Origin: Sphingomonas sp.
GTDB taxonomy: Bacteria > Pseudomonadota > Alphaproteobacteria > Sphingomonadales > Sphingomonadaceae
Direction of reading: 5' to 3'
Assembly (NCBI RefSeq): GCF_019746015.1
Contig: NZ_JAIESM010000069.1
Location: 22,208-86,207 of the forward strand
DNA: 64,000 nucleotides
In this document: piece by piece, positions 1 to 64,000 of the stretch
Numbering within the stretch: position 1 is the first letter of the stretch
How the letters are laid out: each line of letters starts with the position of its first letter
Notes under the pieces: generated by a model
Told to the model about the DNA's origin: nothing
What the model saw: only the letters and a program-made list of their open reading frames with translations
The model's database searches: none
Program-made: the position numbers and the translations under genes

Positions 1-486
1 CGCTTCGAATGGCAGTTCGGCGTGTCGACCGTGGTCGCCATCGTCCACGACGTGCTGATGACGCTGGGCTTTTTCGCGATCAGCCAGTGGGAGTTCGACC
101 TGAACATCGTGGCCGCCGTGCTGACCATCATCGGCTATTCGATCAACGACAAGATCGTGATCGACGACCGCATCCGCGAAAACATGCGCCGCTATCGCAA
201 GATGGAAATGCGCGAGATCATCGATCTGTCGGTCAACGAAACGCTGCCGCGCACGGTGATGACCTCGCTCACCATCCTGATTGCGCTCGCTGCCCTGCTG
301 ATCTGGGGCGGGCATGTGCTGCGCGGCTTTACCGCGGCGATGATCCTAGGCGTCATCGTCGGCACCTATTCGTCAATCTATGTGTCGTCGTCGCTGCTCA
401 TCACACTCGGGCTGCGGCCGGACCCGGACAAGCCCGACAAGCCAAGCGCGATTGCAGGCGCCGAACGGGTGGGCCCGCGCGCGTGA
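1..486 (+). CDS. secF: Protein translocase subunit SecF, C-terminal part (5' end outside window)
   Basis: SecF TM motifs: IVHDVL, IIGYSINDKIVIDDRIREN, SVNETLPRTVMTS, GVIVGTYSSIYV. Confidence 0.95.
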   Translation, partial: RFEWQFGVSTVVAIVHDVLMTLGFFAISQWEFDLNIVAAVLTIIGYSINDKIVIDDRIRENMRRYRKMEMREIIDLSVNETLPRTVMTSLTILIALAALLIWGGHVLRGFTAAMILGVIVGTYSSIYVSSSLLITLGLRPDPDKPDKPSAIAGAERVGPRA

Positions 487-854
487 AGCTGGCGCGGGCG
501 GGCGCCGGCGCCGGGCCGCTGATCCAGGGGTTTGCGCGCGGTGGCTTTCGCATCGACGACCGGATTTTCACCAGCCTGCTGATCTCCCCCGAACGCGTGG
601 ATGGCTGGGCACCGCCGCCCGTCGACCAGCTGGACGAGGCGGCGCTCGGCTGGCTGCTGACGCTCGATCCGGCGCCCGAATTCGTGCTGCTGGGCACGGG
701 CGCCGCGCTCCACCACCCGCCGCGCGCGCTGGTAGCGGCGCTGGAGGCGCGCGGGATCGGCCTGGAAGCGATGGACAGCCGCGCCGCCGCCCGCGCCTGG
801 GGTGTGCTGCGCCAGGAAGGGCGCTGGATCGCCGGGGCGTTCTATCCGCTTTAG
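483..854 (+). CDS. Mth938-like (DUF498) domain protein
   Basis: GTG start overlaps secF TGA (GTGA); motifs PEFVLLGTG and GIGLEAMDSRAAARAWGVLRQEGR. Confidence 0.85.
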   Translation: MKLARAGAGAGPLIQGFARGGFRIDDRIFTSLLISPERVDGWAPPPVDQLDEAALGWLLTLDPAPEFVLLGTGAALHHPPRALVAALEARGIGLEAMDSRAAARAWGVLRQEGRWIAGAFYPL

Positions 855-918
855 GGTTTGTTCTGGCGGTGCCGGCCCGCTCCCCCACCCCAACCCCTCC
901 CCTGAAGGGGAGGGGCTT
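852..918. repeat. Chimeric palindromic repeat: family A left arm fused to a family B hairpin
   Basis: TAGGGTTTG..GGCGGTGCCGGCCCGCTCCCCCACCC runs into CAACCCCTCCCCTGAAGGGGAGGGGCTT, which recurs at ~52062-52097. Confidence 0.8.
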
Positions 919-1014
919 GGTTGAGCGCCGCCGCAATACCCTTCTAACCGCTCGACCGGCGCGCGCGCGTCGCTATGATCGCGCCCCAGGACAATGATCC
1001 AAGGGAGGGGACAC

Positions 1015-2181
1015 ATGCTTCGTTACACGCTCGCGCTCGGCCTGATGGCGGCGAGCCCCGCGCTGGCCCAGACGGCGGCGCCCGCGCCCACCCCGGCGCC
1101 GGCACCCGATTATGCAAGCCCCGCCGCCTGGCTGTGCCTGCCCGGCCGGGCCGATGCGTGCCAGGCGAACCAGGACGCCACCGTCATCGCCGCAGACGGC
1201 ACGCGCAGCGCCGAAGTCTTCAAACCGGCCGCCGATCCGAAATTCGACTGTTTCTATGTCTACCCCACCGTCTCGCTCGACGTGACGCCCAACAGCGACA
1301 TGAATGCGGGGCCGGAGGAACGCGCGGTCGCGGCGTTCCAGGCGGCGCGCTTTGCCAGGCATTGCCGCGTCTTCGCCCCGCTCTATCGCCAGGTGACGAT
1401 CACCGCGCTGCAGGCGATCATGGCCGGCAAGCCCGTTGCCGCCGACCGGGCGCTGGCTTTCGGCGATGTGAAGGCGGCGTGGAACCAGTATCTGAAGGAC
1501 CATAATGGCGGGCGCGGCGTGGTGCTGATCGGGCACAGCCAGGGCTCGTTCATGCTGAAGCAGCTGCTCGCCGAGGAGATTGACGGCAAGCCCGCGCAGG
1601 CGCGGCTGATCTCCGCCATGCTGCTGGGTGCCAATATCGGCGTGCCGCAGGGCAAGGATCGCGGCGGCGATTTCAAAACCATCCCCCTGTGCACCCGGGC
1701 GAAGCAGACCGGCTGTGTCGTCAGCTATGTCACCTTCCGCGACACCGCGCCCCCGCCCGAAAACAGCCGCTTCGGCATCGTGCCCGAGGCGGGGTGGCAG
1801 GCGGCCTGCACCAACCCGGCGGCGCTGGGCGGCGGCAAGGCCGTCATGGATGCCTATCTGGGCGCGAAGGGCGCGGGGCTGCGCAGCGCGCCGCAAGGCC
1901 CGTGGACCAGGGACGGGGCGCCGGTGACGACCAGCTTCGTGCGCGCGCCGGGGCTGATTTCCGCCAAGTGCGTCACCCAGGGGCGGTTCAGCTATCTGGC
2001 GGTGACAGTGAACCCCAATCCCGGCGGCGCACGCACCGACACCATCGTGGGCGACGTGAACGTGCTGGGCAAGATTCTTCCCGACTGGGGCCTGCATCTG
2101 ATCGACATGCCGGTGGCGATGGGCAATCTGGTCGCGCTCAGCAACGAGCAGGCCGAAGCCTGGGCCAAGGCGAAGCGTTAG
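1015..2181 (+). CDS. Secreted DUF3089-family alpha/beta hydrolase
   Basis: GGGAGGGG RBS, signal peptide, DCFYVYPTVS, FAPLYRQ, nucleophile motif GHSQG, WGLHLID. Confidence 0.8.
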   Translation: MLRYTLALGLMAASPALAQTAAPAPTPAPAPDYASPAAWLCLPGRADACQANQDATVIAADGTRSAEVFKPAADPKFDCFYVYPTVSLDVTPNSDMNAGPEERAVAAFQAARFARHCRVFAPLYRQVTITALQAIMAGKPVAADRALAFGDVKAAWNQYLKDHNGGRGVVLIGHSQGSFMLKQLLAEEIDGKPAQARLISAMLLGANIGVPQGKDRGGDFKTIPLCTRAKQTGCVVSYVTFRDTAPPPENSRFGIVPEAGWQAACTNPAALGGGKAVMDAYLGAKGAGLRSAPQGPWTRDGAPVTTSFVRAPGLISAKCVTQGRFSYLAVTVNPNPGGARTDTIVGDVNVLGKILPDWGLHLIDMPVAMGNLVALSNEQAEAWAKAKR

Positions 2182-2211
2182 GGTTTTTATTCAGCTTCGC
2201 TGAAGCGGTTC

Positions 2212-2279
2212 CAGCCCGCTCCCCCACCCCGCCTCCCAACGGCAGTATCATTTGGGAGGCGGGGTGGGGGAGCGGGCTG
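2212..2279 (+). repeat. Family A palindrome (perfect 28-bp arms, loop CGGCAGTATCAT)
   Basis: 2212-2239 is the exact reverse complement of 2252-2279; related copies at 5229, 16755, 33171. Confidence 0.9.
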
Positions 2280-2295
2280 CTGCGGTCTCAATCTT

Positions 2296-3456
2296 TCACC
2301 CCACCAGCGCCGACAGATGCGCGTGGAGCGCGGCGGTGTTCGCCTCCCACGTAAAGCGCTCGGCGCCGCGCTTCACGGCGTCGGGCGCGGGCGGGTCGGC
2401 GAGCAGCGCGGCGATGGCGGCGGCAAAGCCCGGCGCGCTGCGCTCGGCCAGCCGGCCATAAGCGGGGTCGGTCAACACCTCGCGCGCGCCGCCGATATCG
2501 GGAATGACCACCGGCACGCCGCACGCCAGCGCCTCCACCCAGGCATTGGCCAGCCCCTCCGACGCCGACGCCAGCGCCATCACGTCGGCAGCGGGGAGCA
2601 GCGCGCCCAGCTCGGCATGCGGCACCGCGCCCATCAGCCGCACCCGGTCCGCGAGCCCTGCGCGCGCGATCCGCGCCTCGAGCGCTGCCTGATCCGGCCC
2701 GGTGCCGATGATGATCAGCTGCACGCCCGGCAGCGCCGCCACCGCGTCGATCACCAGCGCGTGCCCCTTGCGCTCGACCAGCGCACCGAGCGCAATCACG
2801 AGCGGGCCGCGCAGCCCCAGCCGTTCCCGCGCCGCCTGCCGCCCGACCTGGCCAAAGCGGCCGAAATCGACACCGGTATAATGTACCCTGATCCGCTCCG
2901 CCGGCATGCCGAGCGCGACCATGTCGTCCTTCATTGCCGCCGATACCGCGAGCAGCCCGGCCGCCGATTGCCCGGCCGTGCGCACCTGTGCCCCGGTGGC
3001 GCCCTGGCCCCACAGGTGAATGTCCGCCCCGCGCGCCTTGATCGACACCGGCACGCCGAAATGCCGGCCCAGCGCGATGGCGGCCGGCCCGTCGGGGAAG
3101 AAGAATTCGGCGTCGATCACGTCGAAGGGAAAGTCGCGGCGGATGTCGGCCAGCAGCGGTTTCAGCCGGCGGACAAGCGCACCGGCGAAGAACCGCCCGC
3201 CGGTGCCGGGCAGATTGTCAAAGCGCGGCCGCCACGTCTCCAGCCCGCGCCAGCTTTCCCGCTCGGGCAGCCCGGCCAGCGCGCGGTAGCGGGGGTGGCG
3301 GCTGACCGGCCAGGGCGGCACGCCGACGGGCGCCACCAGTTTCAGCGCGACATCGGGGTGCGCGGCCAGGCCCAAGGTCTGCCGTTCGACGAACACGCCG
3401 AAATTGGGGCGGGTCGCGTCCGGAAACAGGGTCGACAGGGTCAGCACGCGCAGCAT
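2296..3456 (-). CDS. Glycosyltransferase family 4 (GT-B)
   Basis: VLTLSTLFP N-terminus, FDVIDAEFFFPDG, SASEGLANAWVEALACGVPVV (E-x7-E). Confidence 0.9.
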   Translation of the reverse strand: MLRVLTLSTLFPDATRPNFGVFVERQTLGLAAHPDVALKLVAPVGVPPWPVSRHPRYRALAGLPERESWRGLETWRPRFDNLPGTGGRFFAGALVRRLKPLLADIRRDFPFDVIDAEFFFPDGPAAIALGRHFGVPVSIKARGADIHLWGQGATGAQVRTAGQSAAGLLAVSAAMKDDMVALGMPAERIRVHYTGVDFGRFGQVGRQAARERLGLRGPLVIALGALVERKGHALVIDAVAALPGVQLIIIGTGPDQAALEARIARAGLADRVRLMGAVPHAELGALLPAADVMALASASEGLANAWVEALACGVPVVIPDIGGAREVLTDPAYGRLAERSAPGFAAAIAALLADPPAPDAVKRGAERFTWEANTAALHAHLSALVG

Positions 3457-3493
3457 CGGCTGCCCCTATGCCGCCAGGCGGCTTAAAATGCCC

Positions 3494-4315
3494 TCAAAAA
3501 CGGGTGGTCCCCGGATAGGCGACCAGCAGGTCGGCGCCCGCGTCCGCCACGATCTCGCAGGCGCCCGACAGCATCAGGCATTCGCCCGCTGCCCAGGGGG
3601 TGCCGTCGGCATGGCCGCTGCCGGCGAGCGGGATCAGCCAGCCCGGCGTGCCGGCGGGCAGGTTCAGCCGCCGCGCGCCGCCTGTCCAGCGTTCGAGGAC
3701 GAATTTCGGCCCCTGCGCCAGAAGCGCGCGCCCGTCCGCATCAGGCTCGGCCGGCGCGCCGGGCGCCGTGAAAGGAACCGGATCGGCGACCGCGACCCCG
3801 TCTTCGAGGTGAAGCTCGCGCGGACGGCCATAATCGTAAAGACGGTAAGTGAGATCAACATTCTGCTGAACCTCCACCAGCGTGATGCCGGCGCCGATCG
3901 CGTGCACCGTGCCGGCGGGCGAATAGAAGACGTCGCCGGCCTTGACCGGCTTCCAGTCGAGCAGGGCTTCGATCGAGCCATCGCGCGCGGCCATGGCCAG
4001 CTCGTCGCGCGTCATCGGCGCCAGCGTGCCGAGCGCGATGGTTGAATCGGGTTCGGCCGCCAGGATCACCCATGCCTCGTCCTTGCCGCGGGCATGGCCG
4101 CGCGCGCGGGCGGCCTCGTCGTCGGGGTGGACCTGAACCGACAGTTTTTCGCTGGTGAACAGATATTTGACCAGCAGATCGGGGTCGCCTTCACCCTCGA
4201 ACCAGATTTCGCCGATCGGCGGCGCACCGGGCGCGGGATCGTCAAAAGCGGGCCATAGCTGCGTGCGGCCCCATGGCTTTTCGACCCGGCGGGTCGACAA
4301 AGTCTGTGCGGTCAT
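3494..4315 (-). CDS. manA: Class I mannose-6-phosphate isomerase (cupin)
   Basis: VEKPWG, GEIWF, LLVKYLFTSEKLSVQVHPDD, GKDEAW, GTVHAIGAG, EVQQNVDLTYRLYDYGR; start placed at MTAQ. Confidence 0.85.
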   Translation of the reverse strand: MTAQTLSTRRVEKPWGRTQLWPAFDDPAPGAPPIGEIWFEGEGDPDLLVKYLFTSEKLSVQVHPDDEAARARGHARGKDEAWVILAAEPDSTIALGTLAPMTRDELAMAARDGSIEALLDWKPVKAGDVFYSPAGTVHAIGAGITLVEVQQNVDLTYRLYDYGRPRELHLEDGVAVADPVPFTAPGAPAEPDADGRALLAQGPKFVLERWTGGARRLNLPAGTPGWLIPLAGSGHADGTPWAAGECLMLSGACEIVADAGADLLVAYPGTTRF

Positions 4316-4412
4316 GTCTCGATTCGCTCCCCTGTGCGGCGGGTTTAGCGCCGCTTGGCGCGCGCGGCAAAAACCATTGTTCGCGGTGCCCGGCATGGGC
4401 TAGGAAGCGGCC

Positions 4413-5210
4413 ATGCGAAACCTTGCCCGTGCTGCCGCTGCCGTCGCGATCATCGCCCTTGCCCTGCCGCTTGCCGGGTGCAACGGCGGCGGCCGTTCAA
4501 AGGGCGACGTGCCCTATGTCGCGCGCGATGTCGGCTCGCTTTATTCGGTGGCCAAGAAGCTGCTCGACCAGGGCAATTACCTGCCCGCCGCCCAGCTGTT
4601 CGACGAGGTGGAGCGCCAGCACCCCTATTCGATCTGGGCGCGCCGTGCCCAGCTCATGAGCGCGTTCAGCTATTATCTGGACGCCAGCTATCAGAAGGCG
4701 ATCGACTCCGCGCAGCGCTTCCTCGCCGTCCATCCCGGCAACCGTGACGCGCCCTATGCCTATTATCTGATCGCGCTCAGCTATTATGAGCGGATTTCGG
4801 ACGTGACGCGCGACCAGAAGATCACCCAGCAGGCGCTCGATTCGCTCGGCGAGCTGACGCGGCGCTACCCCGCTTCGCGCTATGCGGCGGATGCGCGGCT
4901 GAAGATCGACCTGGTGCGCGACCATCTGGCCGGCAAGGAAATGGAGATCGGCCGCTTCTATGAGCGCCGGGGCGACTGGCTGGCCGCAAACATGCGCTTC
5001 CGCCACGTGGTGGAGAGCTTCCAGTCGACCACCCATGTGCCCGAGGCGCTGATGCGGCTCACCGAAACCTATCTGGCGCTCGGCATCCGCGAGGAAGCGC
5101 TGAAATCGGCCGCCGTGCTCGGCGCCAACTACCCGGGCACGGTGTGGTACAAGCGCGCCTATGAGCTGATGCAGAAGAACCCGGTGGCAAAGGAAGCGCC
5201 TAAGGCCTGA
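4413..5210 (+). CDS. bamD: Outer membrane assembly lipoprotein BamD
   Basis: Lipobox LAGC, HPYSIWARRAQLMSAFSYY, RDHLAGKEMEIGRFY; lies upstream of recN-ligA. Confidence 0.95.
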   Translation: MRNLARAAAAVAIIALALPLAGCNGGGRSKGDVPYVARDVGSLYSVAKKLLDQGNYLPAAQLFDEVERQHPYSIWARRAQLMSAFSYYLDASYQKAIDSAQRFLAVHPGNRDAPYAYYLIALSYYERISDVTRDQKITQQALDSLGELTRRYPASRYAADARLKIDLVRDHLAGKEMEIGRFYERRGDWLAANMRFRHVVESFQSTTHVPEALMRLTETYLALGIREEALKSAAVLGANYPGTVWYKRAYELMQKNPVAKEAPKA

Positions 5211-5228
5211 GGCGCCTTTGAGGCGGTT

Positions 5229-5348
5229 CCAGCCCGCTCCCCCACCCGGCCGCCCAACGACAGTATCCTGATGGGTGGCCGGGTGGGGGAGCGGGCTGGT
5301 GCGGCCACAATCACCACTCCCCGGGTGGGGGAGCGGGCTGGTACCGCC
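5229..5348 (+). repeat. Family A palindrome plus a duplicated right arm
   Basis: Arms 5229-5256 / 5272-5299, loop contains AGTATCCTGA; second right arm CCGGGTGGGGGAGCGGGCTGG at ~5321-5341. Confidence 0.88.
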
Positions 5349-5431
5349 CAAAATCACCAACGGCACCAATTTTCGAACGCGCCTGACCCGGGCTTGGCGC
5401 GGGCGCCTGTCTTGGGGCAAAAGGCACCGCA

Positions 5432-9231
<3,800 letters not shown>

Positions 9232-9381
9232 TGTGTTTTTGCAACGATTTGTAAAGGAATCGGGGCGTCGGTTTGCGGCGCGGCAAATGTCATCGAACCG
9301 AAATATTTCCCCGGCATGGGCGCCTACGACGGCGAAGACGCCGCGCTTTTTTGCAAGCGAACCACCTCAATAGGGGAAATT

Positions 9382-12300
9382 ATGCGCAATCAACTCTTTC
9401 TGGGCGCGGCTGTTGCTGCGCTGATGATTCCGGCCGCTGCCAGCGCCCAGGAAACCACGTCGCAGATCCGCGGCTCCGTCACCGACGAATCGGGCAACCC
9501 CGTTGGCGGCGCCCGCGTCACCATCACGCACACCCCGTCGGGCACCAGGTCGACGGTCACCAGCAACGCCGATGGCCAGTTCCAGGTCTCGGGTGTGCGC
9601 GTGGGCGGTCCGTTCACCGTCGAAGTGATGCAGGCCGGCAAGGACGTCGCGACGATTACCGACATCTACACCGTCATCGGCCAGCCCTATGACGTGCCCG
9701 TGGTGCTGACCTCGTCGCAGGACATTGTCGTCACCGCGTCGAAGGTGCGCAATTCGGGCACCCGCTCGCTCGGGCCGCAGACGCTGCTCACCGCGCGCGA
9801 CATCGCCAAGGTGGCCTCGGTCAACCGCGACGTGCGCGACCTGGCCCGCCGCGACCCGTTTGCGACGCTTGACCTTGCCAACAACCGCGCCGTCTCGTTC
9901 GCCGGTGTCAACCCGCGCTTCAACGCCTTCACCATCAACGGAGTGCGCGTGAACGACCGCTTCGGCCTGAACGCCGACGCCAACCCCACCCGCCGTGGCC
10001 CGGTGCCGCTCGACGCGATCGACCAGTTCACGGTCAGCCTGTCGCCGGTCGACGTCCGCCAGGGCAACTTCACCGGCGGCGCAATCGACGTCGTGCTGCG
10101 TCCGGGCACCAACAAGTTCGAAGGCACCGGCTTCTGGTCGATCAACACCGACGGGCTGAGCGGTGACCGCATCGGCACCACCACCACGATCAACAGCTTC
10201 AACAGCCAGACCTATGGCGGCCGCCTGTCGGGCCCGATCATCAAGGACAAGCTGTTCTTCATGGTCGCTGCCGAGCGCACCACCCAGGGCCTGCCCAACC
10301 CGAACGGCATTGCCGGCGAAGGTTTCGCCAACGCCGCCCAGGGCCTGACCCGCGCGCAGATCACGCAGATCCAGCAGATCGCGCAGCAGGTGTACAACTA
10401 CAACCCGGGCGATCTGGTGCGGAACCAGACCGAAATCGACGAAAAGATCGTCGGCCGTATCGACTGGAACATCACCGACGGCCAGCGCGCCTTCTTCACC
10501 TTCACCAACGCGTATGACTCGCTGATCATTCCGCAGGGCAACTCGGTCAACCCGCAGTCGCCGTCGGTTGGTCTGGCGTCGAACGCCTATGTGCTGACCG
10601 AGCTGCAGCGCTCGGGCCAGCTCCAGCTGAACAGCGACTGGACCGACAATTTCTCGACCGAAGCGCGTATCGGCTATCTGAGCTTCCTGCGCGGGCAGGA
10701 CCCGCTGCAGGGCCGCGGCTTCGGCCAGTTCTCGGTCTGCCTTGACCCGAACGCGACGACCAACGCCGCCGGCACGGCCAACACCAGCAACGCGACCGTC
10801 TGCACGCCGACCTCGCCGCGCATCTTTTTCGGGCCGGACCCGTCGCGCCAGACCAACGCGCTGTTCTCGGATGCGTATAGCGGCTCGCTGCTCGCCCGCC
10901 TGAACCTGGGCCAGCACAGCCTGAAGCTGCTGTTCGAGTTCGAGGAATATCGCGTCCGCAACGCGTTCGTGCAGAACTCGGCCGGTACCTGGTTCTTCGA
11001 CACCATTGCCGATTTCCAGAACCGCAACGCCGCGACCTTCACCTATCAGAACGCGCTGTCGGGCAATCTTGAAGACGCGGTTGCGAACTTCAAGACGCGC
11101 ACCTGGACCTTCGGTATCCAGGACACGTGGAAGGTCACGCCGAACTTCACCATCGACTATGGCATGCGTTATGATCTCTATGACCAGAACGGCGCCATTC
11201 CGCTGAACAACAACCTGCTGGCGCGCTCGGGCATTGCCAACACCGCGACGCTGGCTGGCCGTGGCCTGTTCCAGCCGCGCATCGGTTTCCAGTGGAAGCC
11301 GACGCCGCGCCTGTCGGTACGCGGTACTGCCGGCGTCTATGGCGGCGGCAACCCGGCTGTGTATTTCTCGAACAGCTATTCGGTGACCGGCGTCATCACC
11401 AACACCGTCAACATTCTGCGCAACAACACGCTGGGCGGCGTTCCACCGTTCCAGAACAACGTGCCCGCGAACGTCGGCACGGCGGCGTTGACGGGCGTTG
11501 ATGGCCGCACCATCAACCCGGCGATCCAGCAGTTCCTGGCGACCAACACCGGCGCCATCGCCGGGTCGCCGACCGCGCTGGTCGATCCGCGCTTCGAGGT
11601 GCCCGCCACCTCGCGCGCCACGATCTCGCTCGACTATACGGCCAATCTCGGGCCGCTGGGCGATGGCTGGCACTTCGGCTTTGACTATCTCTATGCAAAG
11701 CCGTTCCAGCAGATCGTGTTCACCGACCTGCGCTCGAACCGCACCGGCCTGCTGACGCCGGACGGCCGCCCGCGCTATAACGTGAATGTCGGCCTGCAGC
11801 CGGCGGGCAGCGTCAACACCGACATTTTGATGACCAACAGCAATGTCGGCCGCAGCCACATCTATGTCATCCGCTTCGACAAGCGCTTCAACTTCGGCCT
11901 GTCGTTCGGCGGCAGCTACACGCTGCAGGACGTGACCGATGCCGGCCCGTCGACCTCGTCGGTGGCGGCTTCGAACTACCAGAACGCCGCCTTCCGCGAT
12001 CCCAACTTCCAGGCGGCGGGCATCTCGAACGACGAGACGACCTGGCAGTTCAAGTATAATATCGGCTTCGATCGGGCGTTCTTCGGTGACTATCGCACGA
12101 TCATCCAGCTGTTCGGCGAAAGCCGCGCGGGACGCCGGTTCAGCTACACGATGCAGGACCCCAGCGCCGGTCGCGGCCCGGTGTTCGGCACCGTCGGCAA
12201 CCTGGCCAACCAGCTGCTCTACGTGCCGCTCGCTGGCAATGATCCGATCGTGTCGTATGACAGCGCCGCCACGCAGACGACGCTTGACGGCATCATCAAC

Positions 12301-12714
12301 GGCTCGGTGCTGCGCAACTTCCGCGGCCAGACCGCGCCGCGCAACATCGGCCGGTCGCGTGCCTTCACCCGCATCGACCTCCACCTGGAGCAGGAAATCC
12401 CGACCTTTGTCGGCAAGTCGCGCATCTCGCTGTTCGCGGACATCGAGAATCTGCCGAACCTGCTCAATTCGGATTGGGGCGGCCTGCGCCAGCAGGGCTT
12501 CCCGTATAATGCGGCGGTGGTGAACGTGTCGTGCCTGAACGTGCCGGTCGCCACCGGCACCGCGGCGACGGCGGCGCAGACCTCGACCATCACCCAGCCT
12601 TGCGCCCAGTATCGTTTCAGCACCGCGCGTGCGCCCAACGATGCCGCGTTCGGCAACCCGGTGCTGGGCACGTCGCTCTACACCATCCGCATCGGCGCGC
12701 GCGTTACCTTCTAA
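9382..12714 (+). CDS. Large Oar-like TonB-dependent receptor with N-terminal carboxypeptidase-regulatory-like domain
   Basis: RBS GGGGAA, signal peptide, QIRGSVTDESGNPVGGARVTITHTPSG, DIVVTA box, GNFTGGAIDVV plug, aromatic C-terminus GARVTF. Confidence 0.9.
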   Translation: MRNQLFLGAAVAALMIPAAASAQETTSQIRGSVTDESGNPVGGARVTITHTPSGTRSTVTSNADGQFQVSGVRVGGPFTVEVMQAGKDVATITDIYTVIGQPYDVPVVLTSSQDIVVTASKVRNSGTRSLGPQTLLTARDIAKVASVNRDVRDLARRDPFATLDLANNRAVSFAGVNPRFNAFTINGVRVNDRFGLNADANPTRRGPVPLDAIDQFTVSLSPVDVRQGNFTGGAIDVVLRPGTNKFEGTGFWSINTDGLSGDRIGTTTTINSFNSQTYGGRLSGPIIKDKLFFMVAAERTTQGLPNPNGIAGEGFANAAQGLTRAQITQIQQIAQQVYNYNPGDLVRNQTEIDEKIVGRIDWNITDGQRAFFTFTNAYDSLIIPQGNSVNPQSPSVGLASNAYVLTELQRSGQLQLNSDWTDNFSTEARIGYLSFLRGQDPLQGRGFGQFSVCLDPNATTNAAGTANTSNATVCTPTSPRIFFGPDPSRQTNALFSDAYSGSLLARLNLGQHSLKLLFEFEEYRVRNAFVQNSAGTWFFDTIADFQNRNAATFTYQNALSGNLEDAVANFKTRTWTFGIQDTWKVTPNFTIDYGMRYDLYDQNGAIPLNNNLLARSGIANTATLAGRGLFQPRIGFQWKPTPRLSVRGTAGVYGGGNPAVYFSNSYSVTGVITNTVNILRNNTLGGVPPFQNNVPANVGTAALTGVDGRTINPAIQQFLATNTGAIAGSPTALVDPRFEVPATSRATISLDYTANLGPLGDGWHFGFDYLYAKPFQQIVFTDLRSNRTGLLTPDGRPRYNVNVGLQPAGSVNTDILMTNSNVGRSHIYVIRFDKRFNFGLSFGGSYTLQDVTDAGPSTSSVAASNYQNAAFRDPNFQAAGISNDETTWQFKYNIGFDRAFFGDYRTIIQLFGESRAGRRFSYTMQDPSAGRGPVFGTVGNLANQLLYVPLAGNDPIVSYDSAATQTTLDGIINGSVLRNFRGQTAPRNIGRSRAFTRIDLHLEQEIPTFVGKSRISLFADIENLPNLLNSDWGGLRQQGFPYNAAVVNVSCLNVPVATGTAATAAQTSTITQPCAQYRFSTARAPNDAAFGNPVLGTSLYTIRIGARVTF

Positions 12715-12740
12715 CCGCGCCACCGATCCAGACGATCAGA

Positions 12741-12779
12741 CCGCCGTCCCCGGCAATGGGGGCGGCGGTTTGTCGTTTT
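12741..12779 (+). terminator. Intrinsic terminator after the TBDR
   Basis: CCGCCGTCCC / GGGGGCGGCGG stem followed by TTTGTCGTTTT. Confidence 0.65.
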
Positions 12780-12804
12780 GGCGGGCTTTGCGACCAAACC
12801 AACC

Positions 12805-12890
12805 CGTCGCCCCGGCCTTGAGCCGGGGCCAGACTGCCTTGCGACTGACGAAGAAGAAGCCCAGCCCCGGCTCGGGGGCCGGGGCGACGG
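12805..12890. repeat. Family E inverted REP pair (CCGTCGCCCCGGCCTTGAGCCGGGG and its inverted copy)
   Basis: 12805-12829 nearly equals the reverse complement of 12865-12890; related single copy at ~47009-47033. Confidence 0.7.
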
Positions 12891-12907
12891 CAGACTCCAG
12901 GATTTCG

Positions 12908-12943
12908 AAAAAAGCGCGCCGCCCCAGGCCCGGGGCGGCGCGC
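12908..12943 (-). terminator. Intrinsic terminator for the HD-domain gene
   Basis: 12-bp stem GCGCGCCGCCCC/GGGGCGGCGCGC followed by T6 on the minus strand. Confidence 0.75.
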
Positions 12944-12977
12944 TACGGGATGGCAGTCTGGTGTCCGGCGCGCCGGC

Positions 12978-13577
12978 TCAGACCTCGCTTGCCGGGCTTG
13001 GATAGATGCTGTGGATCGGCCGGGCCAGCACCCGCTCCACCATCGGCACGAAGAAGTCGAGCGGTGCGCTCTCGTAACCCGGGTCGAACGCCGACTGGTC
13101 ATATTTCTCGCAGAACTCGGCACAGGCCTGGAAGTGCGGATGGCCGCGAAACCCCTCGCGCAGGTCGCGGTCCATGCCCAGATAGTGGAAATAATAATAG
13201 CCTTGGAAGATGCCGTGGTGCTGCGCGATCCAGTGCAGCTCTTCCGACACGAAGGGCTTCAGCATCGCGGCGGCGATTTCGGGGTGGTTATAGCTGCCCA
13301 GCGTGTCGCCAATGTCGTGCAGCAGCGCCATCACCACATAGGCCTCGTCACGGCCGTCGCGGTGGGCGCGGGTGGCGCATTGCAGCGAATGTTCCAGCCG
13401 GTCGACCGGGAAGCCGCCATAATCACCGTCGAGCAGCTTCAGATGGGTCAGCACCCGTTCGGGCAGGCCACGCGCAAAATCGCGGAAATGGGTGGAGATC
13501 AGCGCCCAGTCCTCGGCGGTTCCTTCCGTCATCGCGCGAAAGGCGGCGCGGCCCTCATGCACGTCGATATCGCTCAT
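12978..13577 (-). CDS. HD-domain metalloprotein
   Basis: RLEHSLQCATRA, ALLHDIGD, YNHPEI, QHHGIFQ metal-ligand pattern. Confidence 0.85.
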   Translation of the reverse strand: MSDIDVHEGRAAFRAMTEGTAEDWALISTHFRDFARGLPERVLTHLKLLDGDYGGFPVDRLEHSLQCATRAHRDGRDEAYVVMALLHDIGDTLGSYNHPEIAAAMLKPFVSEELHWIAQHHGIFQGYYYFHYLGMDRDLREGFRGHPHFQACAEFCEKYDQSAFDPGYESAPLDFFVPMVERVLARPIHSIYPSPASEV

Positions 13578-13647
13578 CGTCGCTCTCCTGATGCAGATGG
13601 CACAGCATGGCCTCTTCCGGCGCGCTTGTCAGCCGGTATAAGAGGGC

Positions 13648-14754
13648 ATGGCCACAGCACCGCGCCCTACCTTTTTCTCGCGGCCGTTTTTTGAGGAAAA
13701 GAACCGCGCCTTCTGGCTGCTCCAGGCCGCGGGCTGGTCGGGCTATCTGGTGCTGCGCTCGGTTTCCAGCGTTTCCAACGGCCTCAACATCGCGGTGCTC
13801 ATCGCGGTCTCGATCGAATCGATCATCGGCTATTGCATCACGCTGCTGCTCTCGGCGCTGTACGGCTATTATCGCACGCTGCCGCGCATTCCCTTCGTCG
13901 CGCTCAGCGTCGTCACGCTGGCGCTGGCGACCGCGCTTTATGCGGTGCTGGATGCCTTTGCCTTCTCGCTGATCAAGCTCGATTCGCCCGGCCTCAACCT
14001 CACGCTGGTGCTGGGCACGATCTTCTTGAACTTCACCGTGCTGGCCGGCTGGTCGGCGCTTTACTTCGGGATCAATTTCTACCTGATCGTCGAGGAACAG
14101 ATCGACCAGCTGCAGCGGCTGGAAAGCCAGGCGTCGAGCGCGCAGCTGGCGATGCTGCGCTATCAGCTGAACCCGCATTTCCTGTTCAACACGCTCAATT
14201 CGATTTCCACCTTGGTGCTGCTGAAGCAGAGCGAGCGCGCCAATGCGATGCTCAGCCGGCTGTCGGCGTTCCTGCGCTATACGCTGGCCAATGAGCCGAC
14301 CGCGCATGTGACACTGGCGCAGGAGGTGGAGACGCTGAAGCTCTATCTCGAGATCGAGAAGATGCGCTTCGAGGAGCGGCTGCGCCCGCATTTCGAGGTG
14401 GACGCGCGCGCCGCTAATGCCCGGCTGCCCTCGCTGCTGCTCCAGCCGCTGGTGGAAAACGCCATCAAATATGCGGTCACCCCGCAGGAGGACGGCGCCG
14501 ACATCACCGTGACCGCGCAACTGGCCGGCGACCGGGTGCAGATCAGCGTGATCGACACCGGGCCTGGCCCCGGTGAAACAAAATCGCGCCCCAGTCTTTC
14601 AACCGGGGTGGGCCTTGCCAATATCAGGGACCGCCTTGCCCAGGCCTATGGTGCCGACCATCGGTTCGAGGCGGGGCAGCACCCCGGCGGCGGGTTTCGC
14701 GTCGACATTGAAATCCCGTTCCAGCTGACGGAACCGGCAAGGGAGGCGGCATGA
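13648..14754 (+). CDS. LytS-type membrane sensor histidine kinase
   Basis: N-terminal TM helices; LRYQLNPHFLFNTLNSI, LLQPLVENAIKYA, GVGLANIRDRL. Confidence 0.92.
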   Translation: MATAPRPTFFSRPFFEEKNRAFWLLQAAGWSGYLVLRSVSSVSNGLNIAVLIAVSIESIIGYCITLLLSALYGYYRTLPRIPFVALSVVTLALATALYAVLDAFAFSLIKLDSPGLNLTLVLGTIFLNFTVLAGWSALYFGINFYLIVEEQIDQLQRLESQASSAQLAMLRYQLNPHFLFNTLNSISTLVLLKQSERANAMLSRLSAFLRYTLANEPTAHVTLAQEVETLKLYLEIEKMRFEERLRPHFEVDARAANARLPSLLLQPLVENAIKYAVTPQEDGADITVTAQLAGDRVQISVIDTGPGPGETKSRPSLSTGVGLANIRDRLAQAYGADHRFEAGQHPGGGFRVDIEIPFQLTEPAREAA

Positions 14755-15563
14755 CCATCCGGACAATTCTCGTCGATGACGAGACGCTCGCCATTCAGGG
14801 CCTGCAACTGCGCCTGCGCGCGCATGAAGACATCGAGATCATCGAGACGTGCGTGAACGGGCGCGAGGCGATCCGCGCGATCAAGACGCACAAGCCAGAC
14901 CTCGTGTTCCTCGACATCCAGATGCCGGGTTTTGACGGTTTTTCGGTGGTGCAGGGCCTGATGGAGGTGGAGCCGCCGCTGATCGTGTTCGTCACCGCCT
15001 ATTCCGACCATGCCATCCGCGCGTTCGAGGCGCAGGCGATCGACTATCTGATGAAGCCGGTGGAGGAAGCGCGGCTGGCCGACACGCTCGACCGCGTGCG
15101 CCAGCGCCTGGCCGAGAAGCGCGGGGTGGAGGAGGCCGACCGGCTGAAGGAAGTGCTGGCCGAAGTCGCGCCGGAAGCGGCCGAGAGCCTGGCGGAAACC
15201 ATGGCCGACGCCGCCGACCAGCCCGCCGCCAACCGCTTTGAAAAGCTGATCAACATCAAGGATCAGGGCCAGATTTTCCGCGTCGATGTCGACACCATCG
15301 AACGGATCGACGCGGCCGGCGATTACATGTGCATCTATACCGGCGACAAGACGCTGATCCTGCGCGAGACGATGAAGGACCTGGAAAAGCGGCTGGACCC
15401 GCGCCGCTTCCAGCGCGTGCACCGCTCCACCATCGTCAATCTCGATCTGGTGAAGGAAGTGAAGCCGCACACCAATGGCGAATGCTTCCTGGTGCTGCAG
15501 TCCAACGCGCAGGTAAAGGTCAGCCGGAGTTACCGGGACGTGGTGGCGCGCTTCGTGCATTGA
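14751..15563 (+). CDS. LytTR-family response regulator
   Basis: Receiver ILVDDE, VFLDIQMP, DYLMKP; LytTR FQRVHRSTIVN; ATGA overlap with the kinase gene. Confidence 0.93.
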   Translation: MTIRTILVDDETLAIQGLQLRLRAHEDIEIIETCVNGREAIRAIKTHKPDLVFLDIQMPGFDGFSVVQGLMEVEPPLIVFVTAYSDHAIRAFEAQAIDYLMKPVEEARLADTLDRVRQRLAEKRGVEEADRLKEVLAEVAPEAAESLAETMADAADQPAANRFEKLINIKDQGQIFRVDVDTIERIDAAGDYMCIYTGDKTLILRETMKDLEKRLDPRRFQRVHRSTIVNLDLVKEVKPHTNGECFLVLQSNAQVKVSRSYRDVVARFVH

Positions 15564-15626
15564 CGCGCGGGGCTTGCACGCGCGGCGCTTTCGCCCGAAA
15601 CTGGCCCCATGGCTTCGGGGGGCGCG

Positions 15627-16373
15627 ATGACCAGCTTCGACACGTTCGCCCGGCTGCACGTGCCGGGCAAGCCGCTCATCCTCTATAACATCTGGGATGC
15701 GGGCAGCGCGCAGGCGGTGGCGCGCGCCGGGGCAAAGGCGCTGGCGACGGGCAGCTGGTCGGTCGCCGCCGCGCACGGGTTTTTCGATGCCGAAGGCCTG
15801 CCACTCGATCTCGCGCTGGCCAATGCCGCGCGGATCGTGGCGGCGACGACGCTCCCTGTGACCGTCGATTTCGAGGGCGGCTATGCGGCCGCGCCCGAAT
15901 TGCTCGCCGCGAATTTTGCCGCGCTGGCGGCGACCGGCGCGGTGGGGTGCAATTTCGAGGATCAGGTGGTGGGCGGCGAGGGGCTTTACCCGATCGAGGC
16001 GCAACAGGCGCGGATCGCCGCCGCGCGCAAGGCCGCTGGCCCCGCCTTTTTCATCAACGCGCGCACCGACCTGTTCCTGAAGGTGGCGGCGCCCGCGCAT
16101 GATGCCGGGCTGGTCAGCGCCGCGCTCGACCGCGCGCATGCCTATGCCGAGGCGGGGGCGAGCGGGCTGTTCGTGCCGGGGCTCGCCCGGCTCGACCTGA
16201 TCGAGAAGCTGTGCGTCAAGTCACCGCTGCCGGTGAACCATATGGCGGTGCCCGGCGGCCCCGCGCGGGCGGCGCTGGCGAGCGCCGGCATCGCGCGGAT
16301 CAGCCACGGGCCGTTCCCCTATCGCGCGGTGATGAAGCAGCTGGAAGAAGCGGCGCGCGCTTTATTCGGCTGA
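15627..16373 (+). CDS. Isocitrate lyase / PEP mutase superfamily protein
   Basis: NIWDAGSA, ALATGSWSVAA, PVTVDFEGGY, GCNFED, FINARTDLF, AGASGLFVPG. Confidence 0.88.
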   Translation: MTSFDTFARLHVPGKPLILYNIWDAGSAQAVARAGAKALATGSWSVAAAHGFFDAEGLPLDLALANAARIVAATTLPVTVDFEGGYAAAPELLAANFAALAATGAVGCNFEDQVVGGEGLYPIEAQQARIAAARKAAGPAFFINARTDLFLKVAAPAHDAGLVSAALDRAHAYAEAGASGLFVPGLARLDLIEKLCVKSPLPVNHMAVPGGPARAALASAGIARISHGPFPYRAVMKQLEEAARALFG

Positions 16374-16375
16374 GT

Positions 16376-16651
16376 CTATTGGGTGGCGTCGCCGTCGCCG
16401 GCGTCGCTCTCCGCGCCGCGTTCGAACCACGCCTCGACCGGGCCGGTCAGCTTGATCGTCAGCGGCCGGCCGTGGCGGTCGACCTTCTTGGGCAGCGCGA
16501 CGCGGATCCAGCCTTCCGACCGGCAATATTCCTCGACATCGTGCCGCTCGGCGCCCTTGAAGCGGATGCCGATGCCGCGCTCCAGCACGGACTGGTCGAA
16601 AAAGGGGCTGCGCGGGTCGGTCGAAAGCCGGTCGGGGGGCGTGTCGGTCAT
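16376..16651 (-). CDS. DUF3297-family small protein
   Basis: MTDTPPDRLSTDPRSPFF, GIGIRFKG, VEEYCRSEGWIRV, IKLTGPVEAWF. Confidence 0.8.
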   Translation of the reverse strand: MTDTPPDRLSTDPRSPFFDQSVLERGIGIRFKGAERHDVEEYCRSEGWIRVALPKKVDRHGRPLTIKLTGPVEAWFERGAESDAGDGDATQ

Positions 16652-16712
16652 GGCCAGCGCCTCTGCCGCAAAGCGCGCGGGCGTGCAAGCGGTGCGCGGC
16701 GCGCCTCTCAGA

Positions 16713-16861
16713 GTCTGATTCGAAACTCGCGAAAGAGCGAGTTTCGAGGCGGCACCGGCCCGCTCCCCCGCCCGGCCACCCATTCAGGATACTCTTGTGG
16801 GTGGCCGGGCGGGGGAGCGGGCTGGCGCCGGACGATCCGAAACGGCGTTTCGGATCAGACA
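16713..16861. repeat. Nested element: family A palindrome (16755-16825) between two inverted family D hairpins
   Basis: GTCTGATTCGAAACTCGCGAAAGAGCGAGTTTCGA on the left, ATCCGAAACGGCGTTTCGGATCAGAC on the right; A loop reads AGTATCCTGA on the minus strand. Confidence 0.85.
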
Positions 16862-16862
16862 C

Positions 16863-17246
16863 TCAGCGGCAGATGCGCACCGGCACGAAGCCACCCCAAT
16901 AGGGGTCCCATTGCTGGCGGACGACACACACCGGAAATGGGCGGTAGAAGCCCGGCCCGGCCCATGGCCCGGGGCCGTAAAAGCCAGGGCCTGGCCCATA
17001 GAAACCGGGGCCGGCCCAGGGGCGCGGGCCATAAAAGCCCGGCCCCGGCCCATAGAAACCGCGCGGGCGCGAGGCGATGGCCGCGCCGATGGCAACGCCG
17101 GCAACCCCGGCGGCCACCACCGCCCCCGGCCCGGGGCCGCGCCGCCAGCCGCCGCGCCAGCGCTGCGCCTCTGCCGGGGTGGCGGCGGCCAGCAGGGTTG
17201 CGCCCGTCACGGCCGCCAGCACGGCCTTCGTCACCAACTTGCCCAT
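16863..17246 (-). CDS. Small exported Gly/Pro-rich protein with GFYGP(G/R)P repeats
   Basis: GCAGGAG RBS 7 nt before MGKLV; AEA signal-peptidase site; four GFYGP units and a C-terminal Cys pair. Confidence 0.65.
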   Translation of the reverse strand: MGKLVTKAVLAAVTGATLLAAATPAEAQRWRGGWRRGPGPGAVVAAGVAGVAIGAAIASRPRGFYGPGPGFYGPRPWAGPGFYGPGPGFYGPGPWAGPGFYRPFPVCVVRQQWDPYWGGFVPVRICR

Positions 17247-17393
17247 CAGCATGCTCCTGCCAGAATCGCTCAATCTGCGCCCTGCCTAACGCGGGCTGGC
17301 TGAACGGCGCGCGAACGGCGCGTTCATCGCCGGTTTAGCGAGCGCGGCGCGCGCATCTTGACCCGGTGCCGGGGCGGCGGCACAGACGCGGGC

Positions 17394-17795
17394 ATGGCAT
17401 ATTGGCTGATCCGCTCCGAACCCAGCGCCTATAGCTGGCAGGAATTCGTCGCCGAAGGGCGCACCGAATGGACCGGCGTGAAGAACGCCACCGCCGCCAT
17501 CCACTTGCGCCAAATGAGCGTGGGCGACGAGGCGATCTTCTACCATTCGAACGAGGGCAAGGAAGCGGTCGGCATTGCCCGCGTCACCCGCGCCTTCCAG
17601 CCCGACCCGACCGACCCCAAATGGGTGTCGGTGGAATTTGCAGTGGTCGGCCCGCTGCCGCGCACCGTGCCGCTCGCCACGATGAAGGCCGATCCGCGTC
17701 TCGTCGAGCTGCGCATGATCCGCCAGTCGCGCCTGTCGGTCTCGCCGGTCAGCGATGCCGAATGGGCGGTCATAATGGAACTCGCCGGCGCCTGA
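17394..17795 (+). CDS. EVE-domain protein (PUA superfamily)
   Basis: MAYWLIRSEPSAYSW, EWTGVKN, MSVGDEAIFYHS, RQSRLSVSPV. Confidence 0.9.
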   Translation: MAYWLIRSEPSAYSWQEFVAEGRTEWTGVKNATAAIHLRQMSVGDEAIFYHSNEGKEAVGIARVTRAFQPDPTDPKWVSVEFAVVGPLPRTVPLATMKADPRLVELRMIRQSRLSVSPVSDAEWAVIMELAGA

Positions 17796-17875
17796 CGCGC
17801 CCTGGCGCGCGATCCTCTCCCGCTGCTTTGCGCGCGGCGCCGGTGCCGCGCTGCACCGGTCGCGCTGCAACAAAA

Positions 17876-17982
17876 ATGACATATAGTTGGCGCTCTCGTA
17901 ATATTGATACAGTATAATATAGATTAAATTCATGCTGCGTCGCATTGTTGAAACATAATCTTCATTGTAACAAAACTGTCCC
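17876..17982 (+). promoter_or_regulatory. AT-rich promoter region with Pho-box-like sites
   Basis: TTGTAAC-AAAA-CTGTCCC (17965-17982) fits the 7-4-7 CTGTCAT repeat; ATGACATATA at 17876 recurs at 20800. Confidence 0.5.
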
Positions 17983-18050
17983 CGCCGCTGCCTAGTTTGA
18001 AAGCGACAATAACGGCTAGCCCCTCCTGGGGTGTCTATAGGGGAATACAA

Positions 18051-20585
18051 ATGTATTATCGTAACGCCCTGCGGCTGCGGCTGCAGTTGGGCGCGGCTAT
18101 GCTTGCGCTTGTCGTGCCGGCTGCTGTCCAGGCGAAATCAAATACGGCGCCCGCCGCGCCGGCTGATGCGCAGGCGCAGCCCGCGCCTGCCGACCAGGCC
18201 GCGCCCGCAGACCAGGTCACCGCGCCGACGGCGGAAGAAATCAAGGACGTGGTCGTCACCGCCACCAAGCGCGCGACCAACCTGCAGAAGACGCCGATCG
18301 CCATTTCGGTGCTGTCCTCCAAAGACCTGCAGGACCGCCACGTCCAGAGCCTGTATGATCTGGCCGACGGCGCCGTCCCCTCGCTGCGCGTTGCCACGTT
18401 CGAAGCGCGCCAGAACGCACTCACCATCGGCATTCGCGGCATTGTGCCGCTCGACGCCAACCAGCCCGCGCGCGAACAGGGCGTCGGCATCTATATCGAC
18501 GGCGTGTATCTCGGCCGTCAGCATGGCCTGAACGCGGCGCTGTTCGATCTGGAGCGGATCGAGGTGCTCAAAGGGCCGCAGGGCACGCTGTTCGGCCGCA
18601 ACACCGAAGGCGGCGCGCTCAGCCTGGTCAGCCGTGCGCCCTCGGGCAAGTTCGAGCTGCGCGCCACCGCCGGCGTCAGCAATTACAATGGCTATAACAC
18701 CGACATCCATGTCGACTTCCCCGAAGTCGCCAATTTCTCGTTCAAGGTCGACGGGCTGATCCAGCATCAGGACGCCTCCACCGCCAACCCGCTGCCGGGC
18801 CAGACCGGCTGGAACTATTATGACCGCCGCGCGCTGCGCGTGGCGACGCGGTGGAAGCCGGTCGACAACTACACCGCCGATCTGGCGGTGGATATCGGCC
18901 GCGACGCCAGCACGCCCTTTTACAGCCAGCTGCTGAACTTCAACCCCAATAACTGCCGTGGCACGGTGAACGGGGTGAACACCCCGGCCGCCGCCCAGCC
19001 GCGATGCGTGCTGCCCGGCACCAACCCCACCTCGTTCAGCGGCACCATTGCCCAGTTGCCGCCGCTGGTCGTCATCAACGGCACTTCGCGCATGGACGTC
19101 GCCGATATCGGCGTGCCGCAACAGCCCAGCGTCGACCAGACTTTTGGCGTGAGCCTGACGCAGAAGTGGAAGTTCGCATCATGGGGCGAGCTGCGCTCGA
19201 TCACCGCTTATCGCGAGGTCCAGTCCTATCAGTGGGACAATAGCGGCGGCGCGCACCGCCCGCCGGTGTTCCGCCCCACGCTGGTGAACGGCGTGCTGAC
19301 CGGCAATGCCTTCAGCCGCTACAGCCTTGCCAATCTGTGGCAGCAGCAGTGGAGCCAGGAAATCGAACTGGTCGGCAGCATTCCGCGCCTCGATTATGTG
19401 GTGGGCCTCTATTATTTCTATGAGCGCGCCAATGATGACGCGGCGACGCCCAACACCAACACCTGGAACGCGACCGGCACCGCCTTCACCATCAACGATC
19501 CGACACCGACCATTCCGGGTCTGCGCTCGCTCGACCGGCAGAGCCGGGCAGAGGCGACCAGCTATGCCGCGTTCGGCCAGGCGACCTATACCCCGCCGAT
19601 CGCGAACGACACGCTGCACCTGACGGTGGGCGGCCGCTTCACGCGCGATGAAAAGAGCGGGCGGCTGACCATCGTCAACAACATCCCGCGCCCCTTTGCC
19701 TTTGCGCTCAACGCCAGCCGCTTCAATCCGCTGGTGACGCTGGCCTGGGATGCGGCGCCGGGCATCAACGTCTATGCCAAATATGCAACCGGCTATCGCT
19801 CGGGCGGCGCCAGCTCGCGCTCGGTGACCTATCGTTCCTTCGGTCCGGAAGACATCACCTCGTACGAAGTGGGCTTCAAGACGCAGTTCTGGGATCGCCG
19901 GATCACGCTCAACATCGCCGCCTATATCGCCGACCGCACTGGCACCCAGGCCGATTTCAGCGTGGTGCAGTTCGACCCGATCACCAACAGCAACCGCAAC
20001 ACCATCGAAACGGTGAATGCGCCGGGCACCACCCGCATCCGTGGCGTGGAAATCGACGGCTCGATCACGCCCATTGACGGGCTGACGCTGAGCGGCGGCT
20101 ATGCCTATACCTATACCCGCATTCCGCAGGTGGTGAACCCGGTGACGGGCGTGCTGCAGGACTTCTTCATCGTGTTCACCCCGCGCAACGCGGCGAATGC
20201 GGCGCTGGATTATGCCTATCGCCTCGACAAGATGACGCTGAAGCTGCACGTCGATGCCAATTATGCGCAATCGACGCAGACGTTCGACCAATATGCGACG
20301 CGCAACGATGCCTCGTTCCTGGTCAATGGCCGGCTGACGCTGGCCGATATCCGGCTGAACGACTCGGGCGCGCGCTTCAATCTGTCGGTCTGGGCGCGCA
20401 ACATGTTCGACGCGCAGTTCGTCTATCGCCGCGACCCCAGCAACAGCCTGGGCGCGCTGCCGGCGGCCGTGGTGGTGAACGGGCAGAACACCTTCCCGGT
20501 CAGCAGCGTGAACAATATTCTGGGCGATTACGGCAATTTCAACGCGCCGCGTACCTTTGGCGTGGAAATGGGCTTCAAACTTTAA
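18051..20585 (+). CDS. TonB-dependent receptor
   Basis: Signal peptide, DVVVTATKR box, RIEVLKGPQGTLFGRNTEGGA plug motif, C-terminal APRTFGVEMGFKL. Confidence 0.93.
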   Translation: MYYRNALRLRLQLGAAMLALVVPAAVQAKSNTAPAAPADAQAQPAPADQAAPADQVTAPTAEEIKDVVVTATKRATNLQKTPIAISVLSSKDLQDRHVQSLYDLADGAVPSLRVATFEARQNALTIGIRGIVPLDANQPAREQGVGIYIDGVYLGRQHGLNAALFDLERIEVLKGPQGTLFGRNTEGGALSLVSRAPSGKFELRATAGVSNYNGYNTDIHVDFPEVANFSFKVDGLIQHQDASTANPLPGQTGWNYYDRRALRVATRWKPVDNYTADLAVDIGRDASTPFYSQLLNFNPNNCRGTVNGVNTPAAAQPRCVLPGTNPTSFSGTIAQLPPLVVINGTSRMDVADIGVPQQPSVDQTFGVSLTQKWKFASWGELRSITAYREVQSYQWDNSGGAHRPPVFRPTLVNGVLTGNAFSRYSLANLWQQQWSQEIELVGSIPRLDYVVGLYYFYERANDDAATPNTNTWNATGTAFTINDPTPTIPGLRSLDRQSRAEATSYAAFGQATYTPPIANDTLHLTVGGRFTRDEKSGRLTIVNNIPRPFAFALNASRFNPLVTLAWDAAPGINVYAKYATGYRSGGASSRSVTYRSFGPEDITSYEVGFKTQFWDRRITLNIAAYIADRTGTQADFSVVQFDPITNSNRNTIETVNAPGTTRIRGVEIDGSITPIDGLTLSGGYAYTYTRIPQVVNPVTGVLQDFFIVFTPRNAANAALDYAYRLDKMTLKLHVDANYAQSTQTFDQYATRNDASFLVNGRLTLADIRLNDSGARFNLSVWARNMFDAQFVYRRDPSNSLGALPAAVVVNGQNTFPVSSVNNILGDYGNFNAPRTFGVEMGFKL

Positions 20586-20600
20586 CGCTGTGGGTCAGGG

Positions 20601-20628
20601 GGCGGTTCGGGCGGGTGTCCGAATCGCC
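20601..20628 (+). terminator. Hairpin after the TBDR
   Basis: GGCGGTTCGG / CCGAATCGCC stem; weak U tract. Confidence 0.4.
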
Positions 20629-20799
20629 TTCCGGCCCGCAAAATACTGATATTACGTAATTTTATGAAGAACGGGGGCCGCTGCGCCCGGATAATGACGA
20701 ACTGATCGACGACCAGCTGCTGCGCACGTGATGGCCGCTGCCATCGGTGCGGCGACGTTTAGGCTCCACTTGGCGACGCCGCCCGGCGTCCGCTGAGCC

Positions 20800-20861
20800 A
20801 TGACATATAACTGTCATTCTAACGCCATCCCAATGTAACTGAATAGTCGCTTCATTGTCAT
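20800..20861 (+). promoter_or_regulatory. Array of six Pho-box-like half-sites at 11-bp spacing
   Basis: ATGACAT 20800, CTGTCAT 20811, ACGCCAT 20822, ATGTAAC 20833, TAGTCGC 20844, TTGTCAT 20855. Confidence 0.65.
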
Positions 20862-20962
20862 TTGGTCACCCTAGACGGGCGGCGCAAACGGGGTGCGCCA
20901 GGCTCACGGGGGTTCGTGTGGCCAACCACCTCGGCGTGGTTGCTGCTCGAAAGGCCAGGTCA

Positions 20963-22492
20963 ATGCTGAAAAACAAGTCGATCTTTCTTGTCGTCGCATC
21001 CGGGCTGGCGCTGGCTGCCTGTGATGGTGCCACCAGCATCGCATCGCCCGGTGAGGGCACGCTGGTGCCCGCGCCCACGCCGACCCCCACGCCGACTCCG
21101 ACCCCCACGCCGACCCCGACACCGACCGGCCCTGCGGCCGACTGCCCGACCGGCACCACCAATGTCGGTGTCATCAACAATCTGCGCAACTGCCAGCTTT
21201 CGGGCGTGATTCGCGGCGGGCTGACGCTGCGCAACCTGCGCGGCGTGATCTATTCGCTGTCCGGCCGCGTCGACGTGGGCGCCGATCTGGGTGGCGATCC
21301 CGCCGCCCCGCTCGCCACCGGCGCGCAAGGCATTCTGACGATCGAGCCGGGCACGGTGATCTTCGGGTCGGCCGGCGCCGACGCGCTGGTCGTCAATCGC
21401 GGCTCGCAGTTGTTCGCCGAAGGCACCGCGACTCGCCCGATCATCTTCACCAGCCGCTCGAACATCGAAGGCGGCGTCAACGCCAACTCGATCGGCCAGT
21501 GGGGCGGCATCGTCATTCTCGGCCGCGCGCCCATCCACACCTGCATCGGCGCGGGCGTGACGCCGGGCACTGTAGGCTGCCAGTCGGCGGTCGAAGGGCT
21601 CACCGGCGCTTTCTATGGCGGCGCCTCGGTTTCGGACAATAGCGGCCGCATTCAGTATGTGCAGGTCCGCTATCCGGGCTTCGAAGTGTCGCCGGGCAAC
21701 GAGCTGAACGGCATCACCGTCGCCGGCGTCGGCGCGGGGACGACCTTCAACTATATCCAGATCCACAACAGCTCGGACGACGGCATCGAATGGTTCGGTG
21801 GCCGCGTGAACTCCAAATATCTGGTGATCACCGGCGCCGACGATGACAGCCTCGACACCGATCTGGGCTTCAAGGGCTTCTGGCAATATGCGCTGGTGGT
21901 GCAGCGCTCGGCCGGTGGCGACCGCGTGATCGAGGCCGAAACCGCCGGCTTCGAAACCCGCACGCCACGCTCGAACATCCGCCTGTCGAACTTCACCTTC
22001 ATCAGCAACCGCCCGTCGGACCCGATCCTGCTGCGCGGCGGCACCGACTATACGCTGTTCAACGGCATCGTGCAGAACAGCACCAACCCGTGCCTGGACA
22101 TTGACGGCAACCAGACCGTGGCGCCGGCCGATGCCGCGACCGACGAAGCCGGCCCGCCGGTGTTCCGCTCGGTGATCTTTGGCTGCCCGTCGGCCGCGCG
22201 CGACGAGGCGGACGTGCCGCTGGCGCAGATCACCCCGCTCATCACCGGCAACAACAACGTGCTGCCGCCGGTGGTGCTGACGCTGCTCAACATCTTCCTG
22301 CCCGGCACGTTCGAAACCGCCGCGGTTGGCACCAACCCGACGACGATTGCGGGTTCGGGCACCTTCTTTGATGCCGCGACCTATGTCGGCGCGTTCCGCA
22401 ACGCCACCGACACCTGGTACACCGGCTGGACCTGCGGCGTCGGCACCGGCGCCACCTCGTGCGAAACCGCGCCGGCAAACACCGGCAGCTGA
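20963..22492 (+). CDS. Surface lipoprotein with (PT)n linker and beta-helix-like body, ElpS-like
   Basis: Lipobox LAAC; PTPTPT linker at ~21070-21130; DDGIEWFGG and DDDSLDTDLG acidic repeats; directly upstream of a TBDR. Confidence 0.75.
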   Translation: MLKNKSIFLVVASGLALAACDGATSIASPGEGTLVPAPTPTPTPTPTPTPTPTPTGPAADCPTGTTNVGVINNLRNCQLSGVIRGGLTLRNLRGVIYSLSGRVDVGADLGGDPAAPLATGAQGILTIEPGTVIFGSAGADALVVNRGSQLFAEGTATRPIIFTSRSNIEGGVNANSIGQWGGIVILGRAPIHTCIGAGVTPGTVGCQSAVEGLTGAFYGGASVSDNSGRIQYVQVRYPGFEVSPGNELNGITVAGVGAGTTFNYIQIHNSSDDGIEWFGGRVNSKYLVITGADDDSLDTDLGFKGFWQYALVVQRSAGGDRVIEAETAGFETRTPRSNIRLSNFTFISNRPSDPILLRGGTDYTLFNGIVQNSTNPCLDIDGNQTVAPADAATDEAGPPVFRSVIFGCPSAARDEADVPLAQITPLITGNNNVLPPVVLTLLNIFLPGTFETAAVGTNPTTIAGSGTFFDAATYVGAFRNATDTWYTGWTCGVGTGATSCETAPANTGS

Positions 22493-22557
22493 TCCGTCGC
22501 GCCGGGGCAGCGCGCCTGCCCCGGCCAGACGATGCGCGAGACCAAGGGGGCTATGGC

Positions 22558-25275
22558 ATGACGTTCAAGACCAAGATCAAGGGCCTGTTGCTGGTGGGGA
22601 CTGTCCTGCCCGCCCCGGTATTTGCACAGCAGACCGCGCCGCAACAGCCGCCACAGGCCGCCGCGCCTGCGCCCGCCGAGCAGGCCGATCAGGCCGCCGA
22701 GCCGCAGGAAGAAAAGCCCGAAGTCTCGGCCCCCGGCGGCGTCAGCGACGAAGTCGTCGTTGTCGGCCGGCGCATTCCCAACGTCGTGCGCACCAGCCGC
22801 CAGGTTGCCTCGCTGCTGACCGAGGCCGACATCGCCCGCACCGGCGAAGGCGACATTGCCGGCGCGCTGCAGCGCGTGACCGGCCTGTCGGTGGTTGGCG
22901 GCCGCTTCGTCTATGTGCGCGGCCTGGGTGAGCGCTATTCGCTGGCGCTGCTCAACGGCCTGCCGATCCCCTCGCCCGATCCGCTGCGCCGCGTCGTGCC
23001 GCTCGATCTGTTCCCGACCAAACTGCTGGCCTCCTCGCTGGTGCAGAAAAGCTATTCGGCCAACTTCCCCGGCGAATTTGGCGGCGGCGTCATCAACCTC
23101 ACGACGCGCGCCGTGCCGAAAAAGGCCTTTCTCGAAATTGGCGGCAATATCGGCGCCAACACCGCGACCACGGGCCAGCTGGGCTATGTCTTCCAGGGCA
23201 GCCGCAACAGCGTTTTCGGCTATCTCGATTCGCAGCTGGCGCTGCCGCCGGGCCTTGCCGCCTCGCAGGCTAATGGCCGCCTGCTTGCCGTGGGGGGCAA
23301 TTTCAACCTGCGCCAGCTGCAGGACATTACGATCAGCCTGAATAATGCCGAAACCAACGTCATCCAGGCCAACACCAGCATGCCGGCCAACTGGGGCCTC
23401 AACTTCAGCGCCGGCAGTTCATGGGATGTGGGTACCGTCCGCCTCGGCTTCATCGCGGCTGCCGGCTGGAGCACTGACTGGCAGACCAAGGCGGGCCTGC
23501 AGCAGCTTTCCAATGGCGAGGCGGTCGGCCCGAACGGCATTCCGATCCTGCGCCCCGATACCGATTTCAACTTCGTGTCGAGCGAAAACCGCGTCATCGT
23601 GAACGGCCTGCTGGGCTTCGGCGCGGAAATCGGCGAGCACCGCATCCGCTTCACCAATGTCTATATCAACGACACGATCAAGGAAGCGCGTATCCAGGCG
23701 GGCCGCGACGACACCAATGTCGGCCGCGACGTGTTGCTCAACCGCAGCTTCACCGGCACGTTCCAGCGCCAGCTGATCACCTCGCAGCTGGTGGGTGAGT
23801 TCAAGTTCGACAAGCTCACCATCGATGTGCGCACATCATACGCCAACACCAAGCGTCTGGCGCCCTATGAGCGCAACAACAATTATGCGTTCAGCGCGCG
23901 CGCGCGCGACTTCGTCAACGATCTGCGCAGCCCCGGTCAGGCCAGCACGGTGGCGTTCAGCCGCCTCAATGAAAATGTGTGGGCCGCCGGCGCCGATTTC
24001 GGCTACAAGGTTGAAGGCGGGCCGTTCCCGATCCGGCTGACCGCTGGCTATGCCTTCACCAACAACCAGCGCAACTCCAGCCGCTTCGATTATCGCTTCA
24101 ACGTCAACGGCGTGCTGCCGTTCGAAGTGACGCAGCAGCGGCCGGACTTTCTGCTGTCCGACTTCAACGTCCAGACCTTTGGCATCTTCCTCAACACCAT
24201 CTCGACGACGGCACCGTTCTTCACCGCCGGGCTGGTGGTGCATGCCGGCTATGCCCAGTTCGAGATCGAGCCGCTCGACGGCGTGCAGCTGACCGCCGGT
24301 GTGCGCTATGAATCGGGCAACCAGTTCGTCAATCCGGTCGACGTGTTCAACGTGAACCCGGCGGCGACCCGCCGCACCGAGATCAACCGCAACTATGTGT
24401 TGCCGGGCGGCACGCTGACCTGGAATTTCGCCGAAGACATGCAGGCGCGCTTCTCGGTATCGAAGACAGTGGCCCGCCCGCAGTTCCGCGAACTGGCGCC
24501 GCAGACCTATATCGATACCGACACCGACCGGACCTCGTTCGGCAACCAGTTCCTGCAGGACAGCCAGCTGTTCAATGCCGAAGCCCGCTATGAATGGTAT
24601 TTCGGGCGTGACGAGCGGCTGACCATCGGCGGCTTCTACAAGGACATCACCAACCCGATCGAATCGGTGGCGTTCAACGTGGGCGGCACCTTCAACACCA
24701 CCTATGCCAATGCCCCCAAGGGGCAGCTGTTCGGCTTTGAAGCCGAAGTGCAGAAATATATCCCGGTCGACCAGATCGTGTCGTGGCGGGCGCTGGCGAC
24801 CCGGCGGATCTTCATCAACGCCAACTATACCTTCACCAATTCGAGCATCAGCTTCGGCAACAACGATACCACCGTCTTCCCCTTCTCGGGCGAAGTGCGC
24901 CCGGCGCGCGACCTGTTCCGGCTGGGCCAGCCGCTGACCGGCCAGTCGGACCATATCGTCAACTTGCAGCTCAGCCTGCAGGACCGCAACAGCCTGTCCG
25001 AGCAGACGCTGCTGGTGAACTATGCCAGCGAACGCGCCACGCAGCGCGGCCCCAATGGCCAGCCCGACCTGGTCGAACGGCCCGGGCTCCGGTTCGATTT
25101 CGTCGTCCGCCAGGGCTTCAAGCTGGGTGGCGTGCCGCTGGAAGCCAAGTTCGAAGCGCGTAACATCACCAATGTGCGCTATCAGGAATTCCAGACGCTC
25201 AACGGCTCGCGCATCGACAACAACACGTTCGTGCTGGGCCGCACCTTCCAGCTGGGGCTGTCGGCGCAGTTCTGA
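22558..25275 (+). CDS. TonB-dependent receptor
   Basis: Signal peptide, DEVVVVGRR box, GGRFVYVRGLGERYS, NFPGEFGGGVINL, C-terminal GLSAQF. Confidence 0.93.
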   Translation: MTFKTKIKGLLLVGTVLPAPVFAQQTAPQQPPQAAAPAPAEQADQAAEPQEEKPEVSAPGGVSDEVVVVGRRIPNVVRTSRQVASLLTEADIARTGEGDIAGALQRVTGLSVVGGRFVYVRGLGERYSLALLNGLPIPSPDPLRRVVPLDLFPTKLLASSLVQKSYSANFPGEFGGGVINLTTRAVPKKAFLEIGGNIGANTATTGQLGYVFQGSRNSVFGYLDSQLALPPGLAASQANGRLLAVGGNFNLRQLQDITISLNNAETNVIQANTSMPANWGLNFSAGSSWDVGTVRLGFIAAAGWSTDWQTKAGLQQLSNGEAVGPNGIPILRPDTDFNFVSSENRVIVNGLLGFGAEIGEHRIRFTNVYINDTIKEARIQAGRDDTNVGRDVLLNRSFTGTFQRQLITSQLVGEFKFDKLTIDVRTSYANTKRLAPYERNNNYAFSARARDFVNDLRSPGQASTVAFSRLNENVWAAGADFGYKVEGGPFPIRLTAGYAFTNNQRNSSRFDYRFNVNGVLPFEVTQQRPDFLLSDFNVQTFGIFLNTISTTAPFFTAGLVVHAGYAQFEIEPLDGVQLTAGVRYESGNQFVNPVDVFNVNPAATRRTEINRNYVLPGGTLTWNFAEDMQARFSVSKTVARPQFRELAPQTYIDTDTDRTSFGNQFLQDSQLFNAEARYEWYFGRDERLTIGGFYKDITNPIESVAFNVGGTFNTTYANAPKGQLFGFEAEVQKYIPVDQIVSWRALATRRIFINANYTFTNSSISFGNNDTTVFPFSGEVRPARDLFRLGQPLTGQSDHIVNLQLSLQDRNSLSEQTLLVNYASERATQRGPNGQPDLVERPGLRFDFVVRQGFKLGGVPLEAKFEARNITNVRYQEFQTLNGSRIDNNTFVLGRTFQLGLSAQF

Positions 25276-25290
25276 TCGAAGGGCCCCTTA

Positions 25291-25390
25291 AGCCCCTCCC
25301 GCAAGCGGGAGGGGTTTGGGGTGCGCATGTTCCGTAAAGCTGGGCACAGCGCTTGCCATCACGTCCCTCGACGGCGCTCGGGACGAAGGG
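25291..25390. repeat. Family B hairpin (25292-25320) and family C unit (25365-25390) between convergent genes
   Basis: CCCCTCCCGCAAGCGGGAGGGG and CCCTCGACGGCGCTCGGGACGAAGGG; both match copies at ~51903 and ~51947. Confidence 0.75.
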
Positions 25391-25409
25391 ATTCAGAGAT
25401 AGCGCCGCA

Positions 25410-26018
25410 TCACCCCGCCCAGGGGTGATCGCGGAACCAGCTGGTGATGATATATTTGGTGCCGCGCCGCACCGGCAGCCCCTGATGCAGCGTATCGTAA
25501 TTGGGCACGCCATCGGGGCGGATATTGTTCCAGCCGAGCAGCTTGCCGGTTTCGGGCTGAAAGGTGCGGTCGAGCCGCTTGAAACGGGTGGCGCCGCCCG
25601 CGCCGGGCTCGTTCAGATAGACCATCAACGTCCAGCTGCGCTGGCCGGATCGGCCGCAATAACGCTCGAAATCGGGGCCGGTCGGCTCGAAATAATCGGT
25701 GTGCAGCTTGAATTCCTGGCCCACGGCATAACGCTGGCCCTGCAGCGGCTCGGCATGGGCGACATCGAGCCCGGCAAAATCGGCCAGCCGCCGGGTGATG
25801 CCGGCCACCAGCGGGTGCGCGGGGTCTAGGTCGCACGTCTCGCTGGTGCGATAGCTCGCGTCGCCGACATGATCGGCCAGGCCCGAGGGGCGGCGCTGCG
25901 CATCAATGAGCGCGATGAGCGCGGTGCATTCGTCCGCCGACAGAAACTGCCGCTTTGCGACCATTTCGACGGTCCGAAAGGGCAGCTTCTGGGCACCGGC
26001 GAACCGCTCAGTCGACAT
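25410..26018 (-). CDS. 2OG-Fe(II) oxygenase, prolyl 4-hydroxylase-like
   Basis: RTSETC, EPLQGQRYAVGQEFKLHTDYF (HxD), WTLMVYLN, TLHQGLPVRRGTKYIITSW. Confidence 0.88.
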   Translation of the reverse strand: MSTERFAGAQKLPFRTVEMVAKRQFLSADECTALIALIDAQRRPSGLADHVGDASYRTSETCDLDPAHPLVAGITRRLADFAGLDVAHAEPLQGQRYAVGQEFKLHTDYFEPTGPDFERYCGRSGQRSWTLMVYLNEPGAGGATRFKRLDRTFQPETGKLLGWNNIRPDGVPNYDTLHQGLPVRRGTKYIITSWFRDHPWAG

Positions 26019-26178
26019 GGTGGAAGTTTAGCGGCACGCGGCCGCGCGGGCAACGGGCGCTGGGTAGCGGCAGGCTGACGTTAACATTATGACATTAAAT
26101 AATTAAATGGTAAATTCGAGGTGTCCGGCGCGCGCAAAAAGACCGCATCCGGTGTCCACGAGATGCTCCACCAAAGCC

Positions 26179-26673
26179 TCAAGCCATCTTGGCGGCGATG
26201 ATCCATCCCCAGGCAGCGAGCGTCACCGCGCCCCCCGCCACCGTCAGCTGCACGGCCCGGCGCAGCAGCCGCCCCTGCGCATCGATCGAGCGGACGAAGG
26301 CGGCAAACAGCCGCTGCCGCAGCGCCGCGTCATCCTCGGGGCCGTCGGCGTCGAACTCCTCCCCCAGCAGCAGCGCGCGCAGGCACAGCAGGGTCGACAG
26401 CGCCAGCGGCACCAGCCCGGCAATGCTGGCCAGCGTCAGCCCCGGCTGGCGCGCGGCATCCAGGCTGAGCGGCGCGCCAGGCGACGCGGAGATCGGATGG
26501 GTGCCGATGGTGATCATCAGCGCGTTGAACGCAATCATCGCCCCCAGCCGGATCGACAGATCAAGGTCGCGGTTCTGCAAAAACTCTAGATCCGCCAGAA
26601 AGCCGGCATCGGGCGGATCGCCCCGCATCGCGCAATAGGCGCGCAGCCGCCCGCGATAGCCGCCCCCGCTCAC
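26179..26673 (-). CDS. Hypothetical membrane protein
   Basis: Three hydrophobic segments; co-oriented with the acylase gene; start uncertain. Confidence 0.55.
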   Translation of the reverse strand: MSGGGYRGRLRAYCAMRGDPPDAGFLADLEFLQNRDLDLSIRLGAMIAFNALMITIGTHPISASPGAPLSLDAARQPGLTLASIAGLVPLALSTLLCLRALLLGEEFDADGPEDDAALRQRLFAAFVRSIDAQGRLLRRAVQLTVAGGAVTLAAWGWIIAAKMA

Positions 26674-26685
26674 CGGGCCGCCCTG

Positions 26686-28983
26686 CTATTCGCTGATGAC
26701 GCGCGGCTTGCCCTGTGCGTCCGCCGCGATCTCCGCCGGCGTGAAGGGCAGCCGCACCCAGCGCTTGGCCGAATAGAGCCGGGTCTGGTCGCCGAAATGG
26801 GGCGAGGCGGGATCGGTCGACTGCGAATAGCTGAGCACCGCATCCGCCACCGGGCCGTTCTCGTCAAAGCTCACCACTTGCACATAGCTGCTGCCATGCA
26901 CCGGGGTGACGCCGCCCGGAATGGGGGCATGGACCTGCACGTTCAGCACGCCCAGCTGCCCGTCGCCGCCATGCGCCGGAATGCGCTCGGCACCGCGCAG
27001 CGCCACCTGCACATCGCCCCAGCGCGCGTCGAGCGCGATCTGCTGCTTGCCGAGCGCCTCCGCCGCCTTGGCCAGCGCGTCGATCAGCTTGGTCTGGGCA
27101 GCGGCGTCCGGCGCAAAGTCGCGCGGGGTGTGCACCGGGTCGGCGGGGTCGAACGGCACCGTCCACAGCCCGGCAACGTTCCGCGCCTGCATCCAGAAGA
27201 CGTGGAAGAGATAGGCGGCGCGACTGTCGAGGTCGAAGCGGCCGTCCCATTTTGCAAGCGCGGCGCAGGCGGCGGCAACATTGTCCTTGCCGGCGCACAG
27301 TTTCAGCAGCCCGGGCAGCACCAGCTCTGCCGCCAGCGACTTGTTCGCAAAGGCCATCTGCGCGGCAATCGCATTGTCCACCTTGGTGCCGCCCAGCCCG
27401 TCGGCGCCGGTGAAGCGCCGGTCAAGTTCCAGCAGGCCGGAGCGGGTGCGCAGCGTGCGCACCGTTCCCCAGGCGCCCAGAATTGGCGACAGCTGGCGAT
27501 AGGGGGCGCTCGCATTGCTCAGCCAATAGCTGTCGTTCGAATTGGCGACATAATCGCGCCGTTCCCAGATCGCCTGGTCCGCCGCCGGCATCAGCCGGGG
27601 CGCCGGGGTGCCGGCCGCCTTGTCCCAGTCGCAGGCCGAGCGCCGCCCGTCGAGCAGCACGAACCGCGCCGCGACTGCGGCCGACAGCGGCGTCGCGCAC
27701 GCCTTCACCTTCTCGGCGTTAACATTGGGCACCGCCGTCACATCGGCATGGAGCGCATTGCCGGCCCGGTCCGCCGCGATGGTGTTGACCCAGGGAATGC
27801 CAAGCGTGGTCGAGACCGCACGCTTCACCTCCGCCACCGACCGGGCCTTGCCGATCGCCATCCAGGCGGAAAGGCTGCGGTCATTGTCGTAATTGGCGTC
27901 GCGGATGGTATAGGCCTTGTCCGCCTTCCACCCCATACCGACAAAGGGAATGGTCAGCATGGGGCCAAAGCGGCTGGCATAGAGCGTGCGCTTCACGCTG
28001 CTGCCATCGGGCATCGGCACCGACACGGCGATCGGGCGCATCGCCTCTGCCTTGCCGTCGATGATGTAACGGGTGGGGTCGGCGGGGTCGAGCTGCAGCT
28101 CGAACATGGTGAAATGCTGCGCCGCCGTCACCGTGTGTGTCCAGGCGACATCCTTGTTGAAGCCCAGCGCCACCAGCGGCGTGCCGGCCAGCCCCACGCC
28201 CATCACGTCGACCTGGCCGGGAATGGTGATGTGCATCTGCCAGAAGCGCGACGGGCCGTTCCACGGGAAGTGGGGATTGCCCACCACCAGCCCGCGCCCG
28301 TTCTTCGTCTTCTCCGCGCCGAATGCCCAGCCATTGCTGCCCCAGCCAATGTCGCGCTCGCCCGGCAATGCCCAGGCGGGTGATGCGGCCGCGGCCTGTT
28401 TGCCCGGGGGCGCGGCGTTCACGATATAGGGGGCAACCGCCAGGCTGCTCGCCAGCAGCACCTGCTTTTCGGTCAGGCGGAGCAGATCGTCGAGCGTGAT
28501 CGGCCGCAGCCAGGGCTTGCCCCGGCACGCCTCGGGCGCTTTCGCCCCCACATCGCGCAGGTGGCGGTTATAGCCCGCGACATAGCCCGCCAGCAGCGCG
28601 CGCTCATCGGCCGGGCGCGCCGCCCAGCGCCGCTTCAGCGCCGGCAGGTCGATCAGCGCGCGAAAGAAGATGTCGGACGACAGATTGTCGATCTTCTCGA
28701 ACCCCAGCACCGCCGATTCCTTCGGCCCGAAATAGCGCGATCGGTCGCCGGCTACGGTCGCGAATTCCTCCGCCAGCATGCACAGATTGTCCTCGGCATA
28801 GGCATAGCCCACACCATAGCCCGCACTCGCCCAGCTGGCGGCGCGGATGTGCGGAATGCCATAGCTGGTGCGGGTGATGGTGGCGGCATAGCCCGGCCCC
28901 TTGGCGGCGGCGGGGCCGGCCAGGGCCAGCGTCGCGGCGCCCGCGCCCAAAGCCAGAATCAGCTGCTTGCGGTTCATGCCCAT
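26686..28983 (-). CDS. Ntn-hydrolase acylase (penicillin acylase / AHL acylase family)
   Basis: Signal peptide, TSYGIPHIRA, GYAYAEDNLC, beta-chain nucleophile G-SNGWAFG, NPHFPW, LSYSQSTDPASPHFGDQT. Confidence 0.9.
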   Translation of the reverse strand: MGMNRKQLILALGAGAATLALAGPAAAKGPGYAATITRTSYGIPHIRAASWASAGYGVGYAYAEDNLCMLAEEFATVAGDRSRYFGPKESAVLGFEKIDNLSSDIFFRALIDLPALKRRWAARPADERALLAGYVAGYNRHLRDVGAKAPEACRGKPWLRPITLDDLLRLTEKQVLLASSLAVAPYIVNAAPPGKQAAAASPAWALPGERDIGWGSNGWAFGAEKTKNGRGLVVGNPHFPWNGPSRFWQMHITIPGQVDVMGVGLAGTPLVALGFNKDVAWTHTVTAAQHFTMFELQLDPADPTRYIIDGKAEAMRPIAVSVPMPDGSSVKRTLYASRFGPMLTIPFVGMGWKADKAYTIRDANYDNDRSLSAWMAIGKARSVAEVKRAVSTTLGIPWVNTIAADRAGNALHADVTAVPNVNAEKVKACATPLSAAVAARFVLLDGRRSACDWDKAAGTPAPRLMPAADQAIWERRDYVANSNDSYWLSNASAPYRQLSPILGAWGTVRTLRTRSGLLELDRRFTGADGLGGTKVDNAIAAQMAFANKSLAAELVLPGLLKLCAGKDNVAAACAALAKWDGRFDLDSRAAYLFHVFWMQARNVAGLWTVPFDPADPVHTPRDFAPDAAAQTKLIDALAKAAEALGKQQIALDARWGDVQVALRGAERIPAHGGDGQLGVLNVQVHAPIPGGVTPVHGSSYVQVVSFDENGPVADAVLSYSQSTDPASPHFGDQTRLYSAKRWVRLPFTPAEIAADAQGKPRVISE

Positions 28984-29070
28984 CCTCCCCAGTCTTTTTC
29001 AGGGAGAGCGTAGCGCGGGCAAAGCAGGCGGGCAATTGCAGGCGGCAAAACGCTTCCCATATCGCCCGCC

Positions 29071-29634
29071 ATGAACAACCAACACAGCAATGCAAACACA
29101 TGGTACGGCACCACCATCCTGTCGGTGCGGCGCGGCGGCAAGGTCGTCGTGATCGGCGACGGGCAGGTGTCGATGGGGCAGACGGTGATGAAGCCCAATG
29201 CGAAGAAGGTGCGCCGGCTGGGCGATGGCGGCGTCATCGCGGGCTTTGCCGGGGCGACCGCCGATGCCTTCACCCTGTTCGAGCGGCTGGAGCGCAAGCT
29301 GGAGCAGCACCACGGCGCGCTGCTGCGCGCAGCGGTGGAGCTCGCCAAGGACTGGCGCACCGACAAATATCTGCGCAATCTGGAAGCGATGATGATCGTC
29401 GCCGACAAGGATGTGACATTGATCCTGACCGGCAATGGCGATGTGCTGGAGCCGGAGGCAGGGATCGCCGCGATCGGCTCGGGCGGCAATTTCGCGCTCG
29501 CCGCCGCGCGGGCACTGGCCGATTATGAAACCGATGCAGAGACGATCTGCCGCAAGGCGATGAAAGTCGCGGCCGACATCTGCGTCTACACCAATGAAGC
29601 GCTGACCGTGGAGACGCTGGCAAGCGCGGCCTGA
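29071..29634 (+). CDS. hslV: ATP-dependent protease subunit HslV
   Basis: G-TTILSVRR catalytic Thr, [28 protein letters not shown]. Confidence 0.97.
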
Positions 29635-29641
29635 CCTGTCA

Positions 29642-29750
29642 TCCCCTCCCTGGTGAAGGGAGGGGCCGGGGGTGGGTGGGCCAGTAATTGGTTCCTTCCT
29701 CAACCCCATATCCACCCACCCCTATCCCCTCCCTTCACCAGGGAGGGGGA
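29642..29750. repeat. Family B inverted REP doublet (REPIN-like) between hslV and hslU
   Basis: CCCCTCCCTGGTGAAGGGAGGGGCCGGGGGTGGGTGG ... CCACCCACCCCTATCCCCTCCCTTCACCAGGGAGGGG. Confidence 0.85.
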
Positions 29751-29764
29751 CCCAGAGTGAAGAC

Positions 29765-31063
29765 ATGAACGACGCCCTTACCCCCAAAGCCATTGTCGCC
29801 GCGCTCGACGCGCACATCATCGGCCAGCGTGACGCCAAGCGCGCGGTTGCGGTGGCGCTCCGCAACCGCTGGCGCCGCCAGCGGCTGGGTGCCGATCTGC
29901 GCGACGAGGTGAGCCCCAAGAACATCCTGATGATCGGCCCCACCGGCTGCGGCAAGACCGAGATCAGCCGCCGGCTGGCCAAGCTGGCCGACGCCCCCTT
30001 CGTGAAGGTGGAGGCGACCAAGTTTACCGAGGTCGGCTATGTCGGCCGCGACGTGGAGCAGATCGCGCGCGACCTGGTCGAGGAAGCGGTGCGGCTGGAA
30101 AAGGAACGCCGCCGCCAGGCCGTGAAGGACAAGGCGGAGGAAGCGGCCATGGCCCGGCTGCTCGATGCGCTGACCGGCAAGGGCGCGAGCGAGGCGACGC
30201 GCGAGGCCTTCCGCCAGCGCTTCCGCGACGGCCATCTGGACCAGAGCGAGGTCGAGATCGAGATCGAACAGGCGCCGCAGATGCCGTTCGAAATCCCCGG
30301 CGGCGCGCAGGTCGGCATGATCAATCTGGGCGAGATGATGGGCAAGGCGTTCGGCCAGCCGCCGCTCAAGCGCCGCAAGCTGAGCGTGCCCAAGGCGTGG
30401 GAAAAGCTGGTCGAGGAGGAGGCCGACAAGCGGCTGGACCAGGACGAGGTGAGCCGCGTCGCGCTCGCCGATGCCGAAGCCAATGGCATCGTCTTCCTCG
30501 ACGAGATCGACAAGATTGCGGTCAGTGACGTGCGCGGCGGCTCGGTCAGCCGCGAAGGCGTGCAGCGCGACCTGCTGCCGCTGATCGAGGGGACGACGGT
30601 TGCCACCAAATATGGCCCGATGAAGACCGACCATATCCTGTTCATCGCGTCGGGCGCCTTCCATGTCGCCAAGCCCAGCGATCTGCTGCCCGAGCTGCAG
30701 GGCCGCTTGCCGATCCGTGTCGAGCTGAAGGCGCTGACCGAGGCCGATTTCATTGCCATCCTGTCGGACACCAAGGCCTCGCTGATCGCCCAATATTGTG
30801 CACTGCTGGCGACCGAGGGCGTGACCATCGACTTTACCGAGGACGGCATCCGCGCGGTGGCCCGCATCGCCGCCGAGGTGAATGCGCAGATCGAGAATAT
30901 CGGCGCGCGGCGGCTGCAGACGGTGATGGAGAAGCTGCTGGAAAGCGTGAGCTTCGACGCGGAGGACCGCAGCGGCCAGACGGTGCGGATCGACGCGGCC
31001 TATGTGGAGGCGGAACTGGCGAGCATTGCCCGCAACACCGATCTCAGCCGCTTCGTGCTGTAA
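29765..31063 (+). CDS. hslU: ATP-dependent protease ATPase HslU
   Basis: [47 protein letters not shown]. Confidence 0.97.
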
Positions 31064-31066
31064 CAA

Positions 31067-31489
31067 TCAGCCCTTGGGCACCGGCACTTTGTCATAGGGC
31101 GTGAAGCTGCCTAGGAAGCAATAGGCGAACGAGACGCCGCCGTTGCGCGTGGCCACCTGGAACCGGTCGTTGCGGCACAGCTGCACGCCATATTGATTGT
31201 CGAACACCAGCAGGAAGTCGTTGACCAGCGGCGGGCAGAAGCCGCGCAGCGTATTGATCCAGACGCGCTTGCCCGACTGGCGATAGAGCAGATGCCGCTG
31301 ATCGACCGGTTCGGGGCCGTTGACGCGGGTCTGTTCGATGCAGTTTTCGGGCTTGCCCGCCACGCGCCCCTCCACCGCCTTCAGCAGCGCGGGCGAGGGG
31401 GGCGGCGGATCGTCTAGCGTGACCGCCGCCGTCGCCGCGCCCGCCAGCAGAGCGGCGGCGGCGCCCAGAATCAGCCGGCGCTTCCTCAT
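31067..31489 (-). CDS. Small exported four-Cys protein (DUF6491-like), paralogue 2
   Basis: Signal peptide; GKPENCI...C...QLC...C.LGSFTPY pattern shared with the neighbouring gene. Confidence 0.65.
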   Translation of the reverse strand: MRKRRLILGAAAALLAGAATAAVTLDDPPPPSPALLKAVEGRVAGKPENCIEQTRVNGPEPVDQRHLLYRQSGKRVWINTLRGFCPPLVNDFLLVFDNQYGVQLCRNDRFQVATRNGGVSFAYCFLGSFTPYDKVPVPKG

Positions 31490-31896
31490 CGGTCGCGGCG
31501 GTACGGCGTGAACTGGCCGAGCGCGCAACCGCCGGTGACGAAGCGGTTATACACATCGACCGTCTGCATGATCTGGCCCGAGCACAGCTGCGACGCGACC
31601 GGGTTGACGACGATCAGCGCGTCGCCGCGTTCGGCGCGTTCGCAGCCATTGGTCTCGTTCGCGTAAATCTGGTTGCGGTTGACCCGGTACAGGATGGTTC
31701 GGCCGATCGTGGTGCTGCTGATGTCGCCGCGCAGCGTGGGAATGCAGCTTTGCGGCGGGCCGGCCTTGGTAAAGCCCTGCAGCGCGCGGGCGAGCTTTGC
31801 CTCGGTCTGCGCATCGGTGGTGTTGGGGTCATAGGCCTGCTGCGGCGCGGCGGCGCCCAATGTCAGTGGCAGGCACAGCAGTAACAGGCGTTGCAT
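31486..31896 (-). CDS. Small exported four-Cys protein (DUF6491-like), paralogue 1
   Basis: Signal peptide; GPPQSCI...C...QLC...CALGQFTPY; stop overlaps the next start. Confidence 0.65.
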   Translation of the reverse strand: MQRLLLLCLPLTLGAAAPQQAYDPNTTDAQTEAKLARALQGFTKAGPPQSCIPTLRGDISSTTIGRTILYRVNRNQIYANETNGCERAERGDALIVVNPVASQLCSGQIMQTVDVYNRFVTGGCALGQFTPYRRDR

Positions 31897-31952
31897 CGTC
31901 AGCGCTCTCCCAAGCTCAACGCGTTGCCCCCGCGTGGCGATAGTGCCTTAGT

Positions 31953-32690
31953 TCACCCGCGAAAGCCATCCTTTCCTGCGCGCAATTCGGCCAGATGCGC
32001 GGCATCACGTGCGCGCAGGAACGGGTTGGTCGCGCGTTCCAGGCCGATGCTGGTCGGCACGGTTGCCTCGCCCGCTGCACGCGCTGCCCGCACCGCCGCC
32101 ATGCGCGCGCCGAGCGCGGCATTGTCCGGCTCCACGGTCAGCGCATAGCGTCCGTTCGATTCGGTATATTCGTGCGCGCAATAGACGGCCGTTTCGTCGG
32201 GCAGCGCGGCATAACGCTGCATGTTGGCGAACATCTGCGCGGCATCCCCCTCGAACAGCCGTCCACAGCCCATCGCGAACAGCGTGTCGCCGACGAACAG
32301 CAGCGCCTCGTCACCAAAGTGATAGCTGATATGCCCGGCGGTGTGGGCCGCGGTTTCCATCACCACTGCGCGGTGGGCGCCGATTGCCACCACATCACCT
32401 TCCGCCACCAGCCGGTCGGCGGTCGGGATGCGGGCCTGCTCGGCCGCCGGCGCGATGACGGTCGCGCCCCAGCTCGCCTTCAACGCCTTATTGCCGCCGG
32501 TGTGATCGGGGTGCCAATGGGTGTTCCAGATCGCCGACAGCCGCCAGCCGCGCGCGGCGAGCGCGTCGTCCACCACCTCGGCAGTGGCGGGGTCGACGAC
32601 GATCGTCTCGCCCGATGCATCGTCATGCACCAGCCAGACATAATTGTCGGTCAGCGCGGGCAGCCGGACGACGTCGAGTGCCATCACCAA
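31953..32690 (-). CDS. gloB: Hydroxyacylglutathione hydrolase (glyoxalase II)
   Basis: DNYVWL, THWHPDHTGG, HTAGH, GDTLFAMGCGRLFEG, CAHEYT, ERATNPFLR. Confidence 0.95.
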   Translation of the reverse strand: MVMALDVVRLPALTDNYVWLVHDDASGETIVVDPATAEVVDDALAARGWRLSAIWNTHWHPDHTGGNKALKASWGATVIAPAAEQARIPTADRLVAEGDVVAIGAHRAVVMETAAHTAGHISYHFGDEALLFVGDTLFAMGCGRLFEGDAAQMFANMQRYAALPDETAVYCAHEYTESNGRYALTVEPDNAALGARMAAVRAARAAGEATVPTSIGLERATNPFLRARDAAHLAELRAGKDGFRG

Positions 32691-33100
32691 TGCCCCGTGT
32701 TCGGCATCGACGCCCAGGGCTCGGCCGGGGGCAGCGCGGGGCCGGCCTGCAGCAGCTCGATCGAGATATTGTCGGGCGTGCGCACAAAGGCCATGCGCCC
32801 GTCGCGCGGCGGCCGGTTGATCGTCACGCCACCCGCCATCAGCCGCGCGCAGCTGTCATAGATATCGTCAACGGCATAAGCGAGATGGCCGAAATTGCGG
32901 CCCTCGCCATAATCTTCCGGGTCCCAATTGTGGGTCAGCTCGACCTGCGCGCCATGATCGCCGGGCGCCGCCATGAAGATGAGCGTGAAGCGCCCGGCTT
33001 CATTGTCATAACGGCGCACTTCTTCCAGCCCCAGCAGCCTGAAGAAGCCGACGGTCGCATCGGGATCATGAACGCGGATCATGGTGTGGAGATATTTCAC
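32684..33100 (-). CDS. gloA: Lactoylglutathione lyase (glyoxalase I, VOC)
   Basis: GTG start; YLHTMIRV, VELTHNWD, GRNFGHLAY, PDNISIELL; overlaps the gloB start. Confidence 0.85.
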   Translation of the reverse strand: MKYLHTMIRVHDPDATVGFFRLLGLEEVRRYDNEAGRFTLIFMAAPGDHGAQVELTHNWDPEDYGEGRNFGHLAYAVDDIYDSCARLMAGGVTINRPPRDGRMAFVRTPDNISIELLQAGPALPPAEPWASMPNTGHW

Positions 33101-33161
33101 GGACGGGCGCTCCTGGTTGGACGGTGGCGACGATAGGGGTGGTCGGGGCCGGGGTGCAACG

Positions 33162-33256
33162 GTGGCGGTGCCGGCCCACTCCCCCACCCGACCACCTATC
33201 AGGATACGCTCGTGGGTGGCCGGGTGGGGGAGTGGGCCGGTGCCGCCCAAACCTCA
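33162..33256 (-). repeat. Family A palindrome beginning at the TPR gene stop codon
   Basis: Minus strand reads TGA-GGTTTGGGCGGCACCGGCCCACTCCCCCACCCGG...GTATCCTGA...GGGTGGGGGAGTGGGCCGGCACCGCC. Confidence 0.88.
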
Positions 33257-34003
33257 AGGCGGCGGCGGGTCTTCGAACTGGCGCAGCGCGGCCTCCGCGC
33301 TGTTGGCGGCGTCGCTCCCCGGCTGGCGGGCAATGGCCTCGCGCCAGGCGGCCTGCGCGCCGGTGGCATCCCCCTCGCTCGCGGCGATGTTGCCGATCTC
33401 TACCAGGACAGAGGCATCATCGGGCGCCAGCCCATGCGCCTTGATCGCGTCGGCCTTGGCCAGCGGCAGGTCGCCCATCCGTCGCGCCAGCGTTGCCGAG
33501 GCGAGCCACAGCAGCGGGTCCTTGGCGGCGGTTTCCTTGGCCTTGTCGATATCGGTGCGCGCCGCCGCCAGCTCGCCGAGCAGGACGAGCGCGCGCGCCC
33601 GGTCCAGCCGCGCCTCGCCCAGCTGCAGCGCGACCAGATTGCCCGAGGCGAGTGCCGCATCGAGCGCCGCGCGCGCCTTTGCCGCGTCACCGGTGGCGAG
33701 CCAGGCGTTGCCGGCCTGCGCCCAATAGCGCGCGGCGCGCACATCGCGGTCCACCTCCGCCTCGCGCGCGGCCTCGGTGAATTCGGTGGCGGCGGCGGTC
33801 CACCGGTTCAGATTGGCATAGGCCATGCCCAGGCACTGGCGCGCATAATGGCGCCCGCCCTTGATGCGCCAGTCGGTCGCCTCCTCGATGCCGCGCCCGG
33901 GATCGTCGGTGGCCAGATCCAGGCAGCGTTCATAGCGCTCGGCAAAGGCCTGGCGCGGCGCCACCGGCTCCACGGCCTGCGCGGCGAGCAACAGCGCGAT
34001 CAT
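33254..34003 (-). CDS. Exported tetratricopeptide-repeat protein
   Basis: MIALLLAAQA signal-like start; AGNAWLA and EIGNIAA TPR helices; start overlaps the upstream stop. Confidence 0.75.
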   Translation of the reverse strand: MIALLLAAQAVEPVAPRQAFAERYERCLDLATDDPGRGIEEATDWRIKGGRHYARQCLGMAYANLNRWTAAATEFTEAAREAEVDRDVRAARYWAQAGNAWLATGDAAKARAALDAALASGNLVALQLGEARLDRARALVLLGELAAARTDIDKAKETAAKDPLLWLASATLARRMGDLPLAKADAIKAHGLAPDDASVLVEIGNIAASEGDATGAQAAWREAIARQPGSDAANSAEAALRQFEDPPPP

Positions 34004-34698
34004 CGGGCAACCTCCTCGATCGTTCGGATCAGCAGCGCGATGTCGGCCGCGCGCGACAGCCGATGGTCGCCATCCTTGATGAGCGTCAGCTGAACGTCGC
34101 CGCCGGCCAGCCGTTCCACCAGCTTCAGCGCAACCGCATAAGGCACATCGGCATCGGCCATGCCGTGGAGCAGCCGCACCGGCATGTGGAGTGCGATCGG
34201 CGCGTTGAGCAGGCGCAGCCGCGCGCCCGATTCCCACAGCGCCCGGGTATAGAGTGTGGGTTCCGGGCCATAGGGGGAGGGGCGCAGCAGCCGCCCGTCG
34301 GCCAACAGCGTGCGCTGCTCGTCCGCGCTGAACCCCCAGTCGGTGAAATCGGGTGCGGCGGCCACGCCCACCAGCGCCGCCACCCGGCCGGGCCGGGCAA
34401 GCGCGGCCGACAGCATCAGCCAGCCCCCCATGGACGAGCCGACCAGCACCACCGGCCCCGCCACCTGGTCGATCATCGCGATCACGTCGTCGCGCCAGTC
34501 TTCCAGCGTCATCGCCGCGAAATCGCCCCCGCTTTGGCCGCAGCCGCGATAATCGAAGCGGAGCGCCGCGCGGCCGCCGGCGCGCGCCCAGCCGTCAATC
34601 GCCAGCGCCTTGGTGCCGGCCATGTCGCTGGCATAGCCGGGCAGGAACAGCACCACCGGCCCGGCGCCGGGGGTATAATGATGGGCAAGCGCGCTCAT
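34000..34698 (-). CDS. Alpha/beta hydrolase (ABHD10-like)
   Basis: FLPGYASDMAGTKA, RFDYRGCGQS, VGSSMGGW, LHGMAD, KDGDHRLS. Confidence 0.88.
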   Translation of the reverse strand: MSALAHHYTPGAGPVVLFLPGYASDMAGTKALAIDGWARAGGRAALRFDYRGCGQSGGDFAAMTLEDWRDDVIAMIDQVAGPVVLVGSSMGGWLMLSAALARPGRVAALVGVAAAPDFTDWGFSADEQRTLLADGRLLRPSPYGPEPTLYTRALWESGARLRLLNAPIALHMPVRLLHGMADADVPYAVALKLVERLAGGDVQLTLIKDGDHRLSRAADIALLIRTIEEVAR

Positions 34699-34729
34699 GC
34701 CTGCGCGCCATAGGGCGCCGTGGCGGCGA

Positions 34730-35854
34730 TTAGAAGATCACGTTGCCGCGTTTCACCTTCGGATCGGCCGAACAGATGGTGCGCAGCGCCTGCCACTCGA
34801 CCGGGGTCAGCACCGGGGCGTACCCGCCATGGCCGCGCGCGGCGGCGGCAAAGCGTTCGGCGCGGCCGGCGCTGTTGGGGTGGGAGGAGACATAGTCGAG
34901 CATCTCGGCCGCCTTGACGACGCCGCTCTTTTCGCCCTTCGTCCCCGGTTTTTTCGCCGCGCCGCCGGACAGGCGATTGAAAAAGGCTGCGGTCGCCGCC
35001 GGGCTGATGTCGCCATGCGCCATCGCGTCGATGGCAAAGCCGTCGGCCGCGGTTTCGGCCTGGCGCGAATAGGCGCTGGACAGCACCAGATCGGTATAGC
35101 CGCGCACATTGCCTTCCAGCCCGCCGAGCAGGAAGCTCAGCCCCAGCTGGCGCACCAACGTCGCCAGCACGTCGCGGTGCGCGACATGGCCCAGCTCGTG
35201 CCCGGTCACGCCCGCCACTTCGTCCGCCGACTCCGCCTGTTTCAGAAGCCCTTCGAAAATGATCACCCGCCCGCCGGGCAGCGTGACCGCGTTCACCATC
35301 GGGATGGCGGCCACCTCGATCCGGGCCTGTGCGGGGTCGGCGCCCAGCCGGCGGGCGAGCGTGTCGAGCGCGGCCTGCCCCGCCGGCGCGGCGCACAGCC
35401 GCCCGCCGAAATCGCCAACCATCGCATCGCCCAGCTGGCGCTCCACGCTGCGCGGCACCAGCGCGACGACGACGCCGGGCACATAGCTCAAGCCCACCAG
35501 CGTGACGGCGGCAATCACCGCGAACAGCGCCGCCGCCGGCCACAGCCCCAGCCGGTCGATCACCCCGCCATAGCGCGCGGCGCCCGGCAATTGCGCGGCA
35601 AAGCCGTCGGGCAGCGGCCCCTCCAGCCCCAATTGCCAGCCGGGCCGCGCCTTCAGCCCATAGACGCGGGTGCTGCCCTGCGCCGGCTGCGCGACCAGAT
35701 CGACCAGGCGATAGGCGCGAAACGCCTCACCCGCGCCCACCAGATGCAGATGGCCGCCATCGATAAAGGCGCGCACCCGGTGGCGGATGGCGGTTTCGCC
35801 ATCATAGTGCCAGCCCTGCGCGGCGTCGGCCGGGTCTTCAGAAAGCGCCGACAT
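34730..35854 (-). CDS. M48-family zinc metallopeptidase
   Basis: NAVTLPGG, GHELGH (HExxH), AYSRQAETAAD, SHP; follows a DUF898 gene. Confidence 0.88.
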   Translation of the reverse strand: MSALSEDPADAAQGWHYDGETAIRHRVRAFIDGGHLHLVGAGEAFRAYRLVDLVAQPAQGSTRVYGLKARPGWQLGLEGPLPDGFAAQLPGAARYGGVIDRLGLWPAAALFAVIAAVTLVGLSYVPGVVVALVPRSVERQLGDAMVGDFGGRLCAAPAGQAALDTLARRLGADPAQARIEVAAIPMVNAVTLPGGRVIIFEGLLKQAESADEVAGVTGHELGHVAHRDVLATLVRQLGLSFLLGGLEGNVRGYTDLVLSSAYSRQAETAADGFAIDAMAHGDISPAATAAFFNRLSGGAAKKPGTKGEKSGVVKAAEMLDYVSSHPNSAGRAERFAAAARGHGGYAPVLTPVEWQALRTICSADPKVKRGNVIF

Positions 35855-36926
35855 CAAAGGCATCCAGCAGCCCCTCGCCCTGGCCGGGCTCACGGGTGGT
35901 CGACTGGGTCAGCTCGTCGACATGGACTTCGCCATAGGCTTCCATGTGCGTGATGAAGAATTTCCAGTTGCGATAGCCGAGGAAAATCGTGCCCACGCCC
36001 AGCGTGCAGACAACCAGCGCCAGATTGCCGAGCGCCAGCTTGATCCAGTCCCAGCTGCGCGCCTTGAACGCGAATTCCAGTCCCCCCAGCCGCAACCCGC
36101 CAATCGCCTCCCGGAAAAAGGCGGCGTAGTAGAAGATCGCGACAAGGCCGAGCAGGGCGATAACGGCGAAATAGGCCCCGATAACCACGAGGGCGATAGC
36201 CGCCCCCATTTCGCTAGGCGCACCCCCGGGGACGGGCATCTTCGCGCCGGAGCTGAGCGCGGCAGCGATCAAGACGATAGCGGCGAAAACCGCCGCGAAC
36301 GGCACCGCATAGAATAGCAGAAAGCGCTTCATCAGCACCTCGAACCGCGCGCCGGAGACGAACTCCAGCGGGCCAAAGCTCATCTCGCGCCAGCGCATGT
36401 TCCACAGCTCGGTCATCGACCAGGGGATCAGCAGCCCCAGGCACAGCGAGCCGGCGAGCGTGCGCCACATATAGCTGAGGCCATAGCGCAGCCCCTGGCT
36501 GCTGCTGCCGCCGCGAATGCCGCGCCAGAAGGTGCGGCTGAGCCGGTATCGCAACGCCCGGAAGATCGCGACGCCGCCAAGATAGAGGATCGCAAAATAG
36601 AGCGAGACGCCGATCAGCCCGGCGACCACCACATAGCCCCGGATCGCCAGCGCCTGCAGCCCGAAATTGAGGATGCCCAGCGGCACGCCGAACAGGAAGA
36701 TCGCGATCACATAGCCGATCAGCAGTTCAACCCCGGTGCCGGTCCATTGCAGCCGCTCGTCGATGAACCGCGTCTGGCCCCACAGATATTGCCGTTCGCG
36801 CGTACGTGCCCAGAAAGTATAGACACCCAGCGTGACAATACACAGCAGCAAATTGGTGAAGGCAATCGGCGCGAATTGGCGCCAGTTGCCATGAAATTCG
36901 AACGCGCTGTCGGTTTTTGCGAGCAT
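35838..36926 (-). CDS. YjgN / DUF898 inner-membrane protein
   Basis: FEFHGNW, NLLLCIVTLGVYTFWARTR, RYRLSRTFWRGIR, multiple TM segments. Confidence 0.88.
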   Translation of the reverse strand: MLAKTDSAFEFHGNWRQFAPIAFTNLLLCIVTLGVYTFWARTRERQYLWGQTRFIDERLQWTGTGVELLIGYVIAIFLFGVPLGILNFGLQALAIRGYVVVAGLIGVSLYFAILYLGGVAIFRALRYRLSRTFWRGIRGGSSSQGLRYGLSYMWRTLAGSLCLGLLIPWSMTELWNMRWREMSFGPLEFVSGARFEVLMKRFLLFYAVPFAAVFAAIVLIAAALSSGAKMPVPGGAPSEMGAAIALVVIGAYFAVIALLGLVAIFYYAAFFREAIGGLRLGGLEFAFKARSWDWIKLALGNLALVVCTLGVGTIFLGYRNWKFFITHMEAYGEVHVDELTQSTTREPGQGEGLLDAFDVGAF

Positions 36927-37006
36927 TGGGCACCCCCAATGCTGGTGGAGCAAGTCACGCGGCCGCCGTCAAATGATTCTTGGTGGCCAATGCGCGGGCT
37001 GGCGCC

Positions 37007-37897
37007 CTAGCGCGCGTCGAGAAAGGCGTTCAGCGCGGCCGAAAAGCGCGCCGGCTGGTCGAGCATGATGAAATGCCAGCTGTCGGCAACCGGCACCAGC
37101 GTCGCCGGCGACCCGGCATAGCTGCTCTCCCAGATCACTTTCGCCCTCGGCCCGGCGCCGGTGGCGTAGAGCACGGTGAAGGGCCTGGCGGTCACCTTTG
37201 CCAGCTCGGGCCGCAGGTCGGTGGTCATCACTTCATACAGCGCCTGCGCGGTCACTTTCGGATCGGCCTTGGCGCCCCAGTTGGCGACCTTGATCCGCCC
37301 CTCTGGCGTGATCGACCAGATGCCGCCAGGATCGGCGGTGACGGGCGCGGCGGGGGCGGGCGCTGCGAGTGTCTGTGCGCGCGCCTGTTCGGCAAAGGCG
37401 CGCGCCTTTTCCACCGTCATGCCGGGGTCGTAGAGCAGGCTGAAAAAGGGCAGCGCATCGACCACCATCACGCGGCCGGTTGCCGCCGGATAGCGCGCGC
37501 CCATCATCATCGCCAGAAACCCGCCCATCGAATGGCCGATGATGGCGGGCTTTTGCAGCTTGTGCTTGGCGATATAGCTGTTGAGGTCGGCGGCGATGCC
37601 GTCGAGCAGCCCCGCCTTTCCATTGTCTCCCGCCGCATCGCCGCCAAAGCCGTTGACCTGCACCAGATAGACGCGGTGCGTCTTCGCCAGATCGGGCGCG
37701 ACACCGTCCCACACGGCGCGGGGGCTGGCGAGGCCGGGGATCAGGATGACGGGCGTGCCGCCGGTGCCAAGCGTCGTGACCGAGATATGGGCGAGCCGCT
37801 CCTCGGCCGGCGCTGCCTGGCATGTCGCGGCGGTTGGCTGGAGCAGGGCGACCGGCGCGAGGACGGCGACGGCAAGGCGCAGCGCGAACCGGGTCAT
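37007..37897 (-). CDS. Exported alpha/beta hydrolase
   Basis: Signal peptide, LIPGLAS, GHSMGG, VDALPF, HFIMLDQP. Confidence 0.85.
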   Translation of the reverse strand: MTRFALRLAVAVLAPVALLQPTAATCQAAPAEERLAHISVTTLGTGGTPVILIPGLASPRAVWDGVAPDLAKTHRVYLVQVNGFGGDAAGDNGKAGLLDGIAADLNSYIAKHKLQKPAIIGHSMGGFLAMMMGARYPAATGRVMVVDALPFFSLLYDPGMTVEKARAFAEQARAQTLAAPAPAAPVTADPGGIWSITPEGRIKVANWGAKADPKVTAQALYEVMTTDLRPELAKVTARPFTVLYATGAGPRAKVIWESSYAGSPATLVPVADSWHFIMLDQPARFSAALNAFLDAR

Positions 37898-37898
37898 C

Positions 37899-38102
37899 TC
37901 ATTGCTCCTTCGATGGACTGGTGAAAATCTCTTCGATGGTCAGCCCGAACAGCTCGGCAATGCGAAAGGCGAGCGGCAGCGACGGGTCGTAGCGCCCGGT
38001 CTCGATTGCGTTCACGCTCTGGCGCGACACGTCGAGCCGCTCGGCCAGGTCGCCCTGGCTCCAGCCGCGCGCGGCGCGCAGCTCGCGCAGGCTGTTCTTC
38101 AT
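37899..38102 (-). CDS. XRE-family HTH transcriptional regulator
   Basis: SQGDLAERLDVSRQSVNAIETGRYDPSLPLAF. Confidence 0.92.
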   Translation of the reverse strand: MKNSLRELRAARGWSQGDLAERLDVSRQSVNAIETGRYDPSLPLAFRIAELFGLTIEEIFTSPSKEQ

Positions 38103-38509
38103 TGGGCCGCTTCCCGCTCGATCACCAGATTGACCAGGCTGCCCACGCCCAGCCCGCCGAACCAGATCACCGGGATGAAGAAGGTCGGCAGATGCGTCGC
38201 ATCGGCATAGATTTCCAGAAAGCCCCAGATGCTGGCGACAGACAGCGTAACCGCGGTTGCAACCAGCGCCTTGCGGATTTCCAGCAGCCGCAGATATTCG
38301 TCGCTTAGTTCAACAATATAGCGGCCGATGCACCAGAACATGCCGATGATCGGCACCGCCGGCAGCGCCGCGATCAGCCACAGCAGCGGCCCCTGCGCCG
38401 TCCACGCCCAGATCGCATAGGGCGCGGCGAACACCAGCACCGCATAGGCAATCGTCAACGGCACGAAGCGGCTGAGATAGGTACGGGCAGCAGCGGACAT
38501 GCGGGGCAC
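38099..38509 (-). CDS. Small four-TM membrane protein
   Basis: Four hydrophobic segments, LSDEYLR loop, ATGA coupling to the XRE gene. Confidence 0.75.
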   Translation of the reverse strand: MPRMSAAARTYLSRFVPLTIAYAVLVFAAPYAIWAWTAQGPLLWLIAALPAVPIIGMFWCIGRYIVELSDEYLRLLEIRKALVATAVTLSVASIWGFLEIYADATHLPTFFIPVIWFGGLGVGSLVNLVIEREAAQ

Positions 38510-38530
38510 GACGGGCTTCCTTTCGACTCG

Positions 38531-38580
38531 GTAAAGGAAGCTTTACAGTCAAGGTCGCTTGTCAGTCAAGCAAGCTTTCC
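38531..38580. promoter_or_regulatory. Tandem inverted-repeat operators, probable XRE sites
   Basis: GTAAAG-GAAG-CTTTAC (38531-38546) and degenerate GTCAAG-CAAG-CTTTCC (38565-38580); TTGACT on the minus strand. Confidence 0.55.
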
Positions 38581-38590
38581 ATCGTGCCGG

Positions 38591-38842
38591 TCAGATCACA
38601 TAGTCGACCGTCATCATCTGTGTCTGTGCGGCGCGGGCGGCGTTGCGCTTGCGCACCAGCGTCGCGTGCAGCTCGTTCACCGTGTCGCTGCCCGCCGTCT
38701 GCCACAGAAAGGGCAGCAGGCCGTGCACCATGCAGCGCGCGCCGCCCCACACCATCCGCGCGCCAAACCGCGTCGCCACGCCGAAATGCGCGGCATAGCT
38801 TTCGCCGACGGACGCGGGGTGATCGGTGAACAGGCGCAGCAT
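38591..38842 (-). CDS. DUF6356-family small protein
   Basis: LFTDHPASVGESY..H, VHGLLPFLWQTAGS. Confidence 0.75.
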   Translation of the reverse strand: MLRLFTDHPASVGESYAAHFGVATRFGARMVWGGARCMVHGLLPFLWQTAGSDTVNELHATLVRKRNAARAAQTQMMTVDYVI

Positions 38843-38878
38843 CGGTGTCTCCAGTTGAACGGGCCAAGGGCGAAAACG

Positions 38879-40288
38879 CTACACCCGTTCGGCCACCCGC
38901 GCCAGCATCTGCGCGGCCAGCTCGCTCAGGCTGTCGTCGCGCGCGCCCATCACGACGATGCGGTCGCCCGGCCGGGCGGCGGCGACCAGCGCCTCGGCGG
39001 CGGCGGCGCGATCGGCAATGTGGCGGGCCGGCGCGCCGCGCGCGACCAGATCGGCCACGATGTCGGCGCTGGTCACTTCGCGGCTGACGGTGCCGCCGAA
39101 ATAGGCCGGGTCGCACAGCACCAGTTGATCCTCTGCATTCAGCCGCGCCGCCAGGCTTTCCACCAGTTCGGCGCGCATCACCTTCAGCGGGCCATAGCCA
39201 TGCGGCTGAAACAGCAGCAGCAGCCGGCCGGGAAAGGCGTGGAGCGTGTCGAGCGTCGCGGCAATCTTGTCGGGATTGTGCGCGAAATCGTCGATCACCC
39301 CGATGCCGCCCGCCGTGCCGACCAGGTCCATCCGGCGCTTCAGCCCCTTGAAATCCTCGATCGCCGCCATCGCCCCGGCCAGTGGCACGCCCGCCGCCTC
39401 GACCGCCGCCAGCGCGGCGAGCGCATTGGCGACATTGTGCCGCCCCGGCACGTTCAGCCGCACCCGGCCCGCCACCGCGCCGCGCACGACCAGCGTGAAG
39501 GCGGCGGCAAAGGGTTCCTCGACAATGTCGGTCGCGGCATGGGTGGCGCCGGCCGCGCCCGCGATCGAAAAGCGCGCAACCGTCGCTGGCGCATGGGCGG
39601 CGAGCAGCGCGGCCGCCTCGGCATCGTCGGCGTTCACCACCGCGGCCTTCGCCCGGCCGATAAAGCCGCCGAACAGCGCGCGCAGTTCATCCAGCGACTT
39701 GTGGTCGAGGCTGACATTGTTCAGCACCGCGACCACAGGGTTGTAGAGCGCGATCGAGCCATCGCTTTCGTCCACCTCGCTGACGAACGGCCCGCCATCG
39801 CCCACCAGCGCGCTGGCGAACGGCGCTTCGGGCCGCGCGAAATTCTTCATCACCGCGCCGTTCATCACCGTCGGTTCGCGGTCGAGCGCGTGGAGAATCC
39901 AGCCGATCATGCCGGTGACGGTCGATTTGCCGCTGGTGCCGGCCACGCCGATGGAGGTGCCCGCGCGGTTGAACAGCGTGCTGAGCAGCTCGGCGCGGCT
40001 CAGCCGGCGCGCGCCCACCCGGTCGGCGGCGACGATGTCGGGCACGCTTGCCTCCACCGCGGCGGAGGCGACCACGATCTGGTCCGCGCGGGTAACGCCG
40101 CTGCCGTCCTGCGGGTGGAGCGTGATGCCCAGCGCCCGGAGTGCGGCGAATTTCGCCGCCACCCGCCCCTGGTCCAGCCCCCGGTCGGAACCGGCGACCT
40201 CGGCCCCCTGGCCGGCCAGGATCATGGCAAGCGGCATCATCCCCGATCCGCCGATGCCCACGAAGAAATAGTTGTTTCCAGCCATCAC
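38879..40288 (-). CDS. Mur ligase family protein (MurC/Mpl-like paralogue)
   Basis: [48 protein letters not shown]. Confidence 0.85.
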
Positions 40289-40324
40289 CGGCGGCTATCG
40301 CGGCAAAAGATCAGGAGAGCAAGG

Positions 40325-41140
40325 ATGCGTATCGGCGTCGTCGCACCGGCCAAATCGATCGATCCGGCGCTGGCGGACAGTGCGCGCGTGCTCGCGGCCA
40401 ATCGCTTTCCCGGCGTGGAGCTGGTCATCGATCCGCAATGCTATCTGTCCGACGGGCATTTTGCCGGGCCGGATGCCACGCGCGCGGATGCCTTTGTGGC
40501 GATGGCGAATGATCCCGCGATCGACGCGATCTGGTTCGCGCGGGGCGGCTATGGCTCGGGCCGCATCCTCGCCGCCGCGCTGCCGCGCCTCACCAAGGCG
40601 GCCGAGCGCAAGACGTACATGGGCTATTCCGACATGGGCTTCCTGCTGGGCGCGCTTTATGCCCGGCGGCTGGGGCGGGTGGCGCATGGGCCGATGCTGG
40701 GCGATCTGGCGCGCGAGGGCGGCGGGGCGGCGGCTGCACGCGCGCTCGCCTGGCTGGCCCGGGGGGACCGGTCGAGCCTGGAAGGGGGGCTGGGCACGCG
40801 GCCGGCGGCGGCCTTCAACCTGGCGATCCTGGCCGCGCTTTGCGGCACGCCCTGGCTGCCCGATCTGGCGGACCATGTGCTGCTGGTGGAGGATGTGTCA
40901 GAGCCGCTCTACCGCGTCGACCGGCTGCTGTTCCAGCTGGCCCACGCCACCCAGCTGAAGGGCGTGGCCGGCGTGCGGCTGGGCCGGGTGAGCGACATCC
41001 AGCCCAACGACCCGCCCTGGCGCGAGCCGCTCGACATGATGATCCGGCGCTGGTGCGCGGAAATGGGCGTGCCCTATCTGGGGCCGGCCGATATCGGCCA
41101 TGATGTCGATAACAAGGTGGTGCCGTTCGGGCTGGCGTGA
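40325..41140 (+). CDS. ldcA: LD-carboxypeptidase (peptidase S66)
   Basis: [30 protein letters not shown]. Confidence 0.85.
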
Positions 41141-41916
41141 CGGGGGCGAGGGGGGCCGGTTCCAGTATACCGGCCAGAAATGGATCGCGGAGCTGGGCCT
41201 CTATGATTATAAAGCCCGCATGTACTCGCCCACGCTCGGCCGGTTCCTGCAGACCGACCCCATCGGCTATGGCGATGGGATGAACTGGTACAATTATGTC
41301 GGCAGCGATCCGGTCAATAAGATCGATCCGAGCGGGATGAAGGAATGTCCGGCGGGAACGGTCTATGTGCCGCACAATGGCGGATGGACAACCAACAATG
41401 GCGAAATCGTCGTAACTGGAATTCCGGGTACTTGCGAGGCCCTCAACACAAGTTCTGGCCCCACCCCCGGACCTGTGGACGGTGGCAACGCTGCACCGCC
41501 GCTGGAGCCAGAGGTGGTGGTTACTGCGCCTCGCTGTCCCCCGGTTCCCAGCCCGGGTTATGGGCCTGATGAGCTGAATAGACGTGTGAACAGTAGCGCA
41601 TTGAGGGCGTCATTTCGAAATAAGTACCTTTTTGGGCATAGGTAATCGAGAAGAATTGTTTGCTAAAAGTGCTCCATATTCTTTTAATGATTCAAAATCT
41701 TATGTAAGACGCTCTGAAAAATAAGGCAATTTTTTGTTTGGAGCAGAAGCAGCTGCTGCCGGCTTGAGCTTGAAAGAGGCATTGGAATGGGGCAAAAATG
41801 CACAAATTATACAAGATTTGATCAAGTTAAAATTTCCTAAGGGGCGCGATAGCCCAGGCGATGCCGCATTGATAACTCTCGGATACAAGTATTATTCAAG
41901 AGGATGCTCGAAGTGA
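41141..41916 (+). pseudogene. Orphan Rhs core end plus Ntox44-like toxin tip, broken by one frameshift and one stop
   Basis: [60 protein letters not shown]; frame change between 41605 and 41643; TAA at 41722; DSK, GNFLFG and DSPGD motifs. Confidence 0.85.
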
Positions 41917-42275
41917 AATATGTTCCATTCACACTAATTGCGCTGATGGCCAGCTGTAATTATAATGAAGAATATGATAGCTCATTCAATTACGATCCTG
42001 AAATTAAAATTGTAACTACCATAACAAATTCGGGTGGCGCACTGGGCGAAGAAACTTATAATGTGTATTATATATACAATAATAAGAAAAATAAGTTCTT
42101 TGAAGGTAGCAACCCAAATTATTTCAAGATAGCCAAAATAAAACAAACAATCTATATAAAATTTTGTGATGGATCAGTTAGCTTGATTGAGCCAATTTTC
42201 TTAGAGTATCCAAAAAATAAATTGATTCATGTCGGCCTAGATTTGGATTGCATCCAGCATAAAGATCGACATTAA
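41913..42275 (+). CDS. AT-rich lipoprotein, putative cognate immunity protein
   Basis: GTG overlaps the toxin TGA (alternative ATG at 41904); MKYVPFTLIALMAS-C lipoprotein signal; intact ORF. Confidence 0.65.
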   Translation: MKYVPFTLIALMASCNYNEEYDSSFNYDPEIKIVTTITNSGGALGEETYNVYYIYNNKKNKFFEGSNPNYFKIAKIKQTIYIKFCDGSVSLIEPIFLEYPKNKLIHVGLDLDCIQHKDRH

Positions 42276-42364
42276 AGAAGATAATAGAGGGCCTGTAAGC
42301 TAGGCCTTATATATTCTTATATGCGTTGTAAAACCACGTGGCCGTTTTGTCATGCCCTTTAAAG

Positions 42365-42866
42365 CGCGGCAATGGGACGGTGACGGATTACAGCTATACG
42401 TCGCTATCGCAGTTGCAGGCGCTCTCGCACGATGTGGCGGGCACGGTGCGCGATGTTGGGGTGACGTTCAGTTACACTGCGGGTGGCCAGCTGGCGAGCC
42501 GGGTGATGTCGAACGATGCCTATGCCTGGTCTGGCCTGTACACTGTGGACCGTGCCTATGCGGTGAACGGCCGCAACCAGCTTACCCAATCGGGCAGCGT
42601 GGCGCTGGGCTATGATGCGCGGGGCAATTTGTCGAGCTCGCAGGACAACCAGTATTTCTGCACGGCGGAGAACCGGCTGGCGCTGGGCTATGCGGGTGCA
42701 GGCGCGCATTATCTGGCCTATGATCCGCTGGGCCGGCTGTTGCAGATCTACAGCTATGGCGCGAACGGCGCGGTGCAGGCGATGCGGTTCGACCATATGG
42801 GCGACCGGCTGATCACGGAGGTTGATGCCCATGGCACGCGCGCGGCGCTATGCCTGGGGCCTGAGC
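42365..42866 (+). pseudogene. Rhs YD-repeat core fragment
   Basis: TDYSYTSLSQL, YAVNGRNQ, GYDARGNL, AENRL, AYDPLGRL; RRYAWG continues in a shifted frame and is then truncated. Confidence 0.8.
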
Positions 42867-42880
42867 TTATGCCCCCCCGC

Positions 42881-43732
42881 TCAAATCACCCCGTTCGCCT
42901 TGAAATGCGCGAGCAGCCGTGCCCAGCCGTCGGTGGCGGCTGCCTCGGTGTAGCTGGGGCGGTAATCGGCGTGGAAGCCGTGGGGTGCGTCCGCATAGAG
43001 CTGGATCGACGAGCCGGTCTTGCCCGCGGCTTTCAGCGCGGCCTGCATCGCCTCCACATCGGCCACCGGAATCCCCTGGTCCTTGCCGCCATAGAGCCCC
43101 AGCACCGGCGCCTTCAGCTCGGCGGCGCGCGCGATCAGCGGCTTGAGCTGGCCATACCAGGCAACGCCTGCCCTGATGTCCGGGTCCACCATCGCCGCGC
43201 GCCACACCACCGCGCCGCCCCAGCAGAAGCCGGTAATGCCGATCCGGTCGCCGCGCGCGAATTTCTGCGCCTTCATCCAGGCGGAGGTGGCGCGCACATC
43301 GCCATCGACTTGATCGATGGAGGCCTGGCCGACCACTTTCCTGATCTCGGCAAAATCGGTGAGTGCGGGCAGGTTGACGCCCGAGCGGTAGAAGAATTCG
43401 GGCGCCACCGCGACATAGCCCAGCCTCGCCAGCCGGCGGCACACATCCTTGATATAGTCATGCACGCCGAAAATCTCGTTGACCACGATCACGCATGCGT
43501 GGCGCCCCTTGCCCGCCGGCCGCGCGACATAGGCGGGCAGCGGCGTGGCCGCGCCATTGGGGATGAGCGCCTCCTCGATCACCAGGCCATCGGCGGCGGT
43601 GGTGATGGGTGCGGCCTCTGCCGAGAGCGCGGCAAGCGCATAGCCCGAAAAGAACAGCGAGCCGATCACCCCGCGCCGCGACAGGTGCAGGTCTTCGGCT
43701 TCGGTGCCATCGGGGCGGGTGAGGATGGGCAT
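42881..43732 (-). CDS. Dienelactone hydrolase family protein
   Basis: VNEIFGVHDYIKDVCRRLA, GITGFCWGG, DAPHGFHADYRPSY; SRR twin-arginine-like N-terminus. Confidence 0.9.
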   Translation of the reverse strand: MPILTRPDGTEAEDLHLSRRGVIGSLFFSGYALAALSAEAAPITTAADGLVIEEALIPNGAATPLPAYVARPAGKGRHACVIVVNEIFGVHDYIKDVCRRLARLGYVAVAPEFFYRSGVNLPALTDFAEIRKVVGQASIDQVDGDVRATSAWMKAQKFARGDRIGITGFCWGGAVVWRAAMVDPDIRAGVAWYGQLKPLIARAAELKAPVLGLYGGKDQGIPVADVEAMQAALKAAGKTGSSIQLYADAPHGFHADYRPSYTEAAATDGWARLLAHFKANGVI

Positions 43733-43800
43733 CGGCTGGCTCCGCTTGCTGGGGTGGGCGATGCGGCGCAGCCTAGGCGAGCCCGCCGGTCGCCGCAATT

Positions 43801-43840
43801 GCCGCCAATGCCCGCGCCGCCAATGGTTATGCCGCCAATG
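43801..43840. repeat. Three GCCGCCAATG direct repeats with 15-nt period in the DLH/thrS divergent region
   Basis: Exact copies at 43801, 43816, 43831; degenerate CGCCGCAATT at 43791. Confidence 0.8.
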
Positions 43841-43910
43841 CTTGCCTAGCCACGCCCTCCCGGCGTAAGCGCCGCTTTCAGAGTTTTGTCCGCAGCCAAG
43901 AAAGCCCGCA

Positions 43911-45938
43911 ATGTCCGCCCTTGTCCGCATCACCCTTCCCGATGGCTCGGTTCGAGAAGTGGCGGCGGGCACCACCCCGGCCGAGATCGCCGCCGCGATC
44001 GGCCCGGGCCTGGCCAAGGCGGCGCTTGCTGCCCGCGTCGATGGCGAGCTGCGCGATCTGGGCCGGCCGCTGGAGGGGGATGCCGCGCTCGCGCTGGTCA
44101 CCGCGCGTGACGAGGCCGACGCGCTGGAACTGGTCCGCCACGATTATGCGCATGTGCTGGCGGAAGCCGTGCAGGCGCTGTTCCCGGGCACGCAGATCAC
44201 ATTCGGCCCGTCGACCGACGATGGCTTTTACTATGACTTCGCGCCGAAGGACCGACCCTTCACCGAGGACGACCTGCCCGCGATCGAGGACGCGATGCGC
44301 GCGATCATCCGCGCCGACAAGCCGCTGCGCCGGGAAGTGTGGGACCGCGACACGCTGATCAGCCGCTGGCGCCAGCAGGGCGAAAGCTTCAAGGCCGAAT
44401 GGGCCGCCGAACTGCCCGAGGGCGAGCCGCTGACGGTCTATTGGTCGGGCGAGGACTGGCTGGACATGTGCCGGGGGCCGCATCTGCCCTCCACCGGCAA
44501 GCTCGCGCCCGATGCGTTCAAGCTGACGCGCGTCTCGGGCGCCTATTGGCGCGGTGATCAGAACAACCCGCAATTGAGCCGCATCTATGGCACCGGCTGG
44601 CTGAACAAGAAGCAGCTCGACGCGCATCTGACCCGGCTGGAAGAAGCCGCCAAGCGCGACCACCGCAAGCTGGGGCAGGAAATGGACCTGTTCCACCTGC
44701 AGCAGGAGGCGCACGGGTCGGTATTCTGGCACCCGCACGGCTTCACCATCTGGCGCGCGCTGGAGGCCTATATGCGCCGCGCGATCGACGGCGCGGGTTA
44801 CCGCGAGATCAAGACGCCGCAATTGATGGACGTGGCGCAGTGGGAGCAGTCCGGCCACTGGGGCAAATATGCCGAGAACATGTTCGCGGTGCCCGACATC
44901 GTGCCCGATGGGGAGGGCGGCGCACCCAAGGTTGCCGCCGATGCCGACTGGATGGCGATGAAGCCGATGAACTGCCCGGCGCATGTGCTGGTGTTCCGCC
45001 AGGGCATCAAAAGCTATCGCGACCTGCCGCTGCGTTTCTTCGAGCATGGCTGCTGCCACCGCAACGAAGCGCATGGCGCGCTGCACGGTCTGATGCGGGT
45101 GCGGCAATTCACCCAGGACGACGCGCATATCTTCTGCCGAGAGGACCAGATCGTCGACGAGGCACGCGCCTTTTGCGCGCTGGCCGACCGCATCTACAAG
45201 GATTTCGGCTTCACCTATGCGGTCAAGCTCGCGCTGCGCCCCGAAAAGCGCTTCGGGTCGGAGGCGGACTGGGACAAGGCCGAGCAGGAACTGCGCGAGG
45301 CGGTCGAGCGCGCCGGCATGGCGAACGCCGATTATGGCTGGGAAGAACTGCCGGGCGAGGGCGCCTTCTACGCGCCCAAGCTCGAATGGCATCTGACCGA
45401 CGCCATCGGCCGCACCTGGCAGGTCGGCACGCTGCAATCCGACCGGGTGCTGCCCGAACGGCTCGACGCAAGCTATGTCGGCGAGGATGGCGCGAAGCAC
45501 CGCCCGGTGATGCTCCACCGCGCGATCTTCGGCAGCTATGAACGCTTCATCGGCATATTGATCGAACATTATGCCGGCCGCTTCCCGCTATGGCTGGCGC
45601 CGGTGCAGGCGGTGGTCGCCACCATCGTGTCCGACGCGGATGATTATGCCCGCCACGTCGCCGCGCGGCTCGCCGCCGCCGGCATCCGCGTCGAAACCGA
45701 CACGCGCAACGAGAAGATCAACTACAAGGTGCGCGAGCACAGCCTGGCCAAGGTGCCCAGGCTGATCGTGGTCGGCAAGCGCGAGGCGGAAGAAGGCACC
45801 GTCGCCCTGCGCGAACTGGGCAGCGAGCGGCAGCAGGTGATCGCGCTCGACACGCTGGTCGAGCAGCTGGTGGCGGAAGCACTGGCGCCCGATCTGCGCC
45901 GGAACGAGGCCGCCGCCGCCGCCGCCATGGCTGATTAA
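43911..45938 (+). CDS. thrS: Threonine--tRNA ligase
   Basis: TGS domain [53 protein letters not shown]. Confidence 0.97.
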
Positions 45939-45940
45939 CT

Positions 45941-45969
45941 TTGCCAAGCTAGACGCCAACCATTATATT
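45941..45969 (+). promoter_or_regulatory. Sigma70-like promoter for infC
   Basis: TTGCCA-N17-TATATT. Confidence 0.5.
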
Positions 45970-46000
45970 GGCAGATCATGCAATCACAGGAGCTTTCCCT

Positions 46001-46546
46001 ATCCGTCCTCCCCTGACCCGGCGCCCGATGGCCGCACCGCCGATGACCGGCCCGCGCTTTAACGAATGGATCCAGTCGCCCAAGGTGCGGGTGATTGACG
46101 AAAATGGCGAAAATCTGGGCGTGATGTACACGCGCGAGGCGATTGCCCAGGCGGCCGAAGTGGGCCTTGATCTGGTCGAAGTGTCGCCCAATGCGGACCC
46201 GCCGGTCGCCAAATTCCTCGACGTCGGCAAGTACAAGTACGAAGCGCAGAAAAAGGCCAACGCCGCGCGCAAGTCTCAAAAGACGCAGGAAATCAAGGAA
46301 ATCAAGGTCCGTCCCAATATCGACGACCATGATTACGACACCAAGATGAAGAAGATCATCGAATTCATCGGTGAAGGCGACAAGGTGAAGGTGACGTTGC
46401 GCTTTCGTGGCCGCGAAATGTCGCACGGCCAGCTCGGCATGGCGCTGCTCCAGCGCGTGCAGGCCGACACCGCCGAAGTCGCCAAGGTGGAGGCTTACCC
46501 CCGGATGGAGGGCAAGCAGATGCTGATGGTGCTGGCCCCCAAATAA
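46001..46546 (+). CDS. infC: Translation initiation factor IF-3, probable ATC start
   Basis: [46 protein letters not shown]; AGGAG 8 nt before an in-frame ATC. Confidence 0.93.
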
Positions 46547-46558
46547 GGAAAAACCTTT

Positions 46559-46954
46559 ATGCTGCGTTCATCCCTCGCGCTCGCCGCGCTGGCTCTGCTT
46601 GCCGCCTGCAACCAGGGGCCATCCGCCCCGCCCGCGCCCAAGCCGCCGGAAGATCATGCCGCGATGGGGCATGGCGCCCCGGCCAATGGCTCAGCGGCCG
46701 GCCCGGCGGCGGCCGAATTCGACGCGGCGATGGCGGCGATGCACAAGGATATGGGGCAGGCCTCGGCCGATGCCGATGAAAGCTTCATGCGGCTGATGAT
46801 CCCGCACCATCAGGGCGCGGTGGAGATGGCCAAGACCGCGCTCAAATATGGCAAGGACCCGGAGGTGCGCAAACTCGCCACCGACGTGATCGCCGCGCAG
46901 GAACGCGAAATCGCGCAGATGAAAGCCTGGCTGGCACGGCACAAGGCGCCCTGA
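46559..46954 (+). CDS. DUF305 / CopM-like lipoprotein
   Basis: Lipobox LAAC; [31 protein letters not shown]. Confidence 0.85.
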
Positions 46955-47008
46955 ATCGCGCGCCGCCCGCGCGGCGTCAGTTCAGCAGCGCCCCCCGATC
47001 AGGCAGAG

Positions 47009-47033
47009 CATCACCCCGGGCCTGACCGGGGGC
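47009..47033. repeat. Family E REP-like hairpin between convergent genes
   Basis: CATCACCCCGGGCCTGACCGGGGG. Confidence 0.5.
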
Positions 47034-47047
47034 TACCACCCAAGCGC

Positions 47048-47428
47048 TCACACCGGCGGTTCCCACAATTCGATGGCGTTGCCTTCGGGATCATGGATGC
47101 GGGCGAAGCGGCCGGTTTCGGGCGAATCCCATTCGTCGCGGGTTTCGATGGCGATGCCGGCGGCGTTCAGCTGTTCGAGCAGCGAATCGAGGTCGCGCAC
47201 GCGGAAGTTGAGCATGAACGCCTTGTCGGGCGCGAAATAGTCACTGTCGGCCTTGAACGGGGCGAACACCAGCGGTCCCGCTTCGACCTGCCACGACCAG
47301 TCATCGACCGGGCCGGTCGCGTCGGCATTGCAGCCGGCGCCGACGTTCAGATGTTCCCGGTACCAGCTGTTCAGCCCGTCCGGATCGGCGGCCCGAAAGA
47401 AAAAGCCGCCCAAGCCCACCACGCCCAT
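47048..47428 (-). CDS. VOC / glyoxalase-like protein
   Basis: GLGGFFFRAADP, FMLNFRVRDLD, FARIHDPEGNAIELWEP. Confidence 0.88.
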   Translation of the reverse strand: MGVVGLGGFFFRAADPDGLNSWYREHLNVGAGCNADATGPVDDWSWQVEAGPLVFAPFKADSDYFAPDKAFMLNFRVRDLDSLLEQLNAAGIAIETRDEWDSPETGRFARIHDPEGNAIELWEPPV

Positions 47429-47439
47429 GTCCGCCTCCC

Positions 47440-50190
47440 TTAAGCAGCCCGTGCCCAGTCTCCGTCATTCGCTGCCGCGCCCAGCAGCCGGCGCTCCAGC
47501 GCGCGCAGCCGCTGCGTGGCGGTGATCTTCTCGCCCAGCAGATCGGTGATGTAGAAGGTATCGACCGCGCGCTCGCCATAGGTGGCGACATGCGCCGAAT
47601 GGATCGTGACCTTTGACTGGAACAGCGCCTGCGCCAGCCGGTTGAGCAGCGCCGGGCCGTCGCGCGCATTCACCTCCACCACGGTGAAGCGGTTGGAGGC
47701 GTTGTTGTCGATCAGCACATTGGGGGCGATCTCGAACGCCTCCGCCCGGGTGCGGGGCAGGGGGCGCGCGTGCAGCCGCTCGGACAGGCGCACCCGGTTG
47801 GCCAGCGCATCGTCGATCGTCTTTTTCAGCCGCGCCAGCTGTTCGGGCCGGTCGAACGGGCGGCCGAACGGGTCCTGCACCAGGAAATTGTCCAGCGCCA
47901 TGCCGTCGCGCGTGGTGTGGATGCGCGCGTCGATGATGTTGCCGCCGGCCAGATGGATGGCGCCCGCCGCGCGATAGAACAGCCCGGGATGATCGGCCGC
48001 ATAGAGCGTGACGAGCGTCGCGCCGCGCTCGGCATAGACGCGCGCGTCGATCGCCAGCTCGGCATCGCCGGCGTCCGCGATCAGCCGGGCATTGCCGGCC
48101 AGCACATCGTCGGGCTCGGCCACCCAATAGGCATCGGGCAGCCGCGCGACGAGGGCGGCAAAGCGGGGCGCCTCCCACCCCAGCGTCGCGGCGAGCGCGG
48201 CCTGTTTTGCGGCGATCCGCTCGGCCCGCCCTTTCTGCTTGTGGCCCAGCCGCAGCAATTCCTCGGCCAGCTCGAACAGCTCGCCCAGCAGCTGGCGCTT
48301 CCAGCTGTTCCACACCCCCGGTCCCACCGCGCGGATATCGACCACGGTGAGTGCGAGCAGCAGGCGCAGCCGCTCCGGGCTTTGCACTGCAGCGGCAAAG
48401 TCGAGGATGGTCTTGTAGTCGGACAGGTCGCGCTTGAAGGCGGTGGCCGACATCAGCAGATGCCAGCGCACCAGCCAGGCGACGGTTTCGGTTTCGGCCG
48501 CGCTCATCCCCAGCCGGGGGCACAGCTTCATCGCTACTTCCGCGCCCAGCACCGAATGGTCGCCGCCGCGCCCCTTGGCAATGTCGTGCAGCAGCACCGA
48601 GACATAGAGCGCGCGACGCGAGACGATCTGCTTCAGCACCTTGCTGACCACCGGATGATCGGCCTTCAACTCGCCGCGCTCGATGCGGGCGAGCAGGCCG
48701 ATCGCGCGGATCGAATGCTCATCGACCGTATAGTGATGGTACATGTCGAACTGCATCTTGGCGACGACGCGGCCGAAATCGGGAATGAAGCGGCCGAACA
48801 CGCCGGCCTCGTTCATCCAGCGCAGCACCGTCTCCGGGTCGCGCGGCGAGGTGAGTACGTCGAGGAACAGTGCGTTGGCGCGCGGATCGTCGCGCACGTC
48901 ATCGGCAAGCTTGGCGTCTCGCGCGGCGGCGCGCATTGCCTGGGGGTGGATTTCAAGCGCCTGCTTGTCGGCCAGTGCGAAGATCTCGACCAGCCGCACC
49001 GGATCGCGCTGGAAAAAGTCATCTGCCGGCAGCGCCAGCCGCCCGCGATCGAGCACGAAGCCGTTCAGCCGGCGCGGCCGGCGCAGCATCATCGGAAAGC
49101 CGAAGCGCCGCCCGCGCGCGGCAATCGCGTCGTCCAGATGCGCCAGGAACACGCCGGTCAGGTCGCCCACCGTCTTTGCCTGCAGGAAGTAGAAGCGCAT
49201 GAAACGTTCGGTGCGCGAGGCGCCGGCGCGGTCGGCAAAGCGCATCCGCTCGGCGATTTCGCGCTGCACGTCGAAGGTCAGCCGGTCCTCGGCACGGCCG
49301 GTGATGATGTGCAGGTGACATCGCACCGCCCACAGGAAGTTCTCCGCCCGGTGGAACTGGCGATATTCGGCCGGCGTCAGCAGCCCGGCCTCGACCAGCC
49401 CGGCGACGCTCGACACATGGTAGAAATATTTGCCGATCCAGAACAAGGTGTGCAGGTCGCGCAGGCCGCCCTTGCCCTCTTTCACATTGGGTTCAACGAC
49501 ATAGCGGCTGTCGCCCATGCGGTGGTGGCGCTCGTTGCGCTCGGCGAGCTTGTCGGTCAGGAAGGGGCGGGCGGTGCCCTGCTGCACCTCTGCGTTGAAG
49601 CGGCGATGCGCCTCGTCATAGAGCGCCATGTCGCCCCATACATAGCGCCCTTCGAGGAGGGCGGTGCGGATGGTGATGTCGGCGCGCGCCTGGCGCACCA
49701 TCTCGTCCAGTCCGCGCGCGCTGTGGCCCAGTTTCAGCCCCAGATCCCACAGCGCATAGAGCATCGACTCGATCACCTGTTCGGACCAGGCGGTCTGTTT
49801 CCAGGGCGTCAGGAAGGCGATGTCGACGTCCGAATGCGGCGCCATCTCGCCCCGGCCATAGCCGCCGACCGCCATCAGGACGAGCCGCTCGGCCGCGGTC
49901 GGGCTGGCCAGCGGGTGCAGCCGCTGCGTGGTGAAATCATAGAGCAGGCGCAGGATCTGGTCGGTCAGGAAGGCCTGCGCGGCGGCCGCCTCCAGCCCGC
50001 GTGAGGGGTGCTCGGCCAGCCGCCGGGCAATCTCCACCCGGCCCGCCACCAGCGCGCGCTTCAGAATGGCGGTCGCGCCCCGGCGCAGCGCGGTCGTGTC
50101 CGCCCCGTCGAGCGCGGCCAGTTCCTCGGCCAGCGCCCGCCGGTCGATGATCTGGCGGCGCTGGCGGACGGCTTCGAAACGGTTGCTCAT
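47440..50190 (-). CDS. glnD: [Protein-PII] uridylyltransferase
   Basis: [43 protein letters not shown], two C-terminal ACT domains. Confidence 0.97.
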
Positions 50191-50294
50191 GGCCCGCCGA
50201 GCATAGCCGGGCGCGCCGCCGCCGTCATCCGCGCAATCATGGTTGGGACATTGTTAACCAAAGCCCTGATAGACCGCCAAAAATGCGAGGGGAC

Positions 50295-51878
50295 ATGTTC
50301 GACAAGTGGCAGAAACGGCTGTCTTCCGTCGTTGCGGCGGCGGAGGATCGCGTCGGCATCGACGCCGCCAGCCGCGCCGATCGGGTCGCCGAAACGATGA
50401 ACATCGCCAGCAAGATGGCGTGGCTGAACCTGTGCACCGCGTTTGGGCTGGGCGGCTGCTATGCCTTCAAACTGATGAGCCTGGCGCCATTGCTGGCTGC
50501 GCTGCCGCAGGTTGCGGTGTGCGCGGCGGTGCTGTTCCCCTATTATCGCCGGCACATGACGGCGGATGATCGTGTGGCTGCGCTCTATGGCTATGCCCTG
50601 TTCTCCGGCATTGCCTGGTATCTTCATCTGGATGTTCTCAACCAGAGTGCCGTCATCGAGGATCGCATTGGTATTGCCTGCGTGTCGGTCGCGGCAATCG
50701 CGCTGGGCGGCGCGAATTTCGCGCTGCTTCCGCTGGCCGGGCTGGTGTTCTTGGGCATCGTAGCGGCATGGCTCGGCGGTAGCCTGATCCCCATGCTGAG
50801 TGTGCCCTGGATCTATGAAATGGGTCTGGTGTTGTTCATCGCCGCGCTGACCGTCATCGGGCTCAACAACACCCGCATGTTTGCGGACCGGATGCGTGCC
50901 AGTGCCGAGCTGATCGCATCGGAACGACGCCGCGCCGAAGATGCCGCCCGTGCTGCCACCGAGCAGCAGGCTATGGAGCGCGCCCATCTGGAACGCCAGG
51001 CGCGCGAACAGGCGGCCGCCGCGCAGCAGCATCGCGCGGCGATGGACGCGCATGCCGGCCGCTATGAATCATCGGTCGTCGCGGTGATCGAGGCGCTGGG
51101 CCAGGCGGCCAAGGCGCTCGGCGTGTCGACCAACCGGCTGATCCGGGTGGGCGATGTCAGCAGCGAACATGTCGGCGCGGTGCGCGCGCGGGCCGAAGCC
51201 GCCGGTGCCTCGATGGCAGCGGTCCAGTCGGCGGCGGCGCGGCTGCGCGAGTCGATCGATGCGATTCGCGCCGAGGTGGAAGGCCAGGTCAGCGCAACGG
51301 CCACCGCTGAAAGCACGGCGCATCAGGCGCGGTTGCGCGCCGAGACGCTGGCCGAGAGCAGCCGCACCGTGCGCGGCATCACTGCCGAGATCGAGCGGAT
51401 CGCGGCGCGCACCAACACGCTGGCGCTGAACGCGCTGATCGAGGCGGCGCATTCGGGCGAGGCGGGGCGCGGCTTTGCCGTGGTGGCCGGCGAGGTGAAG
51501 GCCCTCGCCGCGCAGACTCGTGCAGCGGCCGCCGCGATCGGCCGCCATATTGCCGAAATGGACGCCGGCGCCGATGGCGTTTTGCAATCGGTGGAAGCGA
51601 TGACTGGCGATTTCGGCCGCATCGCCGGCAGCGCCAGCGACATTGCCCGCGCCATCGCCGCCCAGGCCGAGGCGACCGACGGCATCTTCGCCAGCGTCGC
51701 CAGCGCCACGGGCGGCGCGCAGACGGTGCAGTCCGATCTGATCGCGCTCACCAAGGAAGCCGGCATCGCGATATCGCTCGCCAAATCGATCGCCGAGGTC
51801 GCGCAAGGCGTGACCAGCCAGTCGCGCGCGCTGGACGCCGCCAGCACTGGCTTTGTGGAACAGTTGCGCCAGGGCTGA
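50295..51878 (+). CDS. Methyl-accepting chemotaxis protein with a multi-TM N-terminus
   Basis: [37 protein letters not shown] signalling hairpin. Confidence 0.9.
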
Positions 51879-51901
51879 AGCCCTGATCGACGGCATCCCT
51901 T

Positions 51902-52097
51902 AGCCCCTCCCGCCTGCGGGAGGGGAGATTGGAGCTTGCGGCCGCGCCCCTCGACTTTGCTCGGGGCGAACGGGTTGGGGCACGGTCCCCTCCTCCCCTT
52001 CAGGGGAGGAGGTCGGGAGGAGGGGCGTCTATCATAGAGCGCGGCGCTTCTTTGGAGACGCCCCACCCCAACCCCTCCCCTGAAGGGGAGGGGCTTT
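51902..52097. repeat. Composite repeat cluster: B hairpin + C unit + B inverted doublet
   Basis: CCCCTCCCGCCTGCGGGAGGGG; CCCCTCGACTTTGCTCGGGGCGAACGGG (51947-51974); CTCCCCTTCAGGGGAG...CTCCCCTGAAGGGGAG. Confidence 0.88.
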
Positions 52098-52131
52098 ATC
52101 TCAGGCGCCCCTCAACCGGGTCAGGCGCCTC

Positions 52132-54732
52132 TCAGCCCGCCTCCCCCGCCAGCCCTTTCAGCGCATAGAGCGTGTCGAGCGCGGCGCGCGGCGTGAGCGC
52201 GTCGAGGTCGAGCGCGGCGAGCGCGTCGCGGAGCGCATCGCGCGCGGGCTCGGCCGGGGCGGCGGTGGCGAACAGCGGCAGATCGTCCAGCCCCGCCGCC
52301 AGTCCGCCGGTCTTGGCGCGGCCCGCCTCCAGCCGGGCGAGCACGGCCTTGGCGCGGGCAAGCGTCGCCGGCGGCAGGCCGGCCAGCCGGGCGACGGCAA
52401 TGCCATAGCTGCGGTCGGCCGGCCCCGGCGCCACTTCGTGCAGCAGCACCAGATCGCCCTTCCACTCGCGCGCGCGGACATGGTGGAGCGCCAGCGCCTC
52501 GCACCGTTCCGCCAGCCGGGTCAGCTCATGATAATGGGTGGCGAACAGGCAGCGGCAGCCGATATCGTCATGGATCGCCTCCACCACTGCCCAGGCAATC
52601 GCCAGCCCGTCATAGGTGCTGGTGCCGCGCCCCACCTCGTCCAGAATGACGAAGCTCGCCGGTGTCGCCTGCGCCAGAATCGCCGCCGTTTCGACCATTT
52701 CGACCATGAAGGTGGATCGGCCGCGCGCCAGATTGTCGGCGGCGCCCACCCGGCTGAACAGCCGGTCGACCAGCCCCAGCCGCGCCGACTCCGCCGGCAC
52801 GAAACTGCCCGCCTGCGCCAGCACCGCGATCAGCGCGTTCTGGCGCAGAAAGGTGGATTTGCCGCCCATGTTCGGCCCGGTCACCAGCCATAGCCGGGCG
52901 CCGGTGCCCAGCGCGCAGTCATTGGCGACGAAGCGGTCGCCCGCCCGGGCAAGGGCCGCTTCCACCACCGGGTGGCGGCCGCCCGTTACCTCGAACACCG
53001 GGGTGTCGGCCAGGCGGGGCCGGGTCCAGCCGCCCTCGGCCGCGCGTTCGGCCAGCCCGGCCGCCACATCCAGCCGGGCAAGCGCGTCCGCCGTCGCGGC
53101 AATCGCTGCGCGCCGGTCCAGCGCGAGCGCGGTCAGCTCCTCCAGATGCGCGGCTTCGGCGGCGAGCGCATGGGCGCCGGCCTGCGTCACTTTCAGCGCC
53201 GCCTCGTGCAGGTCGGGCGCGTTGAAGCGCACCGCGCCCGCCATGGTCTGGCGGTGGGTGAAGCCGCTGCCCTCGCGCATCAGCGTGTCGCCGTGGCGCG
53301 CCGGCACCTCAACATGATAGCCGAGCACGGCGTTGTGGCGGATTTTCAGCGCCGATATGCCGGTTTCGGCGCGGTAGCGTGCCTCCAGCGCGGCAATCGC
53401 CCGCCGCCCGCCCGCACCCGCCGCGCGCAGATCGTCCAGCGCGGGGTCATAGCCTTCGGCGATATAGCCGCCCTGGCCGGCATCGACCGGCGGGGCGGGC
53501 ACTAGGGCGCGGGAAAGCGTGTCGATCAGCGCGCCATGCCCCTGCAGCGCGGGGACAAGGCGGGCGAGCAGCGCCGGCGCCGGGGCGATCCGGGCCAGCC
53601 GCTCGGCCAGCGCCCAGGCCGCGCCCAGGCCGTCGCGCAGCTGGCCCAGATCGCGCGGGGTGCCGCGCCCCGCCACCAGCCGCCCCAGCGCGCGGCCGAT
53701 GTCCGGCGCCTGGCGCAGCGTGTCGCGCAAGGCCGCGCGCCCGCCGGCATCATCGGCAAACAGCTGCAACAGGTCGAGCCGCTCGCCGATGGCGCCGGCG
53801 TCCATCAGCGGGGCGGCAAGATCCGCCGCCAGCAGCCGCGCACCCGCCCCCGTCACGCAGCGGTCGACCGCGTCGAGCAGGCTGCCCCTGCGCCCGCCGC
53901 CCTGCGCCTGGGTCAGCTCCAGGCTGTCGCGCGTCGCCGCGTCGATCGCCATGGTGTCTTCGCTGCGATGGATTTGCGGGCGTTCGAGCGGGTTGCGACC
54001 GCTTTTTCCGGTGTAAACGAGATAGTCCACCAAAGCGCCCGCGGCCGACAGCGCCGCCCGGCTGAAATCGCCAAACGCCTCCAGCGTGGCGACCGCGAAC
54101 AGGCTCTTCAGCCGCGCCTCGCCGCCGGCGCTGTCAAACGCCGCACGCGGGCGCAGTGTCGTGGCATGGTGTGCGAACGGCCCGTCTTCGGCGGCCAGCG
54201 TCTCGGCCGGGTTGAGGCGGGCAAGCTCGGCAGCCAGCGCTGCCTCGGTCGTCTCGATGATCTCGAACCGGCCGGTGGAGATATCGGCCGCCGCCACCGC
54301 CACGCCGCCCGCCGCCGCGCCGATGGCACAGCACCAGTTGCTGCTGCGCGCGTCGAGCAGGGCTTCCTCGGTCAGCGTGCCGGCGGTCACCACCCGCACG
54401 ATGGCGCGGTCGACCAGCGCCTTTGATCCGCGCGCGCGGCGGGCGGCCTCGGGGCTTTCGGTCTGCTCGGCAATGGCGACGCGGTGCCCGGCCTTGATCA
54501 GCCGCGCCAGATAGCCTTCGGCCGCATGCACCGGCACCCCGCACATCGGCACCGGCGCGCCCAGATGCTCGCCGCGCGCGGTGAGCGCGATGTCGAGACA
54601 GGCACTTGCCGCCTTCGCATCGTCAAAGAACAGCTCGAAGAAATCGCCCATGCGATAGAAGAGCAGGCAATCGCCCGCTTCCGCTTTCAGCGCCAGATAT
54701 TGCGCCATCATCGGCGTGGGAGCGGCGGTCAT
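52132..54732 (-). CDS. mutS: DNA mismatch repair protein MutS
   Basis: TPMMAQY, LFYRMGDFFELF, TGPNMGGKST, GRSTFMVEM, DEVGRGT, ATHYHEL, SYGIAVA. Confidence 0.97.
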   Translation of the reverse strand: MTAAPTPMMAQYLALKAEAGDCLLFYRMGDFFELFFDDAKAASACLDIALTARGEHLGAPVPMCGVPVHAAEGYLARLIKAGHRVAIAEQTESPEAARRARGSKALVDRAIVRVVTAGTLTEEALLDARSSNWCCAIGAAAGGVAVAAADISTGRFEIIETTEAALAAELARLNPAETLAAEDGPFAHHATTLRPRAAFDSAGGEARLKSLFAVATLEAFGDFSRAALSAAGALVDYLVYTGKSGRNPLERPQIHRSEDTMAIDAATRDSLELTQAQGGGRRGSLLDAVDRCVTGAGARLLAADLAAPLMDAGAIGERLDLLQLFADDAGGRAALRDTLRQAPDIGRALGRLVAGRGTPRDLGQLRDGLGAAWALAERLARIAPAPALLARLVPALQGHGALIDTLSRALVPAPPVDAGQGGYIAEGYDPALDDLRAAGAGGRRAIAALEARYRAETGISALKIRHNAVLGYHVEVPARHGDTLMREGSGFTHRQTMAGAVRFNAPDLHEAALKVTQAGAHALAAEAAHLEELTALALDRRAAIAATADALARLDVAAGLAERAAEGGWTRPRLADTPVFEVTGGRHPVVEAALARAGDRFVANDCALGTGARLWLVTGPNMGGKSTFLRQNALIAVLAQAGSFVPAESARLGLVDRLFSRVGAADNLARGRSTFMVEMVETAAILAQATPASFVILDEVGRGTSTYDGLAIAWAVVEAIHDDIGCRCLFATHYHELTRLAERCEALALHHVRAREWKGDLVLLHEVAPGPADRSYGIAVARLAGLPPATLARAKAVLARLEAGRAKTGGLAAGLDDLPLFATAAPAEPARDALRDALAALDLDALTPRAALDTLYALKGLAGEAG

Positions 54733-54834
54733 CCGACAGCGGTTAGCACGGATTGGCCGGGGTGGTTCAACCCCTTGCGCAACCGATGGCGCGCGATGTT
54801 GCCCCGGCCGGCACCGCGCGATAGCCTGCGCCCG

Positions 54835-56136
54835 ATGGAGATGCCGGCACAGCCCAGCGGATTGGCGCGCAGCGTCGGCATCGGGGGCGTCGCCGCCTTT
54901 GTGCTGAACGGCATTGTCGGCGCCGGGGTGTTTGCCTTTCCCGCATTGGTCGCAGCGCAAGCCGGTGGCGCCGCGCCGCTGGTCGTGGTGCTGGTGGGCG
55001 TGGTGCTGCTGCCTGTCGTGCTGGTGATGGCGCGGCTGGCAACGCTCTATCGCGGCACCGGCGGCCCCATTCTCTATGTGGAGGAGGCATTCGGCCGCAC
55101 CGCCGGCTTCCAGATCGGCTGGATGCAGCTGCTGTCGTCGCTGTCGGCGCTGGCGGCCAATGTGAATGTGCTGGCCGATTATCTGCTGCGCGCGGCGGGC
55201 ATCGGCACCGCGACGCCGGCGCTGGCGACGGTGCTGCACCCGCTGCTGGTGGCGGGCGCGATTGCGCTGCTGGCCCTGCTCAACCTAGGCCGGGTGGCGG
55301 GGGTGTCGCGGCTGTTGCAGCTCGGCTCGGTCGCCAAGCTCGCGCCGCTGGTGCTGCTGATCGTGCTGGCGGTGCCGGTGGCGCTGGCGGGTGGCGCCGC
55401 GCCGGCCGATGCCGCCGGGCAGGATCTGGTCAAGGCCGGGCTGGTTGCCGCCTTTGCCTTTGTCGGCTTCGAAGGCGCGCTGACCGTCGCCGGCGAGGCG
55501 CGACACCCCGAGCGCGACATGCCGCGCGCGGTGATCCTGGTGTTTGCCGGGGTGACGGCGCTCTATGCGCTGCTGTGCTGGGCCTATGTCGCCATCGCAT
55601 TTGCCCCCGGCCCGGTCGACACCGCGCCGCTGGCCACGCTTGCCGCGCGGCTGATCGGCGGCGCGGGCGCGCTGGTGGTCACGCTCACTGCCGCGATTTC
55701 GGTGCTGGGCAACACCATGTTCACGGTGCTGATCAGTTCGCGCCGGCTGGTCGTCTTTGCCGGGCAGGGAACGGCGCCTGGCTGGTTCGGGCGGCTCTCG
55801 GTGCCGGGCGCGGTGCCGCGCAATGCAGTGGTCGCCATCTGCGCGGTGGCGGCGCTGCTCGCGCTGTCGGGCGGGTTCACCGCGCTGGCGCTGATCAGCG
55901 TGGCGTCGCGGCTGCTGGTCTATCTGGGCTGCATCGCCGCGCTGCCGGTGATCGAGCGGCGGCGCGGGCTTGGCAGCGGCACCGCGCAGCGGGTGGTGCT
56001 GGTGGCGGCCGCGCTGGTTGCGCTGGCGCTGATCGCGGGCACCCAGCCGGCCGCCTGGCTGGGGCTGGGTGCGGCGGTGGCGTCGGGTGCGGTCGTCTAT
56101 GCGCTTGGCGGGCGCGGCGCGCGAAAGCCGGGGTGA
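54835..56136 (+). CDS. APC-family amino acid permease
   Basis: NGIVGAGVF TM1, GGPILYVEEAFG, FAFVGFE, about 12 hydrophobic segments. Confidence 0.85.
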   Translation: MEMPAQPSGLARSVGIGGVAAFVLNGIVGAGVFAFPALVAAQAGGAAPLVVVLVGVVLLPVVLVMARLATLYRGTGGPILYVEEAFGRTAGFQIGWMQLLSSLSALAANVNVLADYLLRAAGIGTATPALATVLHPLLVAGAIALLALLNLGRVAGVSRLLQLGSVAKLAPLVLLIVLAVPVALAGGAAPADAAGQDLVKAGLVAAFAFVGFEGALTVAGEARHPERDMPRAVILVFAGVTALYALLCWAYVAIAFAPGPVDTAPLATLAARLIGGAGALVVTLTAAISVLGNTMFTVLISSRRLVVFAGQGTAPGWFGRLSVPGAVPRNAVVAICAVAALLALSGGFTALALISVASRLLVYLGCIAALPVIERRRGLGSGTAQRVVLVAAALVALALIAGTQPAAWLGLGAAVASGAVVYALGGRGARKPG

Positions 56137-56188
56137 CGGACGCGGCCCCGCGTCGTAAGGAAGCGCCAAAGCAAGGGAATGGCACCGC

Positions 56189-58444
56189 ATGACCGAAGAA
56201 ACCTCCGCCCAGCTCGACCGCGAAGCGCTGCTGTTCCATTCGGAGGGGCGCCCCGGCAAGATCGAGGTGATCGCGTCGAAGCCGGTTGCCACCCAGCGCG
56301 ATCTGGCGCTTGCCTATTCGCCCGGCGTCGCCGCGCCCGTGCGGGCGATCGCCGCCGACCCCGCCACTGCCTATGATTATACCGCCAAGGGCAATCTGGT
56401 CGCGGTCATCTCCAACGGCACCGCCATTCTGGGGCTGGGCAATCTGGGGGCGCTTGCCTCCAAGCCGGTGATGGAAGGCAAGGCAGTGCTGTTCAAGCGC
56501 TTCGCCGATGTCGATTCGATCGACATCGAGGTGAAGACCGAGGATGTCGACCGCTTCATCGAGTGTGTCGAGCTGCTCGAGCCGACCTTTGGCGGCATCA
56601 ACCTGGAAGACATCAAGAGCCCGGAATGTTTCGTGATCGAGCAGGCACTGCGCGAACGCATGAACATCCCTGTGTTCCATGACGATCAGCACGGCACCGC
56701 GATCATCGCGGCGGCCGGCCTGATCAACGCGCTCTACCTCACCGACCGCGACATCAAGACGACGCGGGTGGTGATGAATGGCGCGGGTGCCGCCGCCATT
56801 GCCTGTGCCGAACTGATCAAGGCAATGGGCCTGCCGGGCGAAAATCTGATGATGTGCGACCGCACCGGCGTGATCTGGCGCGGGCGCGCGGGCGTCAACC
56901 AGTGGCAGTCGGCGCACGCCGTCGATACCGATTGCCGCACGCTGACCGAGGCACTGATGGGCGCCGATGTGTTCATGGGCCTGTCAGCAGCGGGCGCCGT
57001 GTCGCAGGAGATGGTGCGCGGCATGGCGCCCCGGCCGATCATCTTCGCGATGGCCAATCCCGACCCCGAAATCACGCCGCCCGATGCGAAAGCGGCGCGC
57101 CCCGACGCAATCGTCGCCACCGGCCGGTCCGACTATCCCAACCAGGTCAACAATGTGCTGGGCTTCCCGTTCATCTTTCGCGGCGCGCTCGATGTGCGCG
57201 CAACCGGCATCAACGACGCGATGAAGATCGCCGCGGCCAATGCGCTGGCCGAGCTTGCCCGGCAACAGGTGCCCGAAGAAGTAGCGATGGCGTACGGCGT
57301 GCGGCACAGCTTCGGCCCCGATTATATCATTCCGGCCCCCTTCGACCCGCGGCTGATGGAAGTGGTGCCGGCCGCCGTTGCCAAAGCGGCGATGGAAACC
57401 GGCGTGGCGACGCGGCCGATCAGCGATTTCGACAATTACCGCCACTGCCTGCGCGCGCGGCTGAACCCCACCACCTCGGTGCTGCAACTTGCCTATGAAG
57501 GTGCGCGCGCGCGGCCCAAGCGCGTGCTGTTTGCCGAAGGCGAGGAGGAGGTCGTGCTGCGCGCGGCGATTTCCTTCCAGGAAAGCGGCTATGGCACCCC
57601 GGTGCTGGTCGGGCGCGACGACGTGCCCGAGCGGCTGCGCGCGCTGGGCGTTGACGACCCTGCCCGGTTCGAGCTGCACAACAGCCGCAATTCGCCGCTG
57701 GTGCCCAAGATGGTCGAGTTCCTCTACGCCCGGCTGCAGCGGCGCGGCTATCTGCGCCGCGATTGCGAGCGGATGATCAACCAGGACCGCAACGTGTTCG
57801 GCGCGGTGATGCTGCAGCTGGGCGAAGCGGATGCGATGATCACCGGCATCACCCGCACCTATGCCCATGCGATGCGCGAGGTGCGCCGGGTGATCGACCC
57901 CGCCGCTGGCCGCACCCCCTTTGGCGTCCATCTGATGGTGGGGCAGAGCCACACCGTGTTCATGGCCGATACCACGCTCAACGAGCGGCCAAGTGCTGAA
58001 GAACTGGCCGACATTGCCGAGGGGACGGCCGCCGTCGCCCGCCGCATGGGGCACGAACCGCGCGTCGCCTTCCTCAGCTATTCGACCTTCGGCAATCCCG
58101 AGGGGCGCTGGCTGGACAATATCCGCGACGCCGTGAAAGTGCTCGATCAGCGCGGCGTTAGCTTTGAATTCGAAGGCGAAATGGCGCCCGATGTCGCGCT
58201 CAACCCGCGCCAGCTGGCCAATTACCCCTTTGCGCGCCTGTCTGGCCCGGCCAATGTGCTGGTGCTGCCGGGGCTACAATCGGCCAATATCTCCGCCAAA
58301 TTGCTGCGCGAACTCGGCGGCGACAGCGTGATCGGTCCGATGCTGGTCGGCATGGAAAAGCCGGTGCAGATCGCCCCGATGACGAGCACCGCAAGCGAGC
58401 TGGTGACGCTCGCGGTGCTCGCAGCCGGGGGAATTGTCGGCTGA
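56189..58444 (+). CDS. maeB: NADP-dependent malic enzyme with PTA-like C-terminal domain
   Basis: [57 protein letters not shown]. Confidence 0.95.
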
Positions 58445-58459
58445 TCCCGGCGGCTCGCG

Positions 58460-58753
58460 TCAACTCTGCGACGCGGCCATGTCGATGCCCAGCGCCAGCC
58501 ACTGCGCCTCGGTCCGGCAGACGGTGCCGCTCTTGCCGGGGACGACATCGTCGCGGCGGATGCAGTAACGCTGCTGGCTGGGGTTGCGGCGCGGCGCTTC
58601 CTGCGCGGTCATCGCTTCATACAGCACGCGCGTGGACAGCTCCATGCGGCGCGCAGCGGTGGCAACCTTGTGCCAGTCCGCCCGGTTGATGCTGGCGGTG
58701 TCGACCGGGGCCGCCGCGCCCATTGACAGCGCGGCCAGGATGATCAAGCTCAT
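58460..58753 (-). CDS. Small hypothetical exported protein
   Basis: GGAG RBS; hydrophobic N-terminus MSLIILAALSMGAAA; C-terminal YC...VCRT..QW. Confidence 0.5.
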   Translation of the reverse strand: MSLIILAALSMGAAAPVDTASINRADWHKVATAARRMELSTRVLYEAMTAQEAPRRNPSQQRYCIRRDDVVPGKSGTVCRTEAQWLALGIDMAASQS

Positions 58754-58928
58754 GATTTCAGACTCCTCAAACCGATGGCGCAATCCGCCATCACTGGTCT
58801 GAAGTGCATTATTCATGCCATACACGTATGATGTTGATTTTTAATGATATTAACCGAGAGTGCTCGATTCGGCCCATTGTATCGTGCCCCATTTTCTGGC
58901 GCGATCCGCCAACTTCGGGCGCCAGCAG

Positions 58929-59163
58929 CCCCGTTCGTGTCGAGCCTCCTCGGGACACGGGGACCCGATACGGCGCCCTGGGCATCCCGCCCCTCGACTT
59001 CGCTCGGGGCGGACGCGTTGGGGGGAATCGAGGCAAAGCCAGGTCGCGGCCATGCACTCCTCCTCCCCTTCAGGGGAGGAGGTCGGGAGGTGGGCCTCTA
59101 TGCAGAGCGCAGCGCTGTTTTTTGGAGAGGCCCCACCCCCCTCCCCTGTAGGGGAGGGGCTTT
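58929..59163. repeat. Composite repeat cluster: C inverted doublet + B inverted doublet
   Basis: CCCCGTTCGTGTCGAGC...CCCCTCGACTTCGCTCGGGGCGGAC (58929-59017); B doublet 59058-59163 closely resembles 51987-52097. Confidence 0.88.
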
Positions 59164-59192
59164 GGTCAGCGGTCGCCCGGCGCCGTCACCCG

Positions 59193-59981
59193 TTACGCGT
59201 CGATGCTGCTGCCCAGCGCCGCATTCACCAGCCCGCCATCGACGGTGATCGTGTCGCCGACCACATAATCGCCCGCGCGGCTGGCCAGATAAATGGCGGT
59301 GCCGGCCATGTCTTCGTCGGCGCCGATGCGCTTGGCGGGAATGGCCTGCGCCACCGCGTCGCCATGGTCGCGCGCGGCCTTGTTCATTTCGCTGGCAAAG
59401 GCGCCCGGCGCGATCGAGGTGACGTTGATATGGTCGCGCACCAGCCGCGCCGCCATCCGCTTGGTGAGGTAGATGAGCGCCGATTTGGAGGCGTGATAGC
59501 TATAGGTTTCCCACGGGTTCAGCCGCTGCCCGTCGATCGAGGTGATGTTGATCACCTTGGCTGGCCGCGCGGGCGATGCCGCCGCCTTCAGCGCTTCGTG
59601 CAGCGACTGGGTCAGGAAGAAGGGCGATTTGACGTTCAGGTCCATCACCTTGTCCCAGCCTTTTTCCGGGAACACCTCGAACGGTTCACCCCAGGCGGCG
59701 CCGGCATTGTTGACGAGGATGTCGAGCTTCGTTTCATGCTCGGCAAGTTGCGCGGCCAGCGCCTTGCACCCGGCCACCGTCGACACGTCCTGCGGCAGCG
59801 CGACGCAGTTGGGGCCAAGCGCCTCGGCCGTCTCGAAACAGGCATCGGCCTTGCGCGACGAGATATAGACCTTTGCCCCTTGCGCGATGAACCCGGCGGC
59901 GATCATCCGGCCGATGCCGCGCGAGCCCCCGGTGACGAGCGCGACGCGCCCGTCGAGGCGGAACAGGTTGGTGGTGTCCAT
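59193..59981 (-). CDS. SDR oxidoreductase (RhlG-like)
   Basis: TGGSRGIG, LVNNAGA, ITSIDG, YHASK (YxxxK), IAPG. Confidence 0.9.
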   Translation of the reverse strand: MDTTNLFRLDGRVALVTGGSRGIGRMIAAGFIAQGAKVYISSRKADACFETAEALGPNCVALPQDVSTVAGCKALAAQLAEHETKLDILVNNAGAAWGEPFEVFPEKGWDKVMDLNVKSPFFLTQSLHEALKAAASPARPAKVINITSIDGQRLNPWETYSYHASKSALIYLTKRMAARLVRDHINVTSIAPGAFASEMNKAARDHGDAVAQAIPAKRIGADEDMAGTAIYLASRAGDYVVGDTITVDGGLVNAALGSSIDA

Positions 59982-59989
59982 GATAGTCT

Positions 59990-60104
59990 CCCCTCCCGCC
60001 TGCGGGAGGGGCCGGGGGTGGGCGCCCGGCCAGCCGCAGACGGTGTCTCGTTGATGATGCCGGAGGCCCACCCCCCGACCCCCTCCCGCCAGCGGGAGGG
60101 GGAG
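59990..60104. repeat. Family B inverted doublet between the SDR and acyl-CoA dehydrogenase genes
   Basis: CCCTCCCGCCTGCGGGAGGGGCCGGGGGTGGGC ... GCCCACCCCCCGACCCCCTCCCGCCAGCGGGAGGGG. Confidence 0.85.
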
Positions 60105-60107
60105 TGA

Positions 60108-61253
60108 TTACCCCCCGCGCTTCATCGTTTCGCGCGCGACGATCAATTGCTGGATCTGGCTGGTGCCTTCATAGATGCGGAACAGCCGCACATCGCGGTA
60201 CAGCCGCTCGATCCCGTAATCGGCGATATAGCCCGCGCCGCCATAGATCTGCACCGCGCGGTCGGCGACGCGGCCGACCATTTCGCTGGCGAACAATTTG
60301 GCGGCCGAGCTTTCCAGCACGACGTCGCGGCCTTCATCCTTTGCCGCCGCCGTTTCCAGCACCAGTGCGCGCGCGGCGAGTGCCTCGGTCTTCGAGTCCG
60401 CGATCATCGCCTGGATCAGCTGATGCTCGGCAATCGGCTTGCCGAACTGCTGCCGCTCGGCGGCATAGGCGACGCAATCGGCGATCAGCCGCTCGGCGAC
60501 GCCCACGCACACCGCCGAAATGTGCAGCCGGCCCCGGTCGAGCACGCGCATCGCGATCTTGAAGCCTTCGCCCTCGGCGCCCAGCCGGTTCTCCGCCGGC
60601 ACCGGCACCGCGTCGAAATTGACGTCGGCGACCTTGGCGCCCTTCTGCCCCATTTTCTTCTCGGGCTCGCCGATCGACACGCCCGGCAGGTCGCGCGGCA
60701 CCAGAAAGGCGGAAACGCCGCGCGCGCCGGGCGCGTCGCTGGTGCGCGCCATGACGGTGAAAAGGTCGGCCTTGTCGGCATTGGTGATGTAACGCTTGGT
60801 GCCCGACAGGCGGTAGACATTGCCGTCGCGCACCGCCCGCGTCTTCACCGCGCCCGAATCGCTGCCGACATCGGGCTCGGTCAGCGCAAAGCTGGTCACC
60901 ACCTCGCCGCTGGCGATGCGCGGCAGCCACTGCGCCTTCTGCTCGGGCGTGCCGGCCATCACGAGGCCCTGGCTGCCGATGCCGACATTGGTGCCGAAGG
61001 TGGAGCGGAAGGCAGGCGTGGTGCGCCCCAGCTCGATGGCGACGCGGCACTCCTCCGCCATGGTCAGCCCCAGCCCGCCAAACTCCTCGGCAATCGACAG
61101 CCCGAACAGCCCCATCGCCCGCATTTCGGCGACGATGCCGTCGGGGATCGCGTCATCGGCCTCGACCTGCCCTTCGAGCGGGCGCAGCCGTTCGGCGACG
61201 AAGCGGCGCACCGTTTCGATCAGCTGCGCAAAAGTTTCCGCGTCGAGCGCCAT
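60108..61253 (-). CDS. Acyl-CoA dehydrogenase
   Basis: FALTEPDVGSD, GTKRYITNA, LDRGRL, RQQFGKPI, QIYGGAGY, RIYEGTSQIQ. Confidence 0.95.
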   Translation of the reverse strand: MALDAETFAQLIETVRRFVAERLRPLEGQVEADDAIPDGIVAEMRAMGLFGLSIAEEFGGLGLTMAEECRVAIELGRTTPAFRSTFGTNVGIGSQGLVMAGTPEQKAQWLPRIASGEVVTSFALTEPDVGSDSGAVKTRAVRDGNVYRLSGTKRYITNADKADLFTVMARTSDAPGARGVSAFLVPRDLPGVSIGEPEKKMGQKGAKVADVNFDAVPVPAENRLGAEGEGFKIAMRVLDRGRLHISAVCVGVAERLIADCVAYAAERQQFGKPIAEHQLIQAMIADSKTEALAARALVLETAAAKDEGRDVVLESSAAKLFASEMVGRVADRAVQIYGGAGYIADYGIERLYRDVRLFRIYEGTSQIQQLIVARETMKRGG

Positions 61254-61358
61254 GCCCCTCTCCCTGATTTGTCGCCCCGCTCACAAGGGGTTGCAGCCCC
61301 TTGGTTAGCCGCCCGCCACACCCCCCGCAAGCCAAACCCAAAATTCGAAACTGGCCGA

Positions 61359-61386
61359 TTGACCACGCGCAACCCCATACTATGCT
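61359..61386 (+). promoter_or_regulatory. Possible sigma70 promoter for the SDR-MFS pair
   Basis: TTGACC-N16-TATGCT upstream of a GAGGAG RBS. Confidence 0.4.
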
Positions 61387-61413
61387 GCCCAAAAACAGAG
61401 GAGAGGCAGGCCG

Positions 61414-62244
61414 ATGCGCTTTGCTGGCAAACGGGCAGTGATTACCGGCGGCGTCTCCGGCATCGGCCGCGCGACCGCGCTGCGGCTGGTGGTCGAGGGG
61501 GCCGATGTGCTGATCGGCGATATCGACGACGCCGGCGGCGCCGCACTTGCGGCCGAGAGCGGCGGGCGCATCACCTATCAGCATTGCGACGTGATGGAGC
61601 CGGCACAGATCGAGGCGCTGATCGCGGCCGGGGACGCGGCCGGCGGCATCGACATCCTGTTCAACAATGCCGGCGCCGGCGGCGACCGCGCGCCCATCGA
61701 CGAGATCAGCGCGGACGGGTGGGACCGCACACAGGCCCTGCTGCTGCGCTCGGTCGCGCTCGGCATCCGCTATGCCGCGCCGCTGATGGCCAAGCGGGGC
61801 GGCGGCGCCATCGTCAACACCGCCTCCATCGCCGCGCTGCAGACCGGGGCGGCGCCCACTGCCTATTCGGTTGCCAAGGCCGGCGTCTTGCACCTGACAC
61901 ATCTGGCGGCGGCCGATCTGGCGCGCTACCGCATCCGGGTGAACGCCATCTGCCCGGGCTTCATCACCACCAACATCTTCGTCAGTTCAGTCGGCATCGA
62001 AGGGCCGTTGCGCGATCAGGCCAATGCCGCGATTGCCGGCATCGCCGCCAAGGCGCAGCCGGTGCAGCGCGCGGGGCTGGCCGAGGATATCGCCGCTGCC
62101 GTGGCCTATCTCGCCAGCGACGATGCCGGCTTCGTCACCGGCACGCATATCGTGGTCGATGGCGGCATCACGCTTGGCCCGCGTCACAGCTGGGACCCAC
62201 AGACACCGGGCCTGTTCACCATGCTGGAGGCGATGCAGAAGTGA
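61414..62244 (+). CDS. SDR oxidoreductase
   Basis: TGGVSGIG, LFNNAG, NTASIA, YSVAK, NAICPG. Confidence 0.92.
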   Translation: MRFAGKRAVITGGVSGIGRATALRLVVEGADVLIGDIDDAGGAALAAESGGRITYQHCDVMEPAQIEALIAAGDAAGGIDILFNNAGAGGDRAPIDEISADGWDRTQALLLRSVALGIRYAAPLMAKRGGGAIVNTASIAALQTGAAPTAYSVAKAGVLHLTHLAAADLARYRIRVNAICPGFITTNIFVSSVGIEGPLRDQANAAIAGIAAKAQPVQRAGLAEDIAAAVAYLASDDAGFVTGTHIVVDGGITLGPRHSWDPQTPGLFTMLEAMQK

Positions 62245-63677
62245 CCGGCGCGGGCATGACGCCGGCGGCACGCCGCGTATCGCGGCTCACCCGCTGGTCG
62301 TTCGGCTTCGGCTCGATCGCTTACGGGGTGAAGGACGGCGGCTTCACCACCTTCCTGCTGCTCTATTATAATCAGGTGATGGGCCTGCCGCCCGGCCGGC
62401 TGGGGCTGGTGATTGCCGCCGCGCTGCTGGTGGAGGCGTTTGTCGACCCCTTTGTCGGCTTCCTGTCAGACATCACGCGCACGCCCTGGGGCCGGCGGCA
62501 CCCGTGGATGTATGCCTCCGCCCTGCCGGTGGCGCTGGGCTGGCTGCTCTTGTGGAACCCGCCCGCCGGCTGGTCTCAGGACGCGCTGCTCGCTTATGTG
62601 TTCGGATCGGCGCTGCTGGTGCGCATTGCGCTGTCGGCGTTCGAAATTCCCTCCGCCGCGATGGGGCCGGAGCTGAGTTCCGACTATGACGAGCGCACGC
62701 TGCTCTTCTCCTACCGCTATCTGTTCGCCTGGGCGGGCGGGCTGGGGATGCTGTTCCTCGCTTATGCCGTGTTCCTGGTGCCCGATGCCACGCATGCCGA
62801 TGGCCTGCAGAATCCGCTCGGCTATCAGCGTTATGCGCTGACCGGTGCCGTCATCATGGCGCTGTCGATCCTGTTGTCGTCGATGGGGCTGCACCCGGAG
62901 ATAAAGTCGCTGCCGAAGCCGGCGCCCACCCCGCCCGGCGAGCATTGGCGCGAATTCCGCGCCGCGATCCTGAACCGGGGTTTCCTGGTGCTGATCGCCG
63001 CCGGCACCTTTGGCTATACCGCGCAGGGCGTCGCCTTCACCATGTCGAACTATATCTATGCCTTTGTGTGGCAGTTCGACACCGCCACCCGCAGCATGGT
63101 GCCGGGGGCGCTGCTGATCGGGGCGATCTTTGCCTTCATCCTCGCGCCGCGCCTGTCGCGCGGGGGGGACAAGCCCCGGATCGCGGCGATCCTGACCATC
63201 ATGTCGGTGCTGCTGACGGTCGCGCCCTTCGTGCTCGACCTGCTCGGCTGGTTCCCGCCCAAGGGATCGCCTTTCCAGGTGCCGCTGCTGTTCACCATCT
63301 ACATTGCCGATATCACCTGCGGCGTGGCGGCCACCATCCTGGGCAGCGCGATGCTGGCCGATGTGGTGGAGGATTCTGAAATACGCACCGGCCGCCGGTC
63401 CGAAGGCGTGTTCTTCGCCGGCGGCTTCTTCGTGCAGAAAGTGGCCGGCGCGCTGGGTATTGGCGTGGCGGGGCAGATATTGGAACTGGCCGCCTTCCCG
63501 GCCAAGGCGGAAGTGGGGCAGGTGTCGGCGATGACCATCGACCGGCTGATGATCTACTACATCATCGCAGCACTCGCGCTGCGCTTTGCGACCGCCTTCT
63601 GGTACACGCGCTTTCCGTTCGGCCGCGCCGAACATGAGGCGCGACTCGCCCGGCTGGGGGCAAAGCCGGCTGAGTAG
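62241..63677 (+). CDS. GPH-family (MFS_2) transporter
   Basis: DPFVGFLSDITRTPWGRRHPW, ELSSDYDERT, ADVVED...GRRSEGVF; GTG overlaps the SDR TGA (alternative ATG at 62256). Confidence 0.88.
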   Translation: MTGAGMTPAARRVSRLTRWSFGFGSIAYGVKDGGFTTFLLLYYNQVMGLPPGRLGLVIAAALLVEAFVDPFVGFLSDITRTPWGRRHPWMYASALPVALGWLLLWNPPAGWSQDALLAYVFGSALLVRIALSAFEIPSAAMGPELSSDYDERTLLFSYRYLFAWAGGLGMLFLAYAVFLVPDATHADGLQNPLGYQRYALTGAVIMALSILLSSMGLHPEIKSLPKPAPTPPGEHWREFRAAILNRGFLVLIAAGTFGYTAQGVAFTMSNYIYAFVWQFDTATRSMVPGALLIGAIFAFILAPRLSRGGDKPRIAAILTIMSVLLTVAPFVLDLLGWFPPKGSPFQVPLLFTIYIADITCGVAATILGSAMLADVVEDSEIRTGRRSEGVFFAGGFFVQKVAGALGIGVAGQILELAAFPAKAEVGQVSAMTIDRLMIYYIIAALALRFATAFWYTRFPFGRAEHEARLARLGAKPAE

Positions 63678-63804
63678 GGCGGGTCGGCCCCAGCGCCAGA
63701 CAAATCTTGCCGTGCGGGGACCCCGAAAGCGTCGCGACGGCCATATTCAATGGGAGGGCGGTAAGCGCCGGACCAGAAGCGTCTCAACGACCCCGAAACC
63801 GGGC
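63678..63804. other. Structured, non-REP convergent intergenic segment; candidate small RNA
   Basis: GACCCCGAAA twice, AAGCGTC twice, GCCGT/ACGGC stem, GGCCC...GGGCC complementary ends. Confidence 0.3.
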
Positions 63805-64000
63805 CTAGCGCCGTCCGCGATAGGCGGGCAGCCGGAGCTTCCAGTGGATTGCTGCCGCCCGCAGCGCAAAGCCGCCCAGCGCGCCGATTGCGGCCGCTAC
63901 CGCCACCGGCGCGCCCGCCAGCACCAGCCCGACATAGAGCGCCGCCGCCAGCGCTGCCGCCGTCACATAAAGTTCGGGCCGCATCAGGATCGAGGGTTCG
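63805..64000 (-). CDS. TRIC / UPF0126 (YadS-like) membrane protein, C-terminal part
   Basis: Manual translation EPSILMRPELYVTAAALAAALYVGL...FALRAAAIHWKLRLPAYRGRR*. Confidence 0.8.
   Translation of the reverse strand, partial: EPSILMRPELYVTAAALAAALYVGLVLAGAPVAVAAAIGALGGFALRAAAIHWKLRLPAYRGRR

Follow-up and report, generated by a model that had tools for sequence, protein, structure and literature searches.

Rhs Cassette between ldcA and thrS

The window, a 64,000-nucleotide stretch of DNA from Sphingomonas sp., belongs to a 2.65-Mb assembly of 101 contigs that is 94.6% complete and has a GC content of 67.5%; between ldcA and thrS it contains the remains of an Rhs gene (Table 1). The stop codon of the ldcA-like gene directly adjoins the start of Rhs homology, and the match to the Rhs_assc_core model TIGR03696 (77.8 bits; cut-off 32.5) is confined to model positions 16-76; only the last 63 residues of the Rhs core therefore remain. 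Neither an RHS shell nor a credible start was found in frame upstream of the core remnant, either in the ORF map or by translation. Because Rhs homology begins at position 41153, after the ldcA stop, and RHS repeats occur only downstream, the cassette belongs among the Rhs polymorphic toxins as an orphan fragment only. The source genome contains three Rhs core ends, all of them orphan-like; another of these displays the sequence GDEVTVTGCR soon after its DPDGL site.

The core remnant terminates in DPSG-M, which aligns with the DPxG(L/M) end of every core end collected and is predicted to be the autoproteolytic site at which the C-terminal tip is released. The first-pass annotation had located this site and two TonB-box-like motifs behind it, and all of these coordinates are exact in the sequence; its description of the tip start as rich in Gly, Pro and Thr is likewise confirmed by translation. 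No known pre-toxin domain was matched by Pfam or NCBIfam in the linker that carries the motifs. The linker leads into a toxin domain of the Ntox44 type (PF15607), which was matched at 36.3 bits (cut-off 24; E = 7.7e-9) on the piece behind a frameshift, with X placed at the stop. The Ntox44 frame is lost near a T5 run at 41629-41633, leading to a frame-1 stop at 41643-41645, and the continuing frame contains a second lesion, an in-frame TAA at 41722-41724; the frameshift and stop may be assembly errors in the T5, A5 and T6 runs.

The ORF in the immunity position has a GC content of 29-34%, compared to 67.5% for the genome, and toxin and ORF together range from 29 to 41%; no Pfam family was matched by this ORF. 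The arrangement expected of an Rhs cassette, a variable toxin followed by a small immunity gene, is present, though Ntox44 appears broken. These features identify the locus as a decayed, orphaned C-terminal cassette of an Rhs protein with a foreign, AT-rich immunity gene. Lacking both shell and start, and with a toxin apparently broken by the frameshift and the stop, the local copy cannot work; it is non-functional, and at most a recombination reservoir.

Table 1. Coordinates of the features of the Rhs cassette and its neighbours within the window.
Feature	Position	Strand	Basis
ldcA-like LD-carboxypeptidase, housekeeping	40325..41140 (start approximate)	+	Pfam Peptidase_S66 1.7e-23, Peptidase_S66C 2.5e-21; translation
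Short frame holding the Rhs core end and both motifs	41100-41645	+	ORF map
Rhs core remnant, last 63 residues (GGRFQYTG...DPIGY...DPSGM)	41153..41339	+	TIGR03696, E = 6.4e-22
DPSG-M, predicted autoproteolytic tip release site	DPSG 41325-41336, M 41337-41339	+	Sequence
Pre-toxin linker, Gly/Pro/Thr/Ser-rich	41340..41579	+	Translation
TonB-box-like motif 1, GEIVVTGIP	41400..41426 (G 41400-41402, EIVVTG 41403-41420)	+	14.7 bits
TonB-box-like motif 2, PEVVVTAPR	41508..41534 (P 41508-41510, EVVVTA 41511-41528, PR 41529-41534)	+	19.0 bits
Ntox44-type toxin domain, pseudogenised	41580..41916, ends TGA 41914-41916	+	Three-frame translation, Pfam
Immunity-position ORF, 123 residues, lipoprotein-like N-terminus (KYVPFTLIALMAS-C)	41904..42275	+	ORF list
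Detached RHS-repeat shell fragment, about 170 residues	42338..42850	+	Pfam RHS_repeat 5.4e-9, PF05593 match
thrS	43911-45938		Translation; after non-coding/junk sequence 3' of the RHS-repeat fragment

Match of the Tip Motifs to Receptor TonB Boxes

The 18 TonB-dependent receptors of the source genome were located by their Plug family, and their TonB boxes were read from the sequence and used to build a 9-column log-odds matrix. The consensus of the 18 boxes is [DE][IV]VV[TV][GA]x[RK], with examples such as DEVVVTATG, GDIVVTAQK, PEVVVTGTS, PAVVVTGTR, and DEVVVVGRR; PEVVVTGTS and PAVVVTGTR are the boxes to set beside motif 2 of the tip. Three of the receptors lie within the window and carry QDIVVTASK, KDVVVTATK, and DEVVVVGRR; the boxes with which the tip motifs had originally been compared (DIVVTA, DVVVTA, EVVVVG) are thus present as claimed.

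Against this matrix real receptor boxes score 15.3-26.0 bits and the two tip motifs 14.7 and 19.0 bits; among 20,000 shuffles of the tip, one match of at least 10 bits was obtained in 0.5% and two in none. The motif in tips takes the form [DE]-[IV]-[IV]-V-T-[GA]-x-[RK], and its likeness to the local receptor boxes spans 8-9 positions, including the acidic residue before the core and the G/A-x-R/K after it. Copying of the motif from a receptor gene by gene conversion was considered and rejected, as DNA similarity is limited to chance matches of 13-16 bases. Two exported non-receptor proteins of the source genome also carry the motif just after the signal peptide, so that its function in the periplasm may be broader than, or other than, the one proposed here.

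Recurrence in Sphingomonadaceae Rhs Tips

Rhs core ends were found in 78 of the 301 genomes searched from the same family, Sphingomonadaceae. Tips were scored over the 120 residues that follow the release site, with a threshold of 10 bits, a score reached by 0.78% of the source genome's own ORF windows, receptors included. In the first family sample 23 of 123 tips scored at least 10 bits (shuffle mean 0.68, maximum 4) and nine scored at least 18 bits (shuffle mean 0.01); in the later, toxin part of the tips the threshold was reached by 0/100. When tip starts were redefined with an HMM of the core end, the motif was present in 25/135 family tips and in 0/103 tips representing 26 further families in the same phylum (Fisher p = 3.5e-7), the best of the latter scoring 8.8 bits. 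The enrichment that the first-pass annotation proposed to look for in Sphingomonadales and Caulobacterales is thus borne out in Sphingomonadaceae, where fewer than one match is expected from shuffles; in Caulobacteraceae the motif is present, but weaker and looser, with 2/29 tips at 10 bits or more and five at 8 bits or more (e.g. CEVDVTATR and VIVVVTGPK). Planctomycetota relatives display no motif.

The unbiased frequency in the family is 18.5%. A further scan of named genomes used EPEVVVTA as one of its seed words, which the unbiased genome sample did not, and the frequency in the named genomes is therefore biased; pooled with these, the motif is seen in 51/198 tips and in 40/152 unrelated sequence clusters. 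Each motif-bearing tip carries one to three copies, at variable spacing 0-90 residues after the release site, and 11 of the 51 pooled motif-bearing tips have two or three. The tip of an Allosphingosinicella protein (QEIVVTGSRSGGGGGQEIVVTAQIRR...QEIVVNGRK) has three boxes with glycine runs between them; that of one Sphingomonas assembly reads DDIVVTSGGGSGGGSGG...DDIVVTARKNRE, that of S. elodea ATCC 31461 reads EDDEIVVTGKKWEP, and in Sphingomonas panni the motif lies exactly at the new N-terminus (SGGPDIVVTGSRPAFG).

A MAFFT alignment of the 51 motif-bearing tips has a mean column identity of 9%, with IVVTGxR as the sole consensus, and the de novo 5-mers shared by the largest numbers of clusters are IVVTG (seven clusters), IVVTA (five), and EIVVT (four), compared to a shuffle maximum of four; IVVTG is absent from the non-family tips. 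In the pooled tips, G, P, S, and D are over-represented around the motif. The toxin domains behind the motif are diverse, unrelated, and mostly without a Pfam family, and PT-HINT occurs in only 1/51 motif-bearing tips; Pfam finds nothing in the linkers, and no receptor-binding domain was recognised. At the level of sequence, these comparisons establish the motif as a recurrent, lineage-specific module of Rhs pre-toxin linkers in Sphingomonadaceae, weaker in Caulobacteraceae, and as one under selection in a putatively disordered linker that would become the N-terminus of the cleaved tip. As only about 19-26% of tips carry the motif, it is not a general requirement of the Rhs proteins of the family.

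Parent Rhs Proteins and Their Neighbours

Full-length relatives range from 1390 to 2105 residues, and 11/11 start with a segment that by eye resembles a signal peptide (e.g. MRTKSLFLSTAAILPAIFVAAPLAAQ). Pfam analysis of five of these identifies RHS repeats and, in the long ones, DUF6531 or a transglutaminase-like domain; neither PAAR nor VgrG was detected in the five. The source genome lacks TssC, the gene for the T6SS sheath, which occurs in only 3/77 Rhs-bearing Sphingomonadaceae genomes, compared to 28/52 outside the family. The features typical of a T6SS Rhs effector, linkage to PAAR, prePAAR or VgrG and a T6SS in the genome, are therefore missing here, and the strict association with T6SS, VgrG or PAAR that would have counted against the first-pass proposal of entry without T6SS is not seen. 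The non-family tips include 57 from T6SS-positive and 46 from T6SS-less genomes, and the motif is found in none of them; since the 46 T6SS-less tips also lack it, the motif marks the lineage and not the mere absence of T6SS. The Rhs proteins of the family, at roughly 150 kDa, appear to be Sec-exported and T6SS-independent.

Among the 11 full-length loci no conserved partner gene was found beside rhs. A gene for a TonB-dependent receptor is a neighbour in only one of these, a same-genus relative in which it immediately precedes rhs, in the same orientation. VirB4/TrbE genes adjoin rhs at three to four loci, more likely as a mobile-element context. Most ORFs in the immunity position have a hydrophobic segment at the N-terminus (23/35 by a crude heuristic), and many contain more than one, which fits toxins that would pass through or act in the envelope; with 23/35 beside motif-bearing and 44/82 beside motif-less tips, the difference in predicted immunity localisation is unconvincing under so crude a heuristic. 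Immunity decoys of the TonB_C type were sought in the 34 immunity-position ORFs next to motif-bearing tips; there are none, and no shared family was matched among these ORFs.

Proposed Mechanism and Alternative Explanations

It is hypothesized that the motif is a mimic of the TonB box. The Rhs protein would be exported and reach a target cell, with the tip cut at DPxG and held unfolded inside the shell; once released, the tip would offer its disordered N-terminal linker to the periplasm of the target, where the C-terminal domain of TonB would bind the box through β-strand pairing, and the proton-motive force, acting via TonB-ExbBD, would draw the unfolded toxin through a TonB-dependent receptor and so past the outer membrane, as happens when group B colicins and S-type pyocins enter. 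Because the tip would be enclosed in the shell, exposure of the box would need a further release step, and Ntox44, a predicted RNase, would in addition need passage across the inner membrane. That box mimics let the TonB of a target pull Rhs tips in through a TonB-dependent receptor is considered quite possible, though short of probable. The fuller model is put forward more tentatively: the Sec-exported Rhs proteins of Sphingomonadaceae, and some of those of Caulobacteraceae, may constitute a T6SS-independent, bacteriocin-like weapon, in which one to three box mimics would enable the TonB of the victim to extract the toxin from its shell and through the receptor.

Parts of this model were contained in the first-pass annotation, which suggested that the tip has a colicin-like architecture and could import itself through a TonB-dependent receptor. 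The architecture holds as far as boxes, linker, and a match to Ntox44 are concerned, but the toxin of this particular copy appears broken; import as a property of a class of Rhs proteins is favoured by the comparative tests, while the notion that a tip imports itself overlooks the enclosing shell and the apparent Sec export of the parent proteins. At the level of the class, the TonB-import interpretation is thus partly supported.

The motif could be a product of chance, of composition, or of an ancestral linker hitch-hiking through recombination, with no selection involved; Rhs tips do recombine freely, some motif-bearing tips are homologous (11 clusters have several members), and the named-genome sample is biased by its seed word. 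Against this, 23-25 motif-bearing tips are observed where shuffling predicts 0.68, a frequency of 18.5% is obtained in the unbiased sample of genomes, for which EPEVVVTA was not a seed, and the motif recurs in 40 mutually unrelated clusters, whose flanks and toxin domains are unrelated as well and across which it is both the sole conserved alignment element and the top de novo k-mer. A reading by chance or hitch-hiking is largely refuted, and is regarded as highly improbable.

If the motif is selected, it could still be a β-strand unrelated to TonB that docks to the shell or plug, a chaperone, the immunity protein, or another envelope receptor, and resembles a TonB box by convergence. IVVTG is intrinsically strand-prone, the motif is limited to one lineage of Rhs shells, and its proposed binding to TonB is drawn from likeness to receptor boxes. 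That likeness, however, extends over 8-9 positions and includes the acidic residue and the G/A-x-R/K found in the local receptors. About 75-80% of tips on the same type of shell lack the motif, so the shell does not need it; its occurrence in one to three copies, at variable distances and in putatively disordered Gly-rich linkers, is unlike a fixed structural contact, and the 34 immunity-position ORFs beside motif-bearing tips share neither a family nor a TonB_C domain. Docking of this kind is considered unlikely. It is also conceivable that the motif does bind TonB but serves a purpose other than import across the outer membrane, such as release or export from the producer, or, once vesicles or membrane exchange have delivered the protein to the target periplasm, extraction from the shell. 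Sec export would seem to place the parent proteins in the periplasm, the home of the TonB C-terminal domain; the two exported non-receptor proteins with the motif suggest periplasmic uses of the box beyond receptors, one same-genus relative has a receptor gene directly upstream of rhs, and TonB-dependent secretion has a precedent in Oar/PopC of Myxococcus. In the producer, however, the motif would be expected to be sealed within the shell as part of the tip, and the adjacency of a receptor gene is restricted to 1/11 loci with no conserved partner gene. The predicted free N-terminus after cleavage, followed by a disordered linker, a box, and a toxin, is instead the architecture of an imported bacteriocin; a TonB-binding function apart from import is considered distinctly unlikely.

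Significance

Rhs genes occur in about one quarter of the Sphingomonadaceae genomes sampled, and only 3/77 of the genomes with Rhs genes have a T6SS; a receptor-type box at the point where the cleaved tip would gain a free, disordered N-terminus provides a concrete hypothesis for delivery without one. If import through TonB is true, it would give Rhs toxins a mode of delivery not known before, one in which the Rhs strategy is naturally merged with that of colicins; TonB-dependent protein import would no longer be confined to colicins and pyocins but would take in the largest polymorphic-toxin family. Such a route would also help to explain the Rhs biology of alphaproteobacteria that are rich in TonB-dependent receptors, and the tips would be a source of many natural modules of box plus linker that move unrelated cargo across the outer membrane.

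Comparison with Known Systems

The TonB box of receptors is the same motif as that of the Rhs tips, including the flanking acidic and basic residues, and the tip motifs score on a par with genuine boxes; it differs in context, as in Rhs tips no plug or barrel follows and the motif, often repeated, is located in a toxin linker. T6SS Rhs effectors, such as enterobacterial RhsA/B and Tse5/RhsP of Pseudomonas, have the same core end (DPxG...DPxG(L)), the same arrangement of a variable C-terminal toxin followed by an immunity gene, and orphan tip cassettes. The sphingomonad relatives examined differ from these in having no linkage to PAAR, prePAAR or VgrG, and the T6SS sheath gene is missing from 74/77 Rhs-bearing genomes of the family.

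RHS polymorphic toxins of the Sec/T2SS class have been catalogued by Zhang et al. 2012 (PMC3482391); these toxins, like WapA of B. subtilis, display the same signal peptide followed by RHS repeats and a polymorphic C-terminal toxin, and some have an inactive transglutaminase-like N-domain, as do the 2100-residue relatives. The catalogue names pre-toxin modules, e.g. PT-HINT, and a search through its full text for the word 'TonB' gives a count of zero. WapA differs in that its targets are Gram-positive and lack an outer membrane. The T6SS effector Tce1 of Yersinia pseudotuberculosis, which has an intrinsic ability to enter cells via BtuB and TolB, resembles the Rhs tips as proposed here in being the toxin of a contact weapon that is able to enter through an outer-membrane nutrient receptor; it differs in being a small non-Rhs nuclease that is secreted by the T6SS and uses the Tol pathway, with no TonB box (PMC7813860). 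In the literature searched on Rhs and RHS-repeat toxins in connection with TonB or signal peptides, no description of TonB boxes in Rhs tips was found, in agreement with the initial statement that no Rhs system of this kind was known to have been described.

The closest functional parallel proposed is with the group B colicins and the S- and M-type pyocins, in which, as in the Rhs tips, a TonB box lies in a disordered N-terminal region before a C-terminal toxic domain; pyocin S2 enters through FpvAI in a TonB-dependent manner (PMC5692591, PMC10994204), and the ColM family of toxins has been reviewed (PMC5821083). As judged from the predicted linkers, the Rhs tips share with TonB-dependent bacteriocins the placement of a box within disordered sequence ahead of the toxin; both groups also consist of polymorphic toxin modules with immunity genes, in producers rich in TonB-dependent receptors. 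Colicins and pyocins are synthesised in the cytoplasm without a signal peptide and released by lysis, whereas the parent Rhs proteins of the relatives have a signal-peptide-like N-terminus and would not follow this route. In Rhs proteins the box comes after an autoproteolytic site, the tip that bears it is ordinarily housed within a large Rhs shell, and a tip may have as many as three boxes; compared to the looser colicin-type box, the Rhs tips copy the receptor-type consensus (DIVVTGxR).

Rhs genes and tips

Each of the three Rhs core ends of the Sphingomonas genome under study (G000) is an orphan; a detached RHS-repeat fragment lies 1.4-2.2 kb downstream of every one. The cores on contigs C51 and C90 share an identical start point (GDDDPLVWYEG). 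The assembly of this genome lacks a full-length rhs gene, possibly due to contigs being broken by repeats. Within the family, Rhs frames group by length into classes of ~900, ~1400-1500, and ~2100-2300 residues (table of family genomes; L121:12296-14201). The longest class contains a transglutaminase-like N-domain and DUF6531; in the short class, a signal peptide seems to come first, with YD repeats directly behind it.

A recurrent tip family lacking the TonB-box-like motif is found in relatives' loci L011, L013, L016, L018, and L031; it follows DPxGL/M, starts with Y(E/Q/V)C...C, and contains HExxH (LAHEAYH, LAHEVQH, LAHEGRH, LIHEGQH, and LAHEMTH). This family is not recognized by Pfam and looks like a metallopeptidase toxin.

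The immunity-position ORF of the window has a lipoprotein-type N-terminus, even though Ntox44 is predicted to be an RNase. An immunity protein in the envelope would be consistent with a toxin passing through the periplasm.

Motifs outside the tips

Immediately behind their signal peptides, two exported proteins of G000, neither of which is a TonB-dependent receptor, carry a TonB-box-like motif: VRAQ-EIVVTGARR in one, TPQADIVVTGERL in the other. No Pfam family matches either of them; both may be periplasmic TonB-box proteins. One receptor in the window has its box ~160 residues into the open frame, and therefore a long N-terminal extension precedes it.

Genomic neighbourhood

In L114, from a relative of the same genus (G195), a receptor gene sits ~600 bp upstream of rhs; the box of this rhs tip is among the best, KSIPDIVVTGTRSSA, scoring 25.3 bits on the matrix of 18 TonB boxes from receptors of G000. 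In three to four of the 11 full-length loci, rhs has as its divergently oriented neighbour a gene for a type IV secretion ATPase (VirB4/TrbE), which suggests that the rhs genes there are carried by, and travel on, conjugative elements.

Coordinates of the features discussed
Feature	Position	Strand or remark
Exported protein, 229 residues	G000:C86 ~8467	(-); outside window
Exported protein, 305 residues	G000:C82 ~2734	(-); outside window
Rhs core end and its RHS-repeat fragment	G000:C51:7296-10070	
Rhs core end and its RHS-repeat fragment	G000:C90:45637-47800	(-)
Rhs core end and its RHS-repeat fragment	window 41153-42850	
Immunity-position ORF	window 41904-42275	
TonB-dependent receptor	window 9775-13260 (G000:C97:31982 onward)	box QDIVVTASK
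TonB-dependent receptor, 986 residues	L114:7361-10318	same strand as rhs
VirB4/TrbE gene beside rhs	L115:8723-11176	divergent
VirB4/TrbE gene beside rhs	L121:1547-4027	divergent
VirB4/TrbE gene beside rhs	L122:1322-3832	divergent
VirB4/TrbE gene beside rhs	L118:85-2680	divergent; probable
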